NCBI GenBank assembly: GCA_000165345.1 | Contig: CM000429.1 | Location: 32,001-96,000 of the forward strand | DNA length: 64,000 bases | Direction of reading: 5' to 3' | Translations under genes and position numbers: made by a program | Shown here: positions 1-64,000 of the stretch, piece after piece | Position numbering within the stretch: position 1 is the first letter of the stretch | Layout of the letters: each line of letters begins with the position of its first letter | Notes under the pieces: model-generated | The model's input: only the letters and a program-made list of their open reading frames with translations | What the model was told of the DNA's origin: nothing | Databases searched by the model: none

Positions 1-837
1 ATTTTTTAGATTAGCTGTTGAAAAACTCGATGTTTTATAACCTAATAATATCTAACAATTGATAGTATAATGAACTCAGGAATAATCTATTCCGATATGG
101 CAAGTTTTAGGTTAAATTTCTTTATTATAATTAATTAATTTAAAACTATAAAGTTTGTTTGAAATAAACAAAATCTCAGAATTTAAATTTTAAAAATTCT
201 TCAACGTAAATATATAAAATGTATGATTCTTGTAAACAGATAGAGTAATCTGGTTCAAAATAGAAATTGCTTTAATGATTGATCTAAATATCAACACCAA
301 AAATGAAGTAACGAGATTCATTGCGTTGTAATTGGTTTTAATTTAAGATTATGAACGTTTATTTTAGATGTTAAATTTCCTAATTCTTTTGAAATCAATA
401 ATTGATTCTTCATCTTCTATTCAGTAATTAGAGTAGTTAACCAAGAATAATGGCTTAAATCTGAGAAATTATATTTATTTGGTTATGATCAACCAGCTTG
501 AATAAATATTTTCTGTTTTAAAGATTCATAAGCGTTTTTAAAGCTAAATGTAATTTTACATCAAATTTTTCGTTTTTATCTTAAAGGGGGGAAAAATTTC
601 GTTCAAAACTGAGTTCTAGTATATAAATAGAATTATTTGATGAGTAGGAATTAAATTAAAGAGATATATCTGAAAATTATCTAATTTATATTTTGCGTTA
701 ATGAAAAACGCTCTTTAAAGTTGGCATTCATTTAATCAACGAAAAAAATTAACGATACATTGGGCGGGCTGACATGCTTATTATAACATGACAATCTAAA
801 ATATTGCAGTAATAAATTAATCTATATCAAACATCCA

Positions 838-3729
838 ATGAAATTTGATACAAAAGTATCACTTTTTGTATTATTTTCTTTGTCATTATTTTCAGTACTG
901 AGCTCAGCAAATATACCAAACGATGACGGGGAAGATAATCCAAAAAATGTAGAAAAAAGTATAATTAATAAATTCTCTGGATTAAATTTAAATGTATTTG
1001 AAGCTGAATTCTGTATAGAGATACTGATACAAATGATGCTTATAATTTATACATTCATATTGAGATGCAATGCGGTATTTAATCCTGAAGAAAGTATTGA
1101 ATCTGTCAGTAAATTAAAATTAATTCTTCTTTATATAGACAAACATTCACGATTTTCTGACAAAAAGAAAATGATATCTCCAAGTAGATTAAAAGGTATT
1201 AATGAAGCACTCAAATATTTAATAGAAACAGATTTAATGTACCAAATGGAGAATTCTTCGAAACTTGACGCATCCATTTTTGTAGTTTTAAGCGAAAGGC
1301 TAAACGAAATAACTTCAACATTGGAAATATTGAGTGAATTGTTGAAACTAATGATTATTAAAAAAGTTCATTTCGGTTATAACGTTATAGCAAAAAAAAT
1401 GATTTCTTTTCTTAGTAAATATCGTTTATTACTCAAAAGGTCGTTTGATTTGTACAAAAAAATGTCCAAAAGTAAATTTTTGCAACAATATGAAACAACG
1501 AAAGAAGTAGTTTGTACCATTTCTATTAATTTAGCTCATGGAATAAATCTACTTGAACCGGTTGAAAAATTATTGGATAATTATAATAAAAAATTGATTT
1601 TGCAAAATTCAACTGGAGTAAAAACGTCAGGTAGTAATAGATCAAGTGAAAAAAAGAAAAACGACTCAAATGAAAGAAACAAACAAAAATTATCAAAAAA
1701 TTCTGAGTTAAGTGAATACACATTCAAGATTGAAGTTATGATTAACTTCTCCTTTGAAGCTATTCTATTTGCAATTGAAAATTTTTTCTTTTTTAAAAAT
1801 GGTATTGCAAAAAAATCACTCTTGAAACATTTTGAAGTTTATGATAAAATACAACAAGAAATGTTTGCTAGATCGACAGAACTGTTACTTACAGAGGAGA
1901 AAGCATATGAAATTAAAGTAAAAGTTAGACAATTTTTGGATTTTGATTCATTATTGCAAACTGATAATTCTGTATTTTCATTCAACGGACCATTAAATAA
2001 AAGAACAATTATAGAAAAATTTACGAAATTAGTTGAAAGATTGAAAATATTATTGCTTTATTTAAAACAGGAAATAATAGGTAAAAGTTCCAGCTCATAT
2101 GAATATTTTTTATTACACAATACAATTATTTATTTAGAAGAAACAACATTAGATTTAGAGAGTGCTATTGTATTATTTGAACGCTATGAAATTGATCACT
2201 TACTTAAATTTCTAAACAGAAACAGTATGGAATTTTTAGCAAGTGCAAGAAAGTCCATGGTTGAAAGCTCAACAAGTAAAGGATTGCATACAAGTAAGAA
2301 GATGAAACCGGGTAGATTTAAAAATATTGAAAGTGTTTGCGCAACATCGAGCGTTCCCATTAATGAGAATGATCAAGTTGATCTTACGAGTAAAGCAACT
2401 GGTTCATCAAAAACTAAAAAGAGCAAGTCCATGAGAAAGCAGTTGAAAATGGAATTATTATTGTCTCAAGAAGAAGCTTCGGAAAAAAAATCGGCCATTA
2501 GTGAAACCATCAAAGAACAAAAAATGAGCAATCAAAAGCAATCAAAAAGAGATAAAATTCTGAATCGTGCAGAAAAATGGAAAAAAAAGAGAGAGAAGGA
2601 AGAAGATGAAAGAAGAAAGGAAAGAGAAGAAGAAGCAAAGAAGAAAAAGGAAAAAGAAGAAAAAGTTGAGCTTTGTCGTCTTGTAAGAGTCGTGACTAAA
2701 ATTGAACAAAATTTTGAAGCCGTAAATGAGGAGATTCAAATGAGAGAAAGTCTCCAGTCATTATTTTTGAATGTGTTTAATTTATTATCCCACTTAACTG
2801 AATCTGAAAATACTCGAAATGATAGAGAAAAAAGCCTGAATCAAATCTTTGAAGGTGGCACCTTAGCTTCAGCAAGTCTTGAAGAAAATAAACCTAGCCA
2901 GCCGCCTGTTGCAACTCAAAGCACTACAAGTTTTGTGGGAAGAAGCAAAGTTGGTAAAAGAAGAGCAGATGAAACTCATAAAAAACCTTTGGCAGCTTCA
3001 ACATTGGATCTAATTGCGAAAAGCAGAACTACTAATGAGTCAAGTGGTGGCAGATCTCTAAGTTTTAGTATAGACTCAGGTGAAACAAAGAGTTTAGAAA
3101 CTACACAAGCTGAGAGCGGAGACAAACTTAGAAGCAAGAGTAAGGAACATAGCAAAACTCATAGTCATAGTAGGAGTAGGAGTACTAGGAGCAGAACTGG
3201 AAGCAGAGGTAGAAGCAAAAGCAGAAGCAAAAGCAGAAGCAGAAGAGGTAGAAGCAGAAGCAGAAGAGGTAGAAGCAGAAGTAGAAGCAGAAGTGGAAGT
3301 AGTGGAAGAAAAAGCGAACACAATTTTGACTATGAAAGTGGATATTCTTTTGAAATACCTTTAACTGAAGCAGAGGATATTGATAGCACAAAAAATATTG
3401 AATCAAAGTTATTAAAGCTATTTTCAAGTTTTGAATCAAATACGTCTGAAGATTCCACTCAAACAGAAAAAAGTAAGGAACAGTTTCTTTTTAGTTTCTT
3501 TGGTATAAAAAGATTTGATTATTCAAAAATTACATCAGAAACTTCAACTTCTGAATTAGAAACAGCGATTTCGGACATTAGTTGTGAGCTTGAAAGAATA
3601 TATAAAGACGTCATTCCATTGTTAACAGGAGAAGACTATGAAATAGTCAAAAATTTTGAAAAATTTATGATCAAAGAACTAATCAAATTGCTAATAATGT
3701 TAAACAATGTTTCAGAAAAATATAAATAG
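838..3729 (+). CDS. Large secreted protein, paralog A of a tandem family (963 aa). It has a signal peptide, an alpha-helical N-terminal domain, a K/E-rich charged linker, an RS/SKSR dipeptide repeat and a conserved C-terminal helix.
   Basis: The ORF opens with ATG at 838 and continues unbroken. The N-terminus MKFDTKVSLFVLFSLSLFSVLSSA looks like a signal peptide. The charged block is KWKKKREKEEDERRKEREEEAKKKKEKEEK. The repeat SRSRSTRSRTGSRGRSKSRSKSRSRRGRSRSRRGRSRSRSRSGSS is encoded by (AGCAGA/AGAAGC)n at about 3170-3310. The C-terminal motif ERIYKDVIPLLTGEDYEIVKNFEKFMIKELIKLLIMLNN is shared with the proteins at 7482 and 10940. I recognise no enzymatic domain. Confidence 0.8.
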   Translation: MKFDTKVSLFVLFSLSLFSVLSSANIPNDDGEDNPKNVEKSIINKFSGLNLNVFEAEFCIEILIQMMLIIYTFILRCNAVFNPEESIESVSKLKLILLYIDKHSRFSDKKKMISPSRLKGINEALKYLIETDLMYQMENSSKLDASIFVVLSERLNEITSTLEILSELLKLMIIKKVHFGYNVIAKKMISFLSKYRLLLKRSFDLYKKMSKSKFLQQYETTKEVVCTISINLAHGINLLEPVEKLLDNYNKKLILQNSTGVKTSGSNRSSEKKKNDSNERNKQKLSKNSELSEYTFKIEVMINFSFEAILFAIENFFFFKNGIAKKSLLKHFEVYDKIQQEMFARSTELLLTEEKAYEIKVKVRQFLDFDSLLQTDNSVFSFNGPLNKRTIIEKFTKLVERLKILLLYLKQEIIGKSSSSYEYFLLHNTIIYLEETTLDLESAIVLFERYEIDHLLKFLNRNSMEFLASARKSMVESSTSKGLHTSKKMKPGRFKNIESVCATSSVPINENDQVDLTSKATGSSKTKKSKSMRKQLKMELLLSQEEASEKKSAISETIKEQKMSNQKQSKRDKILNRAEKWKKKREKEEDERRKEREEEAKKKKEKEEKVELCRLVRVVTKIEQNFEAVNEEIQMRESLQSLFLNVFNLLSHLTESENTRNDREKSLNQIFEGGTLASASLEENKPSQPPVATQSTTSFVGRSKVGKRRADETHKKPLAASTLDLIAKSRTTNESSGGRSLSFSIDSGETKSLETTQAESGDKLRSKSKEHSKTHSHSRSRSTRSRTGSRGRSKSRSKSRSRRGRSRSRRGRSRSRSRSGSSGRKSEHNFDYESGYSFEIPLTEAEDIDSTKNIESKLLKLFSSFESNTSEDSTQTEKSKEQFLFSFFGIKRFDYSKITSETSTSELETAISDISCELERIYKDVIPLLTGEDYEIVKNFEKFMIKELIKLLIMLNNVSEKYK
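3170..3310 (+). repeat. Coding hexanucleotide microsatellite (AGCAGA / AGAAGC / AGAGGT)n that encodes the RS/SKSR repeat of paralog A.
   Basis: The run agcagaagcaaaagcagaagcaaaagcagaagcagaagaggtagaagcagaagcagaagaggtagaagcagaagtagaagcagaagtggaagtagtggaag is visible directly. The minus-strand ORFs 3094-3321 and 3185-3439 are the antisense low-complexity echo of it. Confidence 0.85.
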
Positions 3730-6700
3730 CCTATAATGATTAACCATTATTAAATATGATTTCTTATCGTGAATGTGAGTTCAGGTATTTTACATTACTG
3801 ATGATTATATATTAAAATGAATGAAAATCCAACAAGATTCAACTATGAATGGTACAAAGACTTTTTTGAAAGATTTAAATGCTGTATTCAAAGAATCAAT
3901 TCTTCCGATAATAATGTAAATATTATTCAAAGAATCTATAGCAAGAATGAACAATCAGGTGAACATTTTTGTTAATTTCAAATTTTAACATTCGAAAAAT
4001 CAATTGAAGTCTTGAGCCAAATTTGATATTTGACTCGATTTTTTTTTGATTAAATTTAAAATATATTTTGGTTATCAATTTGAAAATTTTCAAAATAGAT
4101 AAACCGGCTCAAGTGTTTAAACACTATGATAAATTATAATATTAAGTTAATAAAGCAATCACTTTAATAAAAAAAAAGCTATACGGATAAATTCTTTAAT
4201 TAAGAATCTCCAAATAGTGTTAATTTATAACCAGAAATATGATATTAAGATATTTCGTTTTTCAGAAGATTGATATGAAATCATATTCGTATTCAAACTC
4301 AAAAGCATCAAAAGTCTAATAAAATTTGACTTCATTATGTAAATAAACTAATAGATAATCATCTTATGATTCATAAATTTTTTTTTATCACTTGTAAATA
4401 TAATATTTTTATTTCAAGCCCATTATTTTTTTATTTTTTAATATCTTATCTATATGCTTCATTAACGTTCATTTCACTTTAAAACGCTAATAAAGGCGAT
4501 TTTTTTTGGAATTAAAGTTGTAGGGATAAAAAAATCTGTTAATATGGTGTAATAAATTAGTTAAATTCTCGACAGAAAATAATAAAACTATTATTGTGAA
4601 ATCTAGTAGATTAGTTTTTTTATTGTTGAGAATCATGAATGAAATGCTCTATAAAAGAGATTTAAAATCTTAAATCTGTAGTTTATATTGTCTTAGATAC
4701 ATTCATAATATTCTTAATACTTGGTTCCATTTGATAAGATATTCCTTATTCATTATTTAATATATTAGACTATTTTTCATCCGTTACAGATCAAATATTG
4801 GTGTCAAGATAATAGATGATACCTTAAAAATTACATACATTAAGCCACAATATCAAAGCCAAGCTTAATATTAAGTTTTATTAGAAAGAAACCCAAGAGA
4901 ACATGGAATAACTCTAATCAATAATAGAAGAAAAATATTTATTTTCAATGTTGGTAGAAAACAAACTTTAAAAAAGTTATACGATAAAAAAAAAGTGGAA
5001 ACCACCATTTATAAGATTAACAAACTTTTTCAATTTAATGAAATAAAGGTTAGCTTGAAATCTATTTATAAAAAGAGAACTATTAAGGAATATTTCAAAA
5101 ATTTAATGGATGATATATATTTACATTATAATCAAAAATTAAACAAGTAATGTAATTTTATTATTTTTTTACTCACAAAAGTTATTTAAATTATTATGAA
5201 AAACATTAAACTGGCAAAATTTTACTTGAAGCCTTTTTTAAATTTGAAAGCAAAAATTAATTTAAGAAAACTTCACAATGAAAGTCAAATATTTTTGACT
5301 TACAAAAAAAATTAGCGTTTTAAACAATAGAGGAAGCATTCATTAAAAAAGAAAATGATGAGCCTTGCAAAGTTGAAAAAAGATATTCCGATTAATTAAT
5401 TTTGATAGAATTCTAAAATTAAAAATATTCACAAGAAAAAGTCGAAGGAATTGCCAAAAAATAAGTTTTAAGGAGCTTAGATATGTTTAATAGATTTTAT
5501 CACTTGTGCAAATGAATTTATTCAAAAATACAAAAAAGATATAAAAGGTTTCGCCCAAAATATTTAGCTAAAACAAAAACCTAATATAAAACAAAAATAC
5601 TAACAAATATAGCAATGGAAATGAAGTAGAAACACAGAAAAATGCAAATATAATATCTCAAACATTATCCAGAATAAAAATATCAACTTCAGGTCTAGGG
5701 TTGACATTATTTATGTTTCTATACTAAAAAACATGAAAATACCAAAAAAATTACCAATAATTAAAGAAAAATAAACAAAAGATAAATATATTAGAAAATT
5801 AATTCAAGAGCAAATTGAGGGATTCAAACCTGGAAAAAAAAGGAATACTTCATATTGAATAGATCAAAACAGAAACTTGCAAGAAGCTGAATTTGAACTA
5901 GAACCTGCCTTTGCTAATGAAAATATTAAACATTAAGTTATTATTGGGTATTTTTCTAAATAAATTTGTGTTTTAAAGAATTTAACAGAAATATTAATCC
6001 AGAGTCTTGAATTGTTGAAAGTTTTCGGAAACATACTACTCTGAATTTTTGGAAGATTTTGATTCAAGAAAAGTTACAAAAATAAATCATTTAAGCAAAA
6101 AAAGAAAATGTTAAAACAAAAAATTAAACAATTTATAGCTTTTCAGAGTTACTCTTGGTGAATTTAATGAGAAAAATTTTTCAGAAATATTTAAATTAAC
6201 AAGACCAAAACGCAGAATAGATCAAAACTTCACTTGATATGAAGGAAAGCCTATCTAGAGAAAATATTTAATCAAAGATTTAATAAAAATCGAATTAAAC
6301 ACAATATTGTATTAAAGAAGAAACAAATGGCTACTCAAAATAAATGGAGCTAACAATTCAAAAAAAAATTTAGTGTAATTAAATTTTTTAATATTAAATT
6401 GTCGATTTTTAATGTATTACAGCATTAAAAACCTTATTGCTAGTTCTTTTAGCTCTGAAAACCCGAATAAAAGAATTAAAATTAATAGTCAAGTAGTAAT
6501 TTTGCAAAATATAAGTGATTAAAATATTGTAAAATTAATTAAAAAAAATGATGAAAATTTCTGTTTAAATTATTTGAATAGAATACGTAACAATGGAATA
6601 AACCATTTCAAATTAAATAATTTAAAACAAATTAAGGATAAATACGAAATTAATTCAAAAAAATTAACATAAAATAATAGTGTGATGAGTGAAATGAAGT

Positions 6701-7481
6701 TGTAATTATTTTCTTAGTGAATTCAAAAACTAAACCAAAGTGAAAACACTTTATTTCAATATTGTGCAGAATAACAAGGAAAATAGTCCATGAACATCCA
6801 AAAACTTGATTAATAGATGCAGGAAATAAGATAGCCTATTTACTTGATGTAAATAGTAATTTATTGATTAATTTATTAAAGCAACTATAATATTGACATA
6901 AAATTTTTAAACGAAATAAGGAAAGTTTAACTATTAATTAACTTAAATAGAGAACTAATTATGAGCAAAATTTATGTATATCAATCAATGACCTAAAATA
7001 ATAACACTTTTTACCAGTGGAAAATATTGCTCCATAATTGTAATTGATAAGTCAATATTCATGACCCTAATAAGAAATACTAAACGACAAAATAAAATTA
7101 TTAAAGTAAGAAAGCAACAATGATCCAATATATTAATTAACATCTGCATTATCGGGAATAAAACAATGATAATAACATCGGAAATATCAATTTTTGCAAC
7201 TAAAAATCTAATTCCAAAAAAAACTAATTAGTGTTTAAAAATGAATGGTTAATATTTGAGAAAGTTGTACTACTACGGAAAATTCACCAGAAATAAATTA
7301 TCTAAACTTAATGAAACTATTTTGAAGAAAGTATTTGATATATTACAATTATAATTATGAAAATTAACCTTTAACTAGATTATTCGCGTATAGCGCGTAG
7401 ATAAAAGAAAAATAATTTATAGGTCAAGTTATACTAGAGATCTAAATGCTTATGTAATACAAATCTAAAATTTTATTAAAA

Positions 7482-10469
7482 ATGAAAAATAAACATATTT
7501 TTTTAAATATTTTAGTAATTGCCACCTTTTTATTAACTTTAATAGTAGAAGGAGCTGAGTTTAATGAAAAAAGTGGTTCTAAAGAAAATATAGGCCAAAT
7601 TCAGAAAGAAACATTAAGCCAGGAGAGTTTGGCTTTATTAACTCTGGTATCCAATACATATGAGCGGAATTGTTTAGTTGACATAATTGTTAAGCTACTA
7701 TTTTCTTATTCCGCTTTACTACTTAAGTTTTCATATTTTTTCAATGAAAATGTTCTTCATGAGCAAATAAAAAGATTGAGAGAAACGATTTTTCACGCAA
7801 ATTTAGAGTCGTTCTTTATTAACAAATATTTGCTAATAGACTATAAAAAGTTGGAACATATGTATAACAGTTGCTTTGATTATTTAAGATATAGTACAAT
7901 TAACCAATTAAATACCGAGTCATTAAATCAGCAGTATGCATTTATTATGAATATAGTTGAAAATCATGCCGAAATAATAAAACCAATAAGAGAATCTCAA
8001 GCATTACTTGAATATTTAATTTCTTGTGATTTAGATTCAAGTCTTAAATCAATGGTTTCAATACTAATTAATTATGTTTCCGAATTTATTAGTTTGGTAG
8101 AAGAATCTATAAAATCTTACAAAAAAAAGAAAAGAAATTTTAAGAAATTTTTTGATTCAAGAAAAGATTTTTTGAGCAAAGCTAATATCGACTTGGTGGT
8201 TTCTAATCAAAAATTACAGATTATGATGGAGATGAAAGTTAATTTTGAAACAAACAAAGTATTATTAGAAGAATATAATACATTTTTGGAAAATCCGGAT
8301 CAAAATTTAACCGAAGAAAAGGCTTCTCAACTTAAACAACTATATAATGATTATTATGAAAATAATGAATGTACCGAAGAAGAAATATTAGAAATGGAAT
8401 CTTTATTATCAATATCTATGGAATTATTGGGACTAATATCTGCCAACATGTTTTATTTTAATAATCAGGAGCTATCAGAAAATATAAGACTAGTTGAAGA
8501 AGCCATTTCAAATATTAATAAAAAGATTTCGACAAGAGGCACTGAAAATAATTTTGATGTAGAAGACAGTTTCAGAATAAAGAAAAGAGTAATGGAAAAT
8601 TTGGACTATGAAAAAGTAATAAGCTTAAATAATTTATCTTCCAAGTTTAGTAATAAATTATCTAGAGACGTAATAATTAAAAATCTTAAAGGCCTCTATT
8701 TATGTTTATTAAACATCTTGAAGATGTTAAAAAAAGAATTTCAATTAAATAAATGTGGCAAATATATTCAAGAGCTAATGCTTTTGGTTATCAATACTTA
8801 TGAAAAAATAGGAAAAGAATGCGCAGCATCTTTAAAATCAAATGAAAAGAACGAGAGTCTAACAATTTTACCTTTAGAAACTATTCGCGTTATAAGAGAA
8901 AGTACTATATCTAAATGTAAACAAATAATAACTGAGCAGGTAGAGAAAAAAAAGGAGAAAATGAAAGAAGAAAAAGAAAAACAAGAAAAGCTTGAAGCGG
9001 AGAAAAAAATACAATTAGAACAAGAGAAGTTGGAATATAAGAAAAGACTTGAGAAGCTGAAAGAAAGAAGTAAATCAAAACAAAAAAAATCATATCCTGA
9101 GGTTAAATATGAGATAAAAAAAGTACAAGAGTGTGATTCTATAATATTAGAAACTCAAAAAATGATTAGGCCTACTGTTAGAAATAAGGCTGAAAGAAGA
9201 AGAAGGTTGATGGAAGAGATAAATAGGTTTAATGAAAAATCAATAAAAAAAGAACTAATAAGAGAAGCGGTTAATAGACAAAGATTAACAAGAAAATCTA
9301 AAAAAAATTTAAGTTCAGGTGAAAGGAGATCTAAATCGCATTCAATGGAAATGAATAATGCCCAAACAAAAGATCAGATTACACATAGTATTGATATAGG
9401 AAGTGATTCAAGCCAAAATTCTTCTAATGAATCAAGTGGTGATGAAGAGACTTGTTCATCTGATGTTAAAAAGAAAAAACATGTAAAAAAAAAGGACTTT
9501 AGCAAATGTTTGTTACCCGTGATTAAACTCGTAGAGGATTCTATTAATGAAAGTAATAAATCACACCAACAAAGCAAAGGAGAAGGCATAAGTGAAGAAT
9601 CCGAGGGTGCTTGTTCAAGTCATGTAACAGAAAAAAGAGTTTCCAAAAAAAGACTTGCAAATGAAAAACCCGGTGATACCCCATTGGTCAAAAGTACTGT
9701 TGAATTATTTGGCGAATCATTTGTTTTTGAAACAAGAAAAGTTGGTCAAAGAGGAGCTATGGAAGGAACTGCAAAGAGCTCTTCCTTACGTGAAACTTCG
9801 AATTCCCCCTCTTCTGTTTCACAAATAGAAAGTATAACCGATAAACAATTATTTGGAAAACAATCAAACTCAGAAGCTCGAAAATCAAGATCTGGAGCAA
9901 AAAGCAGTAAATTATTTGTAAGAAGAGCTTTATCTGAGCCTCCTCTGAGAAATAAGCCAAGTTCAAATTTGAAAACTAGGGCAAAATCTATTCCAAGAAC
10001 TAGATCCAGATCCAGATCCAGATCTAGAAAAAGAAGAAAGTCAACATCTCGTTCAAAGCTGCATTTAAAATCTGAAATTTATTCAGATGATGCGACTTCA
10101 GAAATGATTTCAAAGTTAATACAGCTAGAAGAAAGAATGTCTTATTCTGTAGATGATTCACCTGGGTATAAATCCAAATTTATTCCTATGTTTTCAAAAT
10201 CAAAAGTAGCTGAAGAAGCACAATCCGTTGATATTTTCAGCTTTTTTAATATTGTTAATCTCGATTTTTTAGAAATCACAGAAGTTTCCACTATTGAAGA
10301 AATAGAAGCTGCCATCGAATTTTGCAGTGAAGAGATTACTCGCATTCATACTGAAATCCTACCGCTATTGACAGGCTGTGATCTAATTCAAATGAAAAAC
10401 TTTCAAAAGGATCTAATAAGCCGATTAATTAGATTACTTATTATGTTTAATAATAAAAAGAATGAATAA
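7482..10469 (+). CDS. Large secreted protein, paralog B (995 aa). Architecture matches paralog A: signal peptide, helical N-domain, K/E coiled linker, RS repeat and conserved C-terminal helix.
   Basis: ATG sits at 7482. The signal peptide is MKNKHIFLNILVIATFLLTLIVEGA. The linker is EKKKEKMKEEKEKQEKLEAEKKIQLEQEKLEYKKRLEKLKERSK. The RS repeat IPRTRSRSRSRSRKRRKSTSRSK is encoded by (AGATCC)n at about 10003-10030. The C-terminus ITRIHTEILPLLTGCDLIQMKNFQKDLISRLIRLLIMFNN aligns with paralog A. The N-domain segment LLGLISANMFYF and STRGTEN matches FLGLAAMNLSLL and NSRGTEI in paralog C. Confidence 0.8.
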   Translation: MKNKHIFLNILVIATFLLTLIVEGAEFNEKSGSKENIGQIQKETLSQESLALLTLVSNTYERNCLVDIIVKLLFSYSALLLKFSYFFNENVLHEQIKRLRETIFHANLESFFINKYLLIDYKKLEHMYNSCFDYLRYSTINQLNTESLNQQYAFIMNIVENHAEIIKPIRESQALLEYLISCDLDSSLKSMVSILINYVSEFISLVEESIKSYKKKKRNFKKFFDSRKDFLSKANIDLVVSNQKLQIMMEMKVNFETNKVLLEEYNTFLENPDQNLTEEKASQLKQLYNDYYENNECTEEEILEMESLLSISMELLGLISANMFYFNNQELSENIRLVEEAISNINKKISTRGTENNFDVEDSFRIKKRVMENLDYEKVISLNNLSSKFSNKLSRDVIIKNLKGLYLCLLNILKMLKKEFQLNKCGKYIQELMLLVINTYEKIGKECAASLKSNEKNESLTILPLETIRVIRESTISKCKQIITEQVEKKKEKMKEEKEKQEKLEAEKKIQLEQEKLEYKKRLEKLKERSKSKQKKSYPEVKYEIKKVQECDSIILETQKMIRPTVRNKAERRRRLMEEINRFNEKSIKKELIREAVNRQRLTRKSKKNLSSGERRSKSHSMEMNNAQTKDQITHSIDIGSDSSQNSSNESSGDEETCSSDVKKKKHVKKKDFSKCLLPVIKLVEDSINESNKSHQQSKGEGISEESEGACSSHVTEKRVSKKRLANEKPGDTPLVKSTVELFGESFVFETRKVGQRGAMEGTAKSSSLRETSNSPSSVSQIESITDKQLFGKQSNSEARKSRSGAKSSKLFVRRALSEPPLRNKPSSNLKTRAKSIPRTRSRSRSRSRKRRKSTSRSKLHLKSEIYSDDATSEMISKLIQLEERMSYSVDDSPGYKSKFIPMFSKSKVAEEAQSVDIFSFFNIVNLDFLEITEVSTIEEIEAAIEFCSEEITRIHTEILPLLTGCDLIQMKNFQKDLISRLIRLLIMFNNKKNE
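10003..10030 (+). repeat. Short coding (AGATCC)n microsatellite that encodes the RSRSRS stretch of paralog B.
   Basis: The run agatccagatccagatccagatctag is visible directly. Confidence 0.7.
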
Positions 10470-10939
10470 CATGCATTATTCTGACTTAAAATGAACAAAA
10501 AAATATTATATTTTATGGATACATAATGCTTATTTTACTACGAGATAAATGCGTCAGATTAATTAATCTTTGAATTAATTTTGTTTTTAAAGAATTAAAT
10601 ATTAAGTTTTTTTCATATAAAACTACAAATAATGCTCTACCTGCACTAATGTTTGCATTAATTAAAAATCTAAATTGTCTTTTACGAACATAATGAATAG
10701 TTTTTTTTTCTTAATTCACCCGTTATTTTCTGCAATTAACTTGTCTTATTTTTCTATTAAGTTGATATAGTTGAAATGTATTGGCGCCTAACGATCTTGA
10801 GCAGTAATGTAATTTTGGACCGACTATCTGCATTGATTATCTGCAAAAAAAAAAAAATTATGTAATAATGGGAAAAATATTAACAATACATGGTAATGCT
10901 TTTGATAGATGATAGAAGAAATATTACGTACTATATCAA

Positions 10940-20815: not shown

Positions 20816-22498
20816 ATGTTTTCTACTGCAGTAAAGCTAGCAAACTTAGATGATTATCTAGAATCTTCTCAAGATTGTATAGTTTCACTTTTATCGGATA
20901 AAGATGATACAAAGCCAAAAATTGCAGTGATGAGACCTGCAAAAGCCCAAGGTAATAAAGATGATAAAAAATCAGGAACTAGTGATAAGGCAACAGTAAA
21001 TGTGGCAGATTGTCTTGCTTGTAGCGGATGTGTAACTTCCGCGGAAGCTAAGCTATTAGAGGACCAAAATGTCTCAGAATTTATGAATATACTTAAGCAG
21101 AAAAGGCTAACTGTGGTATCTATTTCGAACCAATCATGCTCTTCTTTTGCCTGCCATCTAAATTGTGATCTAATAACAATTCAGAGAAAATTGTCGGGGT
21201 TATTTAAACATATTGGAGCTAGGTTTGTAATGAATTCAACAATTTCCGAGTATATTTCCTTATTAGAAACAAAGTACGAGTTTATTTCAAGATATAAGGC
21301 AAAATCTGATCTACCAATGATTATTTCACACTGTCCAGGATGGATTTGCTATTCTGAAAAGAGTTTAAATAGTTCTGTATTACCTTTATTGAGTAAAGTT
21401 AGATCAGCACAACAATTACAAGGAATTTTGATCAAGACTTTGACTCTTGAAATATATAATCAATTATTATTTCTGTATAAATTTAGATTAAGCAATTCTT
21501 ATAGAACAAATATGAATGTTAAATCAACCTTTACACAAAACGATAACTTTGTTGAACAAAGTGATATTTTTCATGTTGCTATTATGCCTTGTCATGACAA
21601 AAAATTGGAATCAACCAGAAGTTCTCTTTCTTTGAAGTCATCTGATAAAAATTCTAGTTGTCCTGAAGTTGACATAGTATTAGCAACATCGGAAGTTGGT
21701 GAAATAATAAAATTAGCAGGGTTTAATTCGCTATTGGACGTTCCAGAAGCTCCACTAGATAATTTGTGGCTTAACCAGAATTTTCAAATTACTAAAAAGC
21801 ATAATCTATCTCTTTTAATTACTGAAAATTATGTAAGCAATCAAATTCTGAATCAGTTTTCTTGGTTGATTCCTTCATATTTTAACTCAAACTCAGGCGG
21901 ATTCTGTGAATATATTATAAGAAGTGCAATCAAAGAACTTGCTGGAGATCATATTGATAATAAAGTTCAACTCCCATTTAATAAGTTAAAAAATGATATC
22001 TTAGAAGCCAAATATATTAAAAACAATGTTGAGCTGAATTATTGCCTTGCTTACGGATTTAGGGCAATCCAATCTATCTCTCGTAAGCTTAATTTGCAAA
22101 AGAACGCAAGCCAAAATACTCAGTATAAACAAAGCGTTGTAAATCATGTAAATTATCACTTAATTGAGGCTATGGCATGCCCAACAGGATGCGTTTCTGG
22201 CGGAGGCCAGATACTTTCACAAAACGATCAAAATGATGATAACTCTGATTTAAATAAGCTAAGAAAAAATATAAAGTTTATTGATGAGGTTCAGGAAGCT
22301 TTGTATAAAGGTATTAATTTAAATAAAAATCAAGAAGTTATACTGCCAGATGAAATTCCAATTGTGAATATTTTGTATGAATATCTAATTCATATAGACA
22401 AACAAATTGATAGAAGTTCTGGCTTAAAACTCCCTTTTCTTAGGAATGATTTCGTATCCATTAATGAAGTACCAACTGCATCTTCGTTGAAATGGTAG
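20816..22498 (+). CDS. NAR1: Cytosolic Fe-S cluster assembly factor NAR1/NARFL, an iron-only hydrogenase-like protein.
   Basis: The N-terminal cysteine cluster is VADCLACSGCVTSAEAKLLEDQ. The H-cluster-type motifs are AIMPCHDKKLES and MACPTGCVSGGGQI. The N-terminus MFSTAVKLANLDDYLESSQDCI matches the NAR1 consensus. The track ORF starts at a TTG at 20795, and the first ATG is at 20816. Confidence 0.9.
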   Translation: MFSTAVKLANLDDYLESSQDCIVSLLSDKDDTKPKIAVMRPAKAQGNKDDKKSGTSDKATVNVADCLACSGCVTSAEAKLLEDQNVSEFMNILKQKRLTVVSISNQSCSSFACHLNCDLITIQRKLSGLFKHIGARFVMNSTISEYISLLETKYEFISRYKAKSDLPMIISHCPGWICYSEKSLNSSVLPLLSKVRSAQQLQGILIKTLTLEIYNQLLFLYKFRLSNSYRTNMNVKSTFTQNDNFVEQSDIFHVAIMPCHDKKLESTRSSLSLKSSDKNSSCPEVDIVLATSEVGEIIKLAGFNSLLDVPEAPLDNLWLNQNFQITKKHNLSLLITENYVSNQILNQFSWLIPSYFNSNSGGFCEYIIRSAIKELAGDHIDNKVQLPFNKLKNDILEAKYIKNNVELNYCLAYGFRAIQSISRKLNLQKNASQNTQYKQSVVNHVNYHLIEAMACPTGCVSGGGQILSQNDQNDDNSDLNKLRKNIKFIDEVQEALYKGINLNKNQEVILPDEIPIVNILYEYLIHIDKQIDRSSGLKLPFLRNDFVSINEVPTASSLKW

Positions 22499-22727
22499 AT
22501 AGTAACATTTCGAATTGTTTCTGGCGCCAACATGTAATTTGGACCGGTAATATTGGCTATATTTGACAATGTAAATCATAATGTGGGGTACAGTATTGTT
22601 TAATTTCATCCTACGTTTTGAGATTACTAAATAAAAAAAATATTTTATATTTTCTAAAATTGTTCATTAAGATATTTATTTTTTTCAATTCTTTTGCTAT
22701 ATTCTTGTTTATACTTATGATTTAAAA

Positions 22728-23331
22728 ATGACTCTATTGCAAGTTATTAGAAAAACAAAAATGAAAGAGAAAGAAATGAGAATTTTAGTGCTTGGTTTAG
22801 ACAATGCAGGTAAAACAACTGTTGTTAGGAAGTTTGCTGGCGAAGATATTTCTACAATTCAGCCAACACTAGGTTTTAATATCAAAACACTATTACATGG
22901 TAAATACAGATTAAATACTTGGGATATTGGCGGCCAAAAAACAATAAGAAGTTATTGGAGAAACTATTTTGAAAGCACAGATGGGATAATTTGGGTTGTT
23001 GATTCAACTAATATAGAAAGGATGGACTCTTGCAGCGAGGAATTGCACTGCCTTCTTTCCGAGGAAAGGCTTTCTGGAGCGTCCTTATTGGTTTTTGCAA
23101 ATAAACAAGATTTATCTAATGCATTAAAGCCAGAAGAAGTAGCGCATGTAAGTTTTTTTGATAAAATTAAGTTAATTAAATAAATTTTGTTAGGCTCTTG
23201 GTTTGTCAAATATTAATAACAGACATTGGAGAATTCAGTCATGCTGCGGACTCGACGGGAAAGGCCTTAATGAGGGAATAGATTGGATTGTTAATGATAT
23301 TGCAACAAAAGTATTCTTATTAGTTAATTAG
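22728..23331 (+). CDS. ARL2: ADP-ribosylation factor-like protein 2 (ARL2), two exons: join(22728..23147, 23194..23331).
   Basis: The protein [31 protein letters not shown]...[29 protein letters not shown]...FANKQDL aligns along its whole length with ARL2. A GTAAGT donor sits at 23148 and a TTGTTAG acceptor ends at 23193. The second exon, [41 protein letters not shown], restores the conserved ARL2 C-terminus that a single ORF would lack. Confidence 0.9.
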
Positions 23332-23432
23332 CCCAATTGGTACTATATATTAAATAACTACAAAATAAACAATATAAAATTTATAGATGATCAAACTACG
23401 ACGAGTATTCCAATCTAAATAATAATATACAC

Positions 23433-23916
23433 TTAATCACTATTTGTTTCAGACATTCTCATGTAAATTTTTAATTTTTTATTGCATTGGTTAGAATTCC
23501 ACTGATAAGGATTCAACTTTATATCTTTAGCCATTAAATCGGTATTTTCTTTATATTTATTATATAGCCTTTTCATGATCATTTCCTCTCTTTCTCCAAG
23601 TTTCTCCGGAATTGAGTTATTTTCAAAAACAGGAGGTAAAGTACTCAAAATAACTTCTGGACTTAAGGACTACAAGTTATGAACAAAAAAAAAAATAATT
23701 TAAAAAAATTAATTGCGTATCAAGAATGTCCAGGTTTCAATCCTATAGATAAAAACTTACTTGAAAATTCTGGTTAATGGTCTTTTTATTGTCCCATACA
23801 GAACGCAAATTCTTATCTCTTATTTGCTTCTCTAAATCTACATATTTGTGTTTATTGCTTTTAGTCCTTCTACTCACTTTCTTAAGTGTTCTCCTTCTAC
23901 TTAGTTTAATTGCCAT
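23433..23916 (-). CDS. NOP16: Nucleolar protein NOP16 homolog, two exons: complement(join(23433..23669, 23761..23916)), about 130 aa.
   Basis: Exon 1 is MAIKLSRRRTLKKVSRRTKSNKHKYVDLEKQIRDKNLRSVWDNKKTINQNFQ. A GTAAGT donor, a 91-bp intron and a TTGTAG acceptor follow. Exon 2 is SLSPEVILSTLPPVFENNSIPEKLGEREEMIMKRLYNKYKENTDLMAKDIKLNPYQWNSNQCNKKLKIY. Its VWDNKKTINQNF and DLMAKDIKLNPYQWNSNQCNKKLKIY segments match the NOP16 blocks AWDHAKSVRQNL and KAMARDEKNYYQDTPKQIRSKINVY. The track shows two separate ORFs that begin at TTG. Confidence 0.7.
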
Positions 23917-24166
23917 TATGTTAATTACCAACCACAGCCTTTCTAATTTTAATAATGTATGTTACATTCACTTTCCATTTTGACAATTACCTTTGAAGGC
24001 GCCAATTTTAGGTACAGTTAAAATCGTGATAGAAAAGGCGCTAAATCATGTAGATTTAACAAAATTCCACACATTGTATTGTTTATAATTAAGATTTAAA
24101 GAAAAAAAGAGGATTGAACATAAAGAAATAACAAGTATACATATAAATACTCTTGGAATACACTCT

Positions 24167-24664
24167 ATGTACGGATTTATTAAGTTTTTTGTTGGGTTTT
24201 GCATTCCAGCATACCATTCCATTTTTGCTTTAAAAACTCAAAATCATCATTTAATTAAAATATGGCTAGTATATTTTTTTACAGTTGTCTTTTATGAGCT
24301 GATTTTATCATTCATTTTGGACCCTATCTTTAAAGTTATTGATTCCAGGCTTCTATACTTTAAGACTTTATTTGTTGTATTATATATCTTCCCTGAAACA
24401 GGATTTCAAGAATCATATTTCAGTTTTTTTAGTAATTATTTAAGTAAATTATTCATTCAAGTATTTGAGTACATTAAAAAAATATCATTACCAAAGACAG
24501 ATCTTTCTGAAGAAACTTCAGCCTCAAGTTCACCAGCCCCATCAATACCTGAAGAAGGAGATATTAAAGGTATAACATGCTTGAAAGAATCCATTTCAGA
24601 GGGTACAACTCTTGCTCCAAATACTCCACTTGGAAAGCTAACTACAGATTTTATTCTTTCATAG
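24167..24664 (+). CDS. Yop1 / REEP / HVA22 (TB2/DP1) family ER membrane-shaping protein.
   Basis: The segment GFCIPAYHSIFALKTQNHHLIKIWLVYFFTVVFYELIL...YFKTLFVVLYIFPETG matches the TB2/DP1/HVA22 core, which has the pattern PAY.S..A......WL.YW.V. It carries the two hydrophobic hairpins typical of the family. Confidence 0.8.
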   Translation: MYGFIKFFVGFCIPAYHSIFALKTQNHHLIKIWLVYFFTVVFYELILSFILDPIFKVIDSRLLYFKTLFVVLYIFPETGFQESYFSFFSNYLSKLFIQVFEYIKKISLPKTDLSEETSASSSPAPSIPEEGDIKGITCLKESISEGTTLAPNTPLGKLTTDFILS

Positions 24665-24679
24665 ATACAAATTTAATTA

Positions 24680-25960
24680 TTATAAACTATAGTATGATAA
24701 AATAAATACTAATATTAAAATAAAAGTTAATCCAAAAATGGCTTTGATTAACATTAATGATTTATTATCAATCATTTTTTTTGATGAGAATTTTGAATTA
24801 AAAACATATCTTTTTTGAGAAAATATTATAGCTTTTTTTAGTGTATTTTTGAAATGACAATTGGATAACGAATCTATCAAATCCAAATCATTATATCTTT
24901 TTAATGTATGATATAATAACGAACAGTTCAAGTATTTTGAAGCCCCTTCATTTAAAACTTGTTTTATAGGCTCTTTGATGTTTTTATGGTTTAGGATTAA
25001 GTTTCCAATATTCAAAGAAAAAAGTTTTTCAATATTTGGGAAAAAGAACTCATTAACATATACATTTTTTATATCTGTTTTTCCGGGCTTGTATTTTAGC
25101 TGGGGAGTGGACTTCAGTTGAAATACTGAATATTTCCCAATCAAACTAGCTATGGGCATTAACTTATTTCTATTCAAGTTTTTAAAATCTGCCAAACTAA
25201 AGTGTGTGAACCTATCAATTGAAGCAACTCCTATTTCAACTTTATAATGCTTACTATAGGAGCTTTCGCCCAAACTGGAACATCCGATTGCATAAACATC
25301 TTCAAAATCTAAGTGGTTATGAAGTGTTGAAGCCTGGCAAGTTTCTGATATTATGAACATCTTTTTAAATCTTTTGTGCGCTTTCATTTCTTTGATTGCA
25401 TTAGCAAGTTCAAAAGATGTCATTTCTTCAAAATCTTGAAATTTGAGAAATCCATCTCCTCCATGCCCTGTTAGAAATATAAATATATTTGAATCTTCAT
25501 CTGAAAGAAGTCTTTTTTTATTTGGAACACTGTCATCGTGCTTATTTGTTAATACTTTGATGAAATTTGAAACAGTAACTTCATCTTCCCTGTAGTCTAC
25601 GTCTGCACATTCCATAGTTTGTGTATGATTGTTTAAGTTGTAGAAAAAATCAAAGTCTTCGCTGTACACTCCACCAGGAATTGAATTTCTAGTATTACAA
25701 GGAATATTTTCTGCCAACATTAAAATAATTCTGTCATCTCTAAAGCCATTTTGCCTCAGATAATTATAAAAACTTAGTGCATTTGTGTTATGTCTATAAT
25801 TATACCAGTATCTAGATGTTGACACAATAACTGCCCAATTGTTTTGGCTTTTTAGTTGAAGAAAAGAATATTCAAATGTTTTAGTTCTTGTGAGAAGTCC
25901 TTGAAAAAGGATTTCTAAAGAATAGAATAACAAAATAGTAAAAGCTGAAAAGATCTTCAT
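24680..25960 (-). CDS. GPI8: GPI-anchor transamidase catalytic subunit GPI8/PIG-K, a C13 legumain-like cysteine peptidase.
   Basis: It has a signal peptide, and WAVIVSTSRYWYNYRHNTNALSFYNYLRQNGFRDDRIILMLAENIPCNTRN aligns with GPI8. The catalytic His/Cys context is IFIFLTGHGGDGFLKFQD and FIISETCQAST. It ends in a C-terminal transmembrane helix. Confidence 0.9.
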   Translation of the reverse strand: MKIFSAFTILLFYSLEILFQGLLTRTKTFEYSFLQLKSQNNWAVIVSTSRYWYNYRHNTNALSFYNYLRQNGFRDDRIILMLAENIPCNTRNSIPGGVYSEDFDFFYNLNNHTQTMECADVDYREDEVTVSNFIKVLTNKHDDSVPNKKRLLSDEDSNIFIFLTGHGGDGFLKFQDFEEMTSFELANAIKEMKAHKRFKKMFIISETCQASTLHNHLDFEDVYAIGCSSLGESSYSKHYKVEIGVASIDRFTHFSLADFKNLNRNKLMPIASLIGKYSVFQLKSTPQLKYKPGKTDIKNVYVNEFFFPNIEKLFSLNIGNLILNHKNIKEPIKQVLNEGASKYLNCSLLYHTLKRYNDLDLIDSLSNCHFKNTLKKAIIFSQKRYVFNSKFSSKKMIDNKSLMLIKAIFGLTFILILVFILSYYSL

Positions 25961-26212
25961 CTTATAGTTTTCAAATCTTCATGTTTGATTATGACAGTAT
26001 TATTACTGTGTCATTGTAAAAATTAATTATTCAATTTTAGTACATTTTATTGCACATTCTTAATAAGTGGGGAGATTTACCGCAAAAAGTTATTAGTTAA
26101 GAAAAAATACTTCTAGTAAAGAAATGTAGAGATATTATTTTTAAAAAAGTGGTTTATATATATTTTTTAATTAGAATAGAGGGTGTCAAGTTCATCTTTA
26201 CTTTTCGATAGA

Positions 26213-27604
26213 ATGAAGCCTATTAAGAGAGTTGCAGTTACTCATCTTGAGTGTGGTATAGGAGGCGCAGAACAACTAATGGTATTAGCATCTCTAGCAT
26301 TACAGAGCTACAAATCTTCAAATGAGAAAATCGAGCTGACCTTGTTCACTTCTTACCATGATAAGTCTCACTCATTTTCTGCCACAAATGATGGCAGGAT
26401 CAAAGTAAAAGTTTATGGAAATTGGATTCCAAGAACATTTTTTGGTTACGGTACAACATTATTTTCCTATATTAGAATTATTTATACTTCTCTTATAATG
26501 TTTTTTTTCGTAATGATGACATCATTTTCACTTGAGAAAACAAGTAGATACTACGATGTGATTTTGAATGATCAAGTTAGTGTAATCAATCCTATTTTGA
26601 AATTGATGACTAGAAGACTAATATTTTATTGTCATTTTCCTGATCAGTTGTTGGTTAGAAAAAGAGATGGTTCTCTTAGAAAAATGTATAGATATGTCAT
26701 GGACTTTTTAGAGGAATTTGGCATGAGATATTGCGATTATGTATTTGTAAATTCAATTTTTACCAGAAAGGTTTATATAGAAACATTCAAAGGATTGATT
26801 TCTAATGCAAATAAATATCCTCTTACTTTAAGCTATCCTGAGGTACTTTATCCACCAGTAAATCTGGAGGATATCCCCTCAGAAGAAGAATGTGAAAACT
26901 GTTTTTCAAATTCAAAAATACCTCAGCAGCTGAACAGAGCACCAAATGTACCATTTTTCTTATCATTAAATAGATATGAAAGGAAAAAAAATATTGAACT
27001 TGCTATTAAGTCATTCGCAATATTACGTGACCAATACAAGCCAGGAGAGAAATTGTGTCTTGTTATTTCTGGAGGCTATGACAAAAGAGTTTCAGAGAAT
27101 ATCGAGTATTTTGAAGAACTTCTCAGGCTTGCTAATTCTTATGCTTTTAATGTTTATATTGGAAATGAATGTATTGAATCAACTGATTCTTGTTTCTCCG
27201 TTGTCTTTTTAAGGAGTATTTCTGACTCACTTCGTTGGTCTTTACTAAGAAAATCAATTGGACTTCTTTACACTCCTGAAAATGAACATTTTGGTATGGT
27301 TCCATGCGAAGCAATGTCTGTGGGGACTTGTGTGATTGCCTGCAACTCTGGCGGGCCAACTGAAACAATAGTGCATGGAAAAACTGGTTTTCTTTGCGAA
27401 CCAAATCCAGAAAATTTTGCGATTAGAATGAATGAGCTCATTAAAATTAGTAGAGACAGTATAGAGAGCTCAGTTTGGAGTAGTTCGTGTAAAGAAAGAG
27501 TAACTGCATTATTTAGTCAGAGCATTTTCCAGAAAAGGCTCTGTGAAGTAGCTTATTCAAATGAGACTAAATCAAAAGTATTCAAGAAGATAAAACATTT
27601 ATAA
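26213..27604 (+). CDS. ALG2: ALG2 alpha-1,3/1,6-mannosyltransferase, a GT4 enzyme of the N-glycan precursor pathway.
   Basis: [26 protein letters not shown] matches the ALG2 motif [61 protein letters not shown] matches ALG2. The C-terminal GT4 signature is [42 protein letters not shown]. The track ORF starts at a GTG at 26183, and the first ATG is at 26213. Confidence 0.85.
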   Translation: [463 protein letters not shown]

Positions 27605-27662
27605 CATGAGAAAATAAATTATACAGTTTTAAAAATATAATATAAGCATTTGTACTTCGAAG

Positions 27663-28727
27663 TTAACTGTTTAGTATTTTCTCTATTAAAACTATATATG
27701 AGGAGATGAAAGAGCTGGAATTAGGCATAACCTCACATATAGACCTCTTTTGTACCTTATTTAGAGTAATTCTAATTTTTTTATATATAAGTTTTTTTAT
27801 ATTACTGTTAAATTTAGTGGAGCTCAATGAAAATAGGCATTTTCCTACAACTTTACATATTGTTATCAGTGTATCATCTTCTATATTTATTCTGATTTTA
27901 GAATTATTTGGAGAAATATCTCTGGTTTCGAAATTTATGGAAAAAAGATCAATGGGAATTAGCTCTTGATTTGAAAGAGAACTGCAAAGCCCCAACATGA
28001 TCCAAATAAAAGTTATAGTTCCATTAAAATTCAATTGATGAATGAGCGAAATACAGATTTGCACAAGAGTTGTTTGATCTTTGTGGCTTGTGGGGAAATT
28101 GGAATAACTATCACCATCAAACTTTTCAATGAAATCAACAAACCTATGTTTCCTCTCTGCTTTAGTTTGTTTGAATAGTTTTAATTTATTAGTACCTAAT
28201 ATAACCGATGAGTTTAAATCATCCTCGTGCAAACATAAATTACAAGAACTTGATCTCAACAAGTCAATATTCCTACTACATATCCTTAGTAAAATGTGTT
28301 CAATTCCATCATAATCTGGTCTTAAAGCTTTATGATCCGAGTCGTTTGTGTCAAAATGGCATTTTGGAATTGATGATAATGTACAGAAAGCTCTGGTTAG
28401 ATAAATCCAAGTAAGAATAGCTATAATCGGAGATAAGACATCTTCTATAACACGTCTATTCCCTGTAAGTAATCTGTCTATTAACAAAAGTCTTTTATCG
28501 CATTTATCACCTTTACAAAGTATTAATGCTTGAGCAAGCGTGAAGATAAATTTATTGGATTTCTCTTCATCAGAAATCAAAGAAGTTATAATTTTCAAAA
28601 AATCTGTCCCATCTAAGTCTAGCAATTCCTTGGAAAACTCCAAGCACATCTTCCTTTTATTGTCTATTGTTCCATTTGAACGATTTGCATAAACGCCTTC
28701 AATTAATCCCAAAATTGCCGTACTCAT
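27663..28727 (-). CDS. Hypothetical protein (354 aa) with no recognisable domain.
   Basis: A long ORF opens with ATG at 28727. Its flanking intergenic regions carry GGCGCC promoter boxes. Confidence 0.5.
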   Translation of the reverse strand: MSTAILGLIEGVYANRSNGTIDNKRKMCLEFSKELLDLDGTDFLKIITSLISDEEKSNKFIFTLAQALILCKGDKCDKRLLLIDRLLTGNRRVIEDVLSPIIAILTWIYLTRAFCTLSSIPKCHFDTNDSDHKALRPDYDGIEHILLRICSRNIDLLRSSSCNLCLHEDDLNSSVILGTNKLKLFKQTKAERKHRFVDFIEKFDGDSYSNFPTSHKDQTTLVQICISLIHQLNFNGTITFIWIMLGLCSSLSNQELIPIDLFSINFETRDISPNNSKIRINIEDDTLITICKVVGKCLFSLSSTKFNSNIKKLIYKKIRITLNKVQKRSICEVMPNSSSFISSYIVLIEKILNS

Positions 28728-28999
28728 TTAAACAACGAGATATCAATTTAATTGGGGATCATTTGATATAATGCTCAATTATTGGATACCTTTTATCTTA
28801 AAAAGTCAAAGATGTAGCATAACGGTGCAAACAGCACCTTTAAAGAAACGAGAACTTTCAATAAAATAAAAAAAAAAGATATGGCGCCACCCCACTGATT
28901 ATTTTTAGAAGATAGTATATTGGCAGAAAAAAACTAAGTTATTTAAAAATCTGCAATTAATAAAAAAAACATTGCATTTCTAAGTATCTAATTAGCTAT

Positions 29000-30499
29000 C
29001 TATTTGATTGTTTTCTTATTATCCGATGGAATTTTATTCTTTGACATTAAAACTTTGAGCTTTCTCTCACGAGCCTCTTGATTCTTCTCATTAAATCCAA
29101 TTTCCTCCAACATTAGCAAGGCCTTCTGCTGAGCAACAGTAACCCTATTCATATTTTTCAGTACTTCATCCTCATCTAGCTTTAAAAGCTCCATTTCTTT
29201 TTTCATTTTGCTCTCAAATTCATATACATAGGGCACATCTTGTTCTGTTACAAAAGTAAGAGAAATACCTGTTTTATTCGCACGGCCAACCCTACCAATT
29301 CTATGGATATAATCTTCAAAAGATCTTGGAAAATCATAATTAATGACAAACTCTACATCAGGTATATCCAAACCTCTTGCAGCAACACCGGTGGCAACTA
29401 ATAACTTGCTCGTTTTACTCCTAAACTTTCCAAGAGAAGCAAGCCTTCTTCTTTGATTCATCAAACTATGTAATCCTGTAACAGAGTATCCCATTATTTC
29501 TAGGCAGCTTGTTAGCATTTGACATTGTTGTTTTGTAGCAGTGAAAATTATTCCTTGTTTTATTATCTTATTTTGATCAATAACTTGTTCTTGCTTCTTT
29601 ATAAATTTTTTCTTGTTTTTGGTGCCAAATGTTACATTTTCGTCAACATCCTCCTGAGAATCCTCAAAAAAAGTTGAATTTTTCTCGAATTTTGCTTTAT
29701 CAACAGAATCAATGTTAAAGAAATGAACATTGGATAGAATATAATGTAAATATACAAGTCTAACTCTATGATTCAGAAACAAATACATCTGTCTAATCTT
29801 CTCAACAGGTGAGTCGTCCGGGTTTTCGTTCACAATTATCATCGGAAGTTCTTGAGGTTTCTTTCCTTTCATTTCTTTGGGGGCAGTAGAATAATTGTTT
29901 ACGATCTCTTTAATGGCATTTGTTAACGTAGCAGAGAAAAGCAAAGTCTGGCGTCCAGTACATGACTTTGGAAGAATAGACAATATAGGAAGCATATCAT
30001 CTTCAAGAGATTCGCTCAACAGTCTATCAGCTTCATCCAAAACGAGAAATCTCAAATTTCTCAAAAGATCACTTATATTGCTCCCCGGGTACGAAATGAT
30101 CGATGACAACCTTCCTGGAGTTCCTATTAATATATGAGGTCGCTTCTGATTTAATATATGTATCTGTTCAGATTCGTCAAATCCTCCAGTCAAAACTTGA
30201 CAATTTGCATTTACCTTATTACCAAACACCTGAAATTGATCTAATACCTGATATGACAATTCTCTTGAAGGAACTAGAACAAGACCAAATACTGAAAATG
30301 GATCCTCTGCCAGAATTTGAAGTATCGGTAAGCAATAACATAAAGTTTTTCCGCTTCCAGTTGGAGCATTTCCTACAACATTCCTTCCTTTTAGTATATA
30401 TGGAATACTTTTGGACTGAATTGCCGTTGGAGTTCGAATTTTCAACGAGTCACATGTATCTTGGACCCATTTGTGAAGTCCTAAGTTCAAAAATTCCAT
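29000..30499 (-). CDS. DEAD-box ATP-dependent RNA helicase, DDX49/Dbp8-like.
   Basis: The Q-motif and motif I are TPTAIQSKSIPYILKGRNVVGNAPTGSGKT. It has DEAD (LVLDEADRLL), SAT (FSATLT), ARGLD and HRIGRVGRA motifs. The N-terminus LGLHKWVQDTCDSLKIRTPTAIQ...LPILQILAEDPFSVFGLVLVPSRELSYQV aligns with Dbp8/DDX49. The track ORF starts at a TTG at 30529, and the first ATG is at 30499. Confidence 0.9.
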   Translation of the reverse strand: MEFLNLGLHKWVQDTCDSLKIRTPTAIQSKSIPYILKGRNVVGNAPTGSGKTLCYCLPILQILAEDPFSVFGLVLVPSRELSYQVLDQFQVFGNKVNANCQVLTGGFDESEQIHILNQKRPHILIGTPGRLSSIISYPGSNISDLLRNLRFLVLDEADRLLSESLEDDMLPILSILPKSCTGRQTLLFSATLTNAIKEIVNNYSTAPKEMKGKKPQELPMIIVNENPDDSPVEKIRQMYLFLNHRVRLVYLHYILSNVHFFNIDSVDKAKFEKNSTFFEDSQEDVDENVTFGTKNKKKFIKKQEQVIDQNKIIKQGIIFTATKQQCQMLTSCLEIMGYSVTGLHSLMNQRRRLASLGKFRSKTSKLLVATGVAARGLDIPDVEFVINYDFPRSFEDYIHRIGRVGRANKTGISLTFVTEQDVPYVYEFESKMKKEMELLKLDEDEVLKNMNRVTVAQQKALLMLEEIGFNEKNQEARERKLKVLMSKNKIPSDNKKTIK

Positions 30500-30768
30500 T
30501 TCTTCATAATAATTAATAATACTTAGCAAGATTTACTAATTTACTACGATAAATCTATTTTCTCTCGAAATTTGACCTTTCAAATTTTGGCGCCAAAATT
30601 TGAATTTGTATTTATGTAATGAAAGTTCATTACAGTTTTGCATGTAAAAGTAGTTGTTCAAGCTAATGGAATTCATTTTCTATTAAGAATTAAATTTGAT
30701 TTAGTATGAGCAATAATTTTTATTAGAAATATCTTTTAAGATTTTGAAATTTAAATTTACCTATTAAG

Positions 30769-32154
30769 TTAAGCTTGATTTATAAAGAATTTAGGATTTC
30801 CTATGCTCCAACTAGAACTATTCGTTTTTGAAAATCGGCTGATATTACTGGCACTGCATAGTATTTGGCCAAATACCCAATTTTCTTCAAATTTAATTCC
30901 GTTTCTCTTTCTTCCGTAAATCTCAATTCCGCAACTCTTTTGGTCATTGCCATTATTAATTACGAAGTTACTCAAATCAATTGAGTATGAATTTGCATTA
31001 TTGTATAATTTAATGCTGAGCTTATTATTCAGAAAATTACAGTCACATAAAATAGTTTTTCCCAAAATTGTTTCTCGAGTTTCGCAGCTAAAACCCTTTT
31101 GAACTGCATACTTATTTAAAATTGTATATAATTGTAATAGCCTAATTTCTGGTATGATTGCTCCATATATATTTAAGTTTATGCTAAATTTAACATTAAA
31201 TTTAGATTTTACTTCTTTGTCTATCATTACTTTAACTATGGAGCCAGATTCTTCATTTGATAACAATTTTTCATATTTTGAAGATTCTCCTCCATTTTCA
31301 TTATAAATTGCAAATATCAAGGAGTCTTCATTTTTATTTGCTCTGTTTTTATCCCCAAGCCTACTACATTGAAAGGACATAATATATCTACCTTTAGAAG
31401 GTTCCATAGCTTTCGATGCTGTTTCAAAAATTCCAACTCCTTGGATTGAGTTATCATTTAATCCAATAATTCCATCAATTTTATTTTCAACTATGAACTT
31501 GTACATATTCTGAGAAAACAATTTAGATTTAAAAAAAGGAACCTCAATCAGAAGTTCTGAAACTTTTATCTTAGAATGTAAGCTTTTTTGAAGTATCTTA
31601 ATTTTATCTTTTTTCCCAACTGCAAAGCATCTATTCACAATATTAGAATGATTTTTTGATAATAAATTGTTATCCCAAATCCAAAACCCAATTTTTGAGA
31701 AGTTCAACATCAGTCTAAGAACATTTCCATTTTCCAATTTAAGTTTTAATGTTCGAATTATTGTCTTTCGTTTTTCTTTACTACTTCCTATATTAGTTTT
31801 CTCTTGACAAAATAAAACATTTCTTGTATTATCATCCTTTTGAAAAGTAGTTCTATTATCAACTAAAATTACTGGATTATTAAGTAAGTTAAAGATATCT
31901 TCATCTATTTCACAAGGTTTAGACTCTATATTATAATTCATTATATTACTGAAAATTTCTCCATCTCTCTCACTCTTTTTTTTTAAATGTAAAAGTGTTT
32001 CCATAAAAAACCCGTATTTATAGCTTTCTAAGCTATTATGATTTTCAAAGAAATGCCAAGATGGTGGGAATTCTATTTCATTAAGGTTTCCAGACGAATT
32101 TAGACAATGTGTTTTTAATATTATTAATACAAAAGTCAAAAATAATAAACTCAT
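30769..32154 (-). CDS. Secreted pepsin-like (A1 aspartyl protease fold) protein whose two catalytic motifs are both degenerate. It is probably a non-catalytic pseudoprotease.
   Basis: It has a signal peptide, MSLLFLTFVLIILKTHC. Pepsin-fold landmarks are IDGIIGLNDNSIQG (compare FDGILGL), the C-lobe pattern FNVKFSINLNIYGAIIPEI...FSCE...WVFGQILC, and conserved cysteines. The expected DTGSS and DTGTS sites read ILVDNRTTF and NIYGAII. Confidence 0.55.
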   Translation of the reverse strand: MSLLFLTFVLIILKTHCLNSSGNLNEIEFPPSWHFFENHNSLESYKYGFFMETLLHLKKKSERDGEIFSNIMNYNIESKPCEIDEDIFNLLNNPVILVDNRTTFQKDDNTRNVLFCQEKTNIGSSKEKRKTIIRTLKLKLENGNVLRLMLNFSKIGFWIWDNNLLSKNHSNIVNRCFAVGKKDKIKILQKSLHSKIKVSELLIEVPFFKSKLFSQNMYKFIVENKIDGIIGLNDNSIQGVGIFETASKAMEPSKGRYIMSFQCSRLGDKNRANKNEDSLIFAIYNENGGESSKYEKLLSNEESGSIVKVMIDKEVKSKFNVKFSINLNIYGAIIPEIRLLQLYTILNKYAVQKGFSCETRETILGKTILCDCNFLNNKLSIKLYNNANSYSIDLSNFVINNGNDQKSCGIEIYGRKRNGIKFEENWVFGQILCSASNISRFSKTNSSSWSIGNPKFFINQA

Positions 32155-32564
32155 TGATTAGCAACTACAATAAATGATTGATTACCAAAAAAAACTATCT
32201 AGCTCATATTATTAACTTAAATCGTAAAGTTAAATAAAAATTAAATTTATGCAATTTATTATCACTTTTACCTAAAGTATGCTCTATTTCTCGAGTTCAA
32301 TTCTCAACTTTATAATAAGTTGCGTTTTGCATGCAAATTATTAAACTAGACAAAAAATAAGTGTTTCAAAGCAAATTAAATACTGTGTGATGTCAGCATT
32401 GCATTTAAAAGTAAAAAATCTCTTTGGTAAATCTTCAATTATTACTTCGCAAAATTATCTGTAATAATTTCCAATGCTAAGATCAAATTAATATTGGCGC
32501 CAAAATCTCAATGCATATTTTAATATTCAAGAATAATACTGCTTAAAAAACTTTTTTTTCCATA

Positions 32565-33364
32565 ATGGGTAGGAAAAAAAGGAAGATAGCTGAAATCAAA
32601 CCATTTTGTTACTATTGTAACCGCGAGTTTGGAGATGAAAAGGTTTTGAAACAGCACCAAAAAGTGAGACATTTGAAATGCTTACACTGCAGTAGAAAGC
32701 TTTCAACTGTTTCTGGATTAATTGTTCACATGCTACAGGTAAGTTGGAATTTTAAATCTTCAAAAATTTATAGCTAAGATTGATGAATTAATTCATCCCA
32801 ATATTTTAGGTCCACAAAGAGACTTTATCTAGAATTCCAAATGCCATTCCTGGACGTGACATTCCGGATATTGTAATTAATGGTATGAAAGGAGTACCTT
32901 CTGAATTAATAGAAGAAAGAATAAAGAAACAGAATGTGGAAATAGATATACAAAAAAATCTAAAAAGTTATAATCCTCATGGAAATAAGATGATGGCATT
33001 AATGAACGAGGTTGCGACAAATTTTGTTAAGGAACACAGTAAGTTTAAATTCAGTAATTACTTAGAATTTTAAATCCTCAAAAATTAAACTTCAGATCTA
33101 GGGGATATACGCGTTCCAGGAATGTATGGAGGCCCAGAATTCATCTTTGGAGCAATGCTTCCCTTCCCAAATCAAAAACCAATCCCAGGTGTAATGGTTC
33201 AAAGGGAGAATGAGAATTTGGGGAAAACATCAAAAAATTACGAGCTCATAATGGTCCTAGAAGATTCAGATACTTCTCCGGAGGAATTGTATGCATCAAA
33301 ACTATTTTCTTACAAGATAATTAGAAAGCATGCACCAATTAATATTTCGCTTATTAAAAAGTAA
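32565..33364 (+). CDS. ZNF207: ZNF207/BuGZ-type C2H2 zinc-finger protein, three exons: join(32565..32738, 32810..33038, 33096..33364).
   Basis: MGRKKRKIAEIKPFCYYCNREFGDEKVLKQHQKVRHLKCLHCSRKLSTVSGLIVHMLQ is followed by a GTAAGT donor. Exon 2 is VHKETLSRIPNAIPGRDIPDIVINGMKGVPSELIEERIKK. Together they match the human ZNF207 N-terminus (MGRKKKK..KPWCWYCNRDFDDEKILIQHQKAKHFKC...VHKETIDAVPNAIPGR) almost residue for residue. A second, 57-bp intron with GTAAGT and TTCAG is phase 1 and joins the in-frame ORF at 33122-33364. Confidence 0.85.
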
Positions 33365-34468
33365 TTAACTAGATTTTTTAAGATGAGATTTTTGGAGTTC
33401 CCATATTTTATCTGTAAATCCTTTATCTAGAAAACTTTGTATTGCTTCTGCAACACTCGGAGAATAATATGTGAGATAGAAAAACAAAAGTTCATGACCC
33501 TGAGCAATCCAAGCTTCATTTAAAAGATTCGAGGTTGCTTTAACCATTAAATCTGAACATTTTTCCGAGGCCATCCCCTTCAATTTATGAGCACCAACGT
33601 TCAGAGATCCATCGTGCAGAACATTTCTTGAATCAAACTCAGTTTGGACATGCCCTGGATAGATGTTAGTAATAACTACGTTGGGGTTGCCAAGGTGAAT
33701 TGCTGGAGAAATATTTTCCTTCTTGTCACCAGAATAGTTATATTCCAAGTATTCATCCCAGTTAGTATAGTTCAATTCTTTTCTCAATGCCTGGAAAAAT
33801 GAAAGACAAGCTCTTTTGCTTGCTCCATATGCACATCTTCCAGGTAATACTACATAGGACTGGATACTAAGTGTATTTATTAAATGCCCTGACTTTTGCG
33901 GAATAAAACATTTAGAAAGAACTTGTTTAGAAATTTTCATGCTACCTAATGAGTTGATCATCATAACCTTTTCATCTGACTCAAAGCTACCTATGATTGC
34001 TCTTTGGCCAATTCCGGCATTATTATATAGAATATCAATTTTTCCTTTCCAATTTCTAGCTTCATCAACCTTTGAGTCAATTGCGTCTAAATCACCAATA
34101 TCGAATTCTAAGACTAAAATATCATTTTCGGGAAACTTAAATTCCTCAACCAAATCATTCTTTAGTTGGTTGAGTCGTTTACTATCCCTACTTGTTAGGA
34201 TTAAAGATAGTGTAATATTACTTTCCTTTGAAAGTTTTGCTAATCTCAAAGCAAGAGCTTTGCCAATTCCAGAAGAGGCTCCTGTAATCCAAACTACTTT
34301 ATCTTTGAAGTATCCAGGAGAAATGTCATCACTTAAACAGCCTAAATTGAAGTCAGAGTATTTAGAAATCAAAGTGACAAACATGCCCCAAACTAACACT
34401 GGCAGTGCAATAAATGCACTAAGAATAAAACCATATACATTCAAAATCGTTCTAAGTGCCCTTCTCAT
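33365..34468 (-). CDS. Short-chain dehydrogenase/reductase (SDR) with an N-terminal membrane anchor.
   Basis: The N-terminal TM is ILSAFIALPVLVWGMFVTLI. The NAD(P)-binding motif is VVWITGASSGIGKALA, with NNAG and a catalytic YGASK. Its stop codon directly abuts the convergent ZNF207 stop at 33364/33365. Confidence 0.85.
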   Translation of the reverse strand: MRRALRTILNVYGFILSAFIALPVLVWGMFVTLISKYSDFNLGCLSDDISPGYFKDKVVWITGASSGIGKALALRLAKLSKESNITLSLILTSRDSKRLNQLKNDLVEEFKFPENDILVLEFDIGDLDAIDSKVDEARNWKGKIDILYNNAGIGQRAIIGSFESDEKVMMINSLGSMKISKQVLSKCFIPQKSGHLINTLSIQSYVVLPGRCAYGASKRACLSFFQALRKELNYTNWDEYLEYNYSGDKKENISPAIHLGNPNVVITNIYPGHVQTEFDSRNVLHDGSLNVGAHKLKGMASEKCSDLMVKATSNLLNEAWIAQGHELLFFYLTYYSPSVAEAIQSFLDKGFTDKIWELQKSHLKKSS

Positions 34469-34559
34469 TTCAATGTTGAAAATCTAATACAAGAACCAAG
34501 TATCTTAATTAATTTTATCAAAGTATGAATTCATGCACATACAAATAATTATAATCGAA

Positions 34560-34578
34560 GGCGCGCAAATGTGGCGCC
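34560..34578. promoter_or_regulatory. Tandem GGCGCGC / GGCGCC boxes in the divergent SDR / USP14 promoter.
   Basis: The sequence gaaggcgcgcaaatgtggcgccacaat lies between the minus-strand SDR start at 34468 and the USP14 ATG at 34630. Confidence 0.55.
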
Positions 34579-34629
34579 ACAATAATTTTAATGTGAACAC
34601 AAGTAATAATTAATATTAAGTTAAATGCA

Positions 34630-36096
34630 ATGGAGCAAATAAAAGTAACAGTCAAGTGGAACGTGAAAACCTTTGAAGATGTTGATCTTGTTTTTTCAAG
34701 TCCTCTTTCTGAGTTTAGGGAGAGGTTAAGCAATTTGACAGGGGTACCTGCTTCTAAGCAGAAATTAATGTCCCAAAGAGGTGTATTAAGAGATGGGATG
34801 GATTTAAATAAGCTTGGTTTAAAGCCTGGATCAAAGATAGTTCTTGTGGGTACTGCAGAAGGAGGTGAATTGAAGGCTCCATCAGAGAAAACTATATTTT
34901 TTGAGGACTTAACTTCGGATGAAAGGGCAAAGATCTTGCATGAAAAGGAAATAGTACCTCTTCCAGTAGGCCTAGAGAATCTGGGAAATACGTGCTATTT
35001 AAATTCAATAATTCATATGTTGAGAAGTATCCCTAGTTTTTTACAGATTTTGAGAAATAGCAATTTGAGCTCATCTGAAAGAACAAGTTCAAGTTCAGGA
35101 AATTCAATTAAATTTCTCAATTCGTTTAAACAGTTAATGGACAAGATGGACGGAAGCATTGAAAGAGTGGTTCCAGGAGAGTGTGTTGACTTATTTAGGC
35201 GTCAGTTCCCCCAATACAGTACAACAACTGGAGGAGCTTTTGCGATGTACCAACAACAAGATGCAGAGGAAGTTTTGGGAAGTTTGCTTACATTGTTTAG
35301 AAACGAGCTAGACGGAAAAGATGGAGACGATCAGACAATAGGGGATATATTTCGTTTTAGAATGAAAACTAAATTTAAAAATACTGCATTAGAGACTGAC
35401 GAGGAAGTTAAAATGGAGGAGAATTATAAGCTTATGTGTCATATGGGAACTCAATTGAATCCTGTAGACTTCTTAACTCAAGGTATTAAGCTCTCATTAG
35501 ATGAGAAAGTTGAGAAGAAATCTTCTGAAACAGGTATCGACTCTATTTATCAAAAAACTTCGGAAATAGATTCTTTGCCACCATATTTACTTGTACAGCT
35601 TGTACGATTTGAATGGAAAAAATCTAGTGAGATTGCAAGAACAGAGGCTACTAGAGCAAAAGTATGTAGAAAGATTGAGTTTTCCCAAAATTTAGATCTT
35701 TATGAATTTTGCTCTGAAGATTTAAAAAAAATCCTTAATATTGGAAGAGATATCTCAGAGAAAAAGAAGAGTAAAGCCATAGAGAAGCCTGATCAAGAAG
35801 AACAGAAAATGGAGACAGAGTTATATACAGATTGTCCTACAGGAGTATATGAACTCGAATGCGTAGTTACTCACCAAGGTCGTACTGCCGACAGTGGGCA
35901 TTACGTTGCTTGGAGATATTGTCCAAATGATCGAGAATACATTATTAAATTTGATGACGACAAGGTCTCGAGAATAAAAGCCAAGGATGCAGATCTTTCA
36001 GGTGGTAGATCTGACTACCACATAGCTGTAATGCTTTTATACAAAAAAACAGTAATTAAGGCTTCAGAAGAGGAGATGGCCACATTATTAAGTTAG
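34630..36096 (+). CDS. USP14: Ubiquitin carboxyl-terminal hydrolase USP14/Ubp6, an N-terminal UBL domain followed by a USP catalytic domain.
   Basis: The UBL is MEQIKVTVKWNVKTFEDVDLVFSSPLSEFRERLSNLTGVPASKQKLMSQRGVL. The Cys box is GLENLGNTCYLNSIIHMLRSIP and the His box is YELECVVTHQGRTADSGHYVAWRY...IKFDDDKVS. Collinear with human USP14. Confidence 0.92.
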   Translation: MEQIKVTVKWNVKTFEDVDLVFSSPLSEFRERLSNLTGVPASKQKLMSQRGVLRDGMDLNKLGLKPGSKIVLVGTAEGGELKAPSEKTIFFEDLTSDERAKILHEKEIVPLPVGLENLGNTCYLNSIIHMLRSIPSFLQILRNSNLSSSERTSSSSGNSIKFLNSFKQLMDKMDGSIERVVPGECVDLFRRQFPQYSTTTGGAFAMYQQQDAEEVLGSLLTLFRNELDGKDGDDQTIGDIFRFRMKTKFKNTALETDEEVKMEENYKLMCHMGTQLNPVDFLTQGIKLSLDEKVEKKSSETGIDSIYQKTSEIDSLPPYLLVQLVRFEWKKSSEIARTEATRAKVCRKIEFSQNLDLYEFCSEDLKKILNIGRDISEKKKSKAIEKPDQEEQKMETELYTDCPTGVYELECVVTHQGRTADSGHYVAWRYCPNDREYIIKFDDDKVSRIKAKDADLSGGRSDYHIAVMLLYKKTVIKASEEEMATLLS

Positions 36097-36192
36097 CTAA
36101 CAAATAATAGATAATAAGAAAAAAACTTAGAAACTATCATTAAGTACATCGATTTTAGATCATCGTAGAATTCTATAGCTTCATTTCACGAC

Positions 36193-36536
36193 CTACTTGG
36201 AGAAGCTGAGCATTTGTTTCTCGTTGAATAAACGATTCAAACATGCATCACTCTCACCTCTCTGTCTAACAGCTCCAGAAATTGCGAAACTAACAACTTG
36301 ACCAGTAGCAACACCTTCATCGTCAACTAAAGCGACGTCAATCTGAACGGCTCCATGCTCCTTGGATGGAATCAATCTCTTGGTAGCTGAGCACTTTCTT
36401 GGGATATATAAATCAACGATCTTTCCTTCAATGTTCTATTAATGCAAATGAAAAGTTAGATGGTCTACTCCTATAAACGGACGAATCCACTAAGGAAGTC
36501 GTAGTGGAAACTCATAACAATAATACTTACCTGCAT
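36193..36536 (-). CDS. RPS21: 40S ribosomal protein S21e, two exons: complement(join(36193..36435, 36531..36536)). The first exon is the 6 nt ATGCAG.
   Basis: The spliced protein MQ|NIEGKIVDLYIPRKCSATKRLIPSKEHGAVQIDVALVDDEGVATGQVVSFAISGAVRQRGESDACLNRLF matches S21e ([40 protein letters not shown]...[20 protein letters not shown]). A GTAAGT donor follows ATGCAG directly, the intron is 95 bp and the acceptor is TTAATAG. The ORF track sees only the 3-prime 60 codons. Confidence 0.88.
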
Positions 36537-36703
36537 GATTACAAATTAATAAAAATTATAAAGCTGTATTTCAGAAATTCTAATACACCCTTTTCGAAGT
36601 CCCTTAATTTTCGCTGAATTTATTACTTCTCTGCGAATTCTTCAATATTATTATTTTTCATTATTTACATTGGAGACAGAAAAAAAAATTGTCTCGTCGC
36701 GGA

Positions 36704-36747
36704 GGCGCCCAAAATATGGCGCTTCCAAAAGCCTCAAACCTGGCGCC
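36704..36747. promoter_or_regulatory. Cluster of three GGCGCC/GGCGCT (E2F-like) boxes upstream of RPS21.
   Basis: The sequence gcggaggcgcccaaaatatggcgcttccaaaagcctcaaacctggcgcctta lies about 170-210 bp upstream of the RPS21 ATG on the minus strand. In a sequence of about 28% GC, this six-base all-GC site should occur less than once in 64 kb by chance. Confidence 0.6.
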
Positions 36748-36872
36748 TTAATTGGGTTAAATACAAACATGCATTAAAAAAAATAGTGAATTAGAACATA
36801 CTACTAATAAATACTTTGATTAAAGATCTTTAGGCATCTAATGTATTTTTGAATCATCTTGGCTTCATTAAT

Positions 36873-37922
36873 TTACTTGTTTTCAACCAACATGTCATAT
36901 AGTATTGCAATTTCTTTTTTGTAGACTTTGTCATCATTATTCGGATCAGGGGTTTCAAGGATTAATGGAATGTCATTGAATCTTGAGTCGTTCATAATAA
37001 ATTTAAAACATTCCATACCGATGTTACCCTTTCCTAGATTTTCATGTCTATCCAGGCCGGAATTAAACTGCCCTTTTGAATCATTTAGATGCATTGCTTT
37101 TAAATATTTAAGTCCAATTACTGCTTCAAATTCAACCATTACTTTATTAAAACTTTCTGCAGTTCTAACATCATATCCTGCTGCGAAAAGGTGGCAAGTA
37201 TCAAGACAAACTCCAATACGGCTTTTATCCTTAACTCTTTCAATTATTTCAGAAAGCTCTTTAAATCTATAACCTACACATTTTGATTCTGCGCAGTTTT
37301 CTAACACCGTGATTACTGACTTTGTCTGCTCATGGGCTTTATTAATACAATCTGAAATAAATTGAATGGATTCTTCTTTACTGCACTGGCCAACTGTTGA
37401 TCCAGGGTGGAAGTTATAAAGCTTAATTCCTAGTGCATCACACCTTTTGAGCTCATCTTCAAATGCTCCGTACATTTTACTTCTTTTCTCTTCATCCGGA
37501 TTCCCTAGATTTATCAAATATGAACCGTGGGGAATACAAAATTTACAATATTCAATTTTGTTAGTTTCACAATTTTTCTTGAAAAGGTCAATTGTTTGTT
37601 GTTTTAAAGGAGGAGCATTCCATCCACGAGATGGCTTTAGAAACATAGAAAATGCCATCCCCGCAATATTCATTGAATTATTCACTGACTTATCTACTCC
37701 TCCTGATGCACTTACATGAGCTCCCACAAATTTCCGATATTTTTCGGCTAGTTCTTTGTGTCCCTCATATGTATGGCAAACATCATCCCTTACTTTTAAT
37801 TCTGTCTTAATATTCGATGAAAATACTTCTAGTTTTGCCTGTTTCAGATTCCTGCTTTGATTTTTTTCGCCTTTCTCTTCCTTAATTACTTTCTTAAGTG
37901 ATTTCTTTGGAGAATTTGGCAT
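36873..37922 (-). CDS. APN1: AP endonuclease of the endonuclease IV / Apn1 family (TIM-barrel, metal-dependent).
   Basis: Matching blocks are FVGAHVSASGG, HGSYLINLGNPD, NFHPGS, CLDTCHLFAAGYD, HLNDSKGQFNSGLDRHENLGKGNIG and IPLILETP. All are canonical Endo IV blocks. Confidence 0.9.
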   Translation of the reverse strand: MPNSPKKSLKKVIKEEKGEKNQSRNLKQAKLEVFSSNIKTELKVRDDVCHTYEGHKELAEKYRKFVGAHVSASGGVDKSVNNSMNIAGMAFSMFLKPSRGWNAPPLKQQTIDLFKKNCETNKIEYCKFCIPHGSYLINLGNPDEEKRSKMYGAFEDELKRCDALGIKLYNFHPGSTVGQCSKEESIQFISDCINKAHEQTKSVITVLENCAESKCVGYRFKELSEIIERVKDKSRIGVCLDTCHLFAAGYDVRTAESFNKVMVEFEAVIGLKYLKAMHLNDSKGQFNSGLDRHENLGKGNIGMECFKFIMNDSRFNDIPLILETPDPNNDDKVYKKEIAILYDMLVENK

Positions 37923-38177
37923 CTTATCCCAATTATTACACTCTATTGAATAGATCTTTGGGTAATATTAAATTTTGAGAAAAATAGACTTAAAAATTCA
38001 AAGCCTTTTATTCCCTTATAAAAGTTACTAAACGTAAAGTTAACGCGGGAAATATTAATTTATCGCATGCAACATGTAATTCATTAAAGAATTAAGCTAA
38101 TTGAATTGTATAACATTATAACCCCCTAAACTTATTGACTCAAAATTTAGTTATAATGATGAAAACCGCTCCTTTAA

Positions 38178-39926
38178 TTATTTATCGATATTAAAAATAT
38201 CAATAATATCGTTTAAATTTGAGAAATTCTGAGAATTCTTATAATTCCAATATTCATGTGTAAAGTCCCATTCATATTCAACAACATCTTTAGATACAGA
38301 GCTATTTTTGGCATTCAAAACAGATGATGAAAGCCTCTTTCCTTTAGCAAACCATCTTGGCACAGCAGAATTTCCAGTCTTTTCTCTTTTTCTTTGCTTT
38401 TCTTCTAATAGTCCTTTAATGATTTGAGCCCCATCCACGTCTCCAGATTCGTATAATCTCTGATCAGGCCTAAATCTACTGTCAGTTATTGGTATGTTTG
38501 CACCTTTTTCTGGATTGTAATCATCTGATATTTCATTCAATTCAAGAGCCATATATGTTAAGAAAAAATTATGTGAATTATCTCCATTATTAGGATGCGG
38601 GTTACATCTCCAAACAACATTTGATTTGGAATATGGATGAAATGAATCATTTTGAGATTTCGTTGAAGAAATTTGGATTTCTTGGTCTGACTGTCCTTCA
38701 ATGCAGAATAACCTCTGATTATCCTCGTTATAGACTGAGCCTGTTACAATATTTCGTCTTTTACCACGCTTTGAGTTTTCTAAGCTACTATTATATTTAT
38801 TCAATGAATATGAATTATTTGAATCTGAGAAAAATGAGGTCTTTCCTCTATAACCATGATTTTTCGATGTTACATTAACATCTCCTAACCATTCCAACCA
38901 TGTAGAACCAAAAATAATATTATGAATAATGCAATTAGGTCGTTCCCAAGAATATTCCTCCTCTCCATCAGCGGTCCTGATCTTTAAATGAACAGTTCCT
39001 TGTGGAAGAATGGACAGACTGTTTGGTCCAAACGACATAGTTGACCAAACTGTCCCCCAATAGACCCAACTTCCATCATCTGATTCTGCATGATATGCTG
39101 CAACAGGAGGATGATGCATAACTTGCTCTGCAATAAATTTGAACCCTCTATGAGTTAGTTCAAATGTCTCTCCTAATAGGGGATTGAAAGGCTTTGAAAG
39201 TCTCAAAAATGTTGAAGAAATCGCTGAAGATGCAAATACCGTTATATATGCAACTCTTTCATCAACAGATTTGGAATTACTTGCTTTTTTCAGTAAATCA
39301 TGGTATTCTAAATCCTCAGAAAGTCTTTGTATAAAGGATAAAGGCTCATTTAAGCATATAGGCATAGATATCCTTGAAAGATCTTTTCCAAAAACTTGCC
39401 TCATCATTGATAAAAGCGAGAATTTGGCAGATGTTTTTGGAACCGGAAGGTTCCGTCTCCTAGTAATATTACATGTTTCTTCTTTTTCTATATCTTCGTT
39501 TTCAACACAAGTTTTTGTTGTATTTAGCCTTTCAACAGATAATTCATCTTCACTTTCTTTAATACTAACAAAACTTTCCTCACTATTTGTTTTCATTACT
39601 TTATTTTTTTCAATGAGCGAATTACTATTGCTTGATTCTATTATAGAAGATGAACTAATCAGATTATCTACTTCTTCAATTACTGTAGTGGTTTCTGCCT
39701 CGTTACTTACTATATGAACCTCTTCTAATAAATTAGATGAACTTAAAGACTTTGAACGTCTTTCACCTGTATTTGTTTCTATTTCTATATTTTCTAGCAG
39801 GCTAATATGCTTATTTACATCTATCTCTTGAGTTATATCTGTGTTCCTTTCAAGTATCTCTTCTGTTCTAAATCCTTTAGGCTTTCTATGAACATATCTC
39901 GATATTTTCCTTCGGATTCTGTTCAT
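38178..39926 (-). CDS. Oxysterol-binding protein-related protein (ORP) with a low-complexity N-terminal region and a C-terminal ORD lipid-binding domain.
   Basis: The OSBP fingerprint EQVSHHPP appears as EQVMHHPPVAAYHAESDDGSWVYWG. The track ORF starts at a GTG at 39941, and the first ATG (MNRIRRK) is at 39926. Confidence 0.85.
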   Translation of the reverse strand: MNRIRRKISRYVHRKPKGFRTEEILERNTDITQEIDVNKHISLLENIEIETNTGERRSKSLSSSNLLEEVHIVSNEAETTTVIEEVDNLISSSSIIESSNSNSLIEKNKVMKTNSEESFVSIKESEDELSVERLNTTKTCVENEDIEKEETCNITRRRNLPVPKTSAKFSLLSMMRQVFGKDLSRISMPICLNEPLSFIQRLSEDLEYHDLLKKASNSKSVDERVAYITVFASSAISSTFLRLSKPFNPLLGETFELTHRGFKFIAEQVMHHPPVAAYHAESDDGSWVYWGTVWSTMSFGPNSLSILPQGTVHLKIRTADGEEEYSWERPNCIIHNIIFGSTWLEWLGDVNVTSKNHGYRGKTSFFSDSNNSYSLNKYNSSLENSKRGKRRNIVTGSVYNEDNQRLFCIEGQSDQEIQISSTKSQNDSFHPYSKSNVVWRCNPHPNNGDNSHNFFLTYMALELNEISDDYNPEKGANIPITDSRFRPDQRLYESGDVDGAQIIKGLLEEKQRKREKTGNSAVPRWFAKGKRLSSSVLNAKNSSVSKDVVEYEWDFTHEYWNYKNSQNFSNLNDIIDIFNIDK

Positions 39927-41006
39927 ATGATTTACCTCCACACTATTATTCTAATATCTTCTATTTAATAGAAGCCAAACTGATCTTTTTGTTAATTATT
40001 TCACAACAATTCAAAGTTAACTGAAATATTTCATTACTTGGGTAAATACTCCCTCAAAGTTTCACAAACTAATATTAATTTATTTTCTGTTTAATTTCTT
40101 TCAACACAATTAGAAATAATTGATTCCCTTAAGACTAACTATAAGTATGACTTCTTTGTACTTTTCAAAGAATCCTTAGCTACTTAACATGTAAAGAAGG
40201 CTTTTTCTGTGTATTAAAGTCTTGTCGTTTTTTAATCCTTTATTCCTAAAAATCAATTCTTGCATTGACAAAATATTATTGCAACCCTTATTTTTCCCGC
40301 CAATATAAGTCAATGCACATTTACATGTATTATAGACAAGTACAGATAAATAAGAAAAAAAAATTAAATTCATATTATAAATAATAATCAAATTGTATAA
40401 TTGGAAAGAAAAATAGAAAATCTCTGTAGATATTGTATGGAAAAGTTAATTATTCATTTATTATTTTTTTTTCAATCTATTTATGGATGATCTGTAATTT
40501 TATTTTTTAAGATTATATATCTTCAATTAAATATTTACTTTCACAAATTTAGAAATATATAATTTAACTTTGTTTGGACGAAATTAGTTTTTTTTTGCAA
40601 AAAGTATATTAATTAATGAAAAAAATCACAATTTGATTTGCATGCAAACTCTGTCTTAAAATAATCTCATTCAAATAATTAGAAATTCAAATGACTAATT
40701 CTTAGACAATTCGTTTTTAATAAATATAAGAACTGAGTTAGAAATTATGATCGAATGTTACGTATTGAACCTCGAGTTCATCGTAAAAATGTTGAGTAAA
40801 ATGCTAAATTCTCGCACAATCTAGTTTAAGAGAAACAATTGTTATATTAATAGGAATTAGTAATTGAAAGAAATTAGACTGTGAAAATCAAATCGAATAA
40901 GTCAATATTAATGTAAATTATTAGATGATATATATCAATCTAACTTCCAGAGGAAAGGTAGTGTAACACAGATAAAGTAGTTAGCACGCTTCGACCCTCA
41001 AGAAAT

Positions 41007-43469
<2,463 letters not shown>

Positions 43470-43744
43470 TTAATATCTTCAATATATTTATTATGAATTC
43501 TACTTTACCTCTACCTTTTTACTATTGAACCGTTTTAGTAATCGTATATATATACATATATATAAATAAGTATATATTATATTAATGTATATTCATAAAT
43601 GTACTCCTGAATCCAGAATTAATCAGTTTTTATGTTAATTATTCAGATTATCTTTGGAATACTCGCTCTATAATATTCTTTATTTTCTTTTGTCTCCATT
43701 TATTTCCTCTATTCTATTATAAGTGGGGTAATATACCCACATTT

Positions 43745-43766
43745 TACCGCCTAATTTTTGGCGGTA
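43745..43766. promoter_or_regulatory. Perfect 7-bp inverted repeat TACCGCC-taattttt-GGCGGTA inside a conserved CATTTTACCGCCTAA motif, in the CDC48 / Josephin divergent intergenic region.
   Basis: The sequence cacattttaccgcctaatttttggcggtatgtgtgcat lies about 300 bp upstream of the CDC48 ATG. An adjacent GGGTAatatACCC mini-palindrome sits at 43727-43739. A near-identical gcatttaccgcctaaatgtgtg occurs at 56458-56480, and tttaccgcc occurs at 20719-20727. Confidence 0.5.
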
Positions 43767-44268
43767 TGTGTGCATATAATTATTTTAAGTATCTAAGTGG
43801 TTATAAATATTGAAAGTTAATTATTAGTAATTAAAATCAACAAGATATATTTCTTTGATAATAAAGGTGATTGTTAAATTTTCCAAAGTATAATTGAAAG
43901 AGCTGCAATTAAGTTTTTTTTCATATTGCTTTTTCAGACATTTCATGTAATGCATAATTAATCAGGTAGTACGAAATTTAATATTTTATTTTCATCAAAT
44001 AAATATGTATATTTGAAAATATAACATTTATATTTGTTCATAATTAGCGGAAAAGCTTTTCAATTGTGGAAATAGTTGGCTGACTAATTACTATACTTGA
44101 ATCTGAATTCAAGTCTGCTTAACAAGAGTGGGAAATATAAATTATTCCTCGGGAAAGCAATATCTTTATAGGAATGTAATAAATCTAATACCAAAATAAT
44201 TTTAATTTATTAATTGAATATTCAAATATTTATTCTAACTCGAAATAAGTGTTTTTTTTAGTAAAACG

Positions 44269-45462
44269 ATGAGCACAAAAGAGAATGTCATAGTCTATTG
44301 GGAGAAACAAGGAAACGACAGGATGTGTGCTCTACACTGTTTAAACTCAATTCTCCAAGGACCATATTTTGATGAAGCTTTTCTCTCTAAGATTGCTTAT
44401 GAAATAGATGACATGGAAAGACGCTTATTAGAAAAAAGTAACTCAACATTTAAGACAATTTCCGATAATAATTCTCAAAACGCTTCCTACGATGGCTTCT
44501 TCTCAATCATGGTTCTTCAGGAATGTTTACAAAGACATGGGTACTCTTGTATACCAGCAGCAAATCCGAGAGTTCAAGATTATATTTTGTATCCATCGTC
44601 TTGCTGTGGTTATATCATTAACTCATCAGAACACTGGACTTCAATAAGATGCGTCAAAGGAAAGTGGTTTAATTTAGATAGTCTTAAGGCTGCTCCTATT
44701 CACATTGATTATTTCGAGGTTTCAAAGTACTTGCAAGAAATTATGTTCTCTGGAAAGAGTGTTTTTGTTGTACAAAAAATTCAGAATGAAACTGATTCAC
44801 ATTCAATTCCTTTACCTGATCCCGACCCATTCCTTAGACCAATAAAGAACAATGGTAAACAAAGATTTTATCTCACTGCTTCAGAAATTGAGAACCTTGT
44901 TTTGGAGAAACAAAAAGAAGAAAATAGAGTATCTCAAATGGGTGACGAAACCCCAAATAAGAATTTTATGTATTCTAAGAAACCGGTTGAATACTCATGG
45001 CCAACTTCTGGCGGAAATGTGTTGCAGTCTACATTAAATAATGTTGATCAATCTAATGAAATGACATCCGAAGAAAAAGAACTTGAGAAAGTATTAAGGG
45101 AATCTGCAATAGAGTTTGCTAAGAGTATTCCTCTTCCAGATGAACCCCCTGCAGATCATGTCAATTCTATTCAAATTCGTGTCAGGAGCAAGGTTGGATC
45201 ATCTTTTGTCAGAAGGTTTGACAAGACTAATTCCTGTAAGCATCTATTCTCTTGGATCGAATATGAAATGGCACTATTGGGGAATTCAATTCATGGTAGC
45301 CCATATTCTTTCGTTTCTCAATTTCCCTATCTCAAAGTTTCAAAATTTGATGAAAATTCAATTAAAATTTCGAGATCTGATATTAGTGAGATAATTCTTA
45401 ATTCACCAACTTTCAATGACATTGGTATTAATGAGAACACTCTACTACTACTTAATCTTTAA
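44269..45462 (+). CDS. Josephin-domain deubiquitinase (ataxin-3-like) with a UIM and a C-terminal UBX-like domain.
   Basis: The Josephin catalytic blocks are QGNDRMCALHCLNSILQGPYF (Cys), SEHWTSIRCVKGKWFNLDS (His/Asn), and SYDGFFSIMVL. They are collinear with human ataxin-3 (QEGSLCAQHCLNNLLQG, EHWFTVRKLGKQWFNLNS). The UIM-like segment is EEKELEKVLRESAIEFAKS. The C-terminal IQIRVRSKVGSSFVRRFDKTNSCKHLFSWIEYEM...SPYSFVSQFP resembles the UBX beta-grasp (R..GSR..RRF). The gene sits head-to-head with CDC48. Confidence 0.8.
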   Translation: MSTKENVIVYWEKQGNDRMCALHCLNSILQGPYFDEAFLSKIAYEIDDMERRLLEKSNSTFKTISDNNSQNASYDGFFSIMVLQECLQRHGYSCIPAANPRVQDYILYPSSCCGYIINSSEHWTSIRCVKGKWFNLDSLKAAPIHIDYFEVSKYLQEIMFSGKSVFVVQKIQNETDSHSIPLPDPDPFLRPIKNNGKQRFYLTASEIENLVLEKQKEENRVSQMGDETPNKNFMYSKKPVEYSWPTSGGNVLQSTLNNVDQSNEMTSEEKELEKVLRESAIEFAKSIPLPDEPPADHVNSIQIRVRSKVGSSFVRRFDKTNSCKHLFSWIEYEMALLGNSIHGSPYSFVSQFPYLKVSKFDENSIKISRSDISEIILNSPTFNDIGINENTLLLLNL

Positions 45463-46114
45463 TAAAATTACTAATTTACGATATATATTGCTAATTCAAC
45501 GCACATTAGTATCATTACTTTATACTAAATAAGGTTAGTACTCAATTAGATTCCTAAAATATTAGCCTTAAAATAATATGTGTATATATATTTTTACTTT
45601 TTTTCTCTCTTAATTTATACTACCAGCTCAATTTTAGTCTCGAAACTAGAATCTAACAAGGGTGTGATATTGAACTTGATATTAATCATTTTATATTGAG
45701 GATCGCTGCTACCAATCCAGAATCACTAATACTTAATACAAAAAATATTTAAATACGTGTGCATAAAGTTATATACATCTCATTATGTTCGAGAAATATA
45801 CACCCAATTCCTTATTATTCAACTCAATATTAATTTAACAAGTTTTGTGTATAAAGTACATCAGGCGGGAATTTAGAGATGCTAAAGTGGCGCACACAAT
45901 GTTTTTCTGCCATATTTAGGAAGAACCAAAGGGAAAAAATCAAATTTCTGTGATTTCCCACAAAAAATTAATTAGAAACTGGAATTATTCTAATTAGTTT
46001 GGATTATAAGAAACACGATTTATTATGGTCATATTTGGTTCGGCAGATTTTTGATTTTTAACTTATATCGAAAAAAGAGTTATCGTATGGGAATGAGTTT
46101 GAGATTCACTTCGG

Positions 46115-47824
46115 ATGGATAACTTATGGAGCAATCCGAATGTAAATAATAAACACTGTCAGTTATTATTCATTGAATGTGAACTATGGAGGCTTCATCC
46201 TGCTGAAAAATACCAGGTTCCCATTGTAAATGGGAATGTTGGAAGTAATCAGCAATCACTATGTTTTGAACCATCTTTTTTGGATGCTTCATCCCTCTTT
46301 AATATTTCAAATGTTTCTCATTTTGAAGATTCTAAGTATTTAGTTGAAGTTACCTTACTTTCTGTTAATTCTTCAGATGACTTGGAAAATAGTACAGGAT
46401 ATACTGCATTAATTTCAAGCGAATTCTTATCTCCTCAAACTTTATCTTATTCTAGGGATTGTATAGATGTCAAAGGTTTTTCTGAAAGAATTGAAAAGCA
46501 GAGCATTCTTGATATGGAAAGAATATATAGATTAATAAGCTACTTTCTCTCTTGTTGTCAAAACAGAGATTGTAATTGCAATTTGAATAATTTAAATAAT
46601 AAATCATGTATTATTACGTGGGATCCTGTAAAAACAAAATTGCTCCTAAATCTAGACTTATTCAATAATAACCTTGCATCTAGTAATAGTACAATTTCAG
46701 GTAATAATTCATGTCCAAATAATATATGGAATAAATTAAACTCTATAATTGGTTTAGGCGGATTAATTAAGAGTTTTCTTCCAGAATTCTGGCCAGCTTA
46801 TGAGCCCAGCAGTTCTCTGGAGCTCTTCAGCATACTTAAAAATATTGCATTTTCTTTCAATATATCCATTGAAGATCTTTTTGTTTCTCCATTTAATAGC
46901 GATAATAATACATCTATCAGAGACCTTTCATCAATTTGTAAATGTATGGCAAGAATATACCTTATTCTTTTAAAAAAGGGAATTATTCATGTTCATCAAG
47001 AGAGAGTCAATGTTTCTGAATACAAAGATTCTCCTCATTTAGAAAATTCTCTTGTTCGTCCTGTTGTGAGACTAAGAGGTCTTCCTTGGAAAGCTGCCGT
47101 ATTAGATATTATTGCTTTTTTCAACCCAATATGTAGGATATCATCCTACGACATCGCTATTTCATATAATAAAGATGGAAAAATGACGGGGGAGGCCTAT
47201 GTGTTACTTCCTTCTATAAAAGCATATGAGCTTTCACTTACGCTCTTACATGGTAAAAGAATGGGTAAAAGGTGGATTGAAGTCCTTCCTTCATCTACCA
47301 AAGAGTTCTTAATTTGTTTACAAATCACCAGTTTAAAGAAACAAAATCAAAATCCTTCCATTTTTAATGACAATAAAATCATTGATAGATATTATAACCG
47401 TTCAGTTCTTAGACTTAGAGGCCTACCTTGGTCTACTACGGAAATTGAAATCGTACAATTCTTTATTTCTGGTGGAATTTATGGTTTGAACGCTTCTGAC
47501 GTGTTTCTAGGAATCACTGAAAATCAAAGAGCATCTGGCGAAGCCTGGATTATACTTCCTCACAAATGTGATGCATTTGATGCTCAGAGAATACTTAATA
47601 GGAGGGTTATTGGTAAGAGATATATTGAAGTTTTCATTTCGTCCTTTCAGGAGCTTACCACAGCCAGATCCACTTATTCTTTGAAGCAATCTTCTGTGGA
47701 TTTTTTCCATGCTTTAAGTAGTACATCAAGTAATAATAGTACTTGCAGTACCGTTTCTAATAGACAAAGAATCAATGCAAGGGCATTTACATCTCTTGGA
47801 AGCAACCCGTTTCTTAGAAAATGA
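46115..47824 (+). CDS. RNA-binding protein with two hnRNP F/H-type quasi-RRM domains.
   Basis: The RRMs are VVRLRGLPWKAAVLDIIAFF...GKMTGEAYVLLPS...GKRWIEVLPSSTKEF and VLRLRGLPWSTTEIEIVQFF...RASGEAWIILPH...GKRYIEVFISSFQEL. They match the qRRM consensus VRLRGLPW...GEAFV...G.RYIEVF.SS..E. Confidence 0.7.
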   Translation: MDNLWSNPNVNNKHCQLLFIECELWRLHPAEKYQVPIVNGNVGSNQQSLCFEPSFLDASSLFNISNVSHFEDSKYLVEVTLLSVNSSDDLENSTGYTALISSEFLSPQTLSYSRDCIDVKGFSERIEKQSILDMERIYRLISYFLSCCQNRDCNCNLNNLNNKSCIITWDPVKTKLLLNLDLFNNNLASSNSTISGNNSCPNNIWNKLNSIIGLGGLIKSFLPEFWPAYEPSSSLELFSILKNIAFSFNISIEDLFVSPFNSDNNTSIRDLSSICKCMARIYLILLKKGIIHVHQERVNVSEYKDSPHLENSLVRPVVRLRGLPWKAAVLDIIAFFNPICRISSYDIAISYNKDGKMTGEAYVLLPSIKAYELSLTLLHGKRMGKRWIEVLPSSTKEFLICLQITSLKKQNQNPSIFNDNKIIDRYYNRSVLRLRGLPWSTTEIEIVQFFISGGIYGLNASDVFLGITENQRASGEAWIILPHKCDAFDAQRILNRRVIGKRYIEVFISSFQELTTARSTYSLKQSSVDFFHALSSTSSNNSTCSTVSNRQRINARAFTSLGSNPFLRK

Positions 47825-49289
47825 TAATTTATATCAGCTCTAAGATTTTTAATCACGTCTATTATTAAACTGCTAATTGAGCTTCGAAGAATTGATAATA
47901 ATTTGAATTTTCAAGAAAGGAAAGATCATCACAAGTCAGCTAATTAAGAGAAACTATTTTAAATATTTCTCTTTATCTTTCATTAATTTTCTGTCAGCCA
48001 TTGTAGCAGGCAGCAATCTGTTACTAACGACTATTCACTGCTCAATATAATTTGTATGCTTTAACCTTGAGTTTTTGGGATTTCAGGTTTAATAAGGTTG
48101 TTTAATTAGTTTAATGCAACCAGAAAAGTCATAAAGTCATGTATACAAGATTACCAAATATGTATTTTCATATGGGTTTTTTAATTATTGCTAGACTAAT
48201 ATTCAATTTTACATTCAGAATTGTAATTAAAAAAATCTAATCTTTTGGAAAATCTTAAATCCCAGAATCATTATATTCGAAGAAAAAATCACTGTTAAGA
48301 TATGAATTGTAATATGAGCCTATGGTAAATTATTAAAATTTGTTTTCTTTTTTTTTTTTTTAAATATATTGAAAAATTCAATTTCAATATATTTACTTTG
48401 TAATTATAGTACATATACCTATATATACATTTATAAGAAATGAATGTACATTCTTTTCTATGTATTTAATTTGTGTATGTATGAAAAAAATATTCATTAA
48501 CTCCAGATTCAAATTTAGAAGAAATTCACACAGAATCTGTATCATTCAAAAATTAGTAGAAAGTAATAAAGAATATAAGGTCCTAAGATTTAATAATAAA
48601 ATTAAACGTTAAAGGAATTTTTCCGTCTAAATCTGATAAATGTTCATAATATCAAAGCAAATATCAGGTTTTTTTTTCTAAATAATTATATTGAACAAAT
48701 TCAATAATTACCGGTATTGCCACAGGCATGGTGCATGCACTTGAATTTTGGAAATAATGTGGAAAACTACAAGAGTCTTTTTGCTTCAAATATTAATTAA
48801 TTAAAAAAAATACTATTAAAAATTCCGGGAAGATTTTTTTAGAATATTTTTTTTATCAATTAATTATTAGTTTTCTTCGAAAGGCAATAATTAATGCTAA
48901 TAGCTTTTAATTGGTACAATCATTGGAGATTACCTCAATTACCGATATTAGCAATTTGGGTTATTAGAAACCTTTTTCCAATAGATCAGCTTTAAAGTTG
49001 TGAGTGATATTATTTAGAAACAATGAATCACTTTGGCAAGGAAACTATTTGAAAGAAACTAGAGAAAACGATTCCAAATTTATGATTGAGGTTTAGTGTG
49101 AATTAACAAGAAGAATTTGGCGGCAATGTATTTTAGAAATTTCTGAGCAAAGTGGAATCACCTTTTGAAAGATAAAGTTTTTTTTTTTTTTTATATATAT
49201 ATAGAAAAGAATGAATCAATGAAAAATAGAAACTAAAAGTTACGTTAATAATAATAATAATAACAATAATTTTCGTTTTGATATTACTT

Positions 49290-51800
49290 TTAATTAATAT
49301 CATCATCTTCGGAATTAATGTCCCAATACTCGATAATATCATTCTGAATAACATCTGAACAAACTTCATTTGTGCTTGGTTTAGTATTAAGTTCATCAGA
49401 GTTTTCACTTTCTAATTTGCGGCTTTTGTTTCTCTTGTTGTTTTTACTTTCTTGGTTTTCTCTAGTGATTGAGGATCTTTTATTGGGTTTAGTTTGATTA
49501 CTAATAAGAGGTGTTGATTCCTTTATGTCATTCATTTGACTTTTGATTGATTTTTTTAGCTTCTTAAGCTGTCTTGGTCCTAGATTCTTGATATCATTGA
49601 TGGATTTTCCAGCTTTTTGTAATTGTTGGAGAAGTATCTTAAATTCTAAATCTTCTTGTTCATCTTCTAAAGTAAAGTCCTGATAGTTGTTTGAGTTTAC
49701 ATTATCAGAATTATCAAAAGCTTTCATAGACGATAATTTGATCTTTCCCTTAATTAATTCAGTTCTTTGATTTTTGATATGAATAATATAGTTTTCTAGT
49801 TGAAGAAATTCTTCAGAGTTGATTTTAGAATTGAGAGAATTATAAACATAATCACAATACAATTTACTGGAATAAGGAGAAATGAGATTATTATTGTTAT
49901 TATTATTGGTATTATTTTGGTTGTAAACTGACGAAAGGAATTCTTGGTTAGTTAAAATAGTGGTTCTGATGTTTTTAATATATTCAGAATGAGTTTCAGC
50001 CTTTTTAATGATTTCCTTAATTAGTCTGTTAATATTATCATTCCAGTGTCTACTATTATGTTTTTGAAGCTTCTTAAGGTTTGGTATAATTCCAAATAAG
50101 AATTCTGGAAAAGATGGATGTTTAAATAAGCTGGAGATATATAATGTGACAATATGGGCCCAGAATTCAAATAAAGAATCATAAACCTGATGTGATTTTG
50201 AAATTGAGTTTCCAATTTTTATTTCAAATTCTGGCATGAAAGGTTTACTTGAAGTCGTGATCATGGTTTGCGTTTTTAAGTTATTTTGAGATGATTTATT
50301 GAATGTTAGTTTAACTCCTCTTTCAATAGTTGAATGAGCATCAAATAACATTTCTGAAAGTGGGATAAATACTTTGTTAGAAATTGAGATTTCAGTAAGT
50401 ATCTCTAAATTTTGAAGTGTGAATGGGAGGAATGGAATAGAATTTAATTTAAGTTTGGTAATGGAAGTAATAATAGTAACAAGTGGATATTGTAGTGGGT
50501 AAAGCTGTGATATATTAGAAATAGATAATGACCAAATTCTGATAAAGGTTAAAAATTTCCAGCTGAATAAGTTGACAAATACTTCTTCAAAGAGCTTCTT
50601 TTTGCTTGCTGAACCTTTTGATTGAATTTTTGAGTTATTTTTGGAATCGCTAGTTCTAGAAATACGAATATATAAAATCCTAAGCATAGATCCTAGTCTC
50701 CTTATAACATTATAAGCAATTCTATAAACCATATTATGATTGGATTCTTGTAAAAGAAGAACATAGTCGTTTATGATTTGTTTATATGATATGTAATTTT
50801 TCCAAGAAATTCCTCTCATTGCTGATATTCCTATTGTACGATGTAAAATAAGTAGAAACTCTTCGTGCATTTTGATTGGATTACTTACAATATCATTTTT
50901 GTCAAAGAATTCAAAATCAGAACCGTTTTTATTGATATAGTTTTGAGAAATCATTTCAAAACGAGCATTGATTGTCCTTAGTACTTGAAATGCTCCCTGT
51001 TTTAATAAAATATATTTATTCATAGTCCAAATTCTGGACAACAATGTAGAAAATCGGTTTGTTAACAACCTATTTGGCATTATCCAAAGAATTAATAATG
51101 GGTCTGAAAGCTTTTTAAATACATTTTGCATTAATTCTAGATTTGGTTGGATGCTTAAACAATTATTTAAAATTAAATTACTTAAATCTTGCCAGAAAAA
51201 TTTACATATCTTTTCAACTTTGCTCCAATTTGGTAGGGATTCTGGGATAATATCAGAATTTAACTCTTCTTTTTGCATTTTTCCTGAGGAGTGGTACCAA
51301 AACAAATAAGGAATTTTTTCAAGTACATAGATGGTGATTTCAAACATTAATTCGGGATCATCAATTTGAAAAGTTGCACATCTTTCCTTCTTGTGGCTCT
51401 TAATTTCAGGTGTTTTATTTTCAGACTTCTTTTTCTTAGTCTTTTCAATATTTGGTTTAACTGAATCCTCTTCACTAGTTAAAGCATTGATACTCGTTAC
51501 TGACCTAAAACAACTTAGTAACAAACTCAAACTCTTAAAAGATTTTTTAGAGTCCAAACTTTCAACAATTTCTCGAAATTTTATTTTATCTAGTTTTGGA
51601 AGCCCAAACTCGGATTCTCCTAATTCATTGCTTTCCTCTTGTATGACTTCATCCTCCGGTTCATCCTTAAATCCTACAGGATCCAATAAATCCTGTCCAT
51701 GCTCTTCCAAGTATTTGTAAAACTCATAATCAACCTCTTTCAATTGTTTGAGCTCCTCCAGATGTCTGGAGGTGTCCAAATTTATATCCGATTCGCTCAT
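49290..51800 (-). CDS. NOC2: Nucleolar complex protein 2 (NOC2) family ribosome-biogenesis protein.
   Basis: The N-terminal HLEELKQLKEVDYEFYKYLEEHGQDLLD matches the NOC2 signature [27 protein letters not shown]. It is a large helical protein with acidic and basic terminal tails typical of the family. ORF 49133-49408 overlaps the 3-prime end in another frame and is spurious. Confidence 0.65.
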   Translation of the reverse strand: MSESDINLDTSRHLEELKQLKEVDYEFYKYLEEHGQDLLDPVGFKDEPEDEVIQEESNELGESEFGLPKLDKIKFREIVESLDSKKSFKSLSLLLSCFRSVTSINALTSEEDSVKPNIEKTKKKKSENKTPEIKSHKKERCATFQIDDPELMFEITIYVLEKIPYLFWYHSSGKMQKEELNSDIIPESLPNWSKVEKICKFFWQDLSNLILNNCLSIQPNLELMQNVFKKLSDPLLILWIMPNRLLTNRFSTLLSRIWTMNKYILLKQGAFQVLRTINARFEMISQNYINKNGSDFEFFDKNDIVSNPIKMHEEFLLILHRTIGISAMRGISWKNYISYKQIINDYVLLLQESNHNMVYRIAYNVIRRLGSMLRILYIRISRTSDSKNNSKIQSKGSASKKKLFEEVFVNLFSWKFLTFIRIWSLSISNISQLYPLQYPLVTIITSITKLKLNSIPFLPFTLQNLEILTEISISNKVFIPLSEMLFDAHSTIERGVKLTFNKSSQNNLKTQTMITTSSKPFMPEFEIKIGNSISKSHQVYDSLFEFWAHIVTLYISSLFKHPSFPEFLFGIIPNLKKLQKHNSRHWNDNINRLIKEIIKKAETHSEYIKNIRTTILTNQEFLSSVYNQNNTNNNNNNNLISPYSSKLYCDYVYNSLNSKINSEEFLQLENYIIHIKNQRTELIKGKIKLSSMKAFDNSDNVNSNNYQDFTLEDEQEDLEFKILLQQLQKAGKSINDIKNLGPRQLKKLKKSIKSQMNDIKESTPLISNQTKPNKRSSITRENQESKNNKRNKSRKLESENSDELNTKPSTNEVCSDVIQNDIIEYWDINSEDDDIN

Positions 51801-51851
51801 CTCTAATTTTGTTTTAATAAATATTTAATTGTCACTGAATGACGCATACAT

Positions 51852-51863
51852 GGCGCGCGCGCC
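51852..51863. promoter_or_regulatory. Extended palindromic GGCGCGCGCGCC box just upstream of the NOC2 start.
   Basis: The sequence catggcgcgcgcgccatat lies 50 bp upstream of the NOC2 ATG at 51800 on the minus strand. Confidence 0.55.
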
Positions 51864-52016
51864 ATATTAGGGGTTTATACTAAAAACAAATAAAGCGAGA
51901 AACAAGGGTAAGTGAAGATATAAAAACTTAATGTATTAATGATAAAAATGATGGTATGAGAAGCTAACATTATGCCTCAATAGTAATTAAATATATTAAT
52001 AACCAAGCTACTTTAA

Positions 52017-54260
52017 CTAAACTTTCGAGTATGTTTCACTGGTAACTTGTACAGCACAACTATTAATCGCTTTAGTACTTTCTGTGTAGTATTTCTTATA
52101 ATAGATAGAGTATAATATAGATATAATTGTAACAATAGTAACTGAAATAATACAAACTGATAAATATGTCAGATTTTTTCCAAAGTCAGCTGGCTCGCTA
52201 TTAAGGAAGATGATACTTTGCTTGTTTTTAGAGTTCCGTTCTATATTAAGGTATATTTCGGAATAAGGAAGGAATTCATTTTTTCTTAAGTAAAGTTGAT
52301 TACATAAATAATCAGAACTTGATGAATGCACGATTAAAGCGGTATTAGAGTTGGAATTATTATCAGGGAATTTAATGAATCCGCACTGACAAATTCCATT
52401 CGTGTGTTTATTTTTAATGTTTGCAATACAAGTATGAATAATAAAGTTTGGGTTGGAATTTGATTTGGAAGCTATATTAATGGATGAATTCTTGTATTTG
52501 AAATTCACCTTAAATCCACGACTAGATCTTGATTCAACGGAATCGTTAAAAACAAACCCTCTAACAAACTTGAATTCATCTTTTCCATTTTCTTTTTTTT
52601 GCTTACCCAACGATATAAGCAATTGTTGTGTATTGCATTCATTTTCCATGCTGACAGTAGAGTTCAATTCCTTAAAATTAGAAGTTCTGTATCTAAAGCC
52701 GGCAGAATACTCGCCAAATTTGGTTTTTCCAGGATCAAATTTGGAATCTTGTTTACAGTTAGATGAAAGCAACTCCCAAGTAAAGATTGTGTGACATTCA
52801 GAAGTTCCCTTGGAATTATTTTTGTGAGTCTCATCAGTAGTATTGGAACAAATAGATGATAATCCACTGTTGAATAATGAAAATTCAAGTTTTCCATGAT
52901 TAACTTCAGAGTGCATTTGTAAGTGTAAGCTAGCAGAAATACTGAGCTCAATAGTGGACTTTGAGGCCACAGCAAGAATTTGGGGATAATATTTTTTTGC
53001 AATTGGGAAAATTTCACTCTGAGGGGGATAAAATCCAAAATATTCAGAGCCAATTTCTGGAGATAATGAAATTATATTGTGAGCTGCAAGTAAATAGTCA
53101 TCTGCTTCTCCCGAAGCCTCATAATCCATTGTGGGGTTTCTAGCTGCTGATGAGAAACAATAATTGGAAGCATTTTCAAATTCATTTCTTGATTTTGTGA
53201 AAAATGTTGAATCAAATCCTTTTTTGGCAGAATTGACAAAAAATGGGCCCTTCATATGCATTAAGGTTTTAATTATACAAGAAGGAGAAGATATTAAAAT
53301 TTCATACTTAAGTTCATTATATATGGAAGCGATATTCTCGTTTAGATCTTTGTCCTTGCAACAATTCCAAGGTATAGTCCACAAATCACCAAATGTATGC
53401 AGATTAACTGCAGTAACAAAACTTTTTACATTATTTACAAGATCTCTTACAGCTCGTGTTTCGGGTTCAGAAAAAGGATATTCCCCAGAATACTCTTGCG
53501 GGTCACATTTAGAAACAAGAGAGTTTTCAAAATTGAAGTCATAATTACGATTAATATCAACTCCATCTTCATCTGATCTCCCAGAATTACAAGTTTTCCT
53601 TTGATTCTTTCTAATCCCATAATTTCGTGTTCTTTCTATTGCTGCATATCCATCTGGATTTACAAATGGGACATACCAAATATCGATATTAGAGAGTAAA
53701 AAGTTAGAAGCAGGGTCTTGCTTATAAATTGCATCTTCCATGAGTTTAGTGATAAAGTATATTCCAGTTGTTAAGCCTGCAGGCTCTCTTGAATGATGCA
53801 TTGATGTTAGTAAAAATGCAGGTTTTTTACCCTGATTAATATAAAAGTACGAGTCTTCTGAATAAGAGCCATCCATCTTACTAAAAAATCCGACTCTATA
53901 AGCATCAATAGGCCTTCCTTCAAAACTTGTCCCTATTTTATGCTTCCTTATAAAGTTTGTTCCGAATTGTGATGCTAAATTATCCAAAATGATCATTGCT
54001 TCGTTCAATTTTGGGAAACTTCTCAATGAACCCCTATTCAAAGAATACAAAATTCTTCTAAGATCTTGGTTTTCAACACCATAATCCATATCTGGGATTC
54101 CTAATTCTAAATAATCATCAGGGATTGTTGAAATTTGTTCTCTTGAATATTGTAGCTTCCTCTCTGGTCTTTCTACATATCCAAAAACTTTGTAAATAAA
54201 TATCAAAAAAATTATGGTTAAAAAACTAATAATATCTGATGGCTTTCTTTGCTTCTTCAT
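52017..54260 (-). CDS. Membrane-anchored M14 zinc carboxypeptidase (type I: signal peptide plus C-terminal TM).
   Basis: Zn-binding HxxE is in MHHSREPAG. The substrate-binding NR is in GVDINRNYDF. The third His is in VNLHTFGD. The N-terminal hydrophobic segment is ISFLTIIFLIFIYKVFG and the C-terminal TM is LTYLSVCIISVTIVTIISILYSIYY. Confidence 0.8.
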   Translation of the reverse strand: MKKQRKPSDIISFLTIIFLIFIYKVFGYVERPERKLQYSREQISTIPDDYLELGIPDMDYGVENQDLRRILYSLNRGSLRSFPKLNEAMIILDNLASQFGTNFIRKHKIGTSFEGRPIDAYRVGFFSKMDGSYSEDSYFYINQGKKPAFLLTSMHHSREPAGLTTGIYFITKLMEDAIYKQDPASNFLLSNIDIWYVPFVNPDGYAAIERTRNYGIRKNQRKTCNSGRSDEDGVDINRNYDFNFENSLVSKCDPQEYSGEYPFSEPETRAVRDLVNNVKSFVTAVNLHTFGDLWTIPWNCCKDKDLNENIASIYNELKYEILISSPSCIIKTLMHMKGPFFVNSAKKGFDSTFFTKSRNEFENASNYCFSSAARNPTMDYEASGEADDYLLAAHNIISLSPEIGSEYFGFYPPQSEIFPIAKKYYPQILAVASKSTIELSISASLHLQMHSEVNHGKLEFSLFNSGLSSICSNTTDETHKNNSKGTSECHTIFTWELLSSNCKQDSKFDPGKTKFGEYSAGFRYRTSNFKELNSTVSMENECNTQQLLISLGKQKKENGKDEFKFVRGFVFNDSVESRSSRGFKVNFKYKNSSINIASKSNSNPNFIIHTCIANIKNKHTNGICQCGFIKFPDNNSNSNTALIVHSSSSDYLCNQLYLRKNEFLPYSEIYLNIERNSKNKQSIIFLNSEPADFGKNLTYLSVCIISVTIVTIISILYSIYYKKYYTESTKAINSCAVQVTSETYSKV

Positions 54261-54877
54261 TCTGTATTTTTACAAGATAAATATATATTTCTAAATAACA
54301 TTTTCAATTTTTTGCTTCCTTGTCAAAGATATTAAAAATTTGGCCTGCTTATAAATTACTATTGTAGAAAATATACCTGCATTATATGTTCTCTTGTTAA
54401 AATAGTAATCTAGACTTATATTATTTTCAAATTATATTTTTTTCTTGATTCCAATCCCCATTGCCCTTTGTCCGTGTGGAATTTTTATATTTCTTACCGC
54501 TTATTGTTTTCTCTGCCAAATGCGCCTTGGTAATTAATCATTAACTTATAATCATTTTATCCGAAGTTTTTTTAAAGTTAAGAAATGAAATTTTAAACCT
54601 TTTGTAAAATTTAAGTAAATTTACTTTACGCCTAACCAATTCTGAATTAATCTTTATTTAATTTTGCATAATCCTAATTACTATGTGGACACTCCACCTA
54701 ATGCAAACGCATGTATACCGGTACATGTAATGGAATATTTGTGATTTTTCCGTAGTATGCATGCACAATTGGAGTGGGAAATTGATAAGAATTACGGAAT
54801 AAAAGAATACATTATTACTTATATTAATTAATACTAATTATCTCTTTTCCCTAAAAGTGTATATTCATATAAAATGT

Positions 54878-64000: not shown

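Follow-up and report, generated by a model that had tools for sequence, protein, structure and literature searches.

Two long spacers in the SKSR cluster near the end of Cryptosporidium parvum chromosome 1 hold no protein-coding gene, tRNA or known RNA family, and, apart from some islands, their sequence changes at the neutral rate. With a probability that we put at roughly 0.55, they are best read as the spacer DNA of a gene cluster evolving by birth and death, made up of the debris of dead genes together with a distal regulatory module. We come to this reading because stop-riddled SKSR relics survive in C. felis and C. xiaoi. The constrained sequence of the second spacer totals about 1.2 kb and consists of a single-copy island, a tandem array and a proximal promoter.

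Results

Location of the Tracts

The window, a stretch of 64,000 nucleotides, is part of C. parvum chromosome 1 (contig CM000429.1), and the two tracts, T1 and T2, lie there among the SKSR genes (Table 1). Gene identifiers for the SKSR paralogs were taken from PMC11293552. Paralog A, which forms the left bound of T1, matches "Virulence factor SKSR1" at 100%. Gene D (cgd1_170) matches no Pfam family, and its orthologs were found in 10 Cryptosporidium species (among them cmbei_100170 and CMU_034840).

Table 1. Features in and around the two tracts, in window coordinates
Feature	Position	Strand	Remarks
SKSR1 (cgd1_140), paralog A	838..3729	+	CDS 2892 bp, in agreement with cgd1_140 in PMC12092579
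T1, non-coding spacer SKSR1/cgd1_150	3730..7481	.	Almost wholly at the neutral rate
GCGCG-type (putatively E2F-like) box, core promoter of B	7385..7400	+	About 90 bp upstream of the B ATG
Paralog B (cgd1_150), SKSR	7482..10469	+	100% match to "putative Secreted Protein (SKSR gene family)" of C. parvum
Paralog C (cgd1_160), SKSR, left bound of T2	10940..13741	+	ORF list, family profile, orthologs in six species
T2, non-coding spacer cgd1_160/cgd1_170	13742..17636	.	Junction of lineage-specific SKSR block with conserved core
Single-copy island, 115 nt	14191..14304	+	About 450-560 bp downstream of the C stop
T2 middle, fast-evolving, dispensable	14340..16400	.	Identity to chipmunk genotype I 0.55-0.73
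T2 ORF, 65 aa, TTG start	16606-16803	-	In repeat array; not open in other species
Tandem array, four ~87-bp units and a degenerate fifth	16684..17060	+	Repeat detection, unit alignment
T2 ORF, 66 aa, ATG start	16773-16973	-	In repeat array; not open in other species
Proximal promoter and leader of cgd1_170	17390..17636	+	Identity 0.78-0.84 to chipmunk genotype I, 0.68-0.71 to C. ubiquitum
D (cgd1_170), 285 aa	17637..18494	+	Conserved genus-wide; first gene syntenic with C. muris

The tracts had been singled out in a sequence-only reading, whose coordinates proved exact: T1 runs from just after the stop codon of A (last base 3729) to the base before the ATG of B (7482), and T2 fills the space between the end of C (13741) and the start of D (17637). 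Its description of the tracts as flanking a secreted-gene cluster was less accurate, as T1 falls within the cluster, with SKSR1 on one side and the B-C pair on the other, and T2 parts C from the conserved cgd1_170. An assembly artifact, which it had named as one way in which the observation might fail, is excluded: save for one 3-nt indel within B, the first 20.47 kb of the window are the same as CP044422.1, where the tracts have their counterparts at ~826,960-830,855 and ~837,117-840,868. On the whole, the observation made in that reading was partly confirmed. Taken together, its four candidate interpretations, namely long non-coding RNA loci, extended regulatory or insulator regions, heterochromatin-like silencing domains and decayed paralogs, were partly supported, as set out below.

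Length and Composition

T1 measures 3752 bp and T2 3895 bp; the published mean for a C. parvum spacer is 504 bp. The ORF content of both tracts equals that of shuffled sequence, and 44% of shuffles of T1 and 56% of those of T2 were free of any ORF of at least 60 aa. The absence of such ORFs is therefore a chance outcome of base composition, and what is unusual is the length of the non-coding DNA. In T1 the reported absence stood (the longest ORF, at 56 aa, is what shuffling leads one to expect); in T2 it did not, since two minus-strand ORFs pass the limit (Table 1). The tracts are AT-rich, as had been said, with a GC content of 22.3% for T1 and 20.2% for T2, but no more so than other spacers in the window, most of which lie at 20-29%; with GC the same as in ordinary spacers, extra AT-richness was dropped as a special feature of the tracts. 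The statement that spacers elsewhere run from 0 to about 1 kb was roughly right, true spacers reaching 1.2-1.5 kb, and the 2.5 kb from 60404 to 62869, which contain few long ORFs, are taken up by spliced genes (proteasome-beta, p24-like and E2 exons). Convergent stop codons do not abut directly, as had been claimed; the nearest pairs are separated by 15 and 24 nt.

T1 is A-rich on its plus strand from about 5000 on, with an AT skew of +0.195 over 5001-7481, and the long spacers are purine-rich on the plus strand, like the co-oriented coding strands. This skew was rejected as decisive proof of a formerly coding origin, the relic-bearing spacers of C. felis and C. xiaoi being only weakly skewed. 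A repeat search of T1 against T2 revealed no common repeat family and found only the T2 array.

Search for Protein-coding and Known RNA Genes

The earlier impression that the tracts are not coding-like in composition held up well. The median period-3 power ratio is 0.92 in T1 and 0.93 in T2, as against 0.86 in the shuffle null and 2.71 in coding sequence. None of the 18 tract ORFs of at least 40 aa stays open in C. meleagridis or chipmunk genotype I, and gene calls are absent from the tract positions in all six annotated genomes. Indels whose length is a multiple of three number 5 of 33 in T1 and 5 of 38 in T2 relative to C. hominis (10 of 71 in total), and 18 of 100 relative to C. meleagridis. 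Coding genes of small exons, which would have overturned the non-coding interpretation, are excluded by the periodicity, ORF conservation and indel tests.

Nor did searches of the tracts for RNA genes succeed: Rfam covariance models gave no match at the gathering threshold or at E<=1, and ARAGORN found no tRNA. The consensus fold of the 14191-14304 island reaches -1.6 kcal/mol with zero compensatory pairs, leaving a conserved RNA structure unsupported, and consensus folding of the array units lent no support to RNA structure either, their one compensatory pair arising because of CCGG palindromes. A scan for bacterial promoters and terminators, irrelevant to a eukaryote, stayed at chance level. 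We are highly confident that both tracts are non-coding and mostly unconstrained.

Evolution of the Tracts

The synteny check that had been proposed places both tracts at the same position in six species, and they have been inherited at the same positions across the clade from C. parvum to C. ubiquitum. In aligned columns, the identity of T1 is 0.943 to C. hominis and 0.832 to C. meleagridis and that of T2 is 0.956 and 0.857, respectively; fourfold sites of neighboring genes give 0.93-0.965 and 0.81-0.88 for the same two species. Outside a few islands the tracts change at the neutral rate, and they tolerate indels of hundreds of base pairs to ~4 kb. T1 is 3.1-3.6 kb long in C. meleagridis and 7.9 kb in chipmunk genotype I, where ~4 kb of extra sequence has doubled it; T2 is 3.6 kb long in C. 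xiaoi and 1.7 kb in C. canis. Within T2, C. meleagridis has a 715-bp deletion (about 15720-16400), and near 15380-15470 C. hominis differs by indels of 85 and 76 bp. Debris in a compact genome should shrink, yet the tracts stay 3-8 kb long in five species, which speaks against debris; the length of the tracts, or their transcription, could be useful.

T2 sits at the junction of the lineage-specific SKSR block and the conserved core. It coincides exactly with the C. muris synteny break, synteny beginning at cgd1_170. In C. muris the D ortholog lies 129 bp after a WD40 gene, and the three genes upstream of it (WD40, ABC, bromodomain) have no counterpart in the window or in the loci compared.

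SKSR Relics

The sequence-only reading had raised the possibility that the tracts contain decayed paralogs. None is detectable in C. parvum, although the idea is made plausible by analogy with relics in C. felis and C. xiaoi. The TBLASTN comparison that it had recommended, made with A-D as queries against a 7.6-kb database of the tracts, gave chance-level matches only, none below E=0.03. An SKSR profile HMM run on the six-frame translation of the C. parvum tracts scored at most 2.8 bits, within or at the edge of the shuffle range, and a search of the tracts with an ancestral SKSR consensus was negative. When the profile was applied to eight species with shuffle controls, nothing convincing emerged from C. 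parvum, C. hominis, C. meleagridis, chipmunk genotype I, C. ubiquitum or C. canis, and the weak plus-strand matches fall at non-orthologous positions among species.

The other two species gave a different result. The syntenic tract of C. felis, 7.3 kb long and ORF-free, holds a 26-bit SKSR-profile match interrupted by five in-frame stops. The 3.6-kb tract of C. xiaoi holds three collinear matches in the same frame, the best at 8.6 bits against a shuffle maximum of 1.6, and these relics, too, contain in-frame stops. The C. xiaoi clade has been reported to lack SKSR genes altogether, all having been lost (PMC7371110). SKSR1 itself is disrupted in some genomes: the C. hominis copy has a premature stop, in frame, at codon 258, and that of C. 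parvum IIdA19G1 has a frameshift (PMC12092579). SKSR copy number ranges from 7 to 11 among species. By arithmetic from the ORF list, the length of a tract is about that of one 2.9-kb SKSR gene plus two 0.47-kb spacers.

Constrained Elements

The suggestion of an extended regulatory or insulator region holds for ~1.2 kb of T2, where island, array and promoter lie at a synteny break; it does not extend to the other ~2.4 kb of T2 or to most of T1. Conservation in T1 is confined to the SKSR1-side flank and the GCGCG promoter box of B, which aligns across C. parvum, C. hominis, C. meleagridis, chipmunk genotype I and the L004 species, and which we infer from published C. parvum upstream motifs to be E2F-like.

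By an nhmmer profile, the island is present once each in C. parvum, C. hominis, C. meleagridis, chipmunk genotype I, C. ubiquitum and the L004 species, with no further hits. Compared with chipmunk genotype I, it is 0.85 identical as a whole and 0.94 identical in a 65-nt core, where fourfold sites give 0.66-0.69; the block contains indels of 1-2 bp. It may be a 3'-end element or a regulatory one.

Each unit of the array carries two ACCGG boxes ~43 bp apart, with the core TGTGGAWTACCGGYATGYAAT…TACGTGTAAAAA, and the core common across species, from C. parvum to C. canis, is ACCGGYATGYAAT…TACGTGTAAAA. Arrays detected by TRF occupy the same place in C. hominis (88 bp x 4.3), C. meleagridis (86 x 3.2), chipmunk genotype I (88 x 5.2) and C. 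canis (96 x 4.4 at 94%). A profile built from the C. parvum units alone matches C. hominis, chipmunk genotype I, C. meleagridis and C. canis solely at the array position, which in every case lies 0.55-1.2 kb upstream of the ATG of D. C. canis retains the 13-nt and 12-nt cores though fourfold identity between C. parvum and C. canis is only 0.50-0.58. C. felis, C. xiaoi and the L009 species, which share the gene order, lack the array. Array and island thus combine conservation above the neutral level with a fixed position beside a gene, as a conserved cis-regulatory module does.

Several cores of the C. parvum array read TGCATGCA or GCATGCA; within 375 bp there are two exact [T/C]GCATGC[A/G] octamers and three copies of GCATGCA. 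In the window as a whole, YGCATGCR occurs 11 times against 1.08 expected, with 10 of the 11 sites outside ORFs of at least 100 aa (the exception, at 55682, lies in a 155-aa ORF at 55395-55862), and CCGGYATGYA, with at most one mismatch, occurs 7 times against 1.9 expected, 5 of the 7 in the array. The octamer [T/C]GCATGC[A/G] is the protein-binding-microarray site of the ApiAP2 protein cgd2_3490 (PMC3734150), TGCAT is bound by four C. parvum AP2 domains (PMC4117751), and the C. parvum TGCATGCA motif (AP2_1) is bound by cgd2_3490, cgd1_3520, cgd8_3230 and cgd5_4250. The main text of PMC4117751 makes no mention of ACCGG, CGGT or ACGTG. The TGCATGCA reading of the core is limited to C. parvum and C. 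hominis and, in part, C. meleagridis and C. ubiquitum, and the orthologous core in chipmunk genotype I and C. canis is CCGGTATGTAA, so that the motif conserved across species is not the one published for ApiAP2.

Discussion

We suggest that genes of the SKSR type died before C. parvum and C. ubiquitum separated and then decayed past recognition, and that the unconstrained bulk of the tracts (~3.3 kb of T1 and ~2.4 kb of T2) would be what they left behind. As C. parvum itself retains no SKSR similarity in the tracts, the debris model rests for this species on analogy, and we advance it tentatively, at slightly less than even odds. The tracts do evolve neutrally and change freely in length, as pseudogene relics would. 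The array, in turn, would be a distal cis-regulatory module acting on cgd1_170, offering many copies of one binding site to a factor that is possibly a TGCAT-binding ApiAP2 protein, and it might at the same time be the border of the core and variable domains. From its conservation and placement, we lean toward regarding the array as regulatory. A bolder version, in which the ACCGG/YATGYA array would be the first distal regulatory or boundary element described in Cryptosporidium, placed right at the meeting point of the variable SKSR domain and the conserved core, its 8-10 phased sites serving as a platform for some DNA-binding protein and maintained through concerted evolution between C. parvum and C. 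canis, with the long spacer preserved for distance or insulation from the secreted-gene cluster, strikes us as decidedly unlikely.

The tracts might instead be transcribed, as lincRNAs or as very long untranslated regions of SKSR1, cgd1_150, cgd1_160 or cgd1_170, and would in that case regulate the stage-specific SKSR genes; their length would be kept since it is the act of transcription, rather than the sequence, that matters. We consider this rather unlikely, although several observations would fit. C. parvum has from 33 (2021) to 766 (CpBGF) annotated lncRNAs or lncRNA genes, its lincRNAs are AT-rich, 88.6% of the CpBGF genome lies within annotated transcripts, and a TGCATGCA-like motif is one of the top two within 100 bp upstream of lncRNAs; the tracts, for their part, have no coding potential, keep their length in five species and, over 5001-7481 of T1, show an A excess like that of a coding strand. 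Evolution close to the neutral rate of fourfold sites, together with lineage-specific indels of 715 bp and ~4 kb, nevertheless argues against an RNA constrained in sequence; the lack of a conserved RNA structure in the one conserved island, and of any Rfam match in the tracts, also tells against transcribed tracts. Six probe positions on both strands (12 probes) had no match in the 396 lncRNAs of a partial Li et al. FASTA, a weak point, and the chromosome accession and gene identifiers of the region likewise had none in that part of the Li et al. lncRNA set. As for genes of small exons or small ORFs missed by the ORF listing, they do occur in the window, at 60404-62869, and in the tracts they are scarcely credible: the GC content is 20-22% as opposed to 29% in that spliced stretch, the period-3 signal is lacking, tract ORFs are not conserved beyond C. 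hominis, most indels are not multiples of three, and six annotated genomes have nothing called at these positions.

Two further explanations assign the tracts a role in chromosome organization. T2, and perhaps T1, might be a chromatin boundary or insulator that separates a silenced or variably expressed, subtelomere-proximal SKSR domain from a constitutive core, with the ACCGG-box array as its binding platform. In Plasmodium falciparum, subtelomeric arrays of the two-part SPE2 motif are bound by the ApiAP2 protein PfSIP2, which offers a precedent; T2 moreover lies between differently organized domains, at the C. muris synteny break, and its array is a phased repeat whose position is conserved across six species. 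This would still be very unlikely, for T1 has no comparable element, species with the same gene order do without the array, and a 2025 review of gene regulation in Cryptosporidium is silent on insulators and enhancers. CUT&RUN datasets for H3K9me3 and H3K4me3 exist. A centromere-like or other chromosome-maintenance element, which the gene-free, AT-rich tracts and the tandem repeat of T2 might bring to mind, has almost no credence with us, and the centromere was rejected on published CENH3 data: no CENH3 CUT&RUN window on chromosome 1 lies before cgd1_360 (<87 kb, cgd orientation), in a set of windows, 347 in coding sequence and 58 intergenic, that is shallow (2.7-3.2x for two 30-min CENH3-HA samples) (bioRxiv 10.1101/2025.09.30.679541). 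The same study argues for dispersed, GA-rich sites. There are, besides, two tracts rather than one, their GC is no lower than that of ordinary spacers, and T2 is only 1.7 kb long in C. canis.

The role of SKSR1 in the virulence of C. parvum is proven, and the cluster differs between isolates and species, so its organization and regulation matter in practice. Cryptosporidium genes are believed to be regulated through very short promoters, and we know of no distal regulatory element described in the genus. A conserved array 0.55-1.2 kb upstream of a gene, at the border of core and variable domains, is a concrete target that can be tested by deletion. The tracts also show how a very compact genome carries kilobases of apparently free-drifting DNA beside a gene family prone to turnover, and the relics in C. 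felis and C. xiaoi provide a plausible origin for such DNA. If the bulk is only debris, it reflects ordinary genome evolution.

Regional centromeres in Plasmodium and Toxoplasma are gene-free, AT-rich regions. The tracts share both properties with them, and T2 has a tandem repeat; they differ in having no CENH3 window, in being two and in their ordinary spacer composition. Like the lincRNAs of C. parvum (Li et al. 2021; CpBGF), which have TGCATGCA-type motifs near their starts, they are AT-rich, intergenic and non-coding; where they differ is in being unconstrained over most of their length. The array resembles clusters of ApiAP2 sites, both TGCATGCA/AP2_1 and SPE2-PfSIP2, in being a phased tandem set of short motifs upstream of a gene near a chromosome end, and several of its cores in C. 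parvum and C. hominis are exact [T/C]GCATGC[A/G]. It departs from AP2_1 clusters in that the part conserved across species is ACCGGYATGYAAT plus TACGTGTAAAA and not TGCATGCA, and from both kinds in being known at one locus and in lying 0.55-1.2 kb from the ATG where the mean spacer is 504 bp. From gene graveyards, the resting places of unitary pseudogenes in tandem families that evolve by birth and death, the C. parvum tracts are set apart by the lack of any detectable residual similarity to SKSR or to any other protein, so that we infer their membership. They lie in a family of tandem genes in one orientation, with 7 to 11 copies depending on the species; they are neutral, and about as long as one gene and its spacers; recent disabling mutations are seen in one member, SKSR1; and the syntenic tracts of C. 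felis and C. xiaoi still hold stop-bearing fragments of SKSR genes.

Results

The sequence-only reading, which had described two gene-free, AT-rich tracts flanking a cluster of secreted-protein genes, was essentially right in its observation and partly right in the explanations it offered. Both tracts, T1 between SKSR1 (cgd1_140) and cgd1_150 and T2 between cgd1_160 and cgd1_170, have exactly the limits it proposed, and their unusual trait is non-coding length: 3752 and 3895 bp, where published stop-to-start distances in C. parvum average 504 bp, a species that the authors of a recent centromere study described as lacking extended intergenic regions. They are not especially AT-rich, with GC contents of 22.3% (T1) and 20.2% (T2) against 20%–29% in most spacers, and T1 does not flank the cluster, instead splitting SKSR1 from the cgd1_150–cgd1_160 pair. 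T1 does lack any ORF of at least 60 aa (longest 56 aa); T2 has two, both on the minus strand. The shortage of long ORFs is a chance outcome of the base composition of the tracts: 44% (T1) and 56% (T2) of shuffles had no ORF of at least 60 aa, and the longest shuffle ORF averaged 60–64 aa. The sole other long stretch in the window that is poor in long ORFs, 60404–62869 (28.8% GC), is occupied by spliced exons, and 59981–62869 is a cluster of intron-containing genes in a genome having few introns.

Features of the tracts and their surroundings (window positions unless an accession is given)
Feature	Positions	Strand	Remarks
SKSR1 (cgd1_140)	838–3729		CDS 2892 bp, agreeing exactly with published length
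T1	3730–7481		
T1 counterpart	CP044422.1 ~837,117–840,868	reverse	
GCGCG box	7385–7400		within last ~120 bp of T1; aligned across five species
cgd1_150	7482–10469		SKSR family
cgd1_160	10940–13741		SKSR paralogue
T2	13742–17636		
T2 counterpart	CP044422.1 ~826,960–830,855	reverse	
Conserved island	14191–14304		~450–560 bp behind cgd1_160 stop; single-copy, found in six species
Tandem array	16684–17060		four ~87-bp units and a degenerate fifth
T2 ORF, 65 aa	16606–16803	minus	inside repeat array; closed in other species
T2 ORF, 66 aa	16773–16973	minus	inside repeat array; closed in other species
cgd1_170	17637–18494		orthologue of cmbei_100170
Ubiquitin-conjugating E2 exons	59981–60403	minus	
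Proteasome beta subunit exons	61432–62158	plus	
p24/emp24-like protein exons	62302–62508	minus	
YGCATGCR sites	16709, 16928, 32328, 38064, 40639, 48732, 54758, 55682, 60914, 62201, 62213		

The window belongs to C. parvum chromosome 1. The cgd1_150 protein shows 100% identity to a C. parvum product encoded on CP044422.1 (IOWA-ATCC assembly) and annotated as "putative Secreted Protein (SKSR gene family)". The gene content of the window is otherwise housekeeping in character, including a Narf-like hydrogenase, GPI8, PIG-A, a DEAD-box helicase, and CDC48. Over its first 20.47 kb the window matches CP044422.1 but for a 3-nt (AAA) indel at 8120, inside cgd1_150, which excludes the gap-filling artefact that the sequence-only reading had allowed for. 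Given that one difference, the window derives from another, nearly identical C. parvum assembly. A published recombinant block of isolate FIN3 (CP044422.1 824,800–874,170) has its inner breakpoint at window position ~19800, about 2 kb past the right end of T2 and inside the gene after cgd1_170.

The tracts are non-coding by four independent tests. Median period-3 spectral power is 0.92 (T1) and 0.93 (T2), with no coding signal by comparison with 0.86 in shuffles and 2.71 in neighbouring coding sequence; of 18 ORFs of at least 40 aa, neither C. meleagridis nor chipmunk genotype I keeps any open; just 10 of the 71 indels that separate the tracts from C. hominis, and 18 of 100 for C. meleagridis, have lengths divisible by three; and no gene is annotated within the tracts in the deposited records for C. 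parvum, C. hominis, chipmunk genotype I, C. meleagridis, and C. ubiquitum. Hidden protein-coding genes, including the small spliced exons that the sequence-only reading had raised, are excluded by periodicity, ORF preservation, and indel lengths alike. An Rfam search of the tracts (gathering threshold, and also E ≤ 1) and a tRNA scan returned nothing.

Identity over aligned columns in T1 is 0.943 with C. hominis and 0.832 with C. meleagridis, and in T2 0.956 and 0.857; fourfold-degenerate sites of the adjacent genes give 0.93–0.965 and 0.81–0.88. Because aligned columns are no better conserved than this neutral reference, the tracts are mostly unconstrained. Their length is labile: T2 differs by two indels (85 and 76 bp) in C. 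hominis and is missing 715 bp in C. meleagridis, both tracts are enlarged in chipmunk genotype I, and a Cryptosporidium species from Logan (L004) has a 1743-bp spacer before a cgd1_150-like gene. Despite this, the tracts are old and syntenic.

Lengths (bp) of T1 and of the spacer upstream of cgd1_170 or its orthologue
Species	T1	Spacer upstream of cgd1_170
C. parvum	3752	3895
C. hominis	3761	3872
C. meleagridis	~3590	3050
Chipmunk genotype I	7912	4880
C. ubiquitum		4491
C. xiaoi		3571
C. canis		1678

The deposited C. meleagridis annotation joins the cgd1_150 and cgd1_160 orthologues as one 1888-aa product (L010 16071–22745; L005 276–6950). This model begins ~460 bp upstream of the ATG conserved in other species and is probably a mis-model.

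In T1, only the first ~100 bp after SKSR1 stands out as conserved (identity 0.73 with chipmunk genotype I), and weak islands such as 4880–5080 reach 0.75–0.77. The GCGCG box, given its place at the end of the tract, indicates that the core promoter of cgd1_150 is proximal; about 3.3 kb of T1 has no detectable function. From 5001 to 7481 the plus strand of T1 has an excess of A (AT skew +0.195, purines 58%) equal in strength to that of co-oriented coding strands, unlike short spacers, where AT skew is near zero; orthologous tracts and other long SKSR spacers show a weaker version.

T2 differs in position. The C. muris orthologue of cgd1_170 lies 129 bp behind a WD40 gene, and gene order from there onward is the same as in the window, whereas the WD40, ABC transporter, and bromodomain genes upstream of it are matched by no gene in the window or any locus we fetched. 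T2 is therefore the junction of a lineage-specific SKSR block with a conserved core. It has three constrained parts. The island has an identity to chipmunk genotype I of 0.85, rising to 0.94 over a 65-nt core, compared with 0.66–0.69 at neutral sites; it contains 1–2-bp indels and no conserved RNA fold, and it may serve 3′-end formation or regulation. The last ~250 bp before cgd1_170 climbs to 0.78–0.84 with the same species, and the third part is the tandem array. The proposal of an extended regulatory or insulator region is supported for ~1.2 kb of T2; the remaining ~2.4 kb (about 14340–16680) is fast-evolving and prone to indels. In another Logan species (L009, SRR31860986), two 285-aa cgd1_170-like genes (2–859 and 8085–8942) flank an SKSR gene split over two reading frames, an arrangement reflecting either local duplication with a frameshifted SKSR gene or assembly error.

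Each unit of the array has two ACCGG boxes ~43 bp apart. The 64 kb contain seven matches to the motif CCGGYATGYA (at most one mismatch) where 1.9 would be expected, and the array accounts for five of them. Tandem Repeats Finder independently places arrays at the corresponding site in C. hominis (88 bp × 4.3), C. meleagridis (86 × 3.2), chipmunk genotype I (88 × 5.2), and C. canis (96 × 4.4, with 94% likeness between units). In C. ubiquitum there are two array cores, and the L009 species, C. felis, and C. xiaoi lack the array. A profile built from the four C. parvum units alone matches only the array position in other species, C. canis included (E 2e-4 to 6e-3; ~290 kb searched), a constant 0.55–1.2 kb upstream of the cgd1_170 ATG. 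Since fourfold identity between C. parvum and C. canis is 0.50–0.58, retention of the cores ACCGGYATGYAAT and TACGTGTAAAA(A) means that they are under selection. How closely the units of any one species resemble each other suggests concerted evolution.

Discussion

We infer, without proof, that the unconstrained bulk of both tracts is debris of SKSR-type genes, which would have been lost before the C. parvum–C. ubiquitum split. In the C. parvum tracts themselves no decayed SKSR copy was found by tblastn, by profile HMM with shuffle controls, or with an ancestral consensus, so that the earlier suggestion of pseudogene remnants is plausible there by analogy only. The case for debris draws on relics in other species, on gene death in progress, and on tract lengths near those of one 2.9-kb gene and two 0.47-kb spacers. 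In C. felis (L011 6285–6602), a 26-bit match to SKSR profile positions 307–416 with five in-frame stops is by its sequence an unannotated SKSR pseudogene relic; it sits in a 7.3-kb spacer, lacking both ORFs and annotation, that precedes the cgd1_170 orthologue. C. xiaoi belongs to the bovis/ryanae/xiaoi clade, reported to have no remaining SKSR genes; the 3.6-kb spacer at the same place holds three collinear, same-frame profile matches with stops (L013 ~7153–8739; profile positions 30–166, 281–341, and 875–935), the best scoring 8.6 bits where shuffles reach at most 1.6. Gene death is still under way in the cluster: the SKSR1 orthologue of C. hominis 30976 (L002 3377–6239) is collinear in one frame with an in-frame stop at codon 258, SKSR1 is frameshifted in C. 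parvum IIdA19G1, and species carry between 7 and 11 SKSR copies. The C. hominis annotation divides the SKSR1 orthologue into 192-aa and 653-aa products, and isolate UKH1 has the same 653-aa model. If the bulk is such debris, the tracts would be an ordinary outcome of gene-family turnover.

The main objection is that debris has not been removed from so compact a genome; given its persistence, length or transcription may have a role. The tracts are candidates for lncRNAs or long UTRs, in that C. parvum is rich in lncRNAs and annotated transcripts cover 88.6% of the CpBGF genome; 12 sequence probes found no match among the lncRNA sequences listed in the portion of the published supplement available to us, and the plus-strand A excess of T1 fits either ex-coding sequence or plus-strand transcription. 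A chromatin boundary or insulator in T2 is a possible reading that would fit both the position of that tract and its array, and a heterochromatin-like domain, as proposed by the sequence-only reading, is a further candidate. A centromere is disfavoured, none of 405 published CENH3 windows falling in the first 87 kb of chromosome 1.

The conserved ACCGG-box array at the boundary of core and variable DNA is the single element meriting experiment. YGCATGCR occurs 11 times in the window, ten-fold above the 1.08 expected, and its distribution is compatible with a promoter element: 10 of the 11 sites lie outside ORFs of at least 100 aa, the exception (55682) being in a 155-aa ORF at 55395–55862, and T1 has none. 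The ApiAP2 protein cgd2_3490 has [T/C]GCATGC[A/G] as its site on protein-binding microarrays, and four C. parvum AP2 domains recognise TGCAT. Several array cores in C. parvum and C. hominis are exactly TGCATGCA or GCATGCA; the homologous cores in chipmunk genotype I and C. canis are CCGGTATGTAA, so that the conserved determinant is ACCGG…ATG.AAT and not the published ApiAP2 site. We take the array to resemble a cluster of ApiAP2 sites and do not count it as an established one.

Follow-up and report, generated by a model that had tools for sequence, protein, structure and literature searches.

The closest described counterpart of the boxes reported here is the E2F-like promoter motif of Cryptosporidium parvum itself. 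In the analysis by Oberstaller et al. 2013, no upstream motif of C. parvum was more over-represented than TGGCGCCA; over-representation of motif 3 (DTTGSCGCCH) was seen in 114 of 200 expression clusters, and motif 4 was defined as TTTGGCGGGAAV (PMC3734150). According to the same paper, an E2F-like motif had already been noticed in a 2003 analysis of chromosome 6 (PMC3734150). A 2025 review lists the motif as [A/T][C/G]GCGC[G/C][A/T], with E2F/DP as the presumed factor, and stresses that functional validation has so far been obtained for few putative regulatory components (PMC12246861). In a 2025 preprint, the E2F motif dominates both sporozoite ATAC-seq peaks and the spacers within polycistrons (bioRxiv 10.1101/2025.01.17.633476). 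The Cryptosporidium genome encodes two E2F and two DP genes (bioRxiv 10.1101/2025.01.17.633476; PMC12246861), and Cryptosporidium is the sole known apicomplexan genus to have retained E2F/DP, with a dominance of the motif that is likewise unique (PMC3734150; PMC12246861). In animals and plants, the canonical E2F/DP site is described as TTTSSCGC, with a palindromic form TTTGGCGCCAAA (PMC3734150). Other published C. parvum motifs relevant to this locus are motif 7 (ACATGY, of the AP2_1-like family), motif 9 (YTTACAT), motif 2 (DTGTGGGG, the G-box), and a CAAT-box-like family (PMC3734150, Table 1).

GGCGCC boxes and their conservation

The window examined here, which is the whole 64-kb stretch of DNA that was analyzed, is C. 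parvum chromosome 1 DNA. The 528-aa product of positions 18964–20550 matches "hypothetical protein CPHLJ_1g180 [Cryptosporidium parvum]" with 100% identity, and the NARF-like protein encoded at 20816–22498 is found on NCBI record CP029780.1, where the record coordinate equals the window coordinate plus 37481 and the window thus covers 37482–101481. The GC content was measured at 29.4%, correcting a first estimate of ~28%. The E2F/DP genes themselves lie outside this window; those for the two E2F proteins are cgd1_1560 and cgd6_1430.

We counted 12 exact GGCGCC sites in the window against 0.48 expected (positions 10783, 18545, 22523, 23998, 28883, 30589, 32496, 34573, 36704, 36742, 57462, and 61066), and none of 100 dinucleotide shuffles reached 12 or more. 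GGCGCC was by far the most enriched hexamer of the whole window, at 19.7-fold. The enrichment reported by the first-pass annotation, a reading of the sequence without database searches, was thereby borne out. Restricting the count to the 24 kb of non-ORF DNA gave 11 sites against 0.2 expected (64-fold); these 11 lie outside ORFs of 100 aa or more. Longer forms were likewise enriched across the window, with six occurrences of the extended consensus TGGCGCCA (0.09 expected) and 10 of GGCGCCAA (0.19 expected), and cores of the GGCGCGC or GCGCGC type were additionally present at 34560 and at 51852–51863. The annotated list of sites was accurate at most positions, but its entry at 36718 is a GGCGCT half-site, and the site at 57462 had been omitted. 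The sites had also been described as all intergenic, which holds for 11 of the 12, the exception being 57462, within ORF 56700–57512.

Of 23 promoter-bearing spacers (tandem or divergent), 12 carried strict cores, whereas the seven convergent spacers carried none. Distances from box to nearest start codon were mostly 52–240 bp, close to the 50–250 bp first proposed, but 18545 (419 bp) and 57462 (308 bp) lie further out. The genes beside the boxes are housekeeping and secreted-protein genes. Pfam backed the assignments of the DEAD helicase, NARF, ARL2, Nop16, C13 peptidase, SDR, USP14, and NOC2, and the ZNF207-, RPS21-, UBC7-, and PSMB2-like assignments were backed by ORF translations read directly. 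The boxes are as follows:

10783–10788: E2F-like box lying 157 bp ahead of the start codon of secreted paralog C (10940) and unchanged in both chipmunk genotype I and C. ubiquitum
18545–18550: E2F-like box between a 285-aa gene, whose stop codon precedes it by 51 nt, and the 528-aa gene (CPHLJ_1g180), which starts 419 nt downstream
22523–22528: E2F-like box located 25 nt downstream of the NARF stop codon; identity 0.97 over six species
23998–24003: E2F-like box in the divergent spacer between Nop16 and a Yop1-like gene
28882–28895: TGGCGCCACCCCAC, in which an E2F-like box directly adjoins a G-box (GTGGGG in reverse complement), located 156 bp upstream of a 354-aa minus-strand gene
30579–30604: 26-bp perfect palindrome centered on the E2F-like box at 30589, ~90 bp upstream of the minus-strand DEAD helicase gene
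32496–32501: E2F-like box in a divergent spacer, 69 bp upstream of a ZNF207-like ORF (32565)
34560–34578: pair of GGCGCGC and GGCGCC in the 161-bp divergent SDR/USP14 spacer
36704–36747: two GGCGCC boxes and a TGGCGC half-site (36717), upstream of an RPS21-like minus-strand gene
51851–51864: TGGCGCGCGCGCCA, 52 bp upstream of minus-strand NOC2; kept in C. ubiquitum, C. canis, and C. felis
57462–57467: GGCGCC in the last 50 nt (3′ end) of ORF 56700–57512, 308 bp upstream of a kinase ORF
61066–61088: TGGCGCCAACATTCTTTTGGCGGG, two E2F-like boxes (of the motif 3 and motif 4 types) between the divergent UBC7 and PSMB2 genes

Conservation was examined at syntenic loci of chipmunk genotype I, C. ubiquitum, C. 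canis, C. felis, a Logan-assembly species, C. xiaoi, C. ryanae, and C. andersoni, with a second region compared in C. ubiquitum, C. canis, and C. felis. Retention was scored from pairwise alignments of orthologous spacers, comparing letter-for-letter retention of the core hexamer with that of background hexamers; overlapping hexamers in the GCGCGCGC run were scored separately in these counts. Eight of 10 E2F-core hexamers were retained in C. ubiquitum (versus 14.6% of background hexamers), seven of nine in C. canis (versus 6.7%), and three of 10 in C. felis (versus 2.5%). The raw orthologous sequences agreed with retention for the boxes at 18545, 23998, 28883, 30589, 51852, and 61066. Chipmunk genotype I, C. 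ubiquitum, C. canis, and the Logan species retain the box at 18545, in the form GGCGCCA, GCGCCA, or TGGCGCC; C. xiaoi and C. ryanae have TGGCGCC in the orthologous spacer, but at another position. At 23998, the box is present in six of six intestinal-clade species, with a second copy in four of the six. The E2F box at 28883 is likewise kept in all six species, with the abutting CCCCAC kept in five and missing from C. felis. The box at 30589 is retained in C. felis, and those at 61066 are kept in C. ubiquitum, C. canis, and C. felis. The site at 57462 is also conserved, though its coding context confounds this conservation. Core retention far above that of background hexamers in the aligned spacers shows that the GGCGCC boxes are under purifying selection.

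Judged by their letters and placement, the GGCGCC and GGCGCGC sites are unremarkable examples of the E2F-like promoter motif already published for Cryptosporidium, whose consensus is about TTGGCGCCAA. They show its [C/G]GCGC[G/C] core, its A/T flanks (TGGCGCCA/TTGGCGCCAA), and its strong over-representation in upstream non-coding DNA. Like the published motif, they lie upstream of ribosomal-protein and other housekeeping genes and in same-strand spacers, and we found no essential difference between the two. The E2F-like reading of the first-pass annotation was thus upheld, with core and W flanks matching the published motif and with boxes confined to promoter-bearing spacers and held by purifying selection. 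Compared with the canonical animal and plant site, the boxes share a 6-bp symmetric CG core, a T-rich 5′ flank, an A-rich 3′ flank, and a promoter location; they differ in that their targets are housekeeping and secreted-protein genes, and E2F/DP occupancy is here only inferred. On this model, parasite E2F/DP heterodimers would bind the palindromic box in the short nucleosome-free spacers of a compact genome, and the bound box would contribute to establishing transcription of the gene next to it; where a spacer is divergent, one box may serve both genes. We infer this mechanism because the motif is identical to the canonical site and because Cryptosporidium retains E2F/DP.

The enrichment and promoter placement of GGCGCC are already known. 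The present comparison adds only that, at these chromosome 1 promoters, the positions of the boxes are conserved across species.

The shared sequence beside two boxes

The first-pass annotation had further proposed that two of the boxes, upstream of secreted paralog C and of ARL2, carry the same downstream partner, hinting at a bipartite element or a co-factor site. Both partner strings that it quoted exist exactly in the window. The features of the two promoters are as follows:

10807–10822, plus strand: partner copy 1, ATGTAATTTTGGACCG, which follows the box at 10783 by 18 nt; lacks the ACATGT and ACCGGT palindromes
22530–22535: ACATGT palindrome within the ARL2 block, matching published motif 7 (ACATGY, AP2_1-like family)
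22532–22546, plus strand: partner copy 2, ATGTAATTTGGACCG, which follows the box at 22523 by 3 nt
22543–22558: ACCGGTAATATTGGCT, an ACCGGT palindrome with ATTGG (minus-strand CCAAT); the interval to the E2F box is ungapped
22582–22591, plus strand: G-box TGTGGGGTAC, matching published motif 2 (DTGTGGGG) and closing the ARL2 block

In the ARL2 promoter, 205 nt separate the box at 22523 from the first in-frame ATG downstream of it (22728), and 238 nt separate it from the annotated start (22761). Six intestinal-clade species share an ungapped block here, TTGGCGCCAACATGTAAtttgGACCGGTAATATTGGCT ... GACAATGT ... TGTGGGGTACA, which begins 25 nt past the NARF stop codon and runs in the order E2F box, ACATGT, ACCGGTAAT, CCAAT, and G-box. 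Identity over the six species was 0.97 for GGCGCC, 0.97 for ATGTAA, 0.89 for ACCGGT, 0.86 for GGTAATATTGGCT, and 0.89 for the G-box, versus 0.53–0.56 in the flanking spacer; in C. xiaoi and C. ryanae, ACCGGT also follows GCGCCAAAA. This profile points to three 6-bp palindromes (GGCGCC, ACATGT, and ACCGGT), a minus-strand CCAAT, and the G-box as the constrained units of the ARL2 promoter. The 15-mer quoted as partner copy 2 takes in one half of each of the palindromes ACATGT and ACCGGT together with the variable spacer between them, and its TTTGG center has the lowest identity of the block (0.67).

Several of these units correspond to published C. parvum motifs, with ACATGT, TGTGGGG, and CCAAT (as ATTGG) all at conserved positions in the block. 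ATGTAA is the conserved part of the partner, and ATGTAAT is a near-match, not an exact match, to motif 9 (reverse complement ATGTAAR). The ACCGGTAAT word of the ARL2 block is absent from the published motif list (PMC3734150). The arrangement also bears comparison with promoters outside the Apicomplexa, where the ARL2 block again combines an E2F-type box with neighbors at fixed distance, ungapped over 36 nt in five to six species. Metazoan composite cell-cycle promoters pair an E2F site with a CCAAT/NF-Y box or contain a CDE-CHR tandem. They differ from the present case in that the partner resembles no CHR or NF-Y site, its two copies differ in spacing, and it has no known factor.

The paralog C promoter presents a different picture. 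Its 170 bp are well conserved throughout among C. parvum, chipmunk genotype I, and C. ubiquitum, and its GGCGCC is invariant over the three. Partner copy 1 has 56% invariant columns, versus 72% for the remaining promoter downstream of it. The counterpart of GGACCG reads GGACTA in chipmunk genotype I and AGACCT in C. ubiquitum, where copy 1 as a whole reads ATGTTAATAGAGACCT.

The likelihood of the match was assessed by composition-weighted gapped local alignment of the ±60-nt flanks of 12 boxes, over all pairs and in both orientations, as the box is palindromic. The match between the two promoters was the best among the flanks of these boxes, at 26.1 bits. When 12 intergenic anchors were drawn at random 400 times, 16% of the sets scored at least 26.1 bits; with shuffled flanks, 10% of 400 sets did so. 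The spacing between box and partner is 18 nt at 10783 versus 3 nt at 22523. GGACCG occurs at chance frequency (three versus 2.0 expected), and ATGTAAT is a common intergenic word, found 20 times in the 24 kb of non-ORF DNA versus 12.3 expected (1.6-fold). Allowing up to two mismatches, we found no further non-orthologous copy of the partner in the ~270 kb of Cryptosporidium DNA scanned, comprising the 64-kb window and eight other-species loci, and none at the other E2F boxes of the window.

Common descent of the two copies was also considered. Similarity between the two promoters ends at the 15/16-mer, on which ground a segmental duplication linking them was rejected. Inheritance from the paralog family was rejected as well, since the paralog A and B promoters lack the partner; all that paralog A shows in its promoter is ATGTAATTTTACATC at 548, along with a GGCGGG box at 763.

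We therefore consider it highly probable that the boxes are the published E2F-like motif and that the two "composite" copies are a chance match, not one element. The identity of the copies is best explained as a chance match between stretches of AT-rich promoter DNA that share the common word ATGTAAT. The ARL2 15-mer would then be an arbitrary slice through a conserved promoter block of fixed spacing, and the paralog C letters would be a largely unconstrained stretch lacking both palindromes. The co-factor proposal is not supported by these comparisons, given a match at chance level, a 15-nt difference in spacing, a lack of conservation as a unit, and no further copy in the DNA scanned.

The ACCGGT word and a tandem array

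One component of the ARL2 block recurs elsewhere in the window. ACCGGT occurs nine times in the window against 1.6 expected and six times in non-ORF DNA against 0.6 expected, and it repeatedly adjoins ATG(C/T)AAT or GCATGCA. The combined pattern ACCGG-N0-4-ATGYAAT has six matches against 0.04 expected, of which five lie in an array at 16750–16978 and one at 54717. The array belongs to a tandem repeat at 16686–17060, made up of about five units of 87–96 bp (~87 bp in C. parvum) and located 0.65–0.95 kb upstream of the conserved 285-aa gene. It is also present in chipmunk genotype I (period 88–92), C. canis (95–96), and C. ubiquitum. Its units are homogenized within species, and a common core, ACCGGYATGYAAT-N3-6-AYGTGTAAAAA, is shared by C. 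parvum, chipmunk genotype I, C. ubiquitum, and C. canis, followed across species by a second ATATACCGG ~25 nt later. The surrounding ORF-free 3.9-kb stretch (13742–17636) was considered as a decayed paralog and rejected, as tblastn with paralogs A–C and the C. canis 1058-aa gene gave no match there.

Single copies were found at other positions. The match at 54717 lies upstream of an M14 carboxypeptidase gene, in a block ATTRCAT-NN-NCCGGTATRCATG that is conserved in C. ubiquitum and C. canis. At 48710, CCGGTA adjoins TGCATGCA, and this arrangement is conserved in C. ubiquitum. A third ATGTAAT-N5-ACCGG lies at 56050 and is only partly conserved; this pattern occurs three times against 0.09 expected, but it was derived from two of these occurrences, so that the extra hit alone has p ~0.09. 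Our literature search found no paper reporting an ACCGGT motif in Cryptosporidium, and the main text of the ApiAP2 binding-array paper contains no CCGG or TGTAA string.

These observations raise the question of whether ATG(C/T)AAT and ACCGG(T) form a real pair of co-operating cis-words, independent of E2F, of which the ARL2 15-mer would be a permuted instance and the paralog C sequence a degenerate half-instance. Of the alternatives weighed here, this one survives best, and we regard it as possible but on balance doubtful. The combined pattern and the non-ORF excess of ACCGGT speak for it, as do the conserved block at 54717, the core common to the arrays of four genomes, and the conserved junction of CCGGTA with TGCATGCA at 48710. 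Against these stand the five array matches, which represent a single duplication event and therefore leave few independent loci. Word order and orientation also vary by locus, ATGTAAT alone is barely enriched, and the paralog C copy has only ACCG, which is unconserved. In addition, the pair has no known binding factor, and the counts come from a 64-kb window.

With the same reserve, ACCGGT(AAT) can be put forward as a tentative candidate for an undescribed conserved Cryptosporidium cis-regulatory word, acting with AP2_1-like (C)ATG(C/T)AAT words. Its putative settings, should the word exist, would be the array at 16686–17060, the single copies at 54717 and 48710, and the ARL2 promoter, where its distance from the E2F box is fixed at 14 nt. 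The partner might in that case be a fragment of a multi-factor promoter grammar and not an E2F-specific bipartite site, a reading that we offer with some hesitation. ATGYAAT and ACCGG may be biologically linked, unlike the proposed unit of E2F box and 15-mer. Even so, a separate ACCGGT vocabulary rescues neither the paralog C copy nor the link to E2F. Outside the GGCGCC finding itself, the ACCGGT word and the tandem array are possibly the only new items.

Other readings of the boxes and the spacer

The preferred reading, of published E2F-like boxes beside a chance match, was also weighed against accounts that change what the boxes or the block would do. The boxes could be bound by a factor other than E2F/DP, or could act mainly as structural, nucleosome-excluding GC islands in AT-rich spacers. 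Our literature search found no ChIP, CUT&RUN, or binding-array report of E2F/DP on Cryptosporidium boxes, and the targets are housekeeping and secreted-protein genes, not a cell-cycle regulon, both of which leave room for such an account. It is nevertheless unlikely: the exact palindromic core with its T/A flanks equals the canonical E2F/DP site (PMC3734150), the retention of E2F/DP among Apicomplexa only in Cryptosporidium goes together with the unique dominance of the motif, and conservation extends to specific letters, beyond mere GC content.

For the NARF-ARL2 spacer, we also considered that the conserved block acts in RNA, either as a signal in the 3′UTR or for polyadenylation or, if NARF and ARL2 form a dicistron, as an element between the two cistrons. 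The position of the block, starting 25 nt after the NARF stop codon, probably puts it inside the NARF 3′UTR, and C. parvum polycistronic transcripts carry E2F motifs in their internal spacers (bioRxiv 10.1101/2025.01.17.633476). However, the six-species consensus fold reached only −3.1 kcal/mol with a covariation term of −0.16, which is essentially none, and the fold of the single C. parvum sequence was no better than that of shuffles (z = +0.55). The conserved cores (three 6-bp palindromes, the G-box, and the CCAAT box) are typical of double-stranded DNA recognition, and no Rfam family matched anywhere in the 64-kb window. With neither structure, covariation, nor an Rfam match, an RNA element in this spacer was rejected as quite improbable.

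The weakest reading is a genuine bipartite element, or an E2F box with a dedicated co-factor site, joining GGCGCC to ATGTAATTT(T)GGACCG in at least two promoters; although both partner copies lie on the same side of GGCGCC and within 40 nt of it, and although the ARL2 region is conserved (mean identity 0.83 versus 0.53–0.56 in the flanks), it is very improbable, given that the match is within chance for the search space (p ~0.16 and ~0.10), the spacings of 18 and 3 nt disagree, "downstream" is undefined for a palindromic box, the GGACCG half at paralog C is lost in the closest relatives, the conserved ARL2 cores (ACATGT and ACCGGTAAT) are both halved by the 15-mer, and the partner is absent at every other E2F box of the window. 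A true E2F co-factor site, if real, could have explained how differing expression timings arise from one ubiquitous motif.

In Cryptosporidium, a major cause of childhood diarrhea, little of the control of gene expression has been mapped, and the E2F-like box is its chief known promoter signal. At the promoters described here, individual boxes are positionally conserved among species with 40–60% intergenic divergence. The fixed-spacing ARL2 block and the ACCGGT word are each a modest, testable lead for promoter dissection in this parasite.

E2F boxes within larger motifs

The first-pass annotation had suggested that GGCGCC and a 15/16-mer partner, found together near paralog C and ARL2, may form a bipartite element or include a co-factor site, a reading that we judged unsupported. 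The sequence TGGCGCCACCCCAC at window positions 28882–28895, in which a G-box (the reverse complement of GTGGGG) immediately adjoins an E2F box, is a stronger candidate for a genuine E2F composite than that pair. The E2F box is retained here in six species and the adjoining CCCCAC in five of them, being missing in C. felis. In C. xiaoi and C. ryanae, the spacer between the conserved 285-aa gene (17637) and its 528-aa neighbor (18964) carries GTGGGGAAC(C/T)ATGGCGCC, which resembles this abutting pair. A different arrangement was observed in the DEAD-helicase promoter, where a perfect 26-bp palindrome, TTCAAATTTTGGCGCCAAAATTTGAA (30579–30604), is centered on the E2F box.

Conserved blocks in other spacers

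Within the C. parvum 285-aa/528-aa spacer (18495–18963), a block reading CACACAGTA(T/C)(A/G)TGTCGT(A/T) was seen at ~18740–18770, with the 528-aa gene following about 200 bp downstream. This block is kept from C. parvum as far as C. xiaoi and C. ryanae, and its conservation runs deeper than that of the E2F box in this spacer.

Two further blocks are given in minus-strand sense. The first, TGCATGCA ... ATTACATGTACCGGTATACATGC ... CCACATAGTAATTAGG (54700–54760), is retained in C. ubiquitum and C. canis and lies 457 nt upstream of the start codon of the M14 carboxypeptidase gene (52017–54260). The second, CCATTTACCACACACAACACACATTTAGGCGGTAAA (56440–56500), sits in the divergent spacer between Coq4 and a 270-aa gene (55863–56699); it is almost invariant across C. 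parvum, C. ubiquitum, and C. canis, is still recognizable in C. felis, and includes the words CACACA (AP2-type) and GGCGG. TGCATGCA was also observed at 48680–48760, followed 17 nt on by ACCGGTAAT, and this pair is conserved in C. ubiquitum. The surrounding convergent spacer (47825–49289) measures 1.47 kb, which is unusually long for a region where two genes meet at their 3′ ends; an unannotated gene or RNA may lie within it.

Secreted-protein paralogs and the adjoining ORF-free region

The features of this region, with the counterparts of the array at syntenic loci (L002–L004) of other Cryptosporidium species, are as follows.

Window 838–13741: three tandem paralogous secreted-protein genes (A–C), products of ~930–995 aa
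Window 16686–17060: tandem array of ~5 units of 87 bp, 0.65–0.95 kb upstream of the conserved 285-aa gene (17637)
Counterparts of the array: L002, 7607–8050; L004, 7435–7927; L003, 7760–8010

Clear similarity among the paralogs is confined to the C-terminal ~100 residues (38% identity). Their promoters are also unlike one another, with GGCGGG at A, no E2F core at B, and GGCGCC at C.

In this otherwise very compact genome, 3.9 kb (13742–17636) is without an ORF of at least 100 aa, and comparable ORF-free gaps of 4.5–4.9 kb were observed in C. ubiquitum and chipmunk genotype I. A search of the stretch for remnants of the neighboring secreted-protein paralogs found none, and it had no match in Rfam. 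Possible interpretations of the stretch are a locus encoding a long non-coding RNA and an extended regulatory region.

The array at 16686–17060 was found in four species. Each unit contains TGTGGATTACCGG(C/T)ATG(C/T)AATTA and a second element, either CACCGGTG(C/T)ATG(C/T)AAT or ATATACCGG. Units are homogenized inside each species, and the core ACCGGYATGYAAT...AYGTGTAAAAA is common to the species. The array looks like a putative multimerized set of binding sites.

What the first reader, a model, noticed from the sequence alone, without database searches (positions are those of the whole stretch)
30769..32154. Secreted pepsin-fold protein with both catalytic aspartate motifs lost
The protein keeps pepsin landmarks: a signal peptide, FDGILGL-like IDGIIGLNDN, a cysteine pattern, and C-lobe spacing ending WVFGQILC (compare WILGDVFL). 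Where DTGSS and DTGTS should be, it reads ILVDNRTTF and NIYGAII. This implies a non-catalytic aspartyl-protease homolog, either a pseudoenzyme that could act as a binding or adhesion module or inhibitor decoy, or a highly divergent active enzyme.
Basis: partly seen in the sequence, partly recalled or inferred. Interest (0 to 1): 0.5.

Follow-up and report, generated by a model that had tools for sequence, protein, structure and literature searches.

The report
Dead pepsin-fold protein of Cryptosporidium females
This Cryptosporidium parvum gene (cgd1_260) encodes a secreted protein with the fold of pepsin-type proteases but neither catalytic aspartate, made only at the female-gamete stage; it is a new, unstudied example of a known kind of "dead enzyme".

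Summary
The ORF at 30769-32154 (minus strand, 461 aa) is C. parvum Iowa II cgd1_260, annotated only as a signal-peptide protein.

No family member (14 Cryptosporidium sequences) has a D-T/S-G pair at homologous positions. In C. parvum the C-lobe site reads N326-L327-N328, with a relic Asp kept in C. bovis (DLG), C. ryanae (DLS) and chipmunk genotype I (DLN). The N-lobe site reads N151-F152-S153, or is deleted. The flap Tyr is Val.

Published RNA-seq shows the gene is silent in sporozoites and asexual stages and induced about 22-fold in females. The most likely role is a non-catalytic binding protein in the female secretory/oocyst-wall programme; that part is inferred. UniRef already auto-labels three orthologs "Peptidase A1 domain-containing". 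It is a new member of a known kind, of moderate interest.

The parts
30769..32154 (-). Complete intron-less CDS of cgd1_260 (461 aa plus stop): a secreted pepsin-fold (MEROPS A1-like) pseudoprotease.
   Evidence: ORF. Exact match to C. parvum EAK88524.1. Gene ID from gene order. Fold.
32104..32154 (-). Predicted signal peptide (residues ~1-17, MSLLFLTFVLIILKTHC).
   Evidence: Hydrophobic N-terminus read directly from the sequence. Source names say 'signal peptide'. The cleavage site was not computed.
32008..32073 (-). Most conserved segment of the family, E28-FPPSWHFFENHNSLESYKYGF-49. It lies N-terminal to the fold, where A1 zymogens carry their prosegment.
   Evidence: Nearly invariant across 14 sequences including C. 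muris. It holds the highest 15-mer conservation score, 0.84. AlphaFold confidence there is ~25. Its role is unknown.
31843..31869 (-). This is not the catalytic psi-loop; it is a short strand plus loop upstream of the N-lobe core.
   Evidence: Model strand E94-98 is followed by a low-confidence loop. The Asp is not conserved: D/E/F/G/Y/V at residue 99. hhalign places the psi-loop at residues 148-160 instead.
31675..31722 (-). N-lobe psi-loop relic (residues 145-160, VLRLMLNFSKIGFWIW), equivalent to pepsin FTVIFDTGSSNLWV. The Asp32 position is N151 in an ungapped register, or deleted in hhalign's register. F152, G156 and W158 are invariant.
   Evidence: hhalign sub-alignment score 21.3 against a column-shuffle null of 13.6+/-1.8, 0/60 shuffles reaching it. 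Family columns. This is the highest-confidence part of the model (pLDDT 79-88).
31606..31629 (-). Flap hairpin relic (residues 176-183, CFAVGKKD). V179 is at the Tyr75 position and the invariant G180 is at Gly76.
   Evidence: hhalign alignment. Family columns.
31459..31479 (-). IDGIIGL (residues 226-232), the A1 'hydrophobic-hydrophobic-Gly' motif FDGILGL. D227, G228 and G231 are invariant.
31150..31185 (-). C-lobe psi-loop relic (residues 324-335, SINLNIYGAIIP), equivalent to pepsin IVDTGTSLLTGP. N326 is at Asp215, L327 at Thr216, N328 at Gly217 and P335 at Pro224.
   Evidence: hhalign. Orthologs keep Asp here: C. bovis VVVDLGLFGAEIP, C. ryanae IVIDLSLFG, chipmunk genotype SLDLNIYG. The sub-threshold PF00026 hit of C. 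bovis starts here.
30931..31047 (-). Region spanning invariant C370 and C408, aligned to the pepsin C249-C282 disulfide.
   Evidence: hhalign. Invariance. The disulfide itself is inferred.
30856..30879 (-). WVFGQILC (residues 426-433), equivalent to pepsin WILGDVFI (C-lobe hydrophobic-hydrophobic-Gly motif). W426, F428, G429 and C433 are invariant.

Best explanation
cgd1_260 encodes a genus-restricted, non-catalytic homolog of pepsin-family (MEROPS A1) aspartic proteases.

Shown:
- It keeps the structural core motifs (FDGILGL-like, ILGD-like, the psi-loop Trp) and, by alignment, the C249-C282 disulfide.
- It lacks both catalytic aspartates and the flap tyrosine.
- It is conserved across at least 14 Cryptosporidium sequences.
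- It has a hydrophobic N-terminus annotated as a signal peptide.
- It is transcribed at the female-gamete stage and not in sporozoites or asexual stages.

Inferred: it cannot hydrolyse peptides by the A1 mechanism. It acts as a disulfide-stabilised binding module that enters the macrogamont secretory pathway. There it most likely takes part in the oocyst-wall / wall-forming-body programme, by binding a wall protein or by partnering or regulating the co-expressed active aspartic peptidases.

Estimated likelihoods: pseudoenzyme status ~0.9; secretory route in females ~0.7; specific oocyst-wall-related binding role ~0.35.
For: Fold:
- Foldseek gives 68 hits at E<=1e-3, all 50 listed are A1, and alignments span 330-440 columns.
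- Even the first, poor model drew about 40 of 50 A1 hits.

Sequence:
- Collinear hhalign alignment of both lobes. Each lobe exceeds a column-shuffle null, 0/60 shuffles.
- Sub-threshold collinear PF00026 hits in C. bovis and C. ryanae.
- UniRef names three orthologs 'Peptidase A1 domain-containing protein'.

Dead sites: no D[TS]G in the parvum clade, N326 at D215, N151 or a gap at D32, V179 at Y75, and only D227 and D371 conserved.

Selection: 33 invariant positions, including 8 Cys, across sequences down to 28-30% identity.

Expression (Tandel 2019, PMC6877471 supplements), log2 CPM:
- Sorted cells: asexual 0.96 (the replicate values are identical to those of other rows, so this looks like a zero-count floor), females in vitro 5.39, females in vivo 6.44, logFC +4.43.
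- Bulk: sporozoite ~1.8, 24 h ~-0.8, 48 h ~5.9.
- The same paper reports 69 female-preferential, mostly signal-peptide genes with a probable oocyst-wall role, including aspartic peptidases.
Against: - The model is only moderately confident (mean pLDDT 54, C-lobe mostly <50, global TM 0.2-0.3), so residue-level placement rests on weak profile alignments (hhalign probability 1-4%).
- The N-lobe register has two versions: N151 at D32, or D32-T33 deleted.
- No protein-level evidence exists for secretion, localisation or lack of activity.
- HAP shows that an A1 enzyme can work with one Asp, and three orthologs keep the C-lobe Asp.
- The oocyst-wall link is guilt by co-expression only.
- The gene is not mentioned in the main text of any paper in the library.
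Confidence: 0.8

Rival explanations
1. It is a highly divergent but still active peptidase that uses non-canonical catalytic residues, as Plasmodium histo-aspartic protease does with His32 plus Asp215.
For: HAP structures are among the Foldseek hits. C. bovis, C. ryanae and chipmunk genotype I keep an Asp at the D215 position. Both C. parvum sites carry Asn, isosteric with Asp.
Against: C. parvum and most orthologs have no Asp at either site. The residue at the D32 position is unconstrained (N/S/I/V). The T/S-G that positions the Asp is gone at both sites, and the flap Tyr is absent. Only D227 (structural) and D371 are conserved.
Confidence: 0.05
2. It is an inhibitor or decoy that binds and blocks a host, microbial or parasite hydrolase, like the plant A1-fold proteins TAXI-I, EDGP and basic 7S globulin/conglutin-gamma.
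Against: The ranking differences among A1 hits are small and the model is imprecise. There is no sequence relationship to the plant group. Female-stage-restricted expression fits a developmental role better than a defensive one.
Confidence: 0.1
3. It is a female-gamete surface or extracellular recognition factor involved in fertilisation.
For: Expression is female-specific. The extracellular domain is Cys-rich. The C. muris and C. andersoni orthologs are type I membrane proteins with a cytoplasmic tail.
Against: The membrane anchor is absent in all intestinal species, and there is no downstream exon candidate in the 240-bp 3' intergenic region. There is no homology to known gamete fusion or adhesion proteins.
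Confidence: 0.05
4. The pepsin resemblance is chance, and the protein has an unrelated fold.
For: There is no Pfam or PDB sequence hit for the C. parvum protein. hhalign probabilities are 1-4%. The C-lobe of the model has low confidence.
Against: Two structural methods return exclusively A1 proteins at the top of 48,164 and 350,542 chains. The motif order and spacing are collinear in both lobes and beat shuffle nulls. The A1 signature motif is unique in the window.
Confidence: 0.03

Closest known systems
Pepsin-family aspartic proteases (MEROPS A1, Pfam PF00026), e.g. plasmepsins I/II/X, proteinase A, pepsin
   Same: Pepsin-like fold. Same order and spacing of psi-loop, flap, FDGILGL-type and ILGD-type motifs. 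Trp39 equivalent. C249-C282 disulfide by alignment. Signal peptide plus an N-terminal extension in the place of a prosegment.
   Different: Both catalytic Asp-Thr/Ser-Gly triads and flap Tyr75 are absent. Scores fall below the Pfam gathering threshold. There are six extra invariant cysteines and an insertion between the first strand and the N-lobe core. The family is restricted to Cryptosporidium.
Non-catalytic A1-fold proteins: soybean basic 7S globulin / lupin conglutin-gamma, wheat TAXI-I/IIA, carrot EDGP, cockroach allergen Bla g 2
   Same: Secreted, disulfide-rich pepsin-fold proteins that have lost protease activity and act by binding. They are among the best structural matches.
   Different: There is no detectable sequence relationship, so the loss of activity was independent. 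The organism and biology differ (parasite female gamete versus plant defence/storage or insect gut). The ligand here is unknown. From my own knowledge, Bla g 2 still retains both Asp.
Plasmodium histo-aspartic protease (HAP, plasmepsin III)
   Same: An apicomplexan A1-fold protein with a non-canonical N-lobe catalytic position. It is a structural hit.
   Different: HAP keeps Asp215 and is an active enzyme. cgd1_260 has neither Asp.
Apicomplexan pseudoproteases of other clans (e.g. P. falciparum SERA5, papain-like)
   Same: The concept: a secreted protease-fold protein without catalysis that regulates a developmental transition (PMC8540915, calls SERA5 a pseudoprotease and negative regulator of egress).
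   Different: A different fold and clan, and no homology. A regulatory role for cgd1_260 is only hypothesised.

Membership tests
Pepsin family (MEROPS A1 / Pfam PF00026 Asp) | Bilobal pepsin-like fold | tested here: met
Pepsin family (MEROPS A1 / Pfam PF00026 Asp) | Sequence score above the Pfam gathering threshold (19.9 bits) | tested here: not met
   No PF00026 hit for C. parvum at E<=10. C. bovis scores 14.5 bits and C. ryanae 14.9 bits. PDB phmmer and hmmsearch are empty.
Pepsin family (MEROPS A1 / Pfam PF00026 Asp) | N-lobe catalytic Asp32-Thr/Ser-Gly | tested here: not met
   The aligned site reads N151-F152-S153, or is deleted. N/S/I/V occur across the family. The register is of low confidence, but no Asp is available nearby.
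Pepsin family (MEROPS A1 / Pfam PF00026 Asp) | C-lobe catalytic Asp215-Thr/Ser-Gly | tested here: not met
   N326-L327-N328 in C. parvum. Relic D-L-G, D-L-S and D-L-N occur in C. bovis, C. ryanae and the chipmunk genotype.
Pepsin family (MEROPS A1 / Pfam PF00026 Asp) | Flap Tyr75 | tested here: not met
   V179 aligns to Tyr75, with V/I/L/K/E in the family. G180, aligned to Gly76, is invariant.
Pepsin family (MEROPS A1 / Pfam PF00026 Asp) | Hydrophobic-hydrophobic-Gly motifs (FDGILGL, ILGD) supporting the psi-loops | tested here: met
   IDGIIGL 226-232 and WVFGQ 426-430 are invariant at D227, G228, G231, W426, F428 and G429.
Pepsin family (MEROPS A1 / Pfam PF00026 Asp) | Conserved C249-C282 disulfide | tested here: inconclusive
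   Invariant C370 and C408 align to C249 and C282. Bond formation cannot be checked because the C-lobe model is poor.
Pepsin family (MEROPS A1 / Pfam PF00026 Asp) | Pepstatin-sensitive acid endopeptidase activity | not testable with these tools
   This needs a biochemical assay.
A1 non-peptidase homologs (pseudoproteases) | A1 fold retained, catalytic residues lost, and sequence maintained by selection and expressed | tested here: met
   Fold. Loss of catalytic residues. 33 invariant positions over 14 sequences. Stage-specific transcription.

The most novel reading that the evidence does not exclude
The protein's functional element may be the ultra-conserved N-terminal segment EFPPSWHFFENHNSLESYKYGF, rather than the dead cleft itself. 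This segment sits where A1 zymogens carry their prosegment. Since the protein cannot activate itself, the segment may be a permanently retained 'prosegment' that plugs or gates the cleft. It could be released or exchanged for a ligand during macrogamete maturation or fertilisation. That would make cgd1_260 a zymogen-derived molecular switch for oocyst-wall assembly or gamete recognition. The membrane-anchored form in gastric species could then reflect the ancestral state, though the anchor may equally have been gained there.
Probability: 0.08. Interest if true: 0.75.

Novelty: new member of a known kind. Interest (0 to 1): 0.4.

Why it matters
Cryptosporidium transmission depends on the female gamete building an environmentally resistant oocyst. 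Most female-specific secreted proteins of this parasite have no assigned fold or function.

Assigning cgd1_260 to the pepsin fold as a catalytically dead member has three consequences:
- It gives an 'uncharacterised signal-peptide protein' a structural identity.
- It removes the gene from consideration as an aspartic-protease drug target.
- It provides a testable candidate binding or regulatory partner for the active aspartic peptidases co-expressed in females.

I found no apicomplexan A1 pseudoprotease described in the papers I searched, and the relic Asp in some species gives a view of stepwise loss of catalysis. The fold itself is already hinted at by automated UniRef names for three orthologs, so the advance is incremental.

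Tried and rejected
- Single-sequence and 11-sequence-profile searches of Pfam and PDB sequences found nothing relevant.
- An exhaustive HMM search of 1.84 billion representatives found only Cryptosporidium orthologs. No bridge to active A1 proteases reached E<=1e-3.
- A word-indexed profile search added only C. ryanae.
- The first AlphaFold run (11 sequences) was too poor to use on its own (pLDDT 42). Its Foldseek hits were A1-enriched but not significant.
- A pepsin-biased local HMM gave only marginal hits, always at the same two motifs.
- Full-length hhalign has low probability, and one of 60 shuffles exceeded it. Per-lobe tests were cleaner.
- I considered merging true A1 sequences into the AlphaFold alignment and rejected it as circular.
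- Literature: cgd1_260 appears in no main text. Two secretome/interface papers had no usable supplements or no mention. The single-cell atlas paper is not held. The hyperLOPIT paper has no PMC id in the reference list I read, and I did not try it by DOI, so no protein localisation was obtained.
- Pseudogene reading rejected: the ORF is intact, conserved and expressed.
- A downstream TM-encoding exon in C. parvum was rejected: there is no ORF in the 240-bp 3' intergenic region.

Full report
**What is there**

The finding's coordinates delimit an intact, intron-less ORF of 461 codons on the minus strand, 30769-32154. The window is AT-rich (about 30% GC). The protein is identical to C. parvum Iowa II EAK88524.1 / CPATCC_000408.

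The gene lies about 68 kb from the left end of chromosome 1. The identifier cgd1_260 follows from gene order and published IDs:
- PIG-K is cgd1_220 and ALG2 is cgd1_230 (PMC9713705).
- CDC48 is cgd1_330 (PMC12604037).
- The SDR is cgd1_280, and cgd1_260 is listed as 'Signal peptide region containing protein' (PMC6877471 supplement).

No paper in the library mentions cgd1_260 in its main text.

**Sequence-level evidence is weak but consistent**

- The C. parvum protein has no PF00026 hit even at E<=10.
- It has no PDB sequence hit, alone or as a profile.
- Homologs exist only in Cryptosporidium. Ten were found first. An exhaustive HMM scan of 1.84 billion cluster representatives found four clusters, two of them new: C. 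bovis, and C. muris/andersoni. A further profile search added C. ryanae.
[quoted passage not shown] Both are collinear with the C-lobe of the profile.
- UniRef auto-names the C. hominis, C. muris and C. andersoni orthologs 'Peptidase A1 domain-containing protein'.

I used them to collect bona fide A1 proteins.

Tested per lobe against 60 column-shuffled nulls, both lobes exceed every shuffle:
- N-lobe: 21.3 against 13.6+/-1.8.
- C-lobe: 24.4 against 14.5+/-2.5.

**Structure settles the fold**

AlphaFold with 11 sequences was poor (pLDDT 42). Adding the three divergent orthologs raised it to pLDDT 54 and pTM 0.50. Residues 70-250 are mostly at 70-90, and the C-lobe is still weak.

- Foldseek against 350,542 chains gives 68 hits at E<=1e-3, and all 50 listed are A1. 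The best is plasmepsin I at 8e-7, and alignments span 330-440 columns.
- Global TM is only 0.2-0.3, because lobe packing and the C-lobe are poorly modelled.
- Even the first poor model drew about 40 of 50 A1 hits.

**The catalytic sites**

hhalign and the family alignment give these equivalences.

C-lobe: S324-I-N326-L-N328-I-Y-G-A-I-I-P335 matches pepsin I-V-D215-T-G-T-S-L-L-T-G-P224.
- Asp215 is Asn in C. parvum.
- The D-to-P spacing is identical in both.
- C. bovis (VVVDLGLFGAEIP), C. ryanae (IVIDLS) and chipmunk genotype I (SLDLN) still carry Asp here. This is a relic of the ancestral triad.

N-lobe: L148-M-L-N151-F152-S153-K-I-G156-F-W158-I-W matches pepsin V29-I-F-D32-T-G34-S-S-N-L-W39-V-P.
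- hhalign instead deletes D32-T33.
- Either way there is no Asp, and the position varies (N/S/I/V).

Flap: Tyr75 is V179, and Gly76 is the invariant G180.

Across the family:
- No parvum-clade member contains any D[TS]G.
- The stray DSG motifs in C. felis, C. ryanae and C. muris are non-homologous.
- The only conserved Asp are D227 (the structural FDG motif) and D371.

It is a short upstream strand whose Asp is not conserved.

Of pepsin's three disulfides, only C249-C282 has equivalents (C370 and C408). Six further invariant Cys are family-specific.

**Other anatomy**

- The most conserved stretch of the whole protein is residues 28-49, EFPPSWHFFENHNSLESYKYGF. It lies N-terminal to the fold, where A1 zymogens carry a prosegment. 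AlphaFold gives it no confident structure.
- The gastric-species orthologs (C. muris and C. andersoni, 597 aa) end in a TM helix plus a cytoplasmic tail. All intestinal-species orthologs lack this.

**Expression**

Data come from the supplements of Tandel et al. 2019 (PMC6877471), in log2 CPM.

| Sample | Value |
|---|---|
| Sorted asexual stages | 0.96 |
| Sorted females in vitro | 5.39 |
| Sorted females in vivo | 6.44 |
| Bulk sporozoites | 1.2-2.3 |
| Bulk 24 h | -0.3 to -1.5 |
| Bulk 48 h | ~6.0 |

- The four asexual replicate values are identical to those of other rows, such as cgd8_990, so I take them to be the zero-count floor.
- The female-versus-asexual logFC is +4.43.
- The gene is listed in that paper's comparison of female or gametocyte genes across three species (supplement file 6), under ortholog group OG5_194885.
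- The active membrane aspartyl protease cgd1_3690 is among the top female genes.

**Interpretation**

Shown:
- A conserved, expressed pepsin-fold protein without the A1 catalytic apparatus.
- A hydrophobic N-terminus annotated as a signal peptide.
- Female-stage-specific transcription.

Inferred:
- It is a pseudoprotease acting by binding.
- It is routed through the macrogamont secretory pathway.
- It most plausibly works in the oocyst-wall / wall-forming-body programme, or as a partner or regulator of the co-expressed active aspartic peptidases.

Rivals:
- An active non-canonical enzyme, HAP-like. This is unlikely because the D32 position is unconstrained and both triads are degraded.
- A hydrolase inhibitor, as in plant TAXI, EDGP or 7S globulin.
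- A gamete recognition factor.
- Chance resemblance, which two structural methods exclude.

**Comparison and novelty**

It works like the known non-catalytic A1-fold proteins (Bla g 2, TAXI-I, EDGP, basic 7S globulin), but it is unrelated to them in sequence.

As to A1 membership:
- It meets the fold and core-motif criteria.
- It fails the Pfam threshold, both catalytic triads and the flap Tyr.

So it belongs with A1 'non-peptidase homologs', not with the enzymes. Automated UniRef names already flag an A1 domain in three orthologs. The new elements here are the explicit dead-site mapping, the relic Asp in some species, the TM-anchored gastric form, the conserved prosegment-like peptide and the link to female-specific expression. 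Verdict: a new member of a known kind, of moderate interest.

Noticed in passing
window 838-3729, 7482-10469, 10940-13741 (+): Three tandem ~950-aa ORFs have no Pfam domain. They share a conserved C-terminal ~110-aa module: 38% identity, E 3e-17 between the first two, and 26%, E 6e-8 between the second and third. This is probably a Cryptosporidium-specific paralog family on the left arm of chr1.
   Followed up: partly
window 30587-30596, 32494-32503, 61064-61073: The palindrome TTGGCGCCAA occurs 3 times against 0.02 expected. From my own knowledge it is an E2F-like promoter motif. Two copies flank cgd1_260, but they sit closest to the starts of the neighbouring DEAD-box gene and the zinc-finger gene.
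   Followed up: partly
window 32565-33364 (+): Three short ORFs (70, 62 and 80 aa) are pieces of one spliced C2H2/jaz zinc-finger gene. Different assemblies annotate it as 191 or 223 aa. The gene models disagree between assemblies.
   Followed up: no
window 31693-31701 (residues 151-153, minus strand): The dead N-lobe site N151-F152-S153 forms an N-glycosylation sequon in C. parvum. It is S-F-S in C. tyzzeri, C. canis and one unnamed intestinal-clade sequence (P0006), so the sequon is not conserved.
   Followed up: no
P0020 (C. muris CMU_034930) residues ~520-597: The gastric-species orthologs carry a C-terminal TM helix and a ~55-aa cytoplasmic tail that are absent from all intestinal-species orthologs. 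Either the anchor was lost in the intestinal lineage or gained in the gastric one. A gene-model fusion is not excluded.
   Followed up: partly
window 41007-43451 (-): CDC48 (cgd1_330) was reported as a 'secreted' virulence candidate in a 2025 secretome paper (PMC12604037). Here it looks like an ordinary CDC48 AAA ATPase with the standard domain set: CDC48_N, CDC48_2 and two AAA domains.
   Followed up: no
window 29000-30529 (-): The DEAD-box ORF is listed from a TTG start (509 aa). Annotated models use a downstream start giving 499 aa.
   Followed up: no
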